Positions 1 to 64,000 of a stretch of 64,000 nt of DNA are shown piece by piece. The position numbers were made by a program, and so were the translations under genes. The DNA lies in contig OX597815.1 of NCBI GenBank assembly GCA_951406725.2, positions 11,408,001-11,472,000 on the forward strand. The letters run 5' to 3'. The stretch comes from Octopus vulgaris. Lineage: Eukaryota. Every line of letters starts with the position of its first letter. Within the stretch, counting starts at the first letter, position 1. The notes beneath the pieces are model-generated. The model had not been told where the DNA came from. It searched no databases and saw only the letters and a program-made list of their open reading frames with translations.

Positions 1-2537
1 CAGTACAAATTGAAACCATGCCACTTCAAGAGAAATTAGGTCAGTACCTTAAAACAAACTTTGTTCATTAAAACCTAGAAAATAACAATGTATAACTTTA
101 CTCATACTTTTTTATATCCACTGTTGTATGTCATTGAGAGGCCATATGTGTACATTATAAAACAGTAGATACTTCGACTCTGAAGCAATAAAAATGATAT
201 CGAGATAACTCCAAGTTTGAAAATAAAACTATTTTAGAATTCCATTGTAAGTAGCAGCTTCAATTAATCTAGTCATTTTCAATTCATTTGATTTCTTTAG
301 CATCATTAACTTTGGTAATTAAAACAATATATACAAAAATAATAATAAATACAAATTATAAAACAAAAATACCAAATCAGTAAATTCTTTTGCCTTTAGA
401 CTTATTAACATAAGATTTTTCGCAAAAATCTCATCAATTTACTGAACCAACAAAACAGTGCGCTATCATAAAACTAAAATTGTATTATTTCAACCATAAA
501 AAGCAGAACGATATCTATAAATCAAAATATCTTCGAACCAGTAACGGGGACATTTACATGGTCACTCAATATACTAGATGTAGCAGCAAAACATTCAACA
601 AATCATTTCCTACATAAAACTGAAAAATACAATGTCTAATGTGATCTTAGATACACCAACAGAACAGATTATCACTGTGTTTTAATAGCAATCATACCAG
701 CAAATGACAAAAACAATAGGAACCGGGTTTTTTTCACATTTTTTGGACAAGAGCTGGTTAGTTTCCTGGTACAAGAAAAGAGCCTTTATTTGTTTACATT
801 TAAATTCTCCATAAACATTTGATTCCTAATTCTAATAATTTTCATGATATTTTAGGTCTAATCATTTCTTTGTATAATAGCGTTCACTTGCGTAGTAAGT
901 ATTGCTTTCATTATTCTATCATCGTCATAATATCTCTTTTTTAAACAGACATAAAGGTAGTCCAATTACGGAAGGGGCAGCAGCTTATTAAGTTTTACCT
1001 TCCCTTCAAAGCAACATAGAGATTTCAATTCAGCAGCCCATCTGTAAGCTTTGCAGTGTGTATGTCTGAGAGAGTGGGGGGAGAGAACATTGCAAACAAT
1101 GAATGAAATAAAGATGAAATAAAAAAAACTCATATAAATAAAAAGGCATTACTACAGATGTATACACCCCCGAATTTGTTGCTTCATAACATTCAGAAAA
1201 ATAGATACTTTTTAAGGAAATTTTCTCCTTAATGTTGTGGCTACAGTATATATAGGGATTTATGGGAAATAATTTTTCCAAGGGGTGGAGAGAGGAGTTA
1301 GGGAAAAATCCCACGATCCACCTTTTTCCCCTAATAACTTTCAGAAAAATGGGTATCTTTTAATGAAAGTTTATACAAATCGCGTTCAAACGGCATAGAT
1401 TAAGATTATTAAGACATTTGTGGCAAGAATTATTGCCGAGGGAGTAGGGAGAAGAGTTTCTAATCAGGGAGGCCAAATAAGTTAGAACTACTCTGTTTTG
1501 ACGGGGTTTTTCCCATTTTTTAAACTACAGCCTTCGAAAATGATGGGGTGGAGGTGGAGACATCTTTGTATAAAAAAGTTTAATTTTATACTTTTTTACA
1601 CCCCTACCCTCTCTCATCTGCCCACTCCAGACCTATTTTGGCCAATTTTTGTTGCACTTCAAAACCATGAGAAGTGCCTATTCGGTAAAAAAAATGTTAA
1701 CATTTTCAGAGGGAAAAGTGAGTGATTTAAGGGACATTTGACTGTTGTTTCTACAACATCCCAAGACAACCCTCCACGTTTCGTTATCACTCTCGCATCT
1801 ACTGATGTTTTTCAATATTTTTCTCAACATAAATACAATTATATGATAAAGAGAAGAAAATTTCAACAATTATGAAATGTTTTGCAACCCCAATTGATTT
1901 CTATTTATAAATTAAAAGTTTGGAGAGCCTGAGAAGGTCATTGCTAGCATTTATCCACAGTGATGTAAAGAACGAGTTGCGGAAACGATAACTCATTTTA
2001 ATAACAAACTATTCTGTTGGAAAATGTTTTTTCTTACACACACGGCTTTGCTTGATTGAGGTGGGGATAAAAATTTAGATTACAATTATTTTTGTTACAT
2101 ATATTCCATCAATGGACCACGCGTGTGCTACTTCCGCATCCTCATTCTATAAAATGTGTTTAATGTGAGAAAAATATTGCAAATATATCAATACATGTGA
2201 GAGTGAAAACAGTGGATGGTTTGGATTTAGCTAGAAACAACAACCAAATTTTCCTTGAATTGTTCACCTTTTACTCTGAAAATATTTATAGTTTTTTTTT
2301 GTTTTTTTTTTACCGAACAGGCTCTTCCCATAGTTTTTAATTTTAGAAAAATGGCTGAAATCGGTCCGGATAGTTATTATTGTAAGGCTGTTATTGGTCC
2401 GGATAGTTATTATAGCGTTCCCAACAACCATAATAGCAAAATCACTACTTAATTTATTTTACGAAAATTCTACCTGTATATTAAAAAAGTTTTATTCAAT
2501 AAATAATACTTTTACATTACGTATATAGAATAAACTG

Positions 2538-2923
2538 TGGAGGCGCAATGGCCCAGTGGTTAGGGCAGCGGACTCGCGGTCATAGGATCGCGGTTTCGAT
2601 TCCCAGACCGGGCGTTGTGAGTGTTTATTGAGCGAAAACACCTAAAGCTCCACGAGGCTCCGGCAGGGGATGATGGTGATCCATGCTGTACTCTTTCACC
2701 ACAACTTTCTCTCACTCTTACTTCCTGTTTCTGTTGTACCTGTATTTCAAAAGGGCCGGCCTTGTCACTCTCTGTGTCACGCTGAATATCCCCGAGAACT
2801 ACGTTAAGGGTACACGTGTCTGTGGAGTGCTCAGCCACTTACACGTTAATTTCACGAGCAGGCTGTTCCGTTGATTCGGATCAACCGGAACCCTCATCGT
2901 CGTAACCGACGGAGTGCTTCCTT
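2538..2923 (+). mobile_element. tRNA-derived SINE family A, full length
   Basis: tRNA-like head ggaggcgcaatggcccagtggttagggcagcgg...ggtttcgattccc (A/B boxes); flanked by 16 bp TSD tatatagaataaactg; 8 related copies in window. Confidence 0.92.
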
Positions 2924-3428
2924 CCTATATAGAATAAACTGGGTTTTCTAAATAGCGAATTAAAACTTGAAATGAAAACATTGAAATAGAAAGTGAGAGA
3001 CTTTGAATTTGAAAACGGAATACCTTGCAGAGAATGTCATGAATATTTAAATTTGTGAAAAATTGAAGTTCAAAAATTTAATAAAGATTTAATAAAATTC
3101 AGAAATCGAAATTATAGGAAATTTCTAAGAACTTGAATTTAGAAAAAGATTCCAGATGGTCATGCGTCTCATTATTGCTTTCTTTTAGTACTTTTACATA
3201 CCTAATTAATAAGCAGCTTTCTCCATTATAATTTAGATTACTGAGTTGAAAAAATGGTGTGTGTTTCTGCCGTGTAAAATATAATGATATTTTACAGTAC
3301 AGTGTCATAATTTATTGTTCATGTTTCCTTAAGCAACTGTGGTTTGTGGTTATTTTGTTATTAATGCTTCTGCCACTGTGGTTTCAGATGTTTATTACAA
3401 TATTTACATGAAACAAGCATATACACGA

Positions 3429-3661
3429 TACCTATTTCTTTATTACCCACAAGGGGCTAAACATAGAGGGGACAAACAAGGACAGACATAGGTATTAAGT
3501 CGTTTACATCGACCCAATGCGTAACTGGTATTTAATTTATCGACCCCGAAAGGATGAAAGTCAAAGTCGACCTCGGCGGAATTTGAACTCACAACGTAAC
3601 GGCAGACGAAATACTGCTAAGCATTTCACCTGGCATGCTAACGTTTCTGCCAGTTCGCCGC
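3429..3661 (-). mobile_element. tRNA-derived SINE family B (gtcgactttgcctttcatcctttcggggtcgataaa central domain)
   Basis: Reverse complement of the 9706-9940 copy; TSD atacacgatac on both sides. Confidence 0.9.
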
Positions 3662-4133
3662 ACATACACGATACATGTGTCTATTTTATACTACGTTATG
3701 TTCCCGTCCACATTTATAGCAGTAAGGTGTGATTTGGAGGTATTTTGGCTGATGTGTCTTCCAGATTGAGATCTAAATGAATGCTTACTCTGTCTTTCAT
3801 GACGGCAATATTGTGTTGTCGTTACTATTGCAGTTCAGTCCGAATTTAATTCTGATAATGCACCTTCCAGCTGTGACCTTATTATTCATTAGGAGTATCA
3901 AGATCTGCCCTAACTAATATGTTCGTCGTGTGTTTTGAACAAGAATTGCTCCCTATTTCTATCAGATCGGCAATGACATGCTTCCATCTTTGTCGTAGAT
4001 AATATACAGTGCTGCATCGTAGAGTATTTGTGGCGTATTATAGAAGATCTAGCGAGTAAAATGACAAAACGAGAAGCAAATACAAAGAAAATGAAACGTA
4101 ATGCATTGAAATGTTAAAATAGTATGACGTATG

Positions 4134-4141
4134 AGAGAGGT

Positions 4142-4182
<41 letters not shown>

Positions 4183-4205
4183 GAGAGGGTGAGAGAGAAA
4201 GAGAA
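4134..4205. repeat. (GA)n microsatellite
   Basis: Direct reading. Confidence 0.95.
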
Positions 4206-5107
4206 TATTTGATGAAGTAAGAGATACATGTTTTGAAAAACAGATAAATAAAACAAATAAAAATATAAAATCTTTATCAAGATATCGCTGGTGCCTCATC
4301 AAAGTAGTTTGATTATTAATAAAAAAGGAATAACAGCTACGTAGGGAAGACGTTAAAAGTCATCTTTCCATTCAACAGTCACTAATTGGGAAAAGCTTAA
4401 TTAGATGTTTGGTTATCTTCCACGGTGCCATAGAGATATTATAGACTATATTCATTTACATAAATTTAGATGTGATATGAAACATTTAGCAAATAACGTG
4501 GAACATTCGTCGAATTCCCAAATAACGATATCGGATTTTGAGATATTTTCTTGATAAAGTCTTATCTTCTAACAAAGAAGACCTTTGAGAATTAATTTTT
4601 TTTTTTTTTTTTACAAATAACAGTTTATCTCTCTTATTTCCCCCGTTTCAAGTACAATCTTGCAATAAGATACTAATTAAATTAATCTGACAACATTGGA
4701 AATTGAAATTTTCACTCGCAATCACACAGATGCAGACATATCTACAGACATAGAGACTCACGAACACGCACACACAAACATACACAACTGCATGCGAACG
4801 GGCATACAAATACAGGAACTTGCACACACGTATATATGTGTGTGTATATACAAAGATCAACGACGTCAAAATCGTTGATTATGGGAAACAATATCAATGG
4901 TGACATTATAAGCTGCCTGGGCTTATTAAGAATATTACACCAAAAAAAAACAAAACAAAGTATTCCCATATACATACACACATGCGCCTTACACTAATAT
5001 ACAAAGACACCTAAACGTACGTATACATAAAAACTCGCGCACACACACATGCGTATATACATACATACACACGTATATAGAGATTTAATATTAACTACAG
5101 AGACGTT

Positions 5108-5394
5108 TATATATATATGTATGTATATATATATATCTATATATGCATATAAATATGCATATATATGTGTGCATATATATATACATACATATATATGCAT
5201 ATATATATATATAAATGTGTGTGTGTGTGTGTATATATATACATATATATGGATATATATGTATATATATATATACACATATATATATGCATATATATAT
5301 ACACATACATATATGCATATATATATGTATATATATACACATATATGCATATATATGTACATATGTATGTATGTATATATATACACACATATGC

Positions 5395-5435
<41 letters not shown>

Positions 5436-5445
5436 TATATCTATC
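5108..5445. repeat. Degenerate (TA)n/(CA)n microsatellite
   Basis: Direct reading; source of the YI-rich pseudo-ORFs. Confidence 0.95.
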
Positions 5446-6357
5446 TGTTTATCCCTTTCACATGAACTTCTGATTGGAGGAAAATGTTAAATGACAGATA
5501 GTATGATCACCACAGCTACCTGCTCTCATTAGGAGCCAATCAAACGATAGAACGCTATGTAGAGTATGAGACTATCAACTTTTGGATTCGACACCATACC
5601 CACTGCAAACCTTTTGTTAAGCACACGTAACTCATTGCACATATATTTTCATATCTGTCGACTGTAGGTAGCATATATAATAAGGAAATTGTACATTTAT
5701 TAGACGAGCGTCTCAGTTACGAGAGTGTTGTCTCCCTTCTGGTTATCACTGTATGACTTGTAAATATTAGTATTTAAAAGAATTGCTGCACAAGTTTTTG
5801 CAGTTATTTTCATTTCTTTTTTGGATCAGGTTACAGTATTTCTTTCAAAACATGTAAACACTTTAATTGTCCATAGATAACTGAAGATGATTCAATCCAC
5901 TTTATGTATAATAGGGATGGCATGAAGCTTATGATTAATTTTATTTCCTTTCTGTTGATTATTGGAGTAGTTCCTCTAATTAGGCTATGATAAATATCTG
6001 GAAAAAAACATGAAAAAAATAAAGTTTTTGCAGTTTCTCTGCATAAAAATCATAAACGGTCAAATACGTTTAAGTTAAAACTAATGGTTTTATTCGTTCT
6101 AAATGTTTCTGGTTAGAAAATTCAAAAACCCGAATTTAATACATAAGCGAAGATTCAAAATGTATATAGATTCAATATAGATTCAAGGACATACTGTAGA
6201 TCCAAAGAAAGTTTCAAAGTTATTGTAAATTTGAAAACTGGGAATTACTAGATATATTAGGTGTCTTATAGTAAGTCCATCATTCCTGAAACTGTAGGCT
6301 ACTTGTTCAAAACCACACTCCAATACTGATATATTTGTACAAGCTATAAAAGAAGCA

Positions 6358-6590
6358 AGGCGAGCTGGCAGAAACGTTAGCGCGCCGGGCGAAATGCTTA
6401 GCGGTATTTCGTCTGCCGCTACGTTCTGAGTTCAAATTCCGCCGAGGTAGACTTTGCCTTTCATCCTTTCGGGGTCGATAAATAAAGAACCAGTTTCGCA
6501 CTGGGGTCGATGTAATCGACTTGATCCATTTGTCTATCCTTGTTTGTCCCCTCCATATTTGGCCCCTTGTGGGTAGTAAAGAAATATATA
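6358..6590 (+). mobile_element. SINE family B
   Basis: ggcgagctggcagaaacgttagc head, gagttcaaattcc B-box; TSD aagaagcaagg. Confidence 0.9.
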
Positions 6591-7389
6591 TAAGAAGCAA
6601 GGTATCTGGTCTAGTGGTTAGAAAACTAGACCCTTGATCACAGAATTTTGTATTCGATTCTCGGACCACGAATAGGCAATTCACGCAGCTGAAATGTTAA
6701 ATGAGTTGCATCTACTGTAGAATAGGGCCACTAATAACATTAGTACCAAATCTTGAAAATGCAAGTCGAACATAACGGAATCCCGGATAACCACAATATA
6801 ATGACAGTGAATGGCAAAATCAGAAAGTGCCGGTCGTAATGTTTTGCCATATCTAATTATGATCCTTTATGTTAAAATATCTGCCGCCAAGAATCGTTCA
6901 ATTAATTAGCAGTAACACACTAACGTCGGCTCAGTCGACTATACAAATTCATCGTAATTTGTGAGCTTGTTTCAATACTACATATCTTTATACATGACGG
7001 AATATATCAGAGACTACAAATGGAGATTATTCTAAACTGTGAAAGTTCGAGTAATGAGCAATGCTCAGCCTTTCGGTGACAAGAAATTTAGTTTCTAAAC
7101 TTTTTTCCATTAATGGAGGGTTGGGAGAGGAAATGCTACGAATATTAGAAAGCTATACGAATTATTCAACTATAATTTAATAAATTAAACAATTTCTCGT
7201 GTAATATGCTAGATGCGCAACTGAATAGGAAAAAATCCAAAATATAGTCTAACTGAAGTGATGTCTAGTCATTGAGTTATTAAATAGCATTTAAATATAT
7301 AGTTGCAGTAAATTATACACACGTTTGCAGTATTAAACATACTGAAACATTTATCTTTGTGCATAGGAATTAAAAATTATACATTCTTA

Positions 7390-7391
7390 CG

Positions 7392-7457
<66 letters not shown>

Positions 7458-7489
7458 GCACACACGCATATCTTGATATATATATATAC

Positions 7490-7543
<54 letters not shown>

Positions 7544-7561
7544 GTATATATATATATATAT

Positions 7562-7651
<90 letters not shown>

Positions 7652-7665
7652 ACACATACATACAT
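7390..7665. repeat. (TA)n/(TACA)n microsatellite
   Basis: Direct reading. Confidence 0.95.
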
Positions 7666-7759
7666 ATTATATGTATAAATAATGCATAGATATGTACTTA
7701 CACGCTCGCAAGCAAGAATTTATGAATATGTGTGCATCACCCAGGGTATATGTACACAT

Positions 7760-8135
7760 GGAGTGGCTGTGTGGTAAGTAGCTTGCTTACCAACAACATG
7801 GTTCCAGGTTTAGTTCCACTGCGTTGCACTTTGGACAAGTGTCTTCTACTATAGCCGACCAAGGCCTTGTGGGTGGATTTGGTAGATGGAAACTGAAAGA
7901 AGCCCGTCGTATATATATGTATATATTCGTGTGTCTGTGTTTGTCCACCCAACATCGCTTGACAACAGATGTCGGTGTGTTTACGTCCCCGTCACTTAGC
8001 AGTTCGGCAAGTGAGACCGATAGAATAAGTAATAGGCTTACAAAGAATAAGCCCTGGGTCGATTTGCTCGACTAAAGACGGTGCCCCTGCATGGCCACAG
8101 TCAAATGACTGAAACAAATAATAGAATAAAAGAAT
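7760..8135 (+). mobile_element. tRNA-derived SINE family C (internal TA/TG tract, LINE-like 3' tail)
   Basis: ggagtggctgtgtggtaagtagcttgc head; tail gcatggccacagtcaaatgactgaaac; several near-identical copies in window. Confidence 0.88.
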
Positions 8136-8944
8136 AAATATACATACCTACATATATACATAAGTACATACGTATGTATGTATGTACTGAAGTATGTATG
8201 AACTGCACTTACAAGTATAAAAATATATACAGTTATATATTCACACGTACAGTGATACATAAACATACAAAAGTTTATTCGATATAAATGTCTGTGTTAT
8301 GTGTGTGAGAGAGAAATAGAGAGCGTGCGTTTGCGTATGTCCATGTGCGTGCGTTTATGCTTGTGTGTGTGAGTGTGTTGGTGTGTAACTGTGTATATGT
8401 GCTAGAGTGTGTGTCCATGTACACACGTAACGTCAATTTTGATATGAATAGTGTCCACAGTTCAAAGCTGTAATTTAGTTCGGTACTTAATAAACACATA
8501 AAATATTTCTAACCTCACCAAAATGTCTTTCGGTTGGGATGAATACAAAATAATAAAATATGAATAATATATAAAAAAAAAAATCTACTAAAAAATTAGA
8601 AATTTATTTCAAAATATTATTACTGAGTAGACTAAATAGCTGAATCTTAAGTATGAAATTATATATTTTGCTTAACATGAATCAACGTTGCCCTGACATT
8701 TCAGTGTTACTGAAAAGGGCACATGGCAATTTATGAAAGTCAATGAGAAAAACTCTGCATGGTTACCCAACATGAAAGAAATTGCAACTATGCCTACCTC
8801 AGATCACAACTCCGAGGTCTTAAAAGTGGAAAGACATACAGAACGAGTAAGCAGAATGACGATTATACTATGAATAAATTTTCTATAACACATATGATTA
8901 AAAATATACTCGGTTCACCCGTGAGTAAACAGCAGCTATAATAA

Positions 8945-9333
8945 TATTTATTTACTGTCCACAAGGAGTTAACCATAGAGGACAGACAGAGGGATTAAGT
9001 TGATAACATCGACCCCAGTGCGAAACTGGTACTTTATTTATCGACCATGAAAGGACGAAAGGCAAAGTCGACCTCGGCGGAATTTGAACTGAGAACGTAG
9101 CGGCAGACGAAATACTTATTTCTTTACTATCCACAAGGGGCTAATCACAGAGAGGACAAACAAGGACAGACAAAACGGATTAAGTCGATTATATCGACCC
9201 CAGTGCGTAACTGGTACTTAATTTATCGACCTCGAAAGGATGAAAGGCAAAGTCGACCTCGGCGGAATTTGAACTCAGAACGTAACGACAGACGAAATAC
9301 GGCGTGTTAACGCTTCTGCCAGCTCGCCACCTT
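8945..9333 (-). mobile_element. SINE family B, tandem dimer (one head plus two body-tail units)
   Basis: Two body units joined at gacgaaatacttatttc; whole dimer flanked by 15 bp TSD cagcagctataataa. Confidence 0.88.
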
Positions 9334-9705
9334 ATCAGCAGCTATAATAAATGCAACAAAAGCAGAAACAGGTATTTTAAAATAAGAGAGTTTTTTTGTT
9401 ATTTTTAAGAGCGAAATCTGACCGAGTCAATGCTTGTTAAGCAAGATGCCGGTGGTTTTAAGTTCAAATCTCCCAAACAAGAGTACATACATATTCGCCA
9501 TAAGGAAAAAAAAAGTGGGGGTGGGTGGGAGCAACAACAAAAACTCACAGTATACAGGGTAAAATCGGATCTTGAAATATGATTATCTAAGACATTCAAC
9601 AGAATATTTTAAATCTGTGAATATGTATATATATTTCGCAGGTATAAAATATGAGGTGTGACTCGATCAACCAGATCTATGTATATAGGTACACATGAGC
9701 AGAAA

Positions 9706-9940
9706 GGCGGCGAACTGGCAGAAACGTTAGCACGCCGGGCGAAATGCGTAGCCGTATTTCTTCTGCCGTTACGTTCTGAGTTCAAATTCCGCCGAGGTCG
9801 ACTTTGCCTTTCATACTTTCGGGGTCGATAAATTAAGTACCAGTTACGCACTGGGGTCGATGTAATCGACTTAATCCGTTTGTCTGTCCTTGTTTGTCCC
9901 CTCTGTGTTTAGACCCTTGTGGGTAGTAAAGAAATAGGTA
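9706..9940 (+). mobile_element. SINE family B
   Basis: Full head to tail, ggcggcgaactggcag...aaagaaataggta. Confidence 0.9.
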
Positions 9941-10342
9941 CTCATTTTACCAGAATTACTGAATGTATAATGTTTTTAAAGGCGCTATGGTAGGATGTTA
10001 GAGAGATCGATCTACTATTCCTCAGTTTCAGTCGCTATTTCGAGATTCTTTTGTTTATTGGACTTACCAGTACTTATCATACATAGATGCTGGCGAATGT
10101 TAGCAGTGAATTCATAATTCACTCGTAACTCTCCTATTAACTTTAGTAGTAAACAATTGACGCATAATGCTCAGTTAATTTCAGCCCCTTTACTAAACCG
10201 TATGTTCTACTTTATGCCATATTCTCTTTTTCTGTCCCTTACTTTCTTCTTATAATCCTTGGGCAAATTCTCAACCTTCCGAAATAAAAACCCAGAACCA
10301 AATATTAGAATTGAAACTCAGTGAACGCTGTTTTGATATATA

Positions 10343-10577
10343 TTTATTTCTTTACTACCCACAAGGGGCCAAACACAGAGGGGACAAACAAGGACAGTCA
10401 AATGGATTAAGACGATTACATCGACTCCAGAGCGTAACTGGTACTTATTCAATCGACCCCGAACGGATGAAAGGCAAAGTCGACCTCGGCGGAATTTGAA
10501 CCCAGAACGTAACGGCAGACGAAATACGGCTACGCATTTCGCCCGGCGTGCTAACGCTTCTGCCAGCTCGCTGCCTT
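10343..10577 (-). mobile_element. SINE family B
   Basis: Homology to other copies; TSD ctgttttgatatatatt. Confidence 0.9.
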
Positions 10578-12394
10578 CTGTTTTGATATATATTGTTTCC
10601 ATTACACCAGACTCAGATTAACAATTAAGCAGAAATATATACAAGCTTAGGTCACCAATTGTGTGAGGTACTATAGATATCTTTTTCCAATGCCGGATTT
10701 AGAGTAATCTGAACTAGGGACCCGCAGAAGTGTCGAAATTCTTTTACTGTGGTTGTAGAACCTACTATAAATTAATGTATATATATAATATTTGAGGAAA
10801 AAAATCATCTGGTTTTAAATAGTATAATACTGAGATTTGACATGAAGAATGACTGAAAAAACTAAATCCTTAATTAGTTAGTTAATATTCAACAGTTATA
10901 TCACATTAAACAATGGGGGAGGCACAGGTGACGTTAATACTACTGCGTTGTGTTTCAGACTCAGTTGACCTGCATTCGATCCCACTATACACATACGTAC
11001 ACACAGTCACACCCACGCGCATGTATCTATATGAAGGTATGTTTCTATATATGCACATATATATATATCGGTATCAGTGTGTGTGTATTTGTATTTTCCT
11101 TTCAATCTATATATACACATATGTGTACGTACAAGGGTATGTATATGCATGTGTACATACGTGTCTGTCACATGCTATTTGTGTTTATTATTTTTGTTTT
11201 TGGGAGATGGTAACATCCACCATTTTCGTAATAAATATAATAGACCAGATAGCAAAATGATAAAAATACTAAATACTCTATTTTTGTCATTTTCGGACAT
11301 TAAAATGTTTGGACATGTCAACTTAATTTCAGGGTATGGGACATCACTATATGTATAACAAAAACAAAAAAAAAACCAACAACAAAATTTCATAAAATAT
11401 AACATAAATGAAATTACGCTGACTTGGCTATCGTTTTCATCTTAATAGCTACTCTTGCTTTATTGAATATTTTGACGTCATCTTGTTCTAGTGGAATATT
11501 ATTTCGGTGTCGAACATAATCTACATTTTTAGTACCTGCCAAATATCATTATCAAGGCCATTTTTTCGGCTATCTAGTAGATAAGATTTTCGCAGTATGT
11601 GAACTCAAGTACTGTCTACTAGCTTTTGGCAAGCTATAAAATCATGAATAAATTCTGTTTTTAAAAGTTCATTTGACGAATAAAATCATCTTCAATTTTT
11701 CAAAACTTTATTATTAGTGAATTTATATTTTCTTGATATATTTTTTTAAGTATTATTATTTTCCGATTGATTTCAATACAGACAGCTTGTATTTTTTTTT
11801 TCTTTCGTTTTCTAAGTTAATTTGTCGCAATCTCCTGAAGTCAACGAAGTAGGAAATCAAATTCTAGGATTGTATAACACGGCAAAGTCTAAATGGCTGA
11901 TCGATATAAGAATACTACTTCTACGATTTCAATCTTTAATGTTTTGTTAATTATTTCCAGCTGAGATGAATGTGCGAATTAAATTTTCAAATAATTTGAA
12001 TTGTAAACCAGTTTCAATAATTTATATAACTTCGATGCTTTGCAGCATCACTCACGCAAAGAGGAAAAAATTTAACGAAAAATTACAAAATTGACTTAGT
12101 GTTAGATTGATTGATTAGGCGACATTCATGCTTATCATTATAGAGTTGGAGACAAGAGAGTTCATATGGGCTGCTTTTTCTAAAAGACACTAGCAATAGC
12201 AGCTCAAATCCTCCTCACGGTACACCACATCGTCTTTAAAACAACAACTGTGAAAGACGGGGAATAATGCACAGAATGATATAATAGACCTGAGAAAATG
12301 CTGATATGGGCATGTGTTCGACCAAATTCTTAACACGGAATTAAAAAAGAGCTTTAAATATATGTATATGTAGTATCTACAAAATAAACCTCAA

Positions 12395-14425
<2,031 letters not shown>

Positions 14426-14579
14426 ATTCTGTCCGGGAAAAATAACGGTTAAGAAATTGGAAATCATTTAAAATATATTATATTCAGCATAACAATATAA
14501 CATTTGTAAAATTATTAAACAGTGGCTTTCACCCAATTGTTGAAGATATCGACATTTTCTTTCTGCATGTATATATTAG

Positions 14580-14897
14580 TGGAGGCGCAATGGTCCAGTG
14601 GTTAGGACAGTGGACTCACTGTCGCGGGATCACGGTTTCGATTCCCAGACCGGATATTGTGTGTGTTTATTGAGCGAATACACCTAAAGCACTACGGGTT
14701 TCAGGTAGGAGGGTCGTGGCGAACACTGCTGTACTCTTTCACCACAAATTTCTCTCACTCTTTCTTCCTGTTTCTGTTGTATCTGTATTTCTGAATCTCT
14801 CCATGAACTACGTTAAGGGTACAAGTTAATTTCACGAGCAGGCTGTTCAGTTGATCGGATCAAATGGAACCCTCGTTGTCGTAAACGACGCAGTGCT
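14580..14897 (+). mobile_element. SINE family A, diverged
   Basis: Homology to 2538-2923 with internal deletions. Confidence 0.85.
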
Positions 14898-14906
14898 ACG
14901 TATATA

Positions 14907-15295
14907 CTCTTTACTCTTTTACTTGTTTCAGTCATTTGACTGCGGCCATGCTGGAGCACCGCCTTTAATCGAGCAACTCGACCCCGGTAAGCCCAGTACT
15001 TATTCTATCGGTCTATTTTTGCCGAACCGCTAAGTAACGGGGACATAAACACACCAGCATCGGTTGTCAAGAAATGCTAGGGGGACAAACACACAAACAC
15101 ACACACGCATATATATATATATATATATACATATATACGACGGGCTTCTTTCAGTTTCCGTCTACCAAATCCACTCACAAGGCTTTGGTCGGCCCGAGGC
15201 TATAGTAGAAGACACTTGCCCAAGGTGCCACGCAGTGGGACTGAACCCGGAACCATGTGGTTGGTAAACAAGCTACTTACCACACAGCCACTCCT
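14907..15295 (-). mobile_element. SINE family C
   Basis: Reverse complement of 52820-53272; lies tail-to-tail with the SINE A copy. Confidence 0.88.
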
Positions 15296-15347
15296 TAGTA
15301 TAAATGTAAATAGTAAAAATATGGCATGCACACGTACTTCTAAACAC

Positions 15348-15382
<35 letters not shown>

Positions 15383-15530
15383 CACACATAGGTTGTGAAT
15401 GGGGAAAACTTGGCTTGTATGTTTGTCAAGCCACAAACAGAGCCGTAGATAAAAAATATAAGTTACTCCTAGAAATGCTCAATGTTCCTTAAGATCAGTA
15501 ATGGTCTTCCTCAGTCACGAGTGGACGGCC

Positions 15531-15593
<63 letters not shown>

Positions 15594-15662
15594 ATGTATG
15601 TATATATGCATATGTACATATATCTGTGTGTATATATGTATCTATCTATATATTTTCTTTCG

Positions 15663-15925
15663 GCACTCCGTCGGTTACGACGACAGGGCTTTCAGTTGAT
15701 CCAATCAACGGAACACCTTCCTTGTGAAATTAACATGCAAATGGCTGAGCTCTCCGTAGACACGTGTACCCTCAACATAGTTCCCTGGGAGAATCAGCGC
15801 CTTTGAAATACAAGTACAATAGAAACAGGAAGAAAGAGAAAAAGTTCTGACGAAAGTGTACAGCAGGATTCACCACGACCCCCTACCGAAGCCTCCTGAA
15901 GCTTTAGGTGTTTTCGCTCAATAAA
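15663..15925 (-). mobile_element. SINE family A, headless and diverged
   Basis: gcactccgtcggttacgacg...gctttaggtgttttcgctcaataaa. Confidence 0.8.
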
Positions 15926-16206
15926 TCATGTTTGTGCTCTCCCAGTTAACAGCCTTATCATTACTGGCATTTTAAACTCTTCGGTTGCATATTGGTGTGA
16001 ATAAAATCGTTTTTCTTTGGAATAGAAAAAAGTATATTTCTTCTATTGCTGGTGTCTCAAATTTAGGTTAAATCAGTGTTTCTCAAAGGGTAGGCCTATG
16101 GGAAGGTCGGAAAAGTTGTTTTGAGAAAATTTTATTAACATGTTTGACACCTCAGCACCGTCCATTGGACGGGGGGCATTTTGCTCGTCACATATATACA
16201 TACACA

Positions 16207-16240
<34 letters not shown>

Positions 16241-18308
16241 CGAGGAAAAATTATAAAAAGGCAGAATGCTGAATTGAAGGTAAATTTTAATAAAAATGGG
16301 TGTATGGAAAATTAAAAAAATTTTTTTAAATATTAACTCTAACCGGTTTTCATCGCAATGCAAATTTTCAAGAACTGAAAGGTGAAAATAATTTTTTTTA
16401 AATTGAGGAGGGGAAAAAAAGAAATTTACATCGTTTTTTGCAAAAAAAATAATAATAAACATATACAAAAATAGAAAAATAGGTGTACCGATACATTGTA
16501 AAGTCTTTATGTATCTTGAGTTCAATGATAGTCCTCGGAAAAATTACCTTGGAGGAATAAGATCCATGTGATTAATGTAATTGTTCGCCATTCCAATATT
16601 AGCATTTATATATTTATATATTAGGATTTATATATTCAGCTTATGCTCCCCAGACCTCCAGAAAATGTTGCCAACCGTAGTATGAACTGATAAATGTGCC
16701 TCAAACATCGCATTTGCAATATGAAGATGAAAGGAAGGAAACAAAAGCATTGGTATCGAGAATATACCGACTAGTCGATGCTGATTATCAAACGTATAAT
16801 ATAGCGGTGTAACCTGAACATGATAATAATTTGGCGCTCACGACCATCTTGAAACAGCACAAATCTCGCACAAAAGACAATGACACTTTAGATAAGGCAG
16901 TCGCTGATATGCAGTAACCGAGAAAAATTAAAAGAAGCAAGATGGTGATGTCTGAAAGAATTATGATAAAAGAACTGATGTAAGATTTTGTAATAACAAA
17001 AACGGCATCACAAAATTCACAGACTTTTTGATATCTATAATTGCTCGAAATAAAAATGATTTTCATCTTAGTAGCTAAAAGATTTTCGTCATGTATATAA
17101 AATGCATGTACTAAAACCCAAAACTTTACCCTGAAGAATACAACCAATGTATCCGCTAATTTCACACAGATTGTACAGATTCACCCAGAAACATAGGCTT
17201 TTGTTTACTTTCTATGACTAATTTTATAATGTCATTTTTCTCAAAGTTCGACATCGTAGAAATTACCTGACATTTCTATCAATAAATTTCACCGACTGAG
17301 TCAAATACATATTTTGTTTCATAAGTTTAATTCACATGAAATATATTTTAAATTATTTTTGTATTAAAGCAATGCACCACACACACTCAAACCCCCCACG
17401 CACACACGAACGCAAGCACGCACGCACACACATACTTGCATAAACATGAGTACATAATACATACGTACATATGTCTGCAATCCATGAGCAGAAGATTGCT
17501 ACGGAATGTCTAAGAAACACTCGATGGTAAAAACTATGCAGCCCCAAGATACTACCGAAAATGTCGGTTATATTCACATTTTTGTGTAAGACACCACAAG
17601 CAAATGAAAAGGGATATTACTAAAACTCTAAAATAATATATGATGCCAGCCAAAACGGGGACGTGGGGGTGAGGTATAAAACACTGTCCTGCGATAAATT
17701 TGCATAGTTACAAAACACATACATAAGAATCGACATTAGAAATATTGGTGGAAGATTCAAATAAACCCTTTTAGACGTATGTATGATCTTTTTGTGTGCG
17801 TGCGTGCATGTGTGCGTATATAGAAGTGTGCGGGTATGTGCGCATATAGGCGTCTATGTGTGTGTGCATAAGGGTATGTGCGTATGTAGACGTGGTTTAC
17901 TCTTTGTATACTCCCTTATGCCTTTTTTCTCTATCGTTACCCTTAACCCATTTTCTTCTTTGCTTGTGCGTATATAGAGGCGTGTATGAAACTTTATGGG
18001 GGGCATGTGTCTGCGGGGGGTTGTATGTATATGCATATACATTTGGAGAAGGATGAGAGTGAGGATGTGTACGTTTTCCAGTGAGTGTAGATGTATGTAT
18101 ACCTTTAGGCGCACTCACGTGGGTGTCGGGCGCACATGTGTAGATGTGAACAGGTGCGCTTACGCGAATACTATGAATCTTTTACCCACTTACTTTACTT
18201 CCTCCCCTCACTTAGCGCTCATTCGAATAGCTCTTTTGTCTTAATAACGGCCAATCACACAGTAATTTCCCTTTGTATAACGGTCATTTTTCATAGCATT
18301 TCTCCGAT

Positions 18309-18380
18309 GGCCAGATAACTGAAGAGGTGGCAGCGTGGTTTTCCACCTCGGCATCCGAAACTCGGAGTTTTATCATGGCT
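18309..18380 (+). ncRNA. Putative type I minimal hammerhead ribozyme (family H1)
   Basis: Stem I GGCCAGAUAA/UUAUC(A)UGGCU; core CUGAAGA at 18319-18325; imperfect long stem II; GAAA at 18357-18360; stem III ACUC-G-GAGU; cleavage triplet GUU. Confidence 0.65.
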
Positions 18381-18409
18381 ACCGAATAATTATCACATAT
18401 TGCATTTAC

Positions 18410-18451
<42 letters not shown>

Positions 18452-18473
18452 TATGTGACACTGGATACATGAT

Positions 18474-18525
18474 TTGTTTCAGTCATTAGACTGTAGCCCA
18501 TGCTGGGGCACCGCTTTGAAGAATT
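18474..18525 (-). mobile_element. 3' tail fragment of SINE C or its partner LINE
   Basis: ttgtttcagtcattagactgtagcccatgctggggcaccgc. Confidence 0.6.
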
Positions 18526-18646
18526 TTCTTAGTCGAATGAATGTATTCCAATATTTATCTTTTTTTGAACCTGGTATTTATTGTATGTGTAGATACGTTT
18601 ATTGTTAGCTCGCGAAGAAGAATGCGCTGAAACACTGAGAACCGAT

Positions 18647-19150
<504 letters not shown>

Positions 19151-19181
19151 ATGTATCTCTCTCTCTCTATATATATATATC

Positions 19182-19516
19182 GGAGACCCCCTTCGGTCAC
19201 GACACAGACCATGGGATTGCACCTAGAAAGTTACCCTCCTAGACACAAGTCCGGGCGAGGTTGTTTATGGAAGGCCAGCAGTCGCCCATGCATACCAGCC
19301 TCCCCTCTCCACGCCACCAGTGTTATCCAATGGAAAGACAAATGTCGATACAGCTTGGCACCAGTGACGTCGCATCTCATTTCTACAGCTGAGTGAACTG
19401 GAGCAACGTGAAAGAAAGTGCCTTGCTCAAGAACACAACACGCAGCCCGGTCCGGGATTCGAGCTCACAACCTCACGATCGTAAGCTCGACGCTCTAAAC
19501 ACTGAGCCATGCGCCT

Positions 19517-19520
<4 letters not shown>
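19182..19520 (-). mobile_element. tRNA-derived SINE family D, inserted in (TA)n
   Basis: Minus strand begins gtgaaggcgcatggctcagtg...gagctcgaatccc, then a core-like tgtgttcttgagcaaggcac. Confidence 0.8.
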
Positions 19521-19558
<38 letters not shown>

Positions 19559-20318
19559 TCTGTCTATCTGTCTATCTGTTTGTCTTACTTGCCTATCAAT
19601 CGATCGATTGATCGATCCATTCATCCATCCATCCATCCATCTATCTATAATACATATATAAGTCATTGATGAAAGGAGAAAAAGTAGCGTATGAGAAGAT
19701 TCCATAAGGTCGAGATTCTCAAGATGGAATTTGACTATAATAGTTAGTAAGGGTGAAATAGTGACACATCTTTGCAACACGTTGGGTTGTGAAGTAAAGA
19801 GGTTGTGTAGCTAGCCATGTGCGAACTCTAAAATTGGCAGTTATTTCCATACTTATATATACTACAATTACAAGTGTTATAAGAAGCCATATGCAATCAT
19901 AATATACATAAATAAAACGCTATGTTCTATCCGCCGGCAATGATGCGTGTACTAAAAAAAAAAAGCTATTGTATGTCCTTAATACCATCATAATCTTATA
20001 TCAAATATATTCTTTAATTCAATATTTCATTAATATAGTTTTGGAACCTTTTTTTAGTCTTTTTAATCCTCATATCAAAATTCATCAAACAACTAATAGT
20101 GCTTATGGTTTAAAATGACTTGTAAAAGTGGAACTTTCGTTAATACAGAAATCGCGGGAAAGCGAATATTGACAAGAAAACAAACAACCACAAATAATTA
20201 GCAACAATGATTCTCTTCCTTCCTTCCTTCCTTCCTTCCTTCCTTCCTTCCTTCCTATCTGCTTATCTTCTTTTGTTGCATTTCCTATTCTTTATTAGTG
20301 GAGGCGCAATGGCCCAGT

Positions 20319-20680
20319 GGTTAGGGCAGCGGACTCGCGGTCGTAGGATCGCGGTTTCGATTCCCAGACCGGGCGTTGTGAGTGTTTATTGAGCGAAAAC
20401 ACCTAAAGCTCCACGAGGCTCCGGCAGGGGGTGGTGGCGATCCCTGCTGTACTCTTTCGCCATAACTTTCTTTCACTCTTTCTTCCTGTTTCTGTTGTAC
20501 CTGTATTTCAAAGGGCCGGCCTTGTCACTCTCTGTGTCACGCTGAATATCCCCGAGAACTACGTTAAGTGTACACGTGTCCGTGGAGTGCAAGCCACTTA
20601 CACGTTAATTTCACGAGCAGTCTGTTCCGTTGGTCGGATCAACCGGAACCCTCATCGTCGTAACCGACGGAGTGCTTCCA
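20319..20680 (+). mobile_element. SINE family A
   Basis: Full head to tail; TSD attctttatta. Confidence 0.9.
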
Positions 20681-21115
20681 TTCCCATTCTTTATTATTTT
20701 TATACTATTTCGAACCTTTCTCCAAAGCATTCTTTCCAATTCCATTAATCATCGACACTTCCTCTTTGAAAAACTATCTTATATACAGGATTAATAAAAC
20801 TACGTTTCTACTACATTTGAGGAATTTCAAAGAAAACATTTTTGTAAACCCACATCTGTTTGATGTCTGTCTCTTTGTATATCTGTCTGTCCATCTGTTT
20901 GGCTTTCTGTCTTCCTACATGCCTATCGATTGATCGATCAATCGATCGATCCGTCTGTCTATCATCTATCCATCCATCCACACACCTACCTAAACATCTA
21001 TCTATCTATTTTTCTGTCTGTCTGCTTATCTGTCTGTCTGTCTGTCTGTCTGTCCATCGTCTTACTTGCATATCAATCAATCGATCGATCTATCCATCCA
21101 CCCATCTATCAATCC

Positions 21116-21198
<83 letters not shown>

Positions 21199-21235
21199 CA
21201 TCCATCCATCCATCCATCTATCTATCTATCTATCT

Positions 21236-23409
21236 ATCCATGACAACCTCCATCTGATGCGCTACATCATAGACAGGGTAGTTAACGAACCTGGCATGGG
21301 TGGGGCCCTGATCAACTTGGATCAATCGAAAGCCTTTGATAGGGTAGACCATCGATACTTGGGGGCAGTCCTGAGAGCGGCTGGTTTCGGTCCCGTTTTC
21401 CGCGGATGGATAGCTGCTTTGTACAGAGGCATCCGTTCGGTAATTCGCGTAAATGGACATCTATCGAGACCTTTCAACATTGCACGTTCGGTCCGTCAGG
21501 GATGCCCCCTCTCGGCGCTTCTATACGTATTGACTCTTGAGCCACTACTGCGGAAGCTGGCGACTCTAAGGGGCATCCCGCGAGAATTGGGATGCGGGAC
21601 GAGCGTGTCTGCATACGCGGACGACGTCACCGTCATAGTGTCTAGCCACGAGCACATCGAGCTGGTCGGCGAGACACTGAAAAACTACGAAGCGGTGACA
21701 GGAGCGAAAATCAACCGGGAAAAGTCAGTGGGCTTGCGACTAGGCACCTGGAGAAGCAAGCCCATGCCGTCCACCAGCGCCTCCGTCGTGGGACGCTGAA
21801 CCGACGGCCCGGTTGAGTTGCTCGGGGTCTGGTTTGGTCCGGACCTCCAAGTGGAGAAGAACTGGAACGAGATAACGAGTAGGGTGGTCACTCTCGCCCG
21901 GCAATGGGCCGAGAGGAAACTGTCCCTAAAAGGTCGAGCGGAGGTGGCGAACACGTACATCGCGTCCGTCATCTACTACCGCCTGACCGTCGTACCTTGT
22001 CCCGACCCTACCATCACCAAACTACAACGCATCCTCTTTCGCTTCTTGTGGAAAGGATGCGTCCCGATGGTCAGGCGATCCATTTGCTGTCAACACCCGT
22101 TAAAAGGGGGCTGGGCATGCCGTGGTTGATGATGCGCAGACACGCGCTGAGACTGCGGCATCTCTGGCTCTATGTAGACGATGGTGAACAGGTGTGGTCG
22201 CCGTTTGTGAGGCACGCTTTCCCGCAGCTCGTCTCCATGACCGAACTGCAGTCGTGGATCAAAAAGAGGCCGAGGAAGGGCGAATGGCACCGCGAGTGTC
22301 GCGTTGCTCTCAAGCAACTCTGCCGTCCTGGGTCGACCTTAAGTGACTTCAACACAACCAAAGCATTCTATAGGGGTTTAGTGGAGGGGAGGTACGACGA
22401 CGAGCTCGGGGCGAACCTGGACGTCGACGAGGAGTACCTGACCCGCCTGTTCAGGACGACTTTCGGGCCAGGGCCCATGGACAACTTCCAGAGATCCCTG
22501 GCCTGGCAGTGCTACCGAGAAGCGCTACCCGTTCGGGATAAGCTCTACAGACACGGCTCGAGAAACACGGGGCCGACCTGCCCGAGATGCGGTCAGAGCG
22601 ACGAAACCGTTCTGCACGCACTCGTTCAGTGTCCAACAATTTCCGACCTATGGGCTTATGTCGAACAACTGCTGTCACGTGTGGGACGAGTCGGTTTATC
22701 AGCTGAGTCTATCGTCAATATTGTCACGCCTCCTTCCTTCAAACGGGAAGGAAGAGCTATTTTCATCATCCTTGTGGCTATGGCGAAAGAATGTATCTGG
22801 TGGACGCGTCTGAAAGGATTGGAGACAAACACTTTCCTCTCTGGTCAATCTCTCATCAACTTCTTCAAGTACCACTTGAAAAGGAAAGTGAGAGTAGAGA
22901 GGCAAGTTTTGTCTAGCGAATGTTTTAAAAAAAGATGGGTGAATGTAGCAAGAATGGCACGTATGAATGACGAAGCCACCTTGAGCATAGTCCTATGAAC
23001 CCAGAAATCGAAAACAGAGAGTTGCTTATTTGCAAAAAAAAAAAAAAAAAAGAGAAATATAACATGTGACTTCATTGACCGAGGTTACCGTGGTCTTTTC
23101 CGTAGGCTTTTCTTTCCACGGGTAAACCTCACCTGTCCTCCCCTTACACTTCATATTGACATTTCTGTGATAACGATCCCTATTGATCAATTTTATTTTT
23201 CCTCTCCCCCTTTTTTTTTAACCCCCTTTTTTTGTCCTCTTTCTCTCCTTTTACGATCCCTTTTGATCGACCTCCCTTTTTATTTTATTTTATTTGTTAT
23301 TTTTTTATTTTTATTTTTTATTTATTTTTTTTTTAAACCTTCAAAAGAAAAGCTCTACCTTGTAATTTGTTCTATCTGTGTGCAGCCCTGTGTGGCTAAT
23401 AAAGAAACA
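21236..23409 (+). mobile_element. 5'-truncated Tx1/L1-clade LINE (ORF2 RT, C-terminal zinc motif, 3'UTR) inserted in (TATC)n
   Basis: IHDNLHLMRYIID...LDQSKAFDRVDH...SVRQGCPLS...AYADDV; stop at 21797; frameshift near 22105; CPRC...HALVQC; ORF ends 22998; AATAAA at 23398. Confidence 0.92.
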
Positions 23410-23453
<44 letters not shown>

Positions 23454-23535
23454 CATCCATCCATCCATCATTCTATGTCTCTCTCTGTCTGTCCGTCCGT
23501 CTGCCTGTCTGCCTGCCTGCCTGCCTGTCCGTCCG

Positions 23536-23597
<62 letters not shown>

Positions 23598-23989
23598 CAT
23601 ATCTTTCTGGTGAAGGTGTTTTTCTATCCTACAAAACTAACTTCAACACACCATCGACCTTCCAGACATATGTGACATAGATATAACCTTAATTGAAAAT
23701 TTGCCCTCCAGATCTTCAAACTAAACATTGAGAATAAATAACGAAATGTGAAAATGAGGAATAGAAAAGGATGTCACTGCAACACAATTGCATTGTTACT
23801 TGAATAACACTTAGAATAGAAACAAAATGTTAATTGCTTGTAATATTTTTTAAAAAATACTTGAGTGAATCGTGTATTTGTTCAAGAATTAAAAATGTGC
23901 TGTTTACATACGCATGTACTTAACATAATACTAATATTTTTAGCTTTAGGTGCTGAGAAATAGATGGATAAACAGAAGGCGATTGAGAC

Positions 23990-24398
23990 AGAGTGGATGT
24001 GTGGTAAGTAGCTTGCTAACCAACCACATGGTTCCGGGTTCAGTCCCACTGCGTGGCATCTTGGGCAAGTGCCTTCTGCTATAGCCCCGGGCCGACCAAT
24101 GCCTTGTGAGTGGATTTGGTAGACGGAAACTGAAAGAAGCCCGTCGTATATATGTTTATATATATATATATATATATGTGTGTGTATGTGTTTGTCCCCC
24201 TAGCATTGCTTGACAACCGATGCTGGTGTGTTTACGTCTCCGTTACTTAGCGGTTCGGCAAAAGAGACCGATAGAATAAGTACTGGGCTTACAAAGAATA
24301 AGTCCCGGGGTCGATTTGCTCGACTAAAAGGCGGTGCTCCAGCATGGCCGCAGTCAAATGACTGAAACAAGTAAAAGAGTAAAAAAGAGTAAAGAGAG
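23990..24398 (+). mobile_element. SINE family C
   Basis: Homology to other copies; tail ends in gtaaaaga repeats. Confidence 0.9.
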
Positions 24399-24838
24399 TG
24401 AATAGAAGGCTTCTGATGAGACACATGATTAGAATATAGTTATGGTTGAAATAGCTATAACATATTTGCGAACAGGAGTTTTGGCACCAATATATAGCCC
24501 AAACGGTTTTACAATGATTGCTTAGCGTACATGCTCTTAAAAATATCATCTCCAGTGCCGTCTCCCATACCTGCAGCAGTAATGAAATTAGTATAACGTA
24601 TAGAATAATATCTTTTTCCCACCGAAACAATCAGTTTTAATTACAATATGTAAATGCTATTGCATGAAATCAAGTAGCAATAACATGAAACATTCTGTTG
24701 CTTTCTTTCGTAATGGAAAATCTCTGAGGTTACAGAATAACAAGCTTACCGCATGCACATATTCTAATAATAATTCTAGAAGGAATTAATCTCATTGTCT
24801 CGGAAAAGAATAAGTAAATACAATTATTTGGATACAAA

Positions 24839-25236
24839 TCTTTATATATAAAAGAGAAGTTGTGTGTCTGTCTCCTACGATTTAGATTCCTAACTACTCC
24901 CACATTTTGCGGTGCAGTTTAACCAAAACCGGGTATCTTATAGTCGTGATTCATATCGAGCCCTTCTGGGTATTAGCGCGCGTCTACGATGAGTCTACGA
25001 TTTTAAAAATAATTTACCATCATTTTTTTTCCATTTTAATGCATTTCTTTGCTATTATATAAGGGAAGTAACTCTCTAAAAATGTCTACGATGAGTCAAC
25101 GATTTAAAAATAAAATTACCATAATTTTCTTCCCATTTTTAATGCATTTTTTTGCTATTTTTTGGCTATAACTCTCTAAAAATGCTTTATAGTTATTTCC
25201 CTTACAAACCCGAGCAACGCCGGGCGATACTGCTAG
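24839..25236 (+). mobile_element. Non-autonomous Helitron
   Basis: 5' A|TC start (tctttatatataaaag); 3' hairpin cccgagcaacgccggg at 25209-25224, then CTAG|T; no TSD; internal direct repeat of about 100 bp. Confidence 0.85.
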
Positions 25237-26144
25237 TACTATATAAAAAATATTAATAATGACTAGTTCTTGTGACGAGTAGAATTAAAAGATCGTTGCA
25301 TGCGAGACAAAATTCTCAAACGCCAACATGAGGAAATCTTCAGGTACTCAATATAAAGTTGCATAAGTGAAATATCAGTTAAGATAAGCTTTCACTTCGA
25401 CTTCCAAACGGCTCCGGAACCTGGCTCGTGTGTTCCTCGCTCTATCTCTCGGAATATCTTCGTTCGCTACCTTGTTCTTGGCCACTAGCTCGTACTTGCT
25501 GTTTCAGGCAAAGAGGTCGGTGTCAACCGCGCCCCACATATAGTAATCCTTGAGATTATAATCGCAAGAACTAGGAGACCGGAAATTGGGACTGGTGAAG
25601 TCTCCGACGACCACATCTTCTTACCAGAGCCATGAGCAATGAGCCTAATCCTGTGGTCAAACATACAGACTTCCAGCAGTAACCCTCTCCACTCAGGGAG
25701 TGAATACATTTCCCAGCAGCTTCATGTAATTATCCGAATTGAGCCTAAGCCGTGGTCAAAGATGTGAGGATGGATATTGGCACGGACGCAGTCAGAACGT
25801 ATGCTTTGTCCCTTCCTACTGGCCACAGCTTTGTAGTATCAGTTGCAACTGTGTATGTGGCGTCTTACAACCATCGCAATGTTCTCAGAGCATTGAGCAC
25901 CAGTTGGCATTTTGATATCTGGGGCGAATCATCAAAGAAATATACTTCAAATTTACCCCGAGCACGCTGTGTAAAAGGCAAATGGTGTATTTCCATGAAA
26001 GTAATGTAAAACAGGCTTTCAATAGGGATTGAATGAAAAGTATACTATGCAGTACTATAAAAATTATCCTATGCAATTCAACAAGAATAAGGAAAATGGT
26101 AAAGAACTATATTAGTATATTGTTTCTTATCAAAATGCTTCGTG

Positions 26145-26446
26145 AATAGTTTGAGATTCATGCAATAGGGGAGTGGGTAATAGTAAATAATATTAAATTT
26201 ATCTTCAATGATTTCAAAAGATAGTAAAGGTTTCCCTTTCATGTGAAATAAACTTATAAAACAACATATGTATTTGATTCAGCCGGTGAAATTTATTGCT
26301 AGAAACGTCAGGGAATTTTATGCGATGTCTAAAATTGAGAAAAAGGACATTATAAATAGTTGAAAATCATGCAATAGGGGAGTGGATAATAGTAAATAAT
26401 ATCAAATTTATCTTCAATGATTTCAAAAGATAGTAAAGGTTTCCCT
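26145..26446 (+). repeat. Local direct duplication of about 90 bp (26145-26237 and 26355-26446)
   Basis: tcatgcaataggggagtgg...gatagtaaaggtttccct occurs twice, about 210 bp apart. Confidence 0.85.
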
Positions 26447-28047
26447 GATTCAACCGTCTATTGCCGGTGCACTTTACATTTAAAACACAGCTGCTAAATG
26501 AAGAATCTTGCTTGCAAGAGATGATGATTGGCAGAAGCATTATTAATGCAATTTTCTTTGTAGCTAAGACATCTATATGCTATGATTTAGTGTGTTGAAT
26601 GGACCTGACAAGACTGCAGAAATCTACGGTATGTCCGAGGATCAAATGATATGAAGATAACATCACAGATTATCTGAGAAATGTAGTTATTCACAAAACA
26701 CACAGAAATGGAATCAATTTCGTTAGTACATGGAATAAATTGTAACCTTCGCCTTCATTTTCAAATATCTTATACTATAATGGCATTGGCTGTCTTCAAA
26801 TTACTGACAGCTGTTTTGAAAGTGAAGATGAAACACAGCACCAATTATTTCAGCAGCTGGAGACCTAACAGCGCAGCAAACCATTTTATTGTTTAAATAA
26901 TCCAGGGCGTTATGCAGAAATGTATTTCCACCTTACATTAATGTAATGTCTTGAACATGAGGAAACAGTTACTTCGTACACTATGACAGTTAGGCAATTG
27001 GTTTATCTGATGAAGGAAGAGCGTGAAGCGGCTTTCCAGTGTTCATATCTGAGCTTAAACATTTTTCACCAGGCAAGAAAATTGCCTTTGAGGTGTTTCA
27101 CAAGCTGGAGTCTGTGGATATATTCATTAAACGTGCAATTTGTTAACATCTTGTGTGTCAATAGCATCATGAGTTGTAATAGACTATTCAATATCATTCT
27201 TTTGCAAGGTAGAGATTTCCGTGACATTTCTCTCATGATACAAAGTAGTGGTAACACTGTTATTAATAAACTTTATATGAAATCATACTAGTCTGCACTT
27301 TTGTAAGCGTTTTTAGAGCTATTAGAAACTAGAAAATCGATGGCAAGAATTTTGATAGATGGATGGCTGTATGACAAAAGACATGTGCGCTGGAAAATAT
27401 ATGGGACTGCAAAATATAATAGAGATACGATACGTTCTTAAATCATATTAGTAGAAGGAATGTTATCAGTGACAGAGATTCATTAGATGTTACAAATTAA
27501 GTATGAGTAAGAATACGCATTGAGAAGTATGAACAATTCGCATAATTGTGGGCTGAAATTGAACAATGATATTATTTTCTAGGAATATCACAGCATATAG
27601 AAATATCAATAGCATCTATAATACAGACGATGAAATATCTATAGATTATCCTAAAATTCATATTCATTGATACAACCTGAAATACCACGACATGTCTTGG
27701 AACTATAGATCGGTATGATCATTGACTTACACAATCTCGACCCAGAAAACCACTATTTCATGGAACATGAGTTTTGATGAAATCTTTCCGCCATCTTTAT
27801 CGTATGAACAGATATTCACTGATCGTAAGACATTGGAGGAGGTATATATTTAAGGATTAAATTTACCACCCAGAATCAACAATCTTCTGTTTATTTAAGA
27901 TATAGATCCCTTTTCCTGTTACTCAGGCATTAGCTCTGTCATATTTCTCTTAGGTACACCTGAGTTATCTTAGAGCCAATGGGATGTGACATCCAGGGGA
28001 AATAAAAAAATTGAAATTTATGTAGAACATAATTACAAAATACCTGA

Positions 28048-28357
28048 AATATTTGCGATTTGCAAATATCACTTTTTGGCAAATATCCCTTTTTTATCAC
28101 ACGCATCATTGCCGGCGGATAGTGCCTAGTGGTTTTATTGATGTATATTACGATTGCATATGGCTTCTTATAACGCTTGTATTTGTAGTATATATAAATA
28201 TGAAAATAACTGGCAATTCTCGAGTCCAAACAACCACTTCTCTTTCGTAAACTCAGATGTGTCTGCTTGTCTGTCAGCTTGTCTGACTGTCTGTCCATCT
28301 GTTTGACTTTCTGTGTTCCTACTTGCGCATCTATCTATCTGTCTGTCTATCTATCTG

Positions 28358-28443
<86 letters not shown>

Positions 28444-28960
28444 CTATGAACCCAGAAATTGAAAACAGAGAGTTGCTTATTTGCAAAAAAAAAAAAGAAA
28501 TATAACATGTGACCCCATTGACCGAGGTTACCGTGGTCTTTTCCGTAGGCTTTTCTTTCCACGGGTAAACCTCACCTGTCCTCCCCTTTACACTTCATAT
28601 TGACATTTCTGTGATAACGATCCCTATTGATCAAATCTTTTTTTTTTCCCTCTCCCCCTTTTTTTAACCCCCCTTTTTTTGTCCTCTTTCTCTCCTTTTA
28701 CGATCCCTTTTGATCGAAACTCCCCTTCGTTTTTTTTTTTTTTTTAAACCTTCAAAAGAAAAGCTCTACCTTGTAATTTGTTCTATCTGTGTGCAGCCCT
28801 GTGTGGCTAATAAAGAAACATATCTATCTATCTATCTAACTATCTATCTATCTACCTACCTACCAACCTACCTACCTAACTATCTGTCTGTCTATCAGCT
28901 ATCTATCCATCCATTCATCCATTCATCCATCCATCCACTCACACTTCTATCTATGAATCT
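28048..28960 (+). repeat. Paralog of the 18647-19150 repeat, interrupted by a Tx1 3'UTR
   Basis: Same left and right flanks as the 18647-19150 copy. Confidence 0.88.
28442..28820 (+). mobile_element. Severely 5'-truncated copy (3'UTR only) of the Tx1-like LINE, in (TATC)n
   Basis: Matches 22991-23409 and ends in the same aataaagaaaca. Confidence 0.92.
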
Positions 28961-29612
28961 GCTTAAATCCAAAGCTTCTGCATACATAGCATTGATACAG
29001 GATTATTTCTCTGAAATTTACAAAAAGTTTAGCTTCTGTAATACTATTATTACATATATAGAAACGAAAGAATATTTTAACTAGATTGTTCAAAATGAAG
29101 TCGATTAAAAGTTGTAAATGCCTGTAAAGAAAACTAAACGCTGTGTTCTATATTTTAAATTTATTTTATTATCTTTTCCAACACATTTAACTAAGATAAA
29201 CATATTTGACATCATTAATAATGGCGCAGGAACACTGGTATATAAATAATTCAATGTGCTTAATTACTGAGAGACGACGTCAACTTCACAGAGAACAATA
29301 GCTTAGTGCCAACGTATTTAATGCAGTATATTCCAAAGACATAATTAGATATAATTATTATGCGATGATTTTTTTTTCTCACCGAATAAACATATCTAAT
29401 TAAATTTTTTGTTGTCTATCGCATTAATAATTGTAACGTTAACTATATAAATGTGTGTGTGTGTGTGTGTGTGCGTTTGCATATACATGAGTGTGTGTAC
29501 GCATGTAGTTACATCTATCTATATATCTATCTATCTCTAAACACATGCCCACTCAGATCTATAATATAAATATATAGATATAAGATATGTCTGTGCGTGT
29601 CTGTGAGTATAT

Positions 29613-29748
<136 letters not shown>

Positions 29749-29999
29749 ATATTATATATGTCTTTTCATTGCTCTGCTTAGTAAGTAATTAAAGAAACAG
29801 AAAGCAACTGAACTCAAACATTTCAAAAACTTAATTCAAAACTCTTGCGAAAGCTACGATATGAAACCAACAGAAGTTTAAATCTGACCGCATAGTACCT
29901 GAAACAACCTGTAGAAAAACAAATAATTTCTCGTGAGTACCGAGCAAATTTTTCCCTTCATTTTATGAATTATATACGCAAGTACACATGCATCCTGTG

Positions 30000-30872
30000 A
30001 TTTTATTAAAGTCATTGAGCAGTCAGAATTTACACACACTTTTAACTTTTCACGCGCATATCTCTGTTGAAAACTTTCACAATTTTTCGCAAAAATCAAG
30101 CACTCTTCACTTTCAAAATCCTCTTTTCTCCATCACATGGAGAAAAACATATACCATTTAAATTATTGACTAGCAAAATGAACGAAGGAAAAGACACATA
30201 ACAAGCCGAGTAAAATCACTTTACAACTACTGCTATCACTACGACATTTCACTCGTATATTTCCGTTTAAAACTAACGGTCACATTACACAAGATTATAC
30301 ATTTTTAAACTATCACATAACTCCGAAAAACTCAAATGATCACATACACCAAACTATACATTTTGAAACTATCACATAATTTCGCAAAAGTCAAACACCC
30401 CTCACTTTCAAAATCATTTTTCTCCATCACATAGAGAAAAAGAGAGAATCCACCTAAATTATTGACTAGCAAAATGAACGAAAGAAAAGACAGTAACTAC
30501 TATCACCATGAGCAAAATAGCCCAAAAGAAACTTCACTGAACAGAGAATGAAGATGCTATTCCACTCAACAGCTGGCTTGACCTTTCATAAAAAGGCCAA
30601 CATAGAAAAATCATGTCTCAGTGACGTTTCTTCTAAATTTGCCCACTTTTTAACCATCGAATAGCAAAACAAGTGGAATCTAAACTAAAGCACATTTCGA
30701 AATCCTACCAATTCGTTATTTTATTAAATTCATTGAGCAGTCAGAATTTACACACACTTTTGACTTTTCACGCTCTGTTGAAAACTCTTACAAAATTTCG
30801 CGAAAATCAAGCACTCTTCACTTTCAAAATCCTCTTTTGAAATTATTGCTAGTCAATAATTTAAATGGTATA
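30000..30872. repeat. Patchwork of local direct repeats plus a short inversion
   Basis: 30000-30127 resembles 30719-30838; 30110-30196 resembles 30405-30492; 30846-30872 is the inverse of about 30150-30176. Confidence 0.75.
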
Positions 30873-30942
30873 CTCCACTTAATATTCTCCTATTCTACTA
30901 AACGAAAACAACCTACCACTACTGACCTCTTAACTTTCTAAC

Positions 30943-31550
30943 ATGCCAAAATCTGCTCACTCCATGATTACCATGACAACCAATTCCTCATACCCATCAC
31001 CAGCAACATCACTACCATTACCGTTACCATCACCAACAGCGCGACTGCCATCATCATCTTCACAAGCAACATCGCCATCGTCACCACCTGTAGCACCACC
31101 GCCATTATTATCGATGCTAGCGCCGTCGTCACCATCGTCGTCATCAACTACTATTACTGTCTCCACCACCACCACCACAACCTTTACCAGTCCTTCACCG
31201 TTACAACCCAGCAATAGGATGACTAACATCTCAGCCCAACCAAGTTTACCAGGAACAAACCTTATCACAACATTCCCAGAATCCTTCACTTCTAATTTGT
31301 CCGTAAACAAACAATTGCCACCAATCCCGCCCTCACAAACAAAACGGAACCCAAAAATCTGCCGTTATTCCCTCCGTGTGAGGATGTGTTTGCGACAAGA
31401 CTGTCTTTTCACTCATCTCCCAGGAAGTAGACGCATCAACATCCATGAACAGACAACCACATCACAATCCGTTTACAAATCGGAATGCCAATATCTGCTA
31501 CTATTCTCTTCATGAGATAATGTTTGCGACAATCCTGCCCTTTTACCCGA
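30943..31550 (+). pseudogene. Decayed S/T/P-rich ORF with two tandem CCCH-like zinc fingers, possibly a LINE ORF1 remnant
   Basis: CRYSLRVRMCLRQDCLFTH at 31360-31416; frameshifted paralog CYYSLHEI-CLRQSCPFTR at 31496-31550. Confidence 0.5.
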
Positions 31551-31654
31551 CGCTACATTAGTAAATATAGTGGCACACAGATTCCGCAGTTGGACTTTCC
31601 AACTTTTTTAACTGTTGATTTTGTGGTTGTTATTGGGGACGGATCGCAAAGATT

Positions 31655-32042
31655 CGAAAAGAGAAGAAAAAACTCAGAACCAGATGGAGGGATGCAAAGG
31701 AGGAGGAAAGAGAAAGGCTAAAGCAGCTATATGAAGAGATTAAAAAGAGGCATCGAGATCTGCTAAGAAAACAAAGAAGGAGGAGCAGAAGAAAGGAGAG
31801 AGGAAAAAAACTATCGTAGCTTTGTGAACAATCCCTATCAATATGCGAGACATCTATTTACTGAAAGTAAAAGCGGAAGATTGGATTGCACCAAAGAAGA
31901 GCTCGAACAACATATGAAAGAGACATACAGCGGCTCTGACAGAAAAGAAATACTCACAGAAATGCACGGACTGAAGAAACCACCAAGAATACCATTTGAT
32001 TTGAGCGACATGAAACGGAAAAATGGATGAGTTCATAAGGAA
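31655..32042 (+). mobile_element. Fragment of an RLE-type non-LTR retrotransposon (HERO/NeSL-like, region upstream of RT)
   Basis: LKQLYEEIKKRHRDLLRKQRRR...FVNNPYQYARHLFTESKSGRLDCTKEELEQHMKETYS...PFDLS; clade assigned from recalled motif similarity. Confidence 0.6.
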
Positions 32043-35000
32043 AATTTTCACCAAAAATTTTCCCCAAAAATTTTTTGAAAATTTTCACCGAAAATTTTAC
32101 TAAAAGATTTTCCCTAAAATTTTTCGAAAATTTGCACCAAAATTTTACCCAAAAATTTTTCGAAAATTTTAACCACAATATTTTGCCCAAAAATTTTCAT
32201 CAAAAATTTTTCGAAATTTTTCACCCAAAATTTTGCCCAAAAATTTTCACCGAAAATTTTACTAAAAAATTTTCCCCTAAAATTTTTCCGGAAATTTGCA
32301 CCAAAAATTTTACCCAAAAATTTTTGAAAATTTTCACCGAAAATTTTACCCAAAAATTTTTCGAAAATTTTAACCAAAATATTTTGCCCAAAAATTTTCA
32401 TCAAAAATTTTTCGAAATTTTTCACCCAAAATTTTGCCCAAAAATTTTCACCGAAAATTTTACTAAAAAATTTTCCCTAAAATTTTTCGAAAATTTGCAC
32501 CAAAAATTTTACCCAAAAATTTTTGAAAATTTTCACCGAAAATTTTACCCAAAAATTTTTCGAAAATTTTAACCAAAATATTTTACTCAAAAATTTTCAT
32601 CATAAATTTTTCGAAATTTTTCACCAAAAAAGTTTGCCCAAAAATTTTTCCCAGAAATTTTTCGAAAATTTTCACAGAAAATTTTACCCAAACATTTTTT
32701 GAAAATTTTGACCAAAATATTTTGCCCAAAAATTTTCATCAAAAATTTTTCGAAAATTTTACCCAAAAATTTCAAAAATTTTTCACCGAAAGTTTCCCAA
32801 AAATTTCACCGAAACTTTTACCCAAAAATTTTCTAAAATTTTCATCGGAAATTTTGCCCAAAAATTTTCACCGAAAATTTTACCAAAACATTTTCCCCAA
32901 AAATTTTTCGAAAATTTTCACCGAAAATTTTCCCCAAAAATTTTCCCCAAAAATTTTTCGAAAATTTTCACCAAAAATTTTCCCCAAAAATTTTCCCCAA
33001 AAATTTTCACTCAAAAATTTTTCGAAAATTTTCACCGAAAATTTTCCCAAAAATTTTCCCCAAAAATTTTTCGAAAATTTTCACCGAAAATTTTGCCCAA
33101 AAATTTTTCGAAAATTTGCACCAAAAATTTTACCCAAAAATTTTTTGAAAATTTTCACAAAAATTTTGCCCAAAAATTTTGCCAAAAATTTTCACCGAAA
33201 ATTTGACCAAAAAATTTTCCCCAAAAATTTTTCGATAATTTTCACCGAAAATTTTAACCAAAAATTTTTCAAAAATTTTCACTGAAAATTTTGCCCAAAA
33301 ATTTTCATCAAATATTTTTCGAAAACTTTTCTAAAAATTTTCAACAAAAATTTTCACCGAAAATTTTCCCCAAAAATTTTCCCAAAAATTTTTCGAAGAT
33401 TTTCACCGAAAATTTTACCCAAAAATTTTTCGAAAATTATAATCAAAAAATTTTGCCCAAAAATTTTCATGAAAAATTTTTCGAAAACTTTTCTAAAAAT
33501 TTTGCCCAAAAATTTTCCCCAAAAATTTTCAAAAATTTTCAACGAAAATTTTACCCAAAAATTTTTCGAAAATTTTCACCGAAAATTTTACTAAAAAATT
33601 TTCCTTAAAATTTTTCGAAAATTTGCATCAAAAATTTTACCCAAAATTTTTTGAAAATTTTCACCGAAAATTTTACCCAAAAATTTTTCGAAAATTTTAA
33701 CCAAAATATTTTACTCAAAAATTTTCATCATAAATTTTTCGAAAATTTTCACCGAAAATTTTGCCCAAAAATTTTTCGAAAATTTGCACCAAAAATTTTA
33801 CCCAAAAATTTTTTGAAAATTTTCACAAAAATTTTGCCCAAAAATTTTGCCAAAAATTTTCACCGAAAATTTGACCAAAAATTTTCCCCAAAAATTTTTC
33901 GATAATTTTCACCGAAAATTTTAACCAAAAATTTTTCAAAAATTTTCACCGAAAATTTTGCCCAAAAATTTTCATCAAATATTTTTCGAAAACTTTTCTA
34001 AAAATTTTCAACAAAAATTTTCACCGAAAATTTTCCCAAAAATTTTTCCCAAAAATTTTTCGAAGATTTTCACCGAAAATTTTACCCAAAAATTTTTCGA
34101 AAATTATAATCAAAAAATTTTGCCCAAAAATTTTCATGAAAAATTTTTCGAAAACTTTTCTAAAAATTTTGCCCAAAAATTTTCCCCAAAAAATTTTCAA
34201 AAATTTTCAACGAAAATTTTACCCAAAAATTTTTCGAAAATTTTCACCGAAAATTTTACTAAAAAATTTTCCCTTAAAATTTTTCGAAAATTTGCATCAA
34301 AAATTTTACCCAAAAATTTTTTGAAAATTTTCACCGAAAATTTTACCCAAAAATTTTTCGAAAATTTTAACCAAAATATTTTACTCAAAAATTTTCATCA
34401 TAAATTTTTCGAAATTTTTCACCAAAAAAGTTTGCCCAAAAATTTTTCCCAAAAATTTTTCGAAAATTTTCACAGAAAATTTTACCCGAACATTTTTCGA
34501 AAATTTTCACCGAAAATTTTACTCAAAAATTTTCGAAAATTGCCACCGAAAATTTTTTGAAAATTTTAACCAAAATATTTTGCCCAAAAATTTTCATCAA
34601 AAATTTTTCGAAAATTTTACCCAAAAGTTTTTCGAAAATTTTCACCGAAAATTTCCCCAAAAATTTCAACGAAACTTTTACCCAAAAATTTTCATCGAAA
34701 AATTTACCCAAAAATCTTTCGAAAATTTGCACCGAAAATTTTACCCAAAAATTTTTCGAAAATTTTTACCAAAAATTTTGCCCAAAAATTTTCACCGAAA
34801 ACTTGACCAAAAAATTTTACCCAAAAATTTTTCGAAAATTTTCACCGAAAATTTCCCCAAAAATTTCAACGAAACTTTTACCCAAAAATTTTCATCGAAA
34901 AATTTACCCAAAAATCTTTCGAAAATTTGCACCGAAAATTTTACCCAAAAATTTTTCGAAAATTTTTACCAAAAAATTTTGCCCAAAAATTTTCATTGAA

Positions 35001-38000
35001 AACTTGACCAAAAAATTTTACCCAAAAATTTTTCGAAAATTTTCACAGAAAATTTTAACCAAAAATCTTTCAAAAATTTTCACCGAAAATTTAACCAAAA
35101 AATTTTCCCCTAAAATTTTTCGAAAATTTGCACCGAAAATTTTACCCAAAAATTTTTTGAAAATTTTCACCGAAAATTTTACCCAAAAATTTTTCGAAAA
35201 TTATAACCAGAAAATTTTGCCCAAAAATTTTCATCAAATATTTTTCGAAAACTTTTCTAAAAATTTTCAACAAAAATTTTCACCGAAAATTTTCCCCAAA
35301 AATTTTTCCCAAAAATTTTTCGAAGATTTTCACCGAAAATTTTACCCAAAAATTTTTCGAAAATTATAATCAAAAAATTTTGCCCAAAAATTTTCATGAA
35401 AAAATTTTCGAAAACTTTTCTAAAAATTTTGCCCAAAAATTTTCCCCAAAAAATTTTCAAAAATTTTCAACGAAAATTTTACCCAAAAATTTTTCGAAAA
35501 TTTTCACCGAAAATTTTACTAAAAAATTTTCCCCTAAAATTTTTCGAAAATTTGCATCAAAAATTTTACCCAAAAATTTTTTGAAAATTTTCACCGAAAA
35601 TTTTACCCAAAAATTTTTCGAAAATTTTAACCAAAATATTTTACTCAAAAATTTTCATCATAAATTTTTCGAAATTTTTCACCAAAAAAGTTTGCCCAAA
35701 AATTTTTCCCAAAAATTTTTCGAAAATTTTCACAGAAAATTTTACCCGAACATTTTTCGAAAATTTTCACCGAAAATTTTACTCAAAAATTTTCGAAAAT
35801 TGCCACCGAAAATTTTTTGAAAATTTTAACCAAAATATTTTGCCCAAAAATTTTCATCAAAAATTTTTCGAAAATTTTACCCAAAAGTTTTTCGAAAATT
35901 TTCACCGAAAATTTCCCCAAAAATTTCAACGAAACTTTTACCCAAAAATTTTCATCGAAAAATTTACCCAAAAATCTTTCGAAAATTTGCACCGAAAATT
36001 TTACCCAAAAATTTTTCGAAAATTTTTACCAAAAAATTTTGCCCAAAAATTTTCACCGAAAACTTGACCAAAAATTTTACCCAAAAATTTTTCGAAAATT
36101 TTCACCGAAAATTTCCCCAAAAATTTCAACGAAACTTTTACCCAAAAATTTTCATCGAAAAATTTACCCAAAAATCTTTCGAAAATTTGCACCGAAAATT
36201 TTACCCAAAAATTTTTAGAAAATTTTTACCAAAAAATTTTGCCCAAAAATTTTCACCGAAAACTTGACCAAAAAATTTTACCCAAAAATTTTTCGAAAAT
36301 TTTCACAGAAAATTTTAACCAAAAATCTTTCAAAAATTTTCACCGAAAATTTAACCAAAAAATTTTCCCCTAAAATTTTTCGAAAATTTGCACCGAAAAT
36401 TTTACCCAAAAATTTTTTGAAAATTTTCACCGAAAATTTTACCCAAAAATTTTTCGAAAATTATAACCAGAAAATTTTGCCCAAAAATTTTCATCAAATA
36501 TTTTTCGAAAACTTTTCTAAAAATTTTCAACAAAAATTTTCACCGAAAATTTTCCCCAAAAATTTTTCCCAAAAATTTTTCGAAGATTTTCACCGAAAAT
36601 TTTACCCAAAAATTTTTCGAAAATTATAATCAAAAAATTTTGCCCAAAAATTTTCATGAAAAATTTTTCGAAAACTTTTCTAAAAATTTTGCCCAAAAAT
36701 TTTCCCCAAAAAATTTTCAAAAATTTTCAACGAAAATTTTACCCAAAAATTTTTCGAAAATTTTCACCGAAAATTTTACTAAAAATTTTCCCCTAAAATT
36801 TTTCGAAAATTTGCATCAAAAATTTTACCCAAAAATTTTTTGAAAATTTTCACCGAAAATTTTACCCAAAAATTTTTCGAAAATTTTAACCAAAATATTT
36901 TACTCAAAAATTTTCATCATAAATTTTTCGAAATTTTTCACCAAAAAAGTTTGCCCAAAAATTTTTCCCAAAAATTTTTCGAAAATTTTCACAGAAAATT
37001 TTACCCGAACATTTTTCGAAAATTTTCACCGAAAATTTTACTCAAAAATTTTCGAAAATTGCCACCGAAAATTTTTTGAAAATTTTAACCAAAATATTTT
37101 GCCCAAAAATTTTCATCAAAAATTTTTCGAAAATTTTACCCAAAAGTTTTTCGAAAATTTTCACCGAAAATTTCCCCAAAAATTTCAACGAAACTTTTAC
37201 CCAAAAATTTTCATCGAAAAATTTACCCAAAAATCTTTCGAAAATTTGCACCGAAAATTTTACCCAAAAATTTTTCGAAAATTTTTACCAAAAAATTTTG
37301 CCCAAAAATTTTCACCGAAAACTTGACCAAAAAATTTTACCCAAAAATTTTTCGAAAATTTTCACCGAAAATTTCCCCAAAAATTTCAACGAAACTTTTA
37401 CCCAAAAATTTTCATCGAAAAATTTACCCAAAAATCTTTCGAAAATTTGCACCGAAAATTTTACCCAAAAATTTTTCGAAAATTTTTACCAAAAAATTTT
37501 GCCCAAAAATTTTCACCGAAAACTTGACCAAAAAATTTTACCCAAAAATTTTTCGAAAATTTTCACAGAAAATTTTAACCAAAAATCTTTCAAAAATTTT
37601 CACCGAAAATTTAACCAAAAAATTTTCCCCTAAAATTTTTCGAAAATTTGCACCGAAAATTTTACCCAAAAATTTTTTGAAAATTTTCACCGAAAATTTT
37701 ACCCAAAAATTTTTCGAAAATTATAACCAGAAAATTTTGCCCAAAAATTTTCATAAAATATTTTTCGAAAACTTTTCTAAAAATTTTCACCAAAAATTTT
37801 CACCAAAAATTTTACAAAAAAATTTTCCCCAAAAATTTTTCGAAAATTTTCACCTAAAATTTTCCCCAAAAATTTTCGAAAATTGTCACCAAAAATTTTT
37901 TGAAAATTTTAACCAAAATATTTTGCCCAAAAATTTTCATCAAAAATTTTTCGAAAATTTTACCCAAAAGTTTTTCGAAAATTTTCACCGAAAATTTCCC

Positions 38001-41000
38001 AAAAATTTCAACGAAACTTTTACCCAAAAATTTTCGAAAATTTTCATCGAAAAATTTACCCAAAAATTTTTCGAAAATTTTCACCGAAAATTTCCCAAAA
38101 ATTTCAACGAAACTTTTACCCAAAAATTTTCGAAAATTTTCATCGAAAAATTTACCCAAAAATTTTTCGAAAATTTGCACCGAAAATTTTACCCAAAAAT
38201 TTTTCGAAAATTTTTACCAAAAAATTTTGCCCAAAAATTTTCACCGAAAATTTGACCAAAAAATTTTACCCAAAAATTTTTCGAAAATTTTCACAGAAAA
38301 TTTTAACCAAAAATCTTTCAAAAATTTTCACCGAAAATTTAAGCAAAAAATTTTCCCCAAAAATTTTTCGAAAATTTGCACCGAAAATTTTCCCCAAAAA
38401 TTTTCCCCAAAAATTTTTCGAAAGTTTTCACCGAAAATTTTGCCCAAAAATTTTTCGAAAATTTGCACCAAAAATTTTACCCAAAAATTTTAAGAAAATT
38501 TTCACCAAAAATTTTGCCCAAAAATTTTGCCAAAAATTTTCACCGAAAATTTGACCAAAAAATTTTCCCCAAAAATTTTTCGATAATTTTCACCGAAAAT
38601 TTTAACCAAAAATTTTTCAAAAATTTTCACCGAAAATTTAACCAAAAAATTTTGCCCTAACATTTTTCGAAAATTTTACCCAAAAATCTTTCGAAAATTT
38701 GCACCGAAAATTTTACCCAAAAATTTTTCGAAAATTTTTACCAAAAAATTTTGCCCAAAAATTTTCACCGAAAATTTGACCAAAAAATTTTACCCAAAAA
38801 TTTTTCGAAAATTTTCACAGAAAATTTTAACCAAAAATCTTTCAAAAATTTTCACCGAAAATTTAACCAAAAAATTTTCCCCTAAAATTTTTCGAAAATT
38901 TGCACCGAAAATTTTTCGAAAATTTGCACCGAAAATTTTACCCAAAAATTTTGCCCAAAAATTTTGCCAAAAATTTTCACCGAAAATTTGACCAAAAAAT
39001 TTTTCCCAAAAATTTTTCGATAATTTTCACCGAAAATTTTAACCAAAAATTTTTGAAAAATTTTCACCGAAAATTTAACCAAAAAATTTTGCCCTAAAAT
39101 TTTTCGAAAATTTTACCCAAACATTTTTCGAAAATTTTCACCGAAAATTTTACCCAAACATTTTTCGAAAATTTTCACCGAAAATTTTACTCAAAAATTT
39201 TCGAAAATTGTCACCAAAAATTTTTTGAAAATTTTAACCAAAATATTTTGCCCAAAAATTTTCATCAAAAATTTTTCGAAAATTTTACCCAAAAGTTTTT
39301 CGAAAATTTTCACTGAAAATTTCCCCAAAAATTTTCGAAAATTTTCATCGAAAAATTTACCCAAAAATCTTTCGAAAATTTGCACCGAAAATTTTACCCA
39401 AAAATTTTTCGAAAATTTTTACCAAAAAATTTTGCCCAAAAATTTTCACCGAAAATTTGACCAAAAATTTTACCCAAAAATTTTTCGAAAATTTTCACAG
39501 AAAATTTTAACCAAAAATCTTTCAAAAATTTTCACCGAAAATTTAACCAAAAAAATTTTCCCCTAAAGTTTTTCGAAAATTTGCACCGAAAATTTTACCC
39601 AAAAATTTTTTGAAAATTTTCACCGAAAATTTTACCCAAAAATTTTTCGAAAATTATAACCAGAAAATTTTGCCCAAAAATTTTCATCAAATGTTTTTCG
39701 AAAACTTTTCTAAAAATTTTCACCAAAAATTTTCACCAAATATTTTACTAAAAAATTTTCCCCTAAAATTTTTCGAAAATTTTCACCAAAAATTTTGCCC
39801 AAAAATTTTCACCGAAAATTTTACAAAAAAATTTTCCCCAAAAATTTTCCCCAAAAATTTTTCGAAAATTCTCACCGAAAATTTTGCCCAAAAATTTTTC
39901 GAAAATTTTCACCAAATATTTTGCCCAAAAATTTTCACCGAAAATTTTACCAAAAAATTTTCCCCAAATATTTTTCCAAAATTTTCACAAAAATTTTGCC
40001 CAAAAGTTTTCACCGAAAATTTGACCAAAAAATTTTACCCAAAAATTTTTAGAAAATTTTTACCAAAAAATTTTGCCCAAAAATTTTCACCGAAAATTTT
40101 ACCAAAAAATTTTCCCCAAAAATTTTTCGAAAATTTTCACCGTAAATTTTACCAAAAAATTTTCCCCAAAAATTTTTCGAAAATTTTTACCAAAAAATTT
40201 TGCCCAAAAATTTTCACCTAAAATTTGACCAAAAAATTTTACCTAAAAATTTTACGAAAATTTTTACCAAAAAATTTTGCCCAAAAATTTTTCGAAAATT
40301 TTAACCAAAATATTTTACTCAAAAATTTTCATCAAAAATTTTTCGAAAATTTTACCCAAAAGTTTTTCGAAAATTTTCACCGAAAATTTCCCCAAAAATT
40401 TCAACGAAACTTTTACCCAAAAATTTGCGAAAATTTTCATCGAAAAATTTACCCAAAAATTTTTCGAAAATTTGCACCGAAAATTTTACCCAAAAATTTT
40501 TCGAAAATTTTTACCAAAAAATTTTGCCCAAAAATTTTCACCGAAAATTTTACCAAAAAATTTTACCCAAAAATTTTTCGAAAATTTTCACCGTAAATTT
40601 TACCAAAAATTTTCCCCAAAAATTTTTCGAAAATTTTCACAAAAATTTTGCCCAAAAGTTTTCACCGAAAATTTGACCAAAAATTTTACCCAAAAATTTT
40701 TAGAAAATTTTTACCAAAAAATTTTGCCCAAAAATTTTCACCGAAAATTTGACCAAAAAATTTTACCCAAAAATTTTTCGAAAATTTTTACCAAAAATTT
40801 TGCCCAAAAATTTTCACCGAAAATTTGACAAAAAAATTTTACCCAAAAATTTTTCGAAAATTTGACCAAAAAATTTTACCCAAAAATTTTTCGAAAATTT
40901 TTGCCAAAAAATTTTGCCCAAAAATTTTCACCGAAAATTTGACCAAAAAATTTTACCCAAAAATTTTTCGAAAATTTTTACCAAAAAATTTTGCCCAAAA

Positions 41001-42421
41001 ATTTTTCGAAAATTTTAACCAAAATATTTTACTCAAAAATTTTCATCAAAAATTTTTCGAAAATTTTACCCAAAAGTTTTTCGAAAATTTTCACCGAAAA
41101 TTTCCCCAAAAATTTCAACGAAACTTTTACCCAAAAATTTGCGAAAATTTTCATCGAAAAATTTACCCAAAAATTTTTCGAAAATTTGCACCGAAAATTT
41201 TACCCAAAAATTTTTCGAAAATTTTTACCAAAAAATTTTGCCCAAAAATTTTCACCGAAAATTTGACCAAAAAATTTTACCCAAAGATTTTTCGAAAATT
41301 TTCACAGAAAATTTTAACCAAAAATCTTTCAAAAATTTTCACCGAAAATTTAACCAAAAAATTTTCCCCTAAAATTTTCGAAAATTTTCACCGAAAATTT
41401 TATCCAAAAATTTTTCGAAAATTATAACCAGAAAATTTTGCCCAAAAATTTTCATTAAATATTTTTCGAAAACTTTTCTCAAAAATTTTCACCAAAAATT
41501 TTCACCAAAAATTTTACTACAAAATTTTCCCCTAAAATTTTTCGAAAATTTTCACCAAAAATTTTGCCCAAAAATTTTCACGGAAAATTTTACAAAAAAA
41601 ATTTTCCCCAAAAATTTTTCGAAAATTTTCACCTAAAATTTTCCCCAAAAATTTTCCCCAAAAATTTTTCGAAAATTCTCACCGAAAATTTTGCCCAAAA
41701 ATTTTTCGAAAATTCTCACCGAAAATTTTGCCCAAAAATTTTTCGAAAATTTTCACCAAAAATTTTGCCCAAAAATTTTCACCGAAAATTTTGCCCAAAA
41801 ATTTTCACGGAAAATTTTACCAAAAAATTTTCCCCAAAAATTTTTCGAAAATTTTCACCGAAAATTTTCCCCAAAAATTTTTCGAAAATTTTCACCAAAA
41901 ATTTTGCCCAAAAGTTTTCACCGAAAATTTTACCAAAAAATTTTCCCCAAAAATTTTTCGAAAATTTTCACCGTAAATTTTACCAAAAAATTTTCCCCAA
42001 AAATTTTTCGAAAATTTTCACCAAAAATTTTGCCCAAAAGTTTTCACCGAAAATTTTACCAAAAAATTTTCCCCAAAAATTTTTCGAAAATTTTCACCGT
42101 AAATTTTACCAAAAAATTTTCCCCAAAAATTTTTCGAAAATTTTCACCGAAAATTTTCCACAAAAATTTTCCCCAAAAATTTTTCGAAAATTTTCACCAA
42201 AAATTTTCCCCAAAAATTTTTCGAAAATTTTCACCAAAAATTTTGCCCAAAAATTTTCACCGAAAATTTTACCAAAAAATTTTCCCCAAAAATTTTTCGA
42301 AAATTTTCACCGAAAATTTAACCAAAAAATTTTCCCCTAAAATCTTTCGAAAATTTGCACCAAAAATTTTACCCAAAAATTTTTTGAAAATTTTCACCGA
42401 AAATTTTACCCAAAAATTTTT
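32041..42421. repeat. 10.4 kb AT-rich satellite of 12-13 bp AAAATTTT-based units with higher-order structure
   Basis: Units such as aaaattttcaccg, aaaattttaccc and aaaaatttttcg; rare variants recur at 1260/1259 bp spacing. Confidence 0.95.
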
Positions 42422-42770
42422 CAGCGGATTCGCGGTCATAGGATCGCGGTTTCGATTCCCAGACCGGGCGTTGTGAGTGTTTATTGAGCGAAAACACCTA
42501 AAGCTCCACGAGGCTCCGGTAGGGGATGGTGGTGATCCCTGCTTTACTCTTTCACCACAACTTTCTCCTACTTCCTGTTTCTGTTGTACCTGTATTTCAA
42601 AGGGCCGGCCTTGTCACTTTCTGTGTCACGCTGAATATCCCCGAGAACTACGTTAAGGGTACACGTGTCTGTGGAGTGCTCAGCCACTTACACGTTAATT
42701 TCACGAGCAGGCTGTTCCGTTGATTCGGATCAACCGGAACCCTCATCGTCGTAACCGACGGAGTGCTTCC
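42422..42770 (+). mobile_element. SINE family A lacking its first ~27 nt, abutting the satellite
   Basis: Starts cagcggattcgcggtcatagg directly after the satellite. Confidence 0.9.
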
Positions 42771-43339
42771 TTTAAAAAAAAAAAAATAACGCGATTATGC
42801 ACATTTTGGATGTTTGCTCACATGTAGAAATTTTACGAAGTGAATCCAAGTGCGAAATGCGTATGATTATTGAGCTGTGGTAGATTACTAAAATCATGAT
42901 TGTTGTTACTTTCTATGTGTATCTATTCAAGTTTGCGAGTACATATAAGTTATTGGGTTAGCAATGGATACTCAAATGGAACCATCGACACTAAACTTTC
43001 CATTGAAATCCAAATCTACTCCAGTTCACTAGACTCACCAGATTCGCCACATATGTACACTTGACTAATATCGGCGACTGAATCGGCGCAATATTTCTTA
43101 CTTTTGAACAGATTAACTTCTTCATGAACTTTTTCTTGTCCTTCCACCCAACCTCAGCATTTATTTCTTCCATCTCCATTCAATTAGCTTCCTATGCATT
43201 TCTGTTTCCATCTGCAAACCAATTTCGACATCGTCACCTTTATCTTGTACAACTCCTAATTCTTTTCTACTCTATGCACAAAGCCCGAAATTTTTGGGGA
43301 GGGAGCTAGTCAAGTACACCCACCCATGAAAGAAAGAAA

Positions 43340-43848
43340 GAAAGGCAAAGTCGACCTTGGCGGAATTTGAAATCAGAACGTAAAGACAGTCGAAATACCT
43401 ATTTCTTTACTACTCACAAGGGGCTTAACACAGAGAGGACAAACAAGGACAGACAAACAGATTAAGTCGATTGTATCGACCCCAGTGCCTAACTGGTACT
43501 TACTTAATCCACCCCGAAAGGATGAAAGGCAAAGCCGACCTCGGCGGAATTTGAACTCAGAACGTAGCGGCAGACGAAATACGGCAAAGCATTTCGCCCG
43601 GCGTGCTAACGTTTCTTATTTATTTACTACCCACAAGGGGCTAAACATAGAGGGGACAAACAATGACAGACAAACGGATTGAGTCGATTTTATCGACCCC
43701 AGTGCCTAACTGGTACTTACTTAATCGACCCCGAAAGGATGAAAGGCAAAGCCGACCTCGGCGGAATTTGAACTCAGAACGTAGTGGCAGACGAAATACG
43801 GCAAAGCATTTCGCCCGGCATGCTAACGTTTCTGCCAGTTCGCCGCCT
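43340..43848 (-). mobile_element. SINE family B, tandem trimer
   Basis: Three body units; junctions near 43400 and 43615. Confidence 0.85.
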
Positions 43849-44665
43849 TCTCACACTCTTAATTCGACATCATTCTACCATCAAAATCTGATTGCGTCCT
43901 CTATAATTTTGCAATAATGAATTTAACTTTGAAATCCAATATGAAAGCCGTTACTTCATTCTCTATATTTGCAAACTGTCCTAAAAAATTTCTTCTCTCT
44001 ATTTGTGATGCTGAGTGCAGTTTCACGTTTTCACCGGCCTTTGCACCAGGATTTATTCACCACTCACCATCCCTCTATATTTCGTCTTCAGTGCATCATC
44101 CTGAAGCACACTTACTCCTCCCATGAGACGCCGCCACTCACCACATAACTCTGCTGAACTCTTCTCGAAATATAGACGCACTCCGAATTAGCTTTTCCTA
44201 GATCACGCCTCACCATACATCCTGCTAAAAAGTTGCTCCAGTACCAAATGTGTTGCCAAAAATCTCAGCCCCTCCCTGAAATCCACTGCTGTAAACCCTC
44301 TTAGCAATATATCCTTTCACATGTTGGTCACGTAGGTGGAAAATTATTCAATAGCGAAACTGGACTCTTGTTGCTTAGATGTTCTAAAGAAAATCACGCC
44401 ATCTACAGTTACATTTCGGCAAATGTTCAGTTTCGGTATCGTTGTCTGACGCAAAAGAAAAACAAACAAACAAACGCCTTTCCAGCTAAGGAATACTCAA
44501 CGACAAGCGATAACCTCTAATCTCGAGTTTCAATAGTTGTAAACTTACACAAATACATAAGTATGCAGTAACAATACTTCAAGTCATACTTAGGTATCAT
44601 AATTTAATATTAGTTTTAAGCAATTTTTATACATTGCATATAGAAAGGTCGGTAGACACGGATTA

Positions 44666-44993
44666 TATTTACATTCGACGGATATTAGTCGTCATCTTGT
44701 TTGTTGTTAATATATCCACCAGCCTTCTTCCTTGGGGAAATTTTGAACCTGGGTTGTGATTCCCTAGGCATTTTTCGATGCTATTATTATTATTGTTCAG
44801 GTCACTGCTTAGAATCGAACTCGGAATCTTGGAGATAGTAGCCTGCGCTCTTAACCACTACACCATATACCCACGGGCATAGGGCGTAGTGTTAAGAGCG
44901 CGGGCTATTAACCCCAAGATTCTGAGTTCGATTTCAAGCGGTGACCTGAACACCACCACCACCACCACCACCACCACCACCACCACCACCACC

Positions 44994-45060
<67 letters not shown>

Positions 45061-45288
45061 ATAATAATAATAATAATAATAATAATATTAAGAAGAATTA
45101 TTATTATAATAACATCAAAAAATACTTGAAGAATGAGAACTTAGGTTCGACATTTCTCCAAGACACCTGATGAAGGCTGGAGGGTATATCAGCCGAAACG
45201 TTGTGTTAACAACAAACAAGAGGAGGACAAATATCCGTCGAATGTAAATAATGTACATAATTCCTCATCTGTTAAATATAGAACTGTA
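44666..45288. mobile_element. Palindromic (head-to-head) tRNA-headed element with hammerhead-containing tail (family H2)
   Basis: Arms 44666-44872 (-) and 44875-45288 (+); each has a tRNA-like head (gcgtagtg(g)ttaagagcgc...gagttcgatt), a trinucleotide tract and a shared tail. Confidence 0.8.
45162..45207 (+). ncRNA. Putative type I minimal hammerhead ribozyme (family H2)
   Basis: GACAC-CUGAUGA-A-GGCUG-loop-CAGCC-GAAA-CG-UU-GUGUU; palindromic stem III (ACGU). Confidence 0.75.
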
Positions 45289-46060
45289 CGTACTATATCA
45301 TTTAGCTGTGCAGCTTTACGTTTTGAGTTCAAATCTGCTGCAATATGTTTTCAGTTTATTCCATCAGAAGTCGGGATAAAATAAGTAACGCCCTCTGGCA
45401 TAAGCAGAATTAATTGATATCATTCCTCGATAAATCTTCTATAAAAATGTGTGACCTTTTGTCCCTGTTAGAAATTAATTTGTTATGTAACAGCAAAATT
45501 TAATTTATTCTAATATGTTAGAGAGAACAGTTTTCTGATTCAGACAAGTAAATGACTGTATTATTAAATATTAGTAGAGATTGTTATTTTATTTGCGATA
45601 ATGTTGGCAGTTTATAAAACAAAATAAATGGACTATCATTGTTTCATCATTAAGTATCATAACAACGCAATTTGAAATAGCATTCTTGCTAATAAATAAT
45701 AAACAGACAGCAGGCATCAGACAAACTAATCAATCAATCATTTTAGATATTACGTTGAAGCTATATCTTTCTTTCTCTCTTTCCTCCTTACAATTTTGAT
45801 TATTCATTGGTACAGCGAGTACTAGTAATTGGATATGAAAAATGTGGTCTCAAAAATGTCAACGATGACAAAAAGTTTTATCTGTACTATATATTATTTA
45901 TTGCTATTTCTTTACTTATAAAAAGTACTATAGACAGTTGTTAAATGGCAATGAGGGCGAAGACTTTTAGACCTAGTTGTCAGAATTTTAAACGCTTATT
46001 TCAGTTTTAAGTAAATACGTATAGATAAACGGTCTTTGTAACTAAAATATTTATAAAAAG

Positions 46061-46157
46061 CATTGATACTTAGTGTCAGAATGCCTAAATCTACTCACAA
46101 CCAGATCTTCTCAAAATATATAAAGAATTTTATCATCTTTATCCGAAACACCATATA
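46061..46157 (+). repeat. 97 bp direct repeat, second copy at 50189-50285
   Basis: cattgat(a/t)cttagtg...cgaaacaccatata at both loci with a few mismatches. Confidence 0.85.
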
Positions 46158-46399
46158 CACAAGGATCAAACATAGAGGGTACAACACAAAACGTGTGGGG
46201 ACAAAAAAAAAACTAATGAAAGAAAATGAAACGAAAAGATGAATGAAGCCAATCGGCCCCACCTCCGAGCGACTTCATTTATCCGGTTAATATGACCTTA
46301 AATGCAATCAGAATCAATCTTCCTGTAGAATGTCAATATTGAAAACATCTCGAAGATTTCGAACGTTTATATACTTTATACTTGACTGGTGTCCGTTGT

Positions 46400-47600
46400 C
46401 TTCTCCTGTATCCAAAGTCTTTATTGTAGTTCACCATTTTAGACTTTTGAGACCCTTTTGACTGCACACAATTAAAACACCGTAATACCCTCGTATAATC
46501 TGCTGTATTAACTGTTATTGCATCTTCCCACGTGTTTATCTCGTTGCAGACGTCTTTGTTTAAACCGAACGTATAACACTACGTATTTTGTTTTTTCACA
46601 GGAGGGGAGGGGAAGTTTTGGGGCTCCTGTGTCTTTGTGTCGGTGGGGTGTGGGGCGGGTTGGTGTCTGTAGGGGAGGATGGGACAAAGTGGGTGTAGGT
46701 GGGTGTTGGGTGGGTGTGAGATGTTGGTCGACATTCACAGGGTGTACGTTTTTCCTCTTTTTTCTTTTCCCTTCCGACCGTTTCCCAAATAATTACCTTC
46801 CTTTTTTGCTTCTTCATCCTCAGCACTTGAGTTTTCTTTTGTTGGTGCTGGAGGTGCGACTTTCTCCCTGCTACGGCTTTTTCGTGGGGATTTTGGGCGG
46901 TGGAGGACAATCCGCTCTAATGTGGTCTTTTAGGCGACACTTGTAGCAACGCTGGGTCATGCCATCCTCAGGTCCACCGGGTTCGCCTGGATAATCATAT
47001 CCAGGTTCTGCCCTTGCCAATTCTTATGAGCTGTTCTTGTAGCTTGAAGGACCATTATCTTATCTTCATTGCCCAGCAGTATGGCAGTTACTCATCAGTG
47101 TATGTCACTCTTTGGTGGTACATCTTCTGCCCTAACCCTGGAGGCGTTGTCGAGTGTAACCTGGCAGTAGCTACCTCCCAGAAGCGCACCTCCACGGTTC
47201 CTAATTCCCTTCCTCTGGCATGGTAGGAAACTCTTGTCAGATTGGTTTCAAGGCCTTTTCTACTTGCGTGGTCATCATTATTTTGATTTTCTTTGTTTTT
47301 ATCATAGTTTTCTCCCTGGTAGTTTTCAAAATTCCTTGGGGAGGGGACACCTTTACGTCGCACCACTCCCTGCAAAGCAGTCTTATATTTACTAAGTTCT
47401 GATAGTTTGTCTTCGTCGGTGTAACTGTTGGCGGCAGCCGCAAAATTTCTTTCCTTCACCTGGTCCTCCAATTACTTCGACAGACCTCAATATTTCCTAA
47501 TCAGAAGACGTAAGCTGCGGGGAGGTGAGGCTTTCGTACTTCATCGTTAATACCTGTGCTACCCCCTTCTTCGATGGGGAAAAGCTCTAACAGACTGCCG
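46400..47600 (-). mobile_element. Decayed retroelement ORF1/gag-like region with a CCHC zinc knuckle (Tx1/L1-like)
   Basis: Minus strand 46948-46907 encodes CYKCRLKDHIRADC; upstream ORF 47471-47088; several stops and frameshifts. Confidence 0.65.
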
Positions 47601-47734
47601 TAAGGCAGTAAAGCAAGTGTAACAAAGTGTTTAAAAAACACGAAACAATTTTAACAATAAACGATTCAACAATATAACACTCACGTACGTCAATGCTGTA
47701 GATAGGACTGGCTTATAAAAACAATTTACAGCAG

Positions 47735-48059
47735 TTTCGGAGATGTACTTGCATAGCGAGTGACTTGATCTGAGATCGTGTGCTGGAACGAAAACAATTG
47801 CAGCGTGGAAGGTGTTTATAAGCCATTTAAGAAACACACAAAACCGTTAGATTCACTTCAACATCTAAATTTAATTTGTCAAAATATTTTCGTCGCTTTG
47901 AGACCGCGACCTGTTCACTGACCACGAAGTTTTGTCAGTGAACAGGTCGCGGTCTCAAAACGACGAAAATATTTTGACAAATTAAATTTAAATGTTGAAG
48001 TGAATCTAACGGTTTTGTGTGTTTCTTAAATGGCTTATAAACACCTTCCACGCTGCAAA
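47735..48059. mobile_element. Palindromic Penelope-like non-autonomous element (family H3)
   Basis: Inverted arms 47798-47922 and 47934-48058; left arm has a ~60 bp extension; 9 bp TSD ttacagcag (47726-47734, 48060-48068). Confidence 0.8.
47931..47981 (+). ncRNA. Putative hammerhead ribozyme with G3:C8 core (family H3); mirror copy at 47875-47922 on the minus strand
   Basis: UUUGUCA-GUGAACA-G-GUCGC-loop-(G/A)CGAC-GAAA-AUAUU-U-UGACAAA. Confidence 0.65.
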
Positions 48060-48114
48060 TTACAGCAGGTTTTATAGATAAGAAAAGAACCAATCAGAAT
48101 TAACCATCATACAC

Positions 48115-48530
48115 TTATTTCTTTATTTCCCACAAGGGGATAAACACAGAGAGGACAAACAAGGACAGACAAACGGATTAAGTCGATTATATCGACCCCA
48201 GTGCGTAACTGGTACTTGTTTAATCGACCCCGAAAGGATGAAAGGCAAAGTCGACTTCGGCGGAATTTGAACACAGAACGTAGTGGCAGACAAAATACCT
48301 ATTTCTTTTTTACCCACAAGGGGCTAAACACAAAGGGAACAAACAAGGACAGAACAACGGATTATGTCCATAATATCGACCCCAGTGCGTAACGGTTTCT
48401 TAATTTATCGACCCCGAAAGATGAAAGGCAAAGTCGACATCGGCGGAATTTGAACTCAGAACGTAACGGCAGACGAAATACGACTACGCATTTCGCCCGG
48501 CGTGCTAACGTTTCTGCCAGCTCGCCGCCT
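48115..48530 (-). mobile_element. SINE family B, tandem dimer
   Basis: Junction gacaaaatacctatttc near 48298; TSD accatcatacact. Confidence 0.88.
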
Positions 48531-48806
48531 TTTTTTACCATCATACACTCAAACACAGGTACAAGCGCGATAGACTTAATGACACATAAATCGTAGTCGT
48601 AAGTTCAAGTTCTAACAGAATGATAGGAGGGAAATGGAGGCGTTCCATATCATAAGCTCAACTATTTTTGATAAATATGTTTCTCTTTCCGAAAATCATC
48701 TTAAAAACGAAGTCATTTATGTTCTTTAATGCTGTATTTTGAAGTAAATTCTTGAATTAAAATAAGTCTCCGTATTTACAATCTCTGTGAAAATATCTTG
48801 CTATAT

Positions 48807-49185
48807 TGGAAGCACTCCGTCGGTTACGACGATGAGGGTTCCGGTTGATCCGAATCAACGGAACAGCCTGCTCGTGAAATTAACGTGTAAGTGGCTGAGC
48901 ACTCCACAGGCACGTGTACCCTTAACGTAGTTCTCGGGGATATTCAGCGTGACACAGAGAGTGACAAGGCCCTTTGAAATACAGGTACAACAGAAACAGG
49001 AAGTAAGAGTGAGAGAAAGTTGTGGTGAAAGAGTACAGCAGGGATCACCACCATCCCTGCCGGAGCCTCGTGGAGCTTTAGGTGTTTTCGCTCAATAAAC
49101 ATTCACAACGCCCGGTCTGGGAATCGAAACCGCGATCCTATGACCGCGACTCCGCTGCCCTAACCACTGGGCCACTGCGCCTCCA
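48807..49185 (-). mobile_element. SINE family A
   Basis: Full length; TSD atcttgctata. Confidence 0.92.
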
Positions 49186-50749
49186 CATCTTGCTATAATA
49201 TCTAATCCCACCGATGCCAGGGGTTGCCAAAACAAGATGGAAATTAATTGTTGTAATATAGAACATAATTATAAATTCATTATCCAACAATACATTACAT
49301 GAACAATACGCCTATAGAATATGTTCGCGGAGTATAATAGGTGGGGAGCATTATTTGTACATTTCGAGATGTTTGTCAACAGCAGGACACTTTCATTAAC
49401 AATCAATGAATACACTTCTGAATAACCGAGTAACGTTAACAGTTATATCTGCTTCTATACTTAACACTTCCTTGATAATTAGTTCGAACATTAAATTACT
49501 TGGGTATTAACAACGTTCCATTTCATTGATACAATGGCTTATAGAACACACCCACAACTCGCATTTACATATTTACTAGCCAACACAGTATGATACAAAT
49601 GGTAGAGAAGTATTTTTTGCATTCGTTGCAATATATATATATATATATATAATATTGAATGTTAAAGCGACAGATAGGTTCTTTGTAGCAACGAAATTAA
49701 ATGATGTTAATACGCCTATATTATTGTACACACGTATTGTTTACACGTATTGTTTACTGTCGTCGTTGGCTAATAAATTTATAAACATATTCTATTGTCC
49801 ATGATAGGAATCAAATGAAATACTGTTTGCATTTCATTAATTTAATACAGAGTTGGAAGTGTTCTTCAATTTGATTTCTTATAACAGCGTGATTTCTTAT
49901 GACATTACTTCCATTTATCGCTAATTTATCCACCAACTCGACAATGATGTACTTATTATGAAAGACATCAAATAAAAAAAAAGTGTACATTTAACAAAAC
50001 TCTCCAACGTTTCGTGATTTTCATGATCACAACAGTATGAGAAATACTAAAATATGCAGCTTCTAAATGCAAAGATCCTGCAAGGAATATAAATAAGTTC
50101 ATTAATTAGAAGTGTTTCTACTTGAGCTGTTGGATATATATAACCATTGCAGTTTTCAACAGGTTTTATTATTTTTTCTTCTAAAAAACATTGATTCTTA
50201 GTGTTAGAATGCCTAAATCTACTCACAACCAGATCTTCTCAAAATATATGAAGAGCTTTATCATCTTTATTCGAAACACCATATAGGTCAGTGCACTAAT
50301 CACATAAATTCTGTCTGTTTTCACTTGCAATCATATAATATTTATTAACACTTGATGCCAACATATGTATGTTTAATAAATAACGGTAACCGAATTAAAT
50401 CATGCAACAACATCCATACAATTGTCTAGATGTTCTAACCAGTGCAGCTAGTGGGGAAAAAAAAAAGACTTGTACATTCGGTAGTTTGAAATAAGCTGTT
50501 ACTTTCAGGAATGTACTATTTTATTCTAGTAAGAAGTACTAGTGAAAAATACAAATTTTTAAGATTCATACCTGAATCATTGAAATTCAATGTGAAAATT
50601 CATTTTACAATGATATTTTCTTTTCAAAATTCATTACGTGTCGTTGTTGTGATACATGTTCAGACATCTAAGCTATATGGTATGGTAAGGGAATCGGAAA
50701 AAGGCGAATAAAACCTTGATATGAAGAGGGTCCAAGCATTGCTCGACGT

Positions 50750-51112
<363 letters not shown>

Positions 51113-51715
51113 GTTATGTTATATTCTGTTAAGAACGAAGAAGAGTACAGTATAAAGCTCGTCTGCCTTCCGATTTAACCCTGTGCTATCCAGTATTATA
51201 CGTATTTCCAGAAATGCATTCGGGCTTTTGTCATGTGTGAATTGATGATTGAAAAAAATTGCATAATTAATTACCTGCACGCCCGGAGAACTACGTTGCG
51301 TAAACAATTTTAGTGATTGAAAATAAATATCCAACCTTACTCTTTGTTGACTCCAATTTTCTCCTTTACATATGTGTGTGTGTGCGAGTGTGAGTGTATC
51401 TGTGCGTATTATGTGATTAATTTGGGAATATTATCAATCAGAATATATAAAAGAATGAGTGACGGGGAAATCATTGAATACTAGACAACTAAGAACGCAG
51501 TGTTGTGTTCTCTTTTAATTTCAAATTTCAAATTTTGCCGATACCTAATTCCAAAAAAATATCATAGTAAGTATCAATCAAATACTTGCCTGATATACAT
51601 GGACTACATCCTCCCGCAAAATTAGTAGACATTAGACCCTATGTTAGAAATCTTAGAGCATTCTATGAAATAAAGTACCCACATTTTCTTTCGCCTTAAA
51701 GAGAAATTATGTTGA

Positions 51716-52075
51716 TGGCTGTGTGTTAAGAACCTTGCTTCCCAACCACATGGTTCCGGGTTTATTGCCACTGCGTGTCACCTTGTCTTCTGCTAAAGCC
51801 TCGGGCTGTCCAATACCGTGTGAGTGGATTCGGTAGACGGAAACTGAAAGAAGGAAGCCCGACGTATATGTGTATATATCTATGTACGTGTCTTTGTGTC
51901 TGTGCTTGAGAACTGGAGTGTCTGTGTTAACGATCCAGTAATTTATCAGTCCGGTAAAAGCGATGGCTAGATTAAGAATCACGCTTTAAAAAAATATGTC
52001 CGAGGATCGATTTGTTCGACTAAAACCCTTCAAGATTGTCCCTCGTCATGGCGACAGACAAATGACTGAAAGAAA
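51716..52075 (+). mobile_element. SINE family C, diverged
   Basis: Homology; its tail is interrupted by the following SINE A. Confidence 0.75.
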
Positions 52076-52078
52076 TAT

Positions 52079-52463
52079 GGGAAGCACTCCGTCGGTTACG
52101 CCGACGAGGGTTCCGGTTGACCCGAATCAACGGAACAGCTTGCTCGTGAAATTAACGTGTAAGTGGCTGAGCACTCCACAGACTCGTGTACCCTTAACGC
52201 AGTTCTCGGGGATATTCAGCGTGACAAAGAGAGTGACAAGGCCGGCCCTTTGAAATACAGGTACAACAGAAAGAGGAAGTAAGAGTGAGAGAAAGTTGTG
52301 GTGAAAGAGTACAGCAGGGATCACCACCATCCCCTGCTGGAGCCTCGTGGAGCTTTAGGTGTTTTCGCTCAATAAACACTCACAACGCCCGGTCAGGGAA
52401 TCGAAACCGCGATCCTATGACCGCGAGTCCGCTGCCCTAACCACTGGGCCATTGCGCCTCCAC
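52079..52463 (-). mobile_element. SINE family A nested in the SINE C tail
   Basis: Full length; TSD ctgaaagaaata. Confidence 0.9.
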
Positions 52464-52819
52464 CTGAAAGAAATAACAGATAAATGACAAACGATAATAT
52501 TATCAGAATGAAGATATTGATGACTCAGAGATAATGACATTGAGAAGATTTAAATTAAATGCGATTCTTCATTTTGTCATAAAGCCAAGCAGTTTTTAGG
52601 AGAGGAAGTAACAACGATTAAATCCGTTCGCATAAATGACCTTAAATTTTCAAAGGTGAATTTTGTCTTAGGCAAGAAATGAATTCAGATGGTTAAAAAA
52701 ACCATAGCTAAATGCTGCAATGTATTTTTATCCCGTTGCAAAAACGATTTTGCCAATTTACTGGTTGGAAATGATAATTATAGCACTAATAGTTATTCTT
52801 CAGTAAATATTTGGCTATA

Positions 52820-52983
52820 GGCGCAGGAGTGGCTGTGTGGTAAGCAGCTTGCTAACCAACCACATGGTTCTGGGTTCAGTCCCACTGCGTGGCACCTTGG
52901 GCAAGTGTCTTCTGCTATAGCCCCGAGCCGACCAATGCCTTGTGAGTGGATTTGGTAGACGGAAACTGAAAGAAGTCTGTCGT

Positions 52984-53068
<85 letters not shown>

Positions 53069-53272
53069 TCTGTTTGTCCCCCTAGCATTGCTTGACAGCC
53101 GATGCTGGTGTGTTTACGTCCCCGTCACTTAGTGGTTCGGCAAAAAGAGACTGATAGAATAAGTACTGGGCTTACCAAGAATAAGTCCCGGGGTCGATTT
53201 GCTCGACTAAAGGCGGTGCTCCAGCATGGCCGCAGTCAAATGACTGAAACAAGTAAATGAAAAAGAAAAAGA
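52820..53272 (+). mobile_element. SINE family C, full length
   Basis: ggcgcaggagtggctgtgtggtaag...cagtcaaatgactgaaacaagtaaa. Confidence 0.9.
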
Positions 53273-53809
53273 GTATGTCATATGCTAAGAGAAAATAACG
53301 AAAATGTACGCAAAGGATTTTTCAATCACAGTTTTATTTCAGATTGTTTTGGTCAAATTTGTACTTGTTTTACACACAGTTCCAGCAATCAAAAGTCAGC
53401 GAAATATACTTTCACGAAGACAGGATCAATAAAATTAATGTAAATGATACAGTGTGAATGTCTTCTTAACGGCCAGACGCAGCTGAAACTTGATCTGTGA
53501 TTTAACTTTATGAGTTCCCGTGTCAGTTTTTATGTTTAGGCGAGCTGACAGATTATTTTATCAATAACTAAAATCACTAGTACTTGTAATTTAATACTGT
53601 CTCCTAGATAACCTATTAAGCTTCCATATGAATAATTTAGCAACTATACAAAAGTATTTCTAGAAGACTAGAGAACATAATCGATAAAATACCGTACCAG
53701 TCAAGTAATGAGGTTGAAGCTATCGACTAATCCACTCCCTTGAAAATTAGTTTATTGGTTCCTAAATTAAAACATTATACATATTATCATTGTCATTTCA
53801 TCATTGTCA

Positions 53810-54567
53810 TTTCTTCTTCTTCTTCTTCTTCTTCTTCTTCTTCTTCTTCTTCTTCTTCTTCTTCTTCTTCTTCTTCTTCTTCTTCTTCTTCTTCTTCTTC
53901 TTCTCCGCTTCCTCCTCCTCCTTCTTCTTCTTCGCCTCCTTCTTCTTCTTCTTCTTCTTCTTCTTCTTCTTCTTCTTCTTCTTCTCCGCCTCCTCTAACC
54001 CCCACCCACCCCTCCTCCTCTTCGTCCTCCTCCTCCTCTTCGTCCTCCTCCTCCTCCTCCTCTTCGTCCTCCTCCTCCTCTTCGTCCTCCTCCTCTTCCT
54101 CCTCCTCCTCCTTCTTCTTTGCCTCCTTCTTCTTCTTCTTCTTCTTCTTCTTCTTCTTCTCCGCCTCCTCTTCCTCCTATTCGTCCTCCTCCTCTTCCTC
54201 CTCCTCCTTCGCCTCTTTCTCCTTCTTCTTCGCCGCCTTCTCCTTTCTTCTTCTTCTTCTTCTTCTTCTTCTTCTTCTCCTCCTTCTTTTTCTGCTCTTT
54301 TCTTTCTTCTTCTTCTTCTCTTTTCTTTCCTCCTCCTCCTCCTCCTCCTCCTCCTTCTTCTTTGCCTCCTTCTTCTTCTTCTTCTTCTTCTTCTTCTCCT
54401 CCTTCTTTTTCTGCTCTTTTCTTTCTTCTTCTTCTTCTCTTTTCTTTCCTCCTCATCCTCACCCTCCTCCTCCTCCTTCTCCTTCTTCTTCTTCTTCTTC
54501 TTCTTCTTCTTCTTCTTCTTCTTCTTCTTCTTCTTCTTCTTCTTCTTCTTCTTCTTCTTCTTCTTCT
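53810..54567. repeat. (TTC)n/(TCC)n polypyrimidine tract with internal block duplications
   Basis: About 750 bp almost purely pyrimidine on the + strand. Confidence 0.95.
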
Positions 54568-54789
54568 GGTTTGGCTGAGGCTCGGTCTCTTATTTCTGGT
54601 CGGATTTACTTGGGTTTCACCTGATCATTCTCTACAGCATGCAAAGGTTAATGCACATACCAGGTGTTGGATACTTCTAGCCCACGCTGCTTGCACAATT
54701 CCTTGTATATGTGCACTGTCACATTGACATGGCGCTTTTTGTACCCCTTTTGGTTTAGTTTTGAGCATCAACTAATATAACTGTTTCAG

Positions 54790-54796
54790 ATTATTA

Positions 54797-54884
<88 letters not shown>

Positions 54885-54942
54885 AGTTGTTGTAGTAGTA
54901 GTAGTTGTTGTTGTTGTTGTTGTTGTTATTATTATTATTATA
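54790..54942. repeat. (ATT)n/(GTT)n microsatellite
   Basis: Direct reading. Confidence 0.95.
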
Positions 54943-56930
54943 TGTTTGACTTTTGCTTTACATTTGCACAAGCTGGCTCCATGTCTCACACAGATACCTC
55001 AAGAGACTATTGTTGTTATTATTATATTCTGCATGTTTGTTACAAACTTGGTTTTATGCCTATTTCCTCTATCCATCTGTTCAAATCTTTAGCGACAGTT
55101 CCCAATGCACCTATATCTACTGGGATACATTTCCCCCGTACTTGCCATCGTTTCTGTAACTCAACGGATAAGTCCTGGTACTTTGCTAGCTTTTCTATAC
55201 ATCTCATATTCCTATTTTCATAATTTGGGACATTTTCTATTCCTTTTATCTACAGCAGTGGAGAAAAATATCGTTCTGTTCCATAAAATGATATGTTTTC
55301 TCACAGAGGATGGACGTTAAAATTTTATACGTGATAGATAGAGATGTTAAGGTCTGATAGATTTGGGGAGATTTGGTTTCATTATTCTTTGGGTGTAGGT
55401 AAGTAATACCTCTTGCCAATCAGCCAGATGTTTTCGTAGGATCTCTCATAATTTTTTTGAATAACCGAACTAACTTTTCGTGTGCGGATGGGAGTGAAGT
55501 GATCCAGACATTTAGCACCGTATCATTACCAGGGGATTTCCACGTATGAGCCTTCATGAATGTCTTGCTTAAGTCTTCCCATACTTGTTCTGGTAAGTTT
55601 TGGCTGGATCCTGCTATGTGTCTAATCCAGTCTGCATTTTCATTGTAATTCTTTTCATCACTCCAGATATTTTCCCAGAAATTTTCAATTTCTTCCATTG
55701 CAGGGGGGTTCTTCAACGGTTATTTTCTCCTCCCTATTTCTTTGTAGAATGTTTTCGCATTGGAAATGTTTTTGCTTGTCAAATTTGTTTCTTTTCTCAA
55801 ATCTTTGCGTTCTTTGATCTTTTGCTTGTTTTTTTTTTGCTGCAGTGTTGTTTTTGCTGAAAACAGTTCTCTTGGTGAGAATCTGTTTTCTCTGCATCTT
55901 TGTTTCTTTTCTAGTTTTTACATTGTTTCCACAGATTTGTTCATTTAATATTGGTATTTCACCTCCCATTATTTGAATCTCTTTTTCAATTTTACTTTTC
56001 CACTTTGGAAATCTTTTTCAGGATTGTATTTCTTTGTTGTCCCAGAGGCACACAACTGGTTACGATTGTCTTAGTAGCTGCGCAAAAAATTTCATTTAAT
56101 TCAGTGAGATCTGGTTTTAGCTATTTTCTAATTTCCTTTGTTACATAAGTTTCCAATTTTAATTTGTTTTCTATTTTGGATTGTATCTGAGAGCTTATGA
56201 AGTTGTTCTCTATCATGTATATTGGCGTGTCTTACAACTGCAAGCTTATTCAAGATTTTCTACTTCAGTTCTATCATAGACTCTCTATGATATTCAGTAT
56301 ATATGTAGTCTTCACATATTGTTTCTTTACCACATTCCTCGTTATCTTTATCAGGTACATTACAATTTATTTCTCCAGAGGTTTGCACGTTCTGGTCAGA
56401 TGGCAGACTTTCAAAGAGACTCGTGGAGATTTGCTCTCTTTGTCTGGTTTTTCATTTCCTCTGTGTCTTATATATAGCTCATTTTCTGCTGCGTGTTTGA
56501 TCGCATTTTTTCACTATCCTTTATGTCTGAAGATATTCCTCCTAACATTTGTTAACTTGTTTTCGTCAAAATATAGTCCACTGTCTTAATTTCGTGTTCT
56601 CTAAATTTGATAAGGGCGTGCGGTGTGTTTCTCTTCTGATGACCTACCTAGTAATAGGCGTAAATTACATTTATATACTCTTCTAGGATCAATTTGATCC
56701 TTTTACATTTTTCTCTCTTTGGTGAGTGTGATGGTTGACTTGGAGGACTCGAGTTGGCACAGTTCCCGTTTAAGTGACCATCGAGGTTCGTATTCAGAGA
56801 AGAGTTTGTACCAGTAGATGACTTTTCGACCCCAGGCTGGCTCACTCTCGGGGTATGCGCTTCCAGATTAACCATAGGACAAGCGATTTGGTGTACGGTT
56901 TTCTTTTTCCGTTAGACATATTTGTGCTAT
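54942..56930 (-). mobile_element. Decayed, internally deleted R4/Dong-like non-LTR retrotransposon
   Basis: EEIENFWENIWSDEKNYNENADWI...KAHTWKSPGND...WITSLPSAHEKL; C-terminal remnant and 3'UTR run into (TAA)n; clade assigned from recalled motifs. Confidence 0.7.
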
Positions 56931-57268
56931 ATCAAAATCATTAGTATTGAACCCTGTATCGTGGCAGATGTAGATATGGTTGTTGTCTCACCATTAATAC
57001 CGTTACAGTTACTTTTACATTGCTTTTACAGCATTGCTCGCCGTTAGTTACCACCAATAGTGCTTTGATCTGTATCGTTGTGGCTAACCATTATTTACTT
57101 AAACCTGTACTCTTTGCTACTGCTACTGTATGCTATCATTAAATGTGGTTTAGTTTCGACTTTTGTCTTTTACTTGAGATAATCATAAATACGTGAGAGT
57201 TGAAGGGAATACTGGGAGGAAGCGAAGCAGCTTGGTGAATAGACTAAATTCCACAGATGTGTAAATAG

Positions 57269-57456
57269 AATTCTATATTTAAGAGATGAGGAATTATGTA
57301 CATTATTTATATTTGACGGATATCTGTCCTCATCTTTTTTGTTGTAAACACAACGTTTCGGCTGATATACACTCCAGCCTTCATCAGGTGTATCGGGGAA
57401 ATTTCGAGCCTAGGTTATCATTCCTAAGATATTTTTCGTCAAATGTAAATAATGTA
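57269..57456 (-). mobile_element. Second family H2 copy with centre deleted and hammerhead fold intact at 57347-57392
   Basis: Reverse complement of 45110-45283, followed by a + strand tail stub cgtcaaatgtaaataatgta; possible TSD tgtaaatag. Confidence 0.8.
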
Positions 57457-57987
57457 TGTAAATAGGTTCGGCGGATGGTGAGAAAGAGATCAACAATGGG
57501 CTTTCGCATTCCTGAGCGATCAGGAGACAAACGAAACCTCAGAAACTTGGGGTCAGTAGGGGCCAAATATGTTTACTACTACTAGCGATCAACGAGAGCG
57601 CTGACCTTGGCCTTGAAACAAACCAGCTCACCTTGTTCTATTTTTAATAACCGACACAAAAAATATATATGTGCTGACGTTCAAATCGATGAATTTTTGA
57701 ATTTCTGAATATTTTTGAACTTTAAAAAATGTTTCTTTTCTTTTAATAAGTTTTATTGGCATTTACACTTTTCATAATTGTGCAGTTTGTATATATTGGT
57801 AGGTGCTTACCTCCTTAATTTTTATCAAGCATTTAATTGTGTTGTTGCAATAAAATGTGCGTTTATATATTCGAGTAGTCAGAGAGAAGGTAAGATTCTC
57901 ACAGAAAATTGTAATAAAAAGAATGATTTCGAATACTCAGGGAGAAAGGAAAGGAAAGAAAAGGAGAGTCAAATTTTCATAGAAAAT

Positions 57988-58386
57988 TGCTGTGTGGTAA
58001 GTAGCTTGCTAAACAACCACATGGTTCCGGGTTCAGTCCCACTGCGTGGCATCTTGGGCAAGTGTCTTCTGCTATAGCCCCGGGCTGACCAATGCCTTGT
58101 GAGTGGATTTGGTAGACGGAAACTGAAAGAAGCCTGTCGTATATATGTATATATATGTATGTGTGTGTGTTTGTGTGTCTGTGTTTGTCCCCCTAGCATT
58201 GCTTGACAACCGATGCTGGTGTGTTTACGTCCCCGTCACTTAGCGGTTCGGCAAAAGAGACTGATAGAATAAGTACTGGGCTTACAAAGAATAAGTCCCG
58301 GGGCCGATTTGCTCGACTAAAGGCGGTGCTCCAGCATGGCCGCAGTCAAATGACTGAAACAAGTAAAAGAGTAAAGAGTAAAGAGT
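57988..58386 (+). mobile_element. SINE family C
   Basis: Homology to 52820-53272. Confidence 0.9.
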
Positions 58387-58825
58387 ATTAAAGTTTTAAA
58401 ATTTACTAGAAACGATTGTTTGTATGTCCGAATAGAGAAAACTGTAGTGTTCTTAAAATAAAAAGGATGATTACGTTTTCGAATACTCGGAGAGAAAGGA
58501 AACGGAGTTATAGATATTAAAGTTTTTAAAGCTGATCGTTTGTGTGTTCGAAAATTGTAGATATGTAAATTTTTTAACTTATGTTGAGGGAAATATAAAA
58601 TACTCACAGGAATTTGCAGATATTCCAGTATTTGAGAGTTATTATTCAGTTGTCCTCTGGGTTGTATTGGTGTTTCTGGGTCTTCGGCAACCGACTGGTC
58701 AGAGCAGCGAAGAACACGTCCAGCCGCTTTCAAGGCTGGCGCTCCTCTTCCTCCTCCTCCTTCTCCCCTTTCCCCTCCTTGTCGTCATTATTGTTGTTAA
58801 TATTAATATTATTCATGAAGACGCA

Positions 58826-58890
58826 TATTATTATTATTATTAATGTTGTTATTATTATTATTATTATTGTTGTTGTTGTTGTTGTTATTC

Positions 58891-58970
<80 letters not shown>
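58826..58970. repeat. (ATT)n/(GTT)n microsatellite
   Basis: Direct reading. Confidence 0.95.
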
Positions 58971-58972
<2 letters not shown>

Positions 58973-59050
58973 TGAAGACGCATGGCCAAGTGGTTAGTAT
59001 GTTGCAGTCAGGATCATGAGATCGTGGTCCGAATTCCTAGACCGGGTGAT
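58973..59050 (+). mobile_element. Diverged tRNA-like SINE head
   Basis: gaagacgcatggccaagtggttag...ggtccgaattcctagaccggg resembles family A/D heads. Confidence 0.55.
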
Positions 59051-59129
59051 GAATGTTTCTCTCGACTCTGATGAGTGACATACTCTGCACCTGTTCAGGC
59101 AACGTCGATTTGATGCAGAGCGTAAGTTT

Positions 59130-59900
59130 TCGATAATTTTCACTTCTTCTAATTCCTGATTCCCCGCATTTAGTCCAATTTTCCAACATTTCACACTGTT
59201 CCATATAATAGCATCTCGTGTTTTTCTGCTACTCTTTACATTTCCAAACTTCTTCTTATCCAAGGTTGTTGCATCATATCCTATGCCTTACGATAATCAA
59301 TCCACGCTCTGTTATGCTCAGATTTGTGAGTCTTCCCATTCAGTTTTTGATGATTACTTTATCACTTAACAACTGATCTTTCGTTCAGAGGCTCCTTTTT
59401 CAGCAACATTTCTGCTCATAGGTAACAACCCACTTTTTTCTACGTATACATGCAGTTCACCGGCGAAAACTCCTGACAATAGTTCGCACATTAGTGGAAG
59501 ACACTTTATTGATCTAAAGTTAAATACAATGTTACAGTTTTTAAATCCGGGACACATAACAATGTCTATTATCCAGCTGGGTATTGACCTTTCCTCCAAG
59601 CAGATATCCGGCTTTTCTGCTAGTCTTTCATAGAACCCTCTTAACTTTTTCATCCAATAAGCTTGACAACATCCAGTCAGGTCTCTTCCAGTATGGAAGT
59701 ATGCATATCTGTCTTTTTGTCTTCTCTGTGTTTATTTTCGTGTTGTCTTGATCTTGTACATTTATTAAGAACTAGAATCACTTTTTCGAGGAATTCATAT
59801 ATTTCATCTAATACGAGACCAGTAAATAGTTTCGAGCTTGATGGTAAACAAGGAATAAGTCTATAATTGGTGATTTCCCCTCTCTTCCCTTTGTCCTTCT
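59130..59900 (-). mobile_element. Older R4/Dong-like RT fragment
   Basis: KKLRGFYERLA...IPSW...NFRSIKCLPLMCELLSGVFAGELHVYVEKSGLLP resembles the RT N-terminal region (NYRPI.CLP..WKL). Confidence 0.6.
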
Positions 59901-61409
59901 GTACGTCTATTTTGAGAACTTTATACTTGGATAGTGTCTCAATTTCCTTCGCCGTCTGTTGTGATTGGTACTCTACTTAGGAAACGGTTTTTTTTTTCTG
60001 ATGCGTTTTAACATAATATTTGGGTGTTTTGACTTAGAATGTACACGAAAACTTTCATAAACAATATGAAAATACTTTGTATATGTTATACATCTATAAT
60101 ACACATTTATGTAATGAACATTTAGTACATATATAACACGTGTCTAGGTGTTGGAGTTTGGTTAAATAATATTCAATTAACAAGTTCTCTTTCGTGAAAT
60201 ATATAATGTCTGGAAACGATTAACAATATTTATGACAAATAAATGTCTATGTATCCTACAAGTTTCGATTTCGTATTGGTTTTAAAAGATTCCTCATGTC
60301 AAACCGCATGTAGAAGCAGGTGTCGTTTTAATTTGGGAGGTGTAATTTTGGTAATGTTTGGTAATTAAAAGACATGAACGGATTTTATATGAATTTTTGT
60401 TTTAACTAGACAAATTAAGTAATTAGGACTGCTTAATTAATCAGTCGATCAATCGATCAGTCAATCAATCAATCAACCATTTAGTTTGTCAGAATTCTTT
60501 CATCACCATCCTCGACAGCATTTGTAAGCTACTCAAGTTATGCTAGGTATGACACCTACTATATTCCATGCTATTTAGCACAGTTCACCGATGACAGAAC
60601 AGGCATATTATTAAAAAATTCTCAGTCGTTACCATTCTTTCTTTAGCTTGTCATTTGCGACTGAAATCTTCAATGTACCATTTTATTATTGAAACCGTTA
60701 CAGTATAATTGCAGGGTATTTTTCTACTGTTGCAGGGTATTTTCTATCTAGCTGTGCGAAAAGTATAGGGTACCTCGTTACCTCTAAAAGTATTAGTATG
60801 TAACATATATAAGAGAGTTTCAAAAACAATTTCGAGGAAGCAAACGTATGTGTGATTTGTTCTGTAAGTCAGTAAGAAATATATGTACATCAATGTGGGA
60901 ATGTTCACCACACTTTAATTCTAATGATCTTTTAAGCAGTTATAATTCAGGTCAGTTGTCGTTCATGCCAAGCAATAAAATATTCATAGGACATTTCTAC
61001 TCTAGGGCATCAGTTTTAAGACGTATAATGATCGGATGTAACGCGAACTTAAAAATGAAAATATTTCACACGCTAATAAGTAGTTTTGACATTAAGTAGA
61101 GAGCAGGGTCAGATCGAAGGAAAGCGAAAATATCGACAGGTAGCAGGATCAAGTGAGGGTGATATTAAATCTTAAAGTGTCTGAAATTTATTTTGTGTAG
61201 GAAAAGCTAACAAAAATATCGAAATTTTTAGAAATAATTATAAATTGGCATCTAATGAAAGATCGTTAAAATATTCAGAAAACTGCCATTATTAATATTT
61301 CAAGAAACTTAGAATTATTAAAGAAATTTGGGCAATCATTCTTGAATTGAGCATCATCAAGATCACCTTGTGTTATCTTAAAGTTGCTAATTTGATATGA
61401 TTACAATTA

Positions 61410-61710
61410 AGATGATAATGATGATAAAGATGTGGGTGATGATGATCATGATAACGGTGTAAGTTAGAGATGATGATGATTACGATGACATTAGTGCCTG
61501 TGCTAGGGCGGAATTAACATGATGGTAATGTTAATGACGATGATGGTGGTGGTGGTGATGATAATGGCGATGATGATAATGATGATAAAGACGATGATGG
61601 TGGTGGTGGTGATGATGATGATGATTATGGATGATGATGATGATGATGATGGTGATGGTGATGGTGATGATGATGGTGATGAAGATGTTGATGATGATGA
61701 TGGTGATGAT
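61410..61710. repeat. Degenerate (GAT)n/(GGT)n microsatellite
   Basis: Direct reading. Confidence 0.9.
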
Positions 61711-63139
61711 GCCTACATTGGTGAAGCTAAAAATGTTTATGAAAATAAAATATAGGACTAAAATAATGTGATGGTATGCTTCGAAATAAGCATGGGGCAA
61801 CTGTTAACTCTGCTATGATTAACAAGAATACGTAATTAGCAAATTAGTAATGATGATTTAATAAGGATGATTTGTGAGAGAGCAACGAAACAGCATAATT
61901 TGTACTTTTGTAACACGATATAAATCGACTAAATTTCTGACTGGTATTTTGCTTTATCGATCCAAGAAAGATGAAAAGCAAAGTTAACTACGACAGCATT
62001 AGAACTTCGAATGTAAAGATATACGATTGAATACTACTTGAGACGTTTCGCTGATTCTAAATAAATATCATATGAAAGCCTGGAGATTTCTCTGCGTTTT
62101 AAAGAATATATCATCTAAAACCTACTTTGTGTTCCTAAAATATCGGAGCTAAGCAAAATTACTTCTTTTAAGTTATCATATCTGGTACTTTTCAGATATG
62201 CCCTAAGGTTTCTAATTCGATAACCTTGCGCAGCTGTCTTCTAATATTTTGGGTCCACCAGAGATGTGTAATGGTAACTTGGGACAGAAAACTATGTCGA
62301 AGACAGTTGGTGGGAACATTCGAAGAGTGCATTGCAATCATTCGCACTACGTCTCTGGTTAGAGATTGGCTTCCAATCTTTCTTCCACTAGTCATGGAAG
62401 TGCTAAAAACAATCACAAGGGTTTCCTTTTCTCTTCTGATTGAGCCATATATCATGTCTTCAGACATGAACATTCACCCCCTCTATCTCACACATGATTT
62501 AGTATGTGAATGAATCGTTACTACTGCAGCCAATATTCAAGTCTATCGAGTAACTTCTCACCTTGTTTTGCCCAGTATTTTCTGTCCTCTCGTTGCCTGG
62601 TTGTCACGCAAGTGATTAAGCTTTGAGTTCTTATATGTTCTATAAACGCAGTGGGTTATCTCCACATAAACTTTAGAAACTTTCTTTTGTTCTCCGCTCT
62701 TCTGAAAACTTTGACTTATTTTATTCTATTTATATAGTACGTTATATGAATTCGCAGAGGAGACCACATCGCTGCAGGACCTGCAAATGCTTATACATAT
62801 TTCCTAAGTTTCCTGGTCGCACAACCATATTTTACAATGGGTTCCGTAATTGCTCCTTGAAATACTTTCTTTATTGTTATTGTTAATGTACTGTTAATGC
62901 ATTTGGCAATATATATGTTTGAGCAAGAGTGAAGTCAAGCGGCGTAGTGGTTGGGAAGTTTCGACTCACATATAAAAAAATCGTGGAATCAATTAATTTC
63001 TGGGCCTACCAATGTCTTGTATACTTAAGTGATGTACGTAATTTCTCGTTACCTGTCAATTGCTGCTGCAGACTTCTCCCCCACCATTTTGGTCGAGTCA
63101 GTTCCTTGATTTATATATATGTATGTAAACCTAAATAGT

Positions 63140-64000
63140 ATGTTTCGGCTCAATGTTGGCCCAGGTCAGGTCTAGCTTAATAGCAACACTTGATAGGATC
63201 TGTTAAGTCATTTTAAATTCCAGTTTTGTGGTATCATGGTCCATTCATGTAGAGAGATGTTGATCACTGTGATGTGTCTAGGTGTAGGTGGCTCTTCTGA
63301 TATTCCTTGAAGAAATTTGTCCAAGTCTCCTTTGAAGGTGATGGGATCTTTTTCTTCTTTGATAGGGCAGGACCTGCTGAGGGAAAGAAATTGTATTGCA
63401 GTGAAATTATTTGTTGTAAATCTGAATTGTGTAGGGGAAGTAAGACACATGACCCTAGCTAGGATGATTTCTGAAACTGATGTTAAGGTGATTGCGCAAC
63501 GATGTTTGTACATTCTCCACATGATACAAATTATATGTTGCTCACTGCAAACCACAAGGGAATAAAGTTTTATGTTTAAGGTGGTCCCAATAATCAGGAT
63601 CAATCATACCTTTTATTTCTTGTAGTGATTACTCTCTAGGGTGACTTCTCAGTGTTTTCTTTGGTGTGTGGAGACCATAGAGGAAACATTATTCTAGGCG
63701 TGGCTGTACAAACGAAGGGAAAAAAGGGAATGAGGAAATCTTTCTCTCTGGACCGCAAAGTTCTGAGGACCCAAGAGCTCATCCTGCAACTTATTTGTAC
63801 GTGTGAGCACTCCAGCCGAGATTATTGTCAGTAATTACCCCTAAGTCACCGATATTATTGGATGCTGTGAGTAGTTACCCGAATGAAGAGAATAAGGATG
63901 TTCGACGCAGTGGTTTTTCCAAATTGCATAAATTCAAATTTTCCCTCATTAACCTCATCTTGTATTTGTCCGCCCATTGGCTTACAGCATGTAGATCAGA
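63140..64000 (-). mobile_element. Decayed CR1/L2-group LINE 3' portion, running off the window end
   Basis: LHAVSQWADKYKM...NEGKFEFMQFGK near 63990-63920 and FKGDLDKFLQGISEEP parallel the 12841 element (MQFNAGKF; FKMKLDLFLSGVPDEP). Confidence 0.7.

What the first reader, a model, noticed from the sequence alone, without database searches (positions are those of the whole stretch)
47735..48059. Palindromic element with twin hammerheads using a swapped G3:C8 catalytic core
Seen: 125 bp near-perfect inverted arms, an 11 nt spacer, a one-sided extension and a 9 bp TSD (ttacagcag). Next to the centre each arm reads stem I - GUGAACA - G - GUCGC/GCGAC - GAAA - palindromic AAUAUU - U - stem I'. Known: C3 and G8 of CUGANGA form a tertiary pair, so GUGANCA is the compensatory swap, and standard CUGANGA searches would miss it. 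Inference: a second PLE-type family with a variant ribozyme. The UUU cleavage triplet is atypical and may be weak. A fragment of the same family lies at 14250-14298.
Basis: partly seen in the sequence, partly recalled or inferred. Interest (0 to 1): 0.75.

Follow-up and report, generated by a model that had tools for sequence, protein, structure and literature searches.

The report
Swapped-core hammerhead in Penelope element ends
This palindrome is a head-to-head pair of end-pieces from an abundant Penelope-type jumping gene; each piece carries a hammerhead RNA motif in which two paired core letters have traded places, a likely working but untested natural variant.

Summary
The 125-bp inverted arms, 9-bp target duplication and GUGAACA motif are real. 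The element is not a stand-alone palindrome. It is two 5'-truncated pseudo-LTR copies of a Penelope-like retroelement joined head to head; the one-sided extension is the PLE tail (start of the ORF). [quoted passage not shown] G3:C8 is the family state (6459 of 7054 exact-context hits). Related families carry C3:G8 or U3:A8 in the same motif, and 9 of 9 hand-picked representatives pair 3 with 8, which supports a hammerhead fold under selection. Cleavage is untested. The twin motifs are not a functional pair: either strand carries one sense copy, predicted to be buried in a 125-bp hairpin, and each copy has a flaw. The architecture is published, as are natural U3:A8 and the partly active laboratory C3G/G8C mutant. 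I found no natural G3:C8 in the papers I could read; three key papers were not held. The scan reported this family before at four other places in this genome, and similar swaps in other genomes. Verdict: new variant of a known kind.

The parts
47726..47734 (.). Left target-site duplication (9 bp)
47735..47922 (-). 5'-truncated pLTR copy with the long end (hammerhead, ORF start, tail)
   Evidence: 91% identical over 185 nt to the 3' pLTR end of full-length copy L172
47735..47797 (-). PLE tail (the one-sided extension); codons from the N-terminus of the ORF
   Evidence: continues into the RT ORF in L171 and L172; 3' ends of copies are bimodal
47737..47826 (-). First 30 codons of the PLE ORF (ATG at 47826-47824)
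   Evidence: the same ATG opens the long ORF in L171 and L172
47878..47922 (-). Hammerhead motif, left copy: G3 47918, C8 47913, 5-bp stem II, stem I cut to 4 bp, predicted cleavage after 47882
47923..48059 (+). 5'-truncated pLTR copy with the short end (includes the 11-nt 'spacer')
47931..47981 (+). Hammerhead motif, right copy: stem I 47931-37/47975-81, core G3 47938 to A9 47944 (C8 47943), extra G 47945, stem II 47946-50/47960-64 (mismatch at 47960), G12-A14 47965-67, palindromic stem III 47968-73, U17 47974
48030..48059 (+). ORF start codon and first codons in the short-end copy
48060..48068 (.). Right target-site duplication (9 bp)
14250..14299 (+). Short-end 3' fragment of the same family inside (TA)n; no hammerhead

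Best explanation
This is a dead head-to-head insertion of two truncated pseudo-LTR copies of an endonuclease-bearing Penelope-like retroelement, and the parent's pseudo-LTR carries a minimal type I hammerhead motif with a family-wide G3:C8 pair that likely self-cleaves weakly, probably as a dimer or with protein help. Shown: family, parent, architecture, fixed G3:C8, and Watson-Crick 3:8 pairs of three kinds across related families. Inferred: the element's RT/GIY-YIG protein starts cDNA at two internal sites just after the start codon (short and long ends), as reported for an anole PLE; copies mostly run to a likely capped 5' end about 22 nt upstream of the core; priming on both target strands would give one long and one short arm. 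The motif would act in the parent's transcript; in this insertion it is predicted to be locked in the hairpin.
For: Full-length copies with 1118-bp, 98.4% direct repeats around an ORF (L172). A 1025-aa open frame with C-terminal GIY-YIG above Pfam's cut-off (L176). The model's top structural matches are telomerase RTs. The same core is in L171, L172, L173, L176 and L255. G3:C8 in 6459 of 7054 context matches and 84 of 95 aligned copies; no other letter reached 3% at positions 3 or 8 in DNA runs of four organism labels. Families B and D have C3:G8, family C U3:A8, metagenome relatives C:G, U:A and C:G; 9 of 9 chosen rows pair. 47 of 104 loci are inverted pairs and 44 of 49 pair rows are long plus short. 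Same architecture in PMC3846280 and PMC8557442; two RT start sites and partial rescue by C3G/G8C in PMC11167929.
Against: No cleavage data. Most copies begin upstream of the core, so most templates were uncleaved; only 5 of 358 starts fall on the predicted cleavage product, all at microhomology or deletion junctions, and other positions have 4-6. Folding predicts a G3.U17 wobble extending stem I (probability 0.66-0.8), and the stem III duplex is only -0.2 kcal/mol; cofolding did not return the dimer hammerhead. Published PLE minimal hammerheads cleave poorly, and hammerhead mutants still insert in vitro. The nine rows were picked by me, are related, and six of nine metagenome loci gave no motif at the expected place. 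Family B has lost A9, so selection on the core is not absolute. Pfam found no RT family in the ORF.
Confidence: 0.62

Rival explanations
1. Same PLE origin, but the motif is a catalytically dead or non-catalytic hammerhead descendant, kept as a folded signal (for example for RT binding) or by inertia.
For: Templates mostly uncleaved; predicted G3.U17 trap; A9C in family B; hammerhead mutants do not impair insertion in vitro and no reads end at the cleavage site in the anole PLE.
Against: The 3:8 pair is a tertiary contact of the catalytic fold. Three different Watson-Crick pairs and no mismatch among family representatives, with U4, G5, A6, G10.1-C11.1 and GAA retained, is hard to explain without selection on that fold.
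Confidence: 0.3
2. The palindromic twin-ribozyme unit is itself a replicating non-autonomous element whose two hammerheads work together.
For: 27 sampled loci hold both cores head to head; one inverted insertion recurs six times with the same junction.
Against: Junctions and arm lengths differ from locus to locus; the cores are on opposite strands and the antisense arm precedes the sense arm on either strand, giving a hairpin of about -225 kcal/mol; family C forms the same fold-backs; the six recurrent cases share flanks and look like passive duplication.
Confidence: 0.04
3. A MITE of a DNA transposon with a chance hammerhead-like motif.
For: Long inverted arms and a target duplication.
Against: Most loci have one arm only (57 of 104); the sequence is the terminal repeat and ORF start of an RT element; chance rate of the motif is 0.04 per 64 kb.
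Confidence: 0.01

Closest known systems
Minimal type I hammerheads in pLTRs of metazoan PLEs (Cervera and de la Pena 2014, PMC4209133; read parts 1-2 of the text and part 2 of supplement file 2)
   Same: Position in the pLTR, extra nucleotide between 9 and 10.1, G10.1-C11.1, palindromic short stem III, U17; natural covariation at 3:8 (U3-A8) is described there; the Crassostrea row has a UUU triplet.
   Different: G3:C8 instead of C3:G8 or U3:A8; no row I saw in that alignment has it. Stem I is longer (7 bp).
EN+ Penelope-like elements with inverted pLTR and tail (Arkhipova et al. 2013, PMC3846280, passages; Craig et al. 2021, PMC8557442, introduction, passages, supplement parts 2, 57, 58)
   Same: Head-to-head inverted pLTR, tail on one end, 9-bp duplication, pLTR holding the first codons, C-terminal GIY-YIG, cysteine-rich linker of Neptune/Nematis type, (TA)n targets.
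   Different: Tail of about 56 nt rather than 30-40. By eye the short linker looks more like Nematis than Neptune; no tree with named references was built.
Anolis Poseidon PAc (Frangieh et al. 2024, PMC11167929; read parts 1-2)
   Same: Two internal RT start sites near the ORF start that define the tail; hammerhead beside the start codon; the engineered C3G/G8C double mutant partly restores cleavage.
   Different: There the swap is a laboratory mutant; here it is the natural state of thousands of copies. Different clade; here the hammerhead lies wholly upstream of the ATG.
Natural hammerhead core variants (Perreault et al. 2011, PMC3088659; read section 8 and passages)
   Same: Compensatory change at 3:8 seen in nature (U3-A8).
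   Different: G3-C8 is not named in the section read; its Figure 5 and supplements were not seen.

Membership tests
EN+ Penelope-like element | Single ORF with telomerase-like RT and C-terminal GIY-YIG endonuclease | tested here: met
   1025-aa frame, PF01541 E 1.8e-5 above cut-off; top Foldseek hits are TERTs; Pfam gave no RT family hit
EN+ Penelope-like element | Pseudo-LTR direct repeats holding the ORF start | tested here: met
   L172: 1118 bp at 98.4%; ATG inside the repeat
EN+ Penelope-like element | Inverted 5'-truncated copy and tail on one end | tested here: met
   47 of 104 loci inverted; 44 of 49 pair rows long plus short; tail about 56 nt
EN+ Penelope-like element | Insertion bias to (TA)n | tested here: met
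   55 of 104 3' ends followed by four or more TA units; this window's copy is an exception
EN+ Penelope-like element | Retained spliceosomal intron in the pLTR | tested here: inconclusive
   Branch-point-like and pyrimidine-AG motif upstream of the hammerhead (210 exact hits); no spliced form shown
Neptune or Nematis clade | Zn-finger-like linker between RT and EN; RT tree placement with named members | tested here: inconclusive
   Cysteine-rich linker present, compared by eye with the published alignment; no named references in my tree
Minimal type I hammerhead | U4 G5 A6 A9, G12 A13 A14, A15.1-U16.1, G10.1-C11.1, stems I and II | tested here: met
Minimal type I hammerhead | C3 and G8 identity (consensus CUGANGA); Rfam model match | tested here: not met
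   G3 and C8; no hammerhead family at E up to 1 in the window, which also missed the two canonical motifs
Minimal type I hammerhead | Watson-Crick pair between 3 and 8 | tested here: met
   9 of 9 chosen rows pair: CG 5, GC 2, UA 2; by sequence only
Minimal type I hammerhead | NUH cleavage triplet and palindromic stem III | tested here: met
   UUU and AAUAUU; UUU precedent
Minimal type I hammerhead | Self-cleavage after position 17 | not testable with these tools
   Genomic 5' ends give no clear signal
MITE | Fixed terminal inverted repeats shared with a DNA transposase element | tested here: not met
   Variable arms, many single copies, RT parent
Non-LTR retrozyme | Tandem head-to-tail hammerhead repeats | tested here: not met
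   This insertion is head to head; a tandem array of the same family exists elsewhere (L184)

The most novel reading that the evidence does not exclude
An active natural G3:C8 hammerhead, not reported before, that completes a three-way covariation (C:G, U:A, G:C) within one clade of Penelope-like elements. It would show that PLE hammerhead catalysis is under selection in vivo and that CUGANGA-based surveys miss thousands of ribozymes per genome. The same insertions would also record priming on both target strands from two separate RNA templates.
Probability: 0.4. Interest if true: 0.62.

Novelty: new variant of a known kind. Interest (0 to 1): 0.45.

Why it matters
Whether hammerheads in Penelope-like elements do anything in vivo is open: they cleave poorly in vitro and are dispensable for insertion in the one reconstituted system. 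A natural swap of a tertiary pair needs two transversions, and seeing three paired states in sister families of one genome is comparative evidence that the catalytic fold is selected. It gives a ready test set (families A, B, C, D) with near-intact parents, and shows that consensus searches undercount these ribozymes. The palindrome itself is ordinary PLE insertion anatomy.

Tried and rejected
Rfam scan: no hammerhead hit, only microsatellite-driven miRNA matches. A 3.45-kb spaced pair on C2 looked like a full element but is a segmental duplication. A G3.G8 intermediate subfamily: G at 8 is about tenfold more common than C at 3, but those copies are spread over several sub-lineages, are no more diverged (5.8% vs 5.2%, p 0.53), and match a general sense-strand C>G excess of 2.1% vs 0.3% G>C outside the core; rejected. 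Other G3:C8 families in this genome: two patterns gave 0 hits and 3 hits (control 16); other contexts were not searched. Genomic footprint of cleavage: inconclusive. Expression: no RNA holder listed; four runs guessed to be RNA were contigs only and show neither ends, strand nor splicing. Stem I columns in the automatic alignment were out of register (16.7% paired), so only the 3:8 and stem II rows are used. An IQ-TREE run timed out; FastTree was used. PDB sequence search gave nothing; viral contigs gave 0 hits; the left flank ORFs had no Pfam match. Novelty searches: searches found no natural G3:C8 report. Lunse 2017, Przybilski and Hammann 2007 and Hammann 2012 were not held, supplement file 1 of PMC4209133 was not searchable, and bioRxiv supplements are closed; any of these could hold a prior report.

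Full report
1. Observation. The arms (47798-47922, 47934-48058; 125 nt, 98%), the 11-nt centre and the 9-bp duplication are as described. The core motif occurs once per arm and nowhere else in the window. A descriptor with any base at 3 and 8, G10.1-C11.1, GAAA, palindromic stem III, UH and at least 4 bp in stems I and II gives four hits in the window and 0.04 per shuffled window. The right copy has a C.A mismatch in stem II; the left copy's stem I is cut to 4 bp. The fragment at 14250-14299 is the short 3' end without hammerhead. Rfam finds no hammerhead here, nor the two canonical motifs in the window.

2. Family. The right arm has 1637 first-look candidates in the 2.8-Gb genome, of which 40 were scored at 98-100%. 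A 34-mer near the ATG has 3148 exact hits. Read in sense, the unit is a short leader, the hammerhead, about 55 nt, an ATG, and then one of two 3' ends about 56 nt apart. Of 104 loci, 47 hold a head-to-head pair with variable junctions, and 44 of 49 pair rows combine one long and one short end; six rows are one insertion duplicated with its flanks. The window element is such a pair: a long-end copy on the minus strand (47735-47922) and a short-end copy on the plus strand (47923-48059). 55 of 104 ends run into (TA)n.

3. Parent. Following the upstream sequence led to a decayed copy with RT and GIY-YIG motifs directly behind the hammerhead (L069) and then to near-intact copies. L172 has 1118-bp direct repeats at 98.4% around the ORF. 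L176 has a 1025-aa open frame with GIY-YIG at residues 915-1005. Its model (mean pLDDT 83) matches telomerase RTs best. The extension is the ORF's N-terminus. The closest named protein is from Octopus vulgaris and is 97% identical to sister family B, so the host is likely an octopus. This anatomy is published for PLEs: inverted pLTR, tail on one end, 9-bp duplication, first codons in the pLTR (PMC3846280 passages; PMC8557442 passages). A cysteine-rich linker places it with Neptune or Nematis; by eye closer to Nematis, not tested on a tree with named members.

4. G3:C8 within the family. With the flanking 17 bases fixed, 6459 sites have G3:C8, 386 have G3 with another base at 8, and 209 lack G3. 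Among the first 100 of the 209, none is C3:G8. In 95 aligned copies 84 are G:C. Subfamilies with different loop II sequences, including the near-intact copies, share the core. DNA runs under four organism labels show no other letter at 3% or more at either position. Deviant copies look like decay: the excess of G at 8 equals the background C>G rate. Independent variation among dead copies therefore neither supports nor refutes the pair.

5. Covariation between families. Family B (58% identical over the RT-EN region) has C3:G8; family C (49-54%) has U3:A8; an older family D with the same stem I as ours has C3:G8, though no ORF was linked to it. Three of nine metagenome relatives show a motif behind the ORF: C:G, U:A, C:G; the other six were cut short or gave none at that place. 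On the RT tree family A is sister to B plus C with support 1.00 (FastTree), so G:C is most simply derived. In nine rows that I chose, one or two per family plus the canonical window motif, 3 and 8 always pair (CG 5, GC 2, UA 2), G10.1-C11.1 is invariant and three stem II pairs change on both sides. These rows are few, related and hand-picked, so this is support, not a statistic. Family B's A9C shows that not every core letter is held.

6. Mechanism. Shown: sections 1-5. Inferred from PMC11167929 (parts 1-2 read): the protein nicks AT-rich DNA on both strands and starts cDNA at two internal sites, giving short and long ends. Copies mostly reach a common 5' end upstream of the core (71 of 160 starts in the first four bases; the sample partly selects for core-bearing copies), often with an extra G, which suggests capped, uncleaved templates. 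The long-plus-short rule and arms from different subfamilies fit one priming event per strand. The hammerhead would work in the parent's transcript, likely weakly: the double mutant only partly rescues cleavage in the anole element, minimal PLE motifs need dimers, and G3 is predicted to wobble with U17. A related paper notes, as data not shown, that G3-C8 works worse with C17 (PMC3884650 passages), which may be why U17 is tolerated. In this insertion either transcript holds one sense motif after its complement, inside a hairpin of about -225 kcal/mol, so it is predicted silent. Only 5 of 358 copy starts sit on the predicted cleavage product, all at ambiguous junctions.

7. What is known. Natural U3:A8 is published (PMC3088659 section 8; PMC4209133), as are the extra nucleotide, palindromic stem III and a UUU triplet. 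No G3:C8 appears in the alignment rows I saw or the hammerhead table of PMC8557442, and six searches found no natural report. Three central papers were not held. I also opened passages of PMC6765202, PMC8495972, PMC6155905, PMC11014351, PMC13282606 and bioRxiv 10.64898/2026.07.22.740005; none names it. Earlier notes of this scan describe the same family at four other places in this genome and similar swaps in four notes from other genomes; these are unchecked AI notes read after my own analysis, and only the same-genome claims were tested here.

8. Verdict. A real, family-fixed G3:C8 variant of the PLE minimal hammerhead, in an ordinary inverted pLTR insertion. PLE membership is about 0.97 likely; that the motif descends from a selected hammerhead fold, about 0.9; that it measurably cleaves, about 0.6. 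Novelty: new variant of a known kind. Interest 0.45.

Noticed in passing
L377, L385 (also L110, L120): The two arms of single inverted insertions carry loop II versions of different subfamilies (2 of 27 loci with both cores; two more by BLAST). This points to two RNA templates in one event, or to later conversion, rather than fold-back on one template. The window's arms also differ at 47960, where A is a recurring minor variant (6 of 83).
   Followed up: partly
family copies, just upstream of window 47923: 5' ends cluster at AGATGCAG, and 16 of 25 copies ending there have a G before it where the parent has C or T (some rows are paralogues). This may be a copied cap. The same AG also closes a branch-point and pyrimidine motif that looks like a 3' splice site.
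   Followed up: partly
48 family copies: Strand-biased substitution: C>G 2.1% against G>C 0.3% on the sense strand; possibly an RT error signature.
   Followed up: no
window 45167 (+) and 57387 (-): Canonical C3:G8 minimal hammerheads of another repeat family, missed by Rfam.
   Followed up: no
L223, L227, L229 and others (family B): Young sister PLE family with open frames up to 1312 aa whose hammerhead has C at position 9 and a non-palindromic stem III.
   Followed up: partly
L221, L231, L285-L314 (family C): Sister family with U3:A8, a UUU triplet and a 3-bp stem I; 1857 exact hits; forms the same fold-back insertions.
   Followed up: partly
L184:4611-5962: Head-to-tail array of at least seven roughly 170-190 bp units of the G3:C8 pLTR end, retrozyme-like.
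   Followed up: no
L269: A U3:A8 motif with the stem I of families A and D and the stem III of families B and D; perhaps a further family.
   Followed up: no
window 46500-47720 (-): The insertion sits just upstream of ORF-like sequence that resembles a decayed retroelement 5' end; no Pfam match. A 13 of 14 match to the element's own ATG region lies 12 bp left of the target site (47709-47722), probably chance.
   Followed up: partly
window 48113-48481: Two tandem copies, 184 bp apart, of an abundant SINE-like repeat.
   Followed up: no
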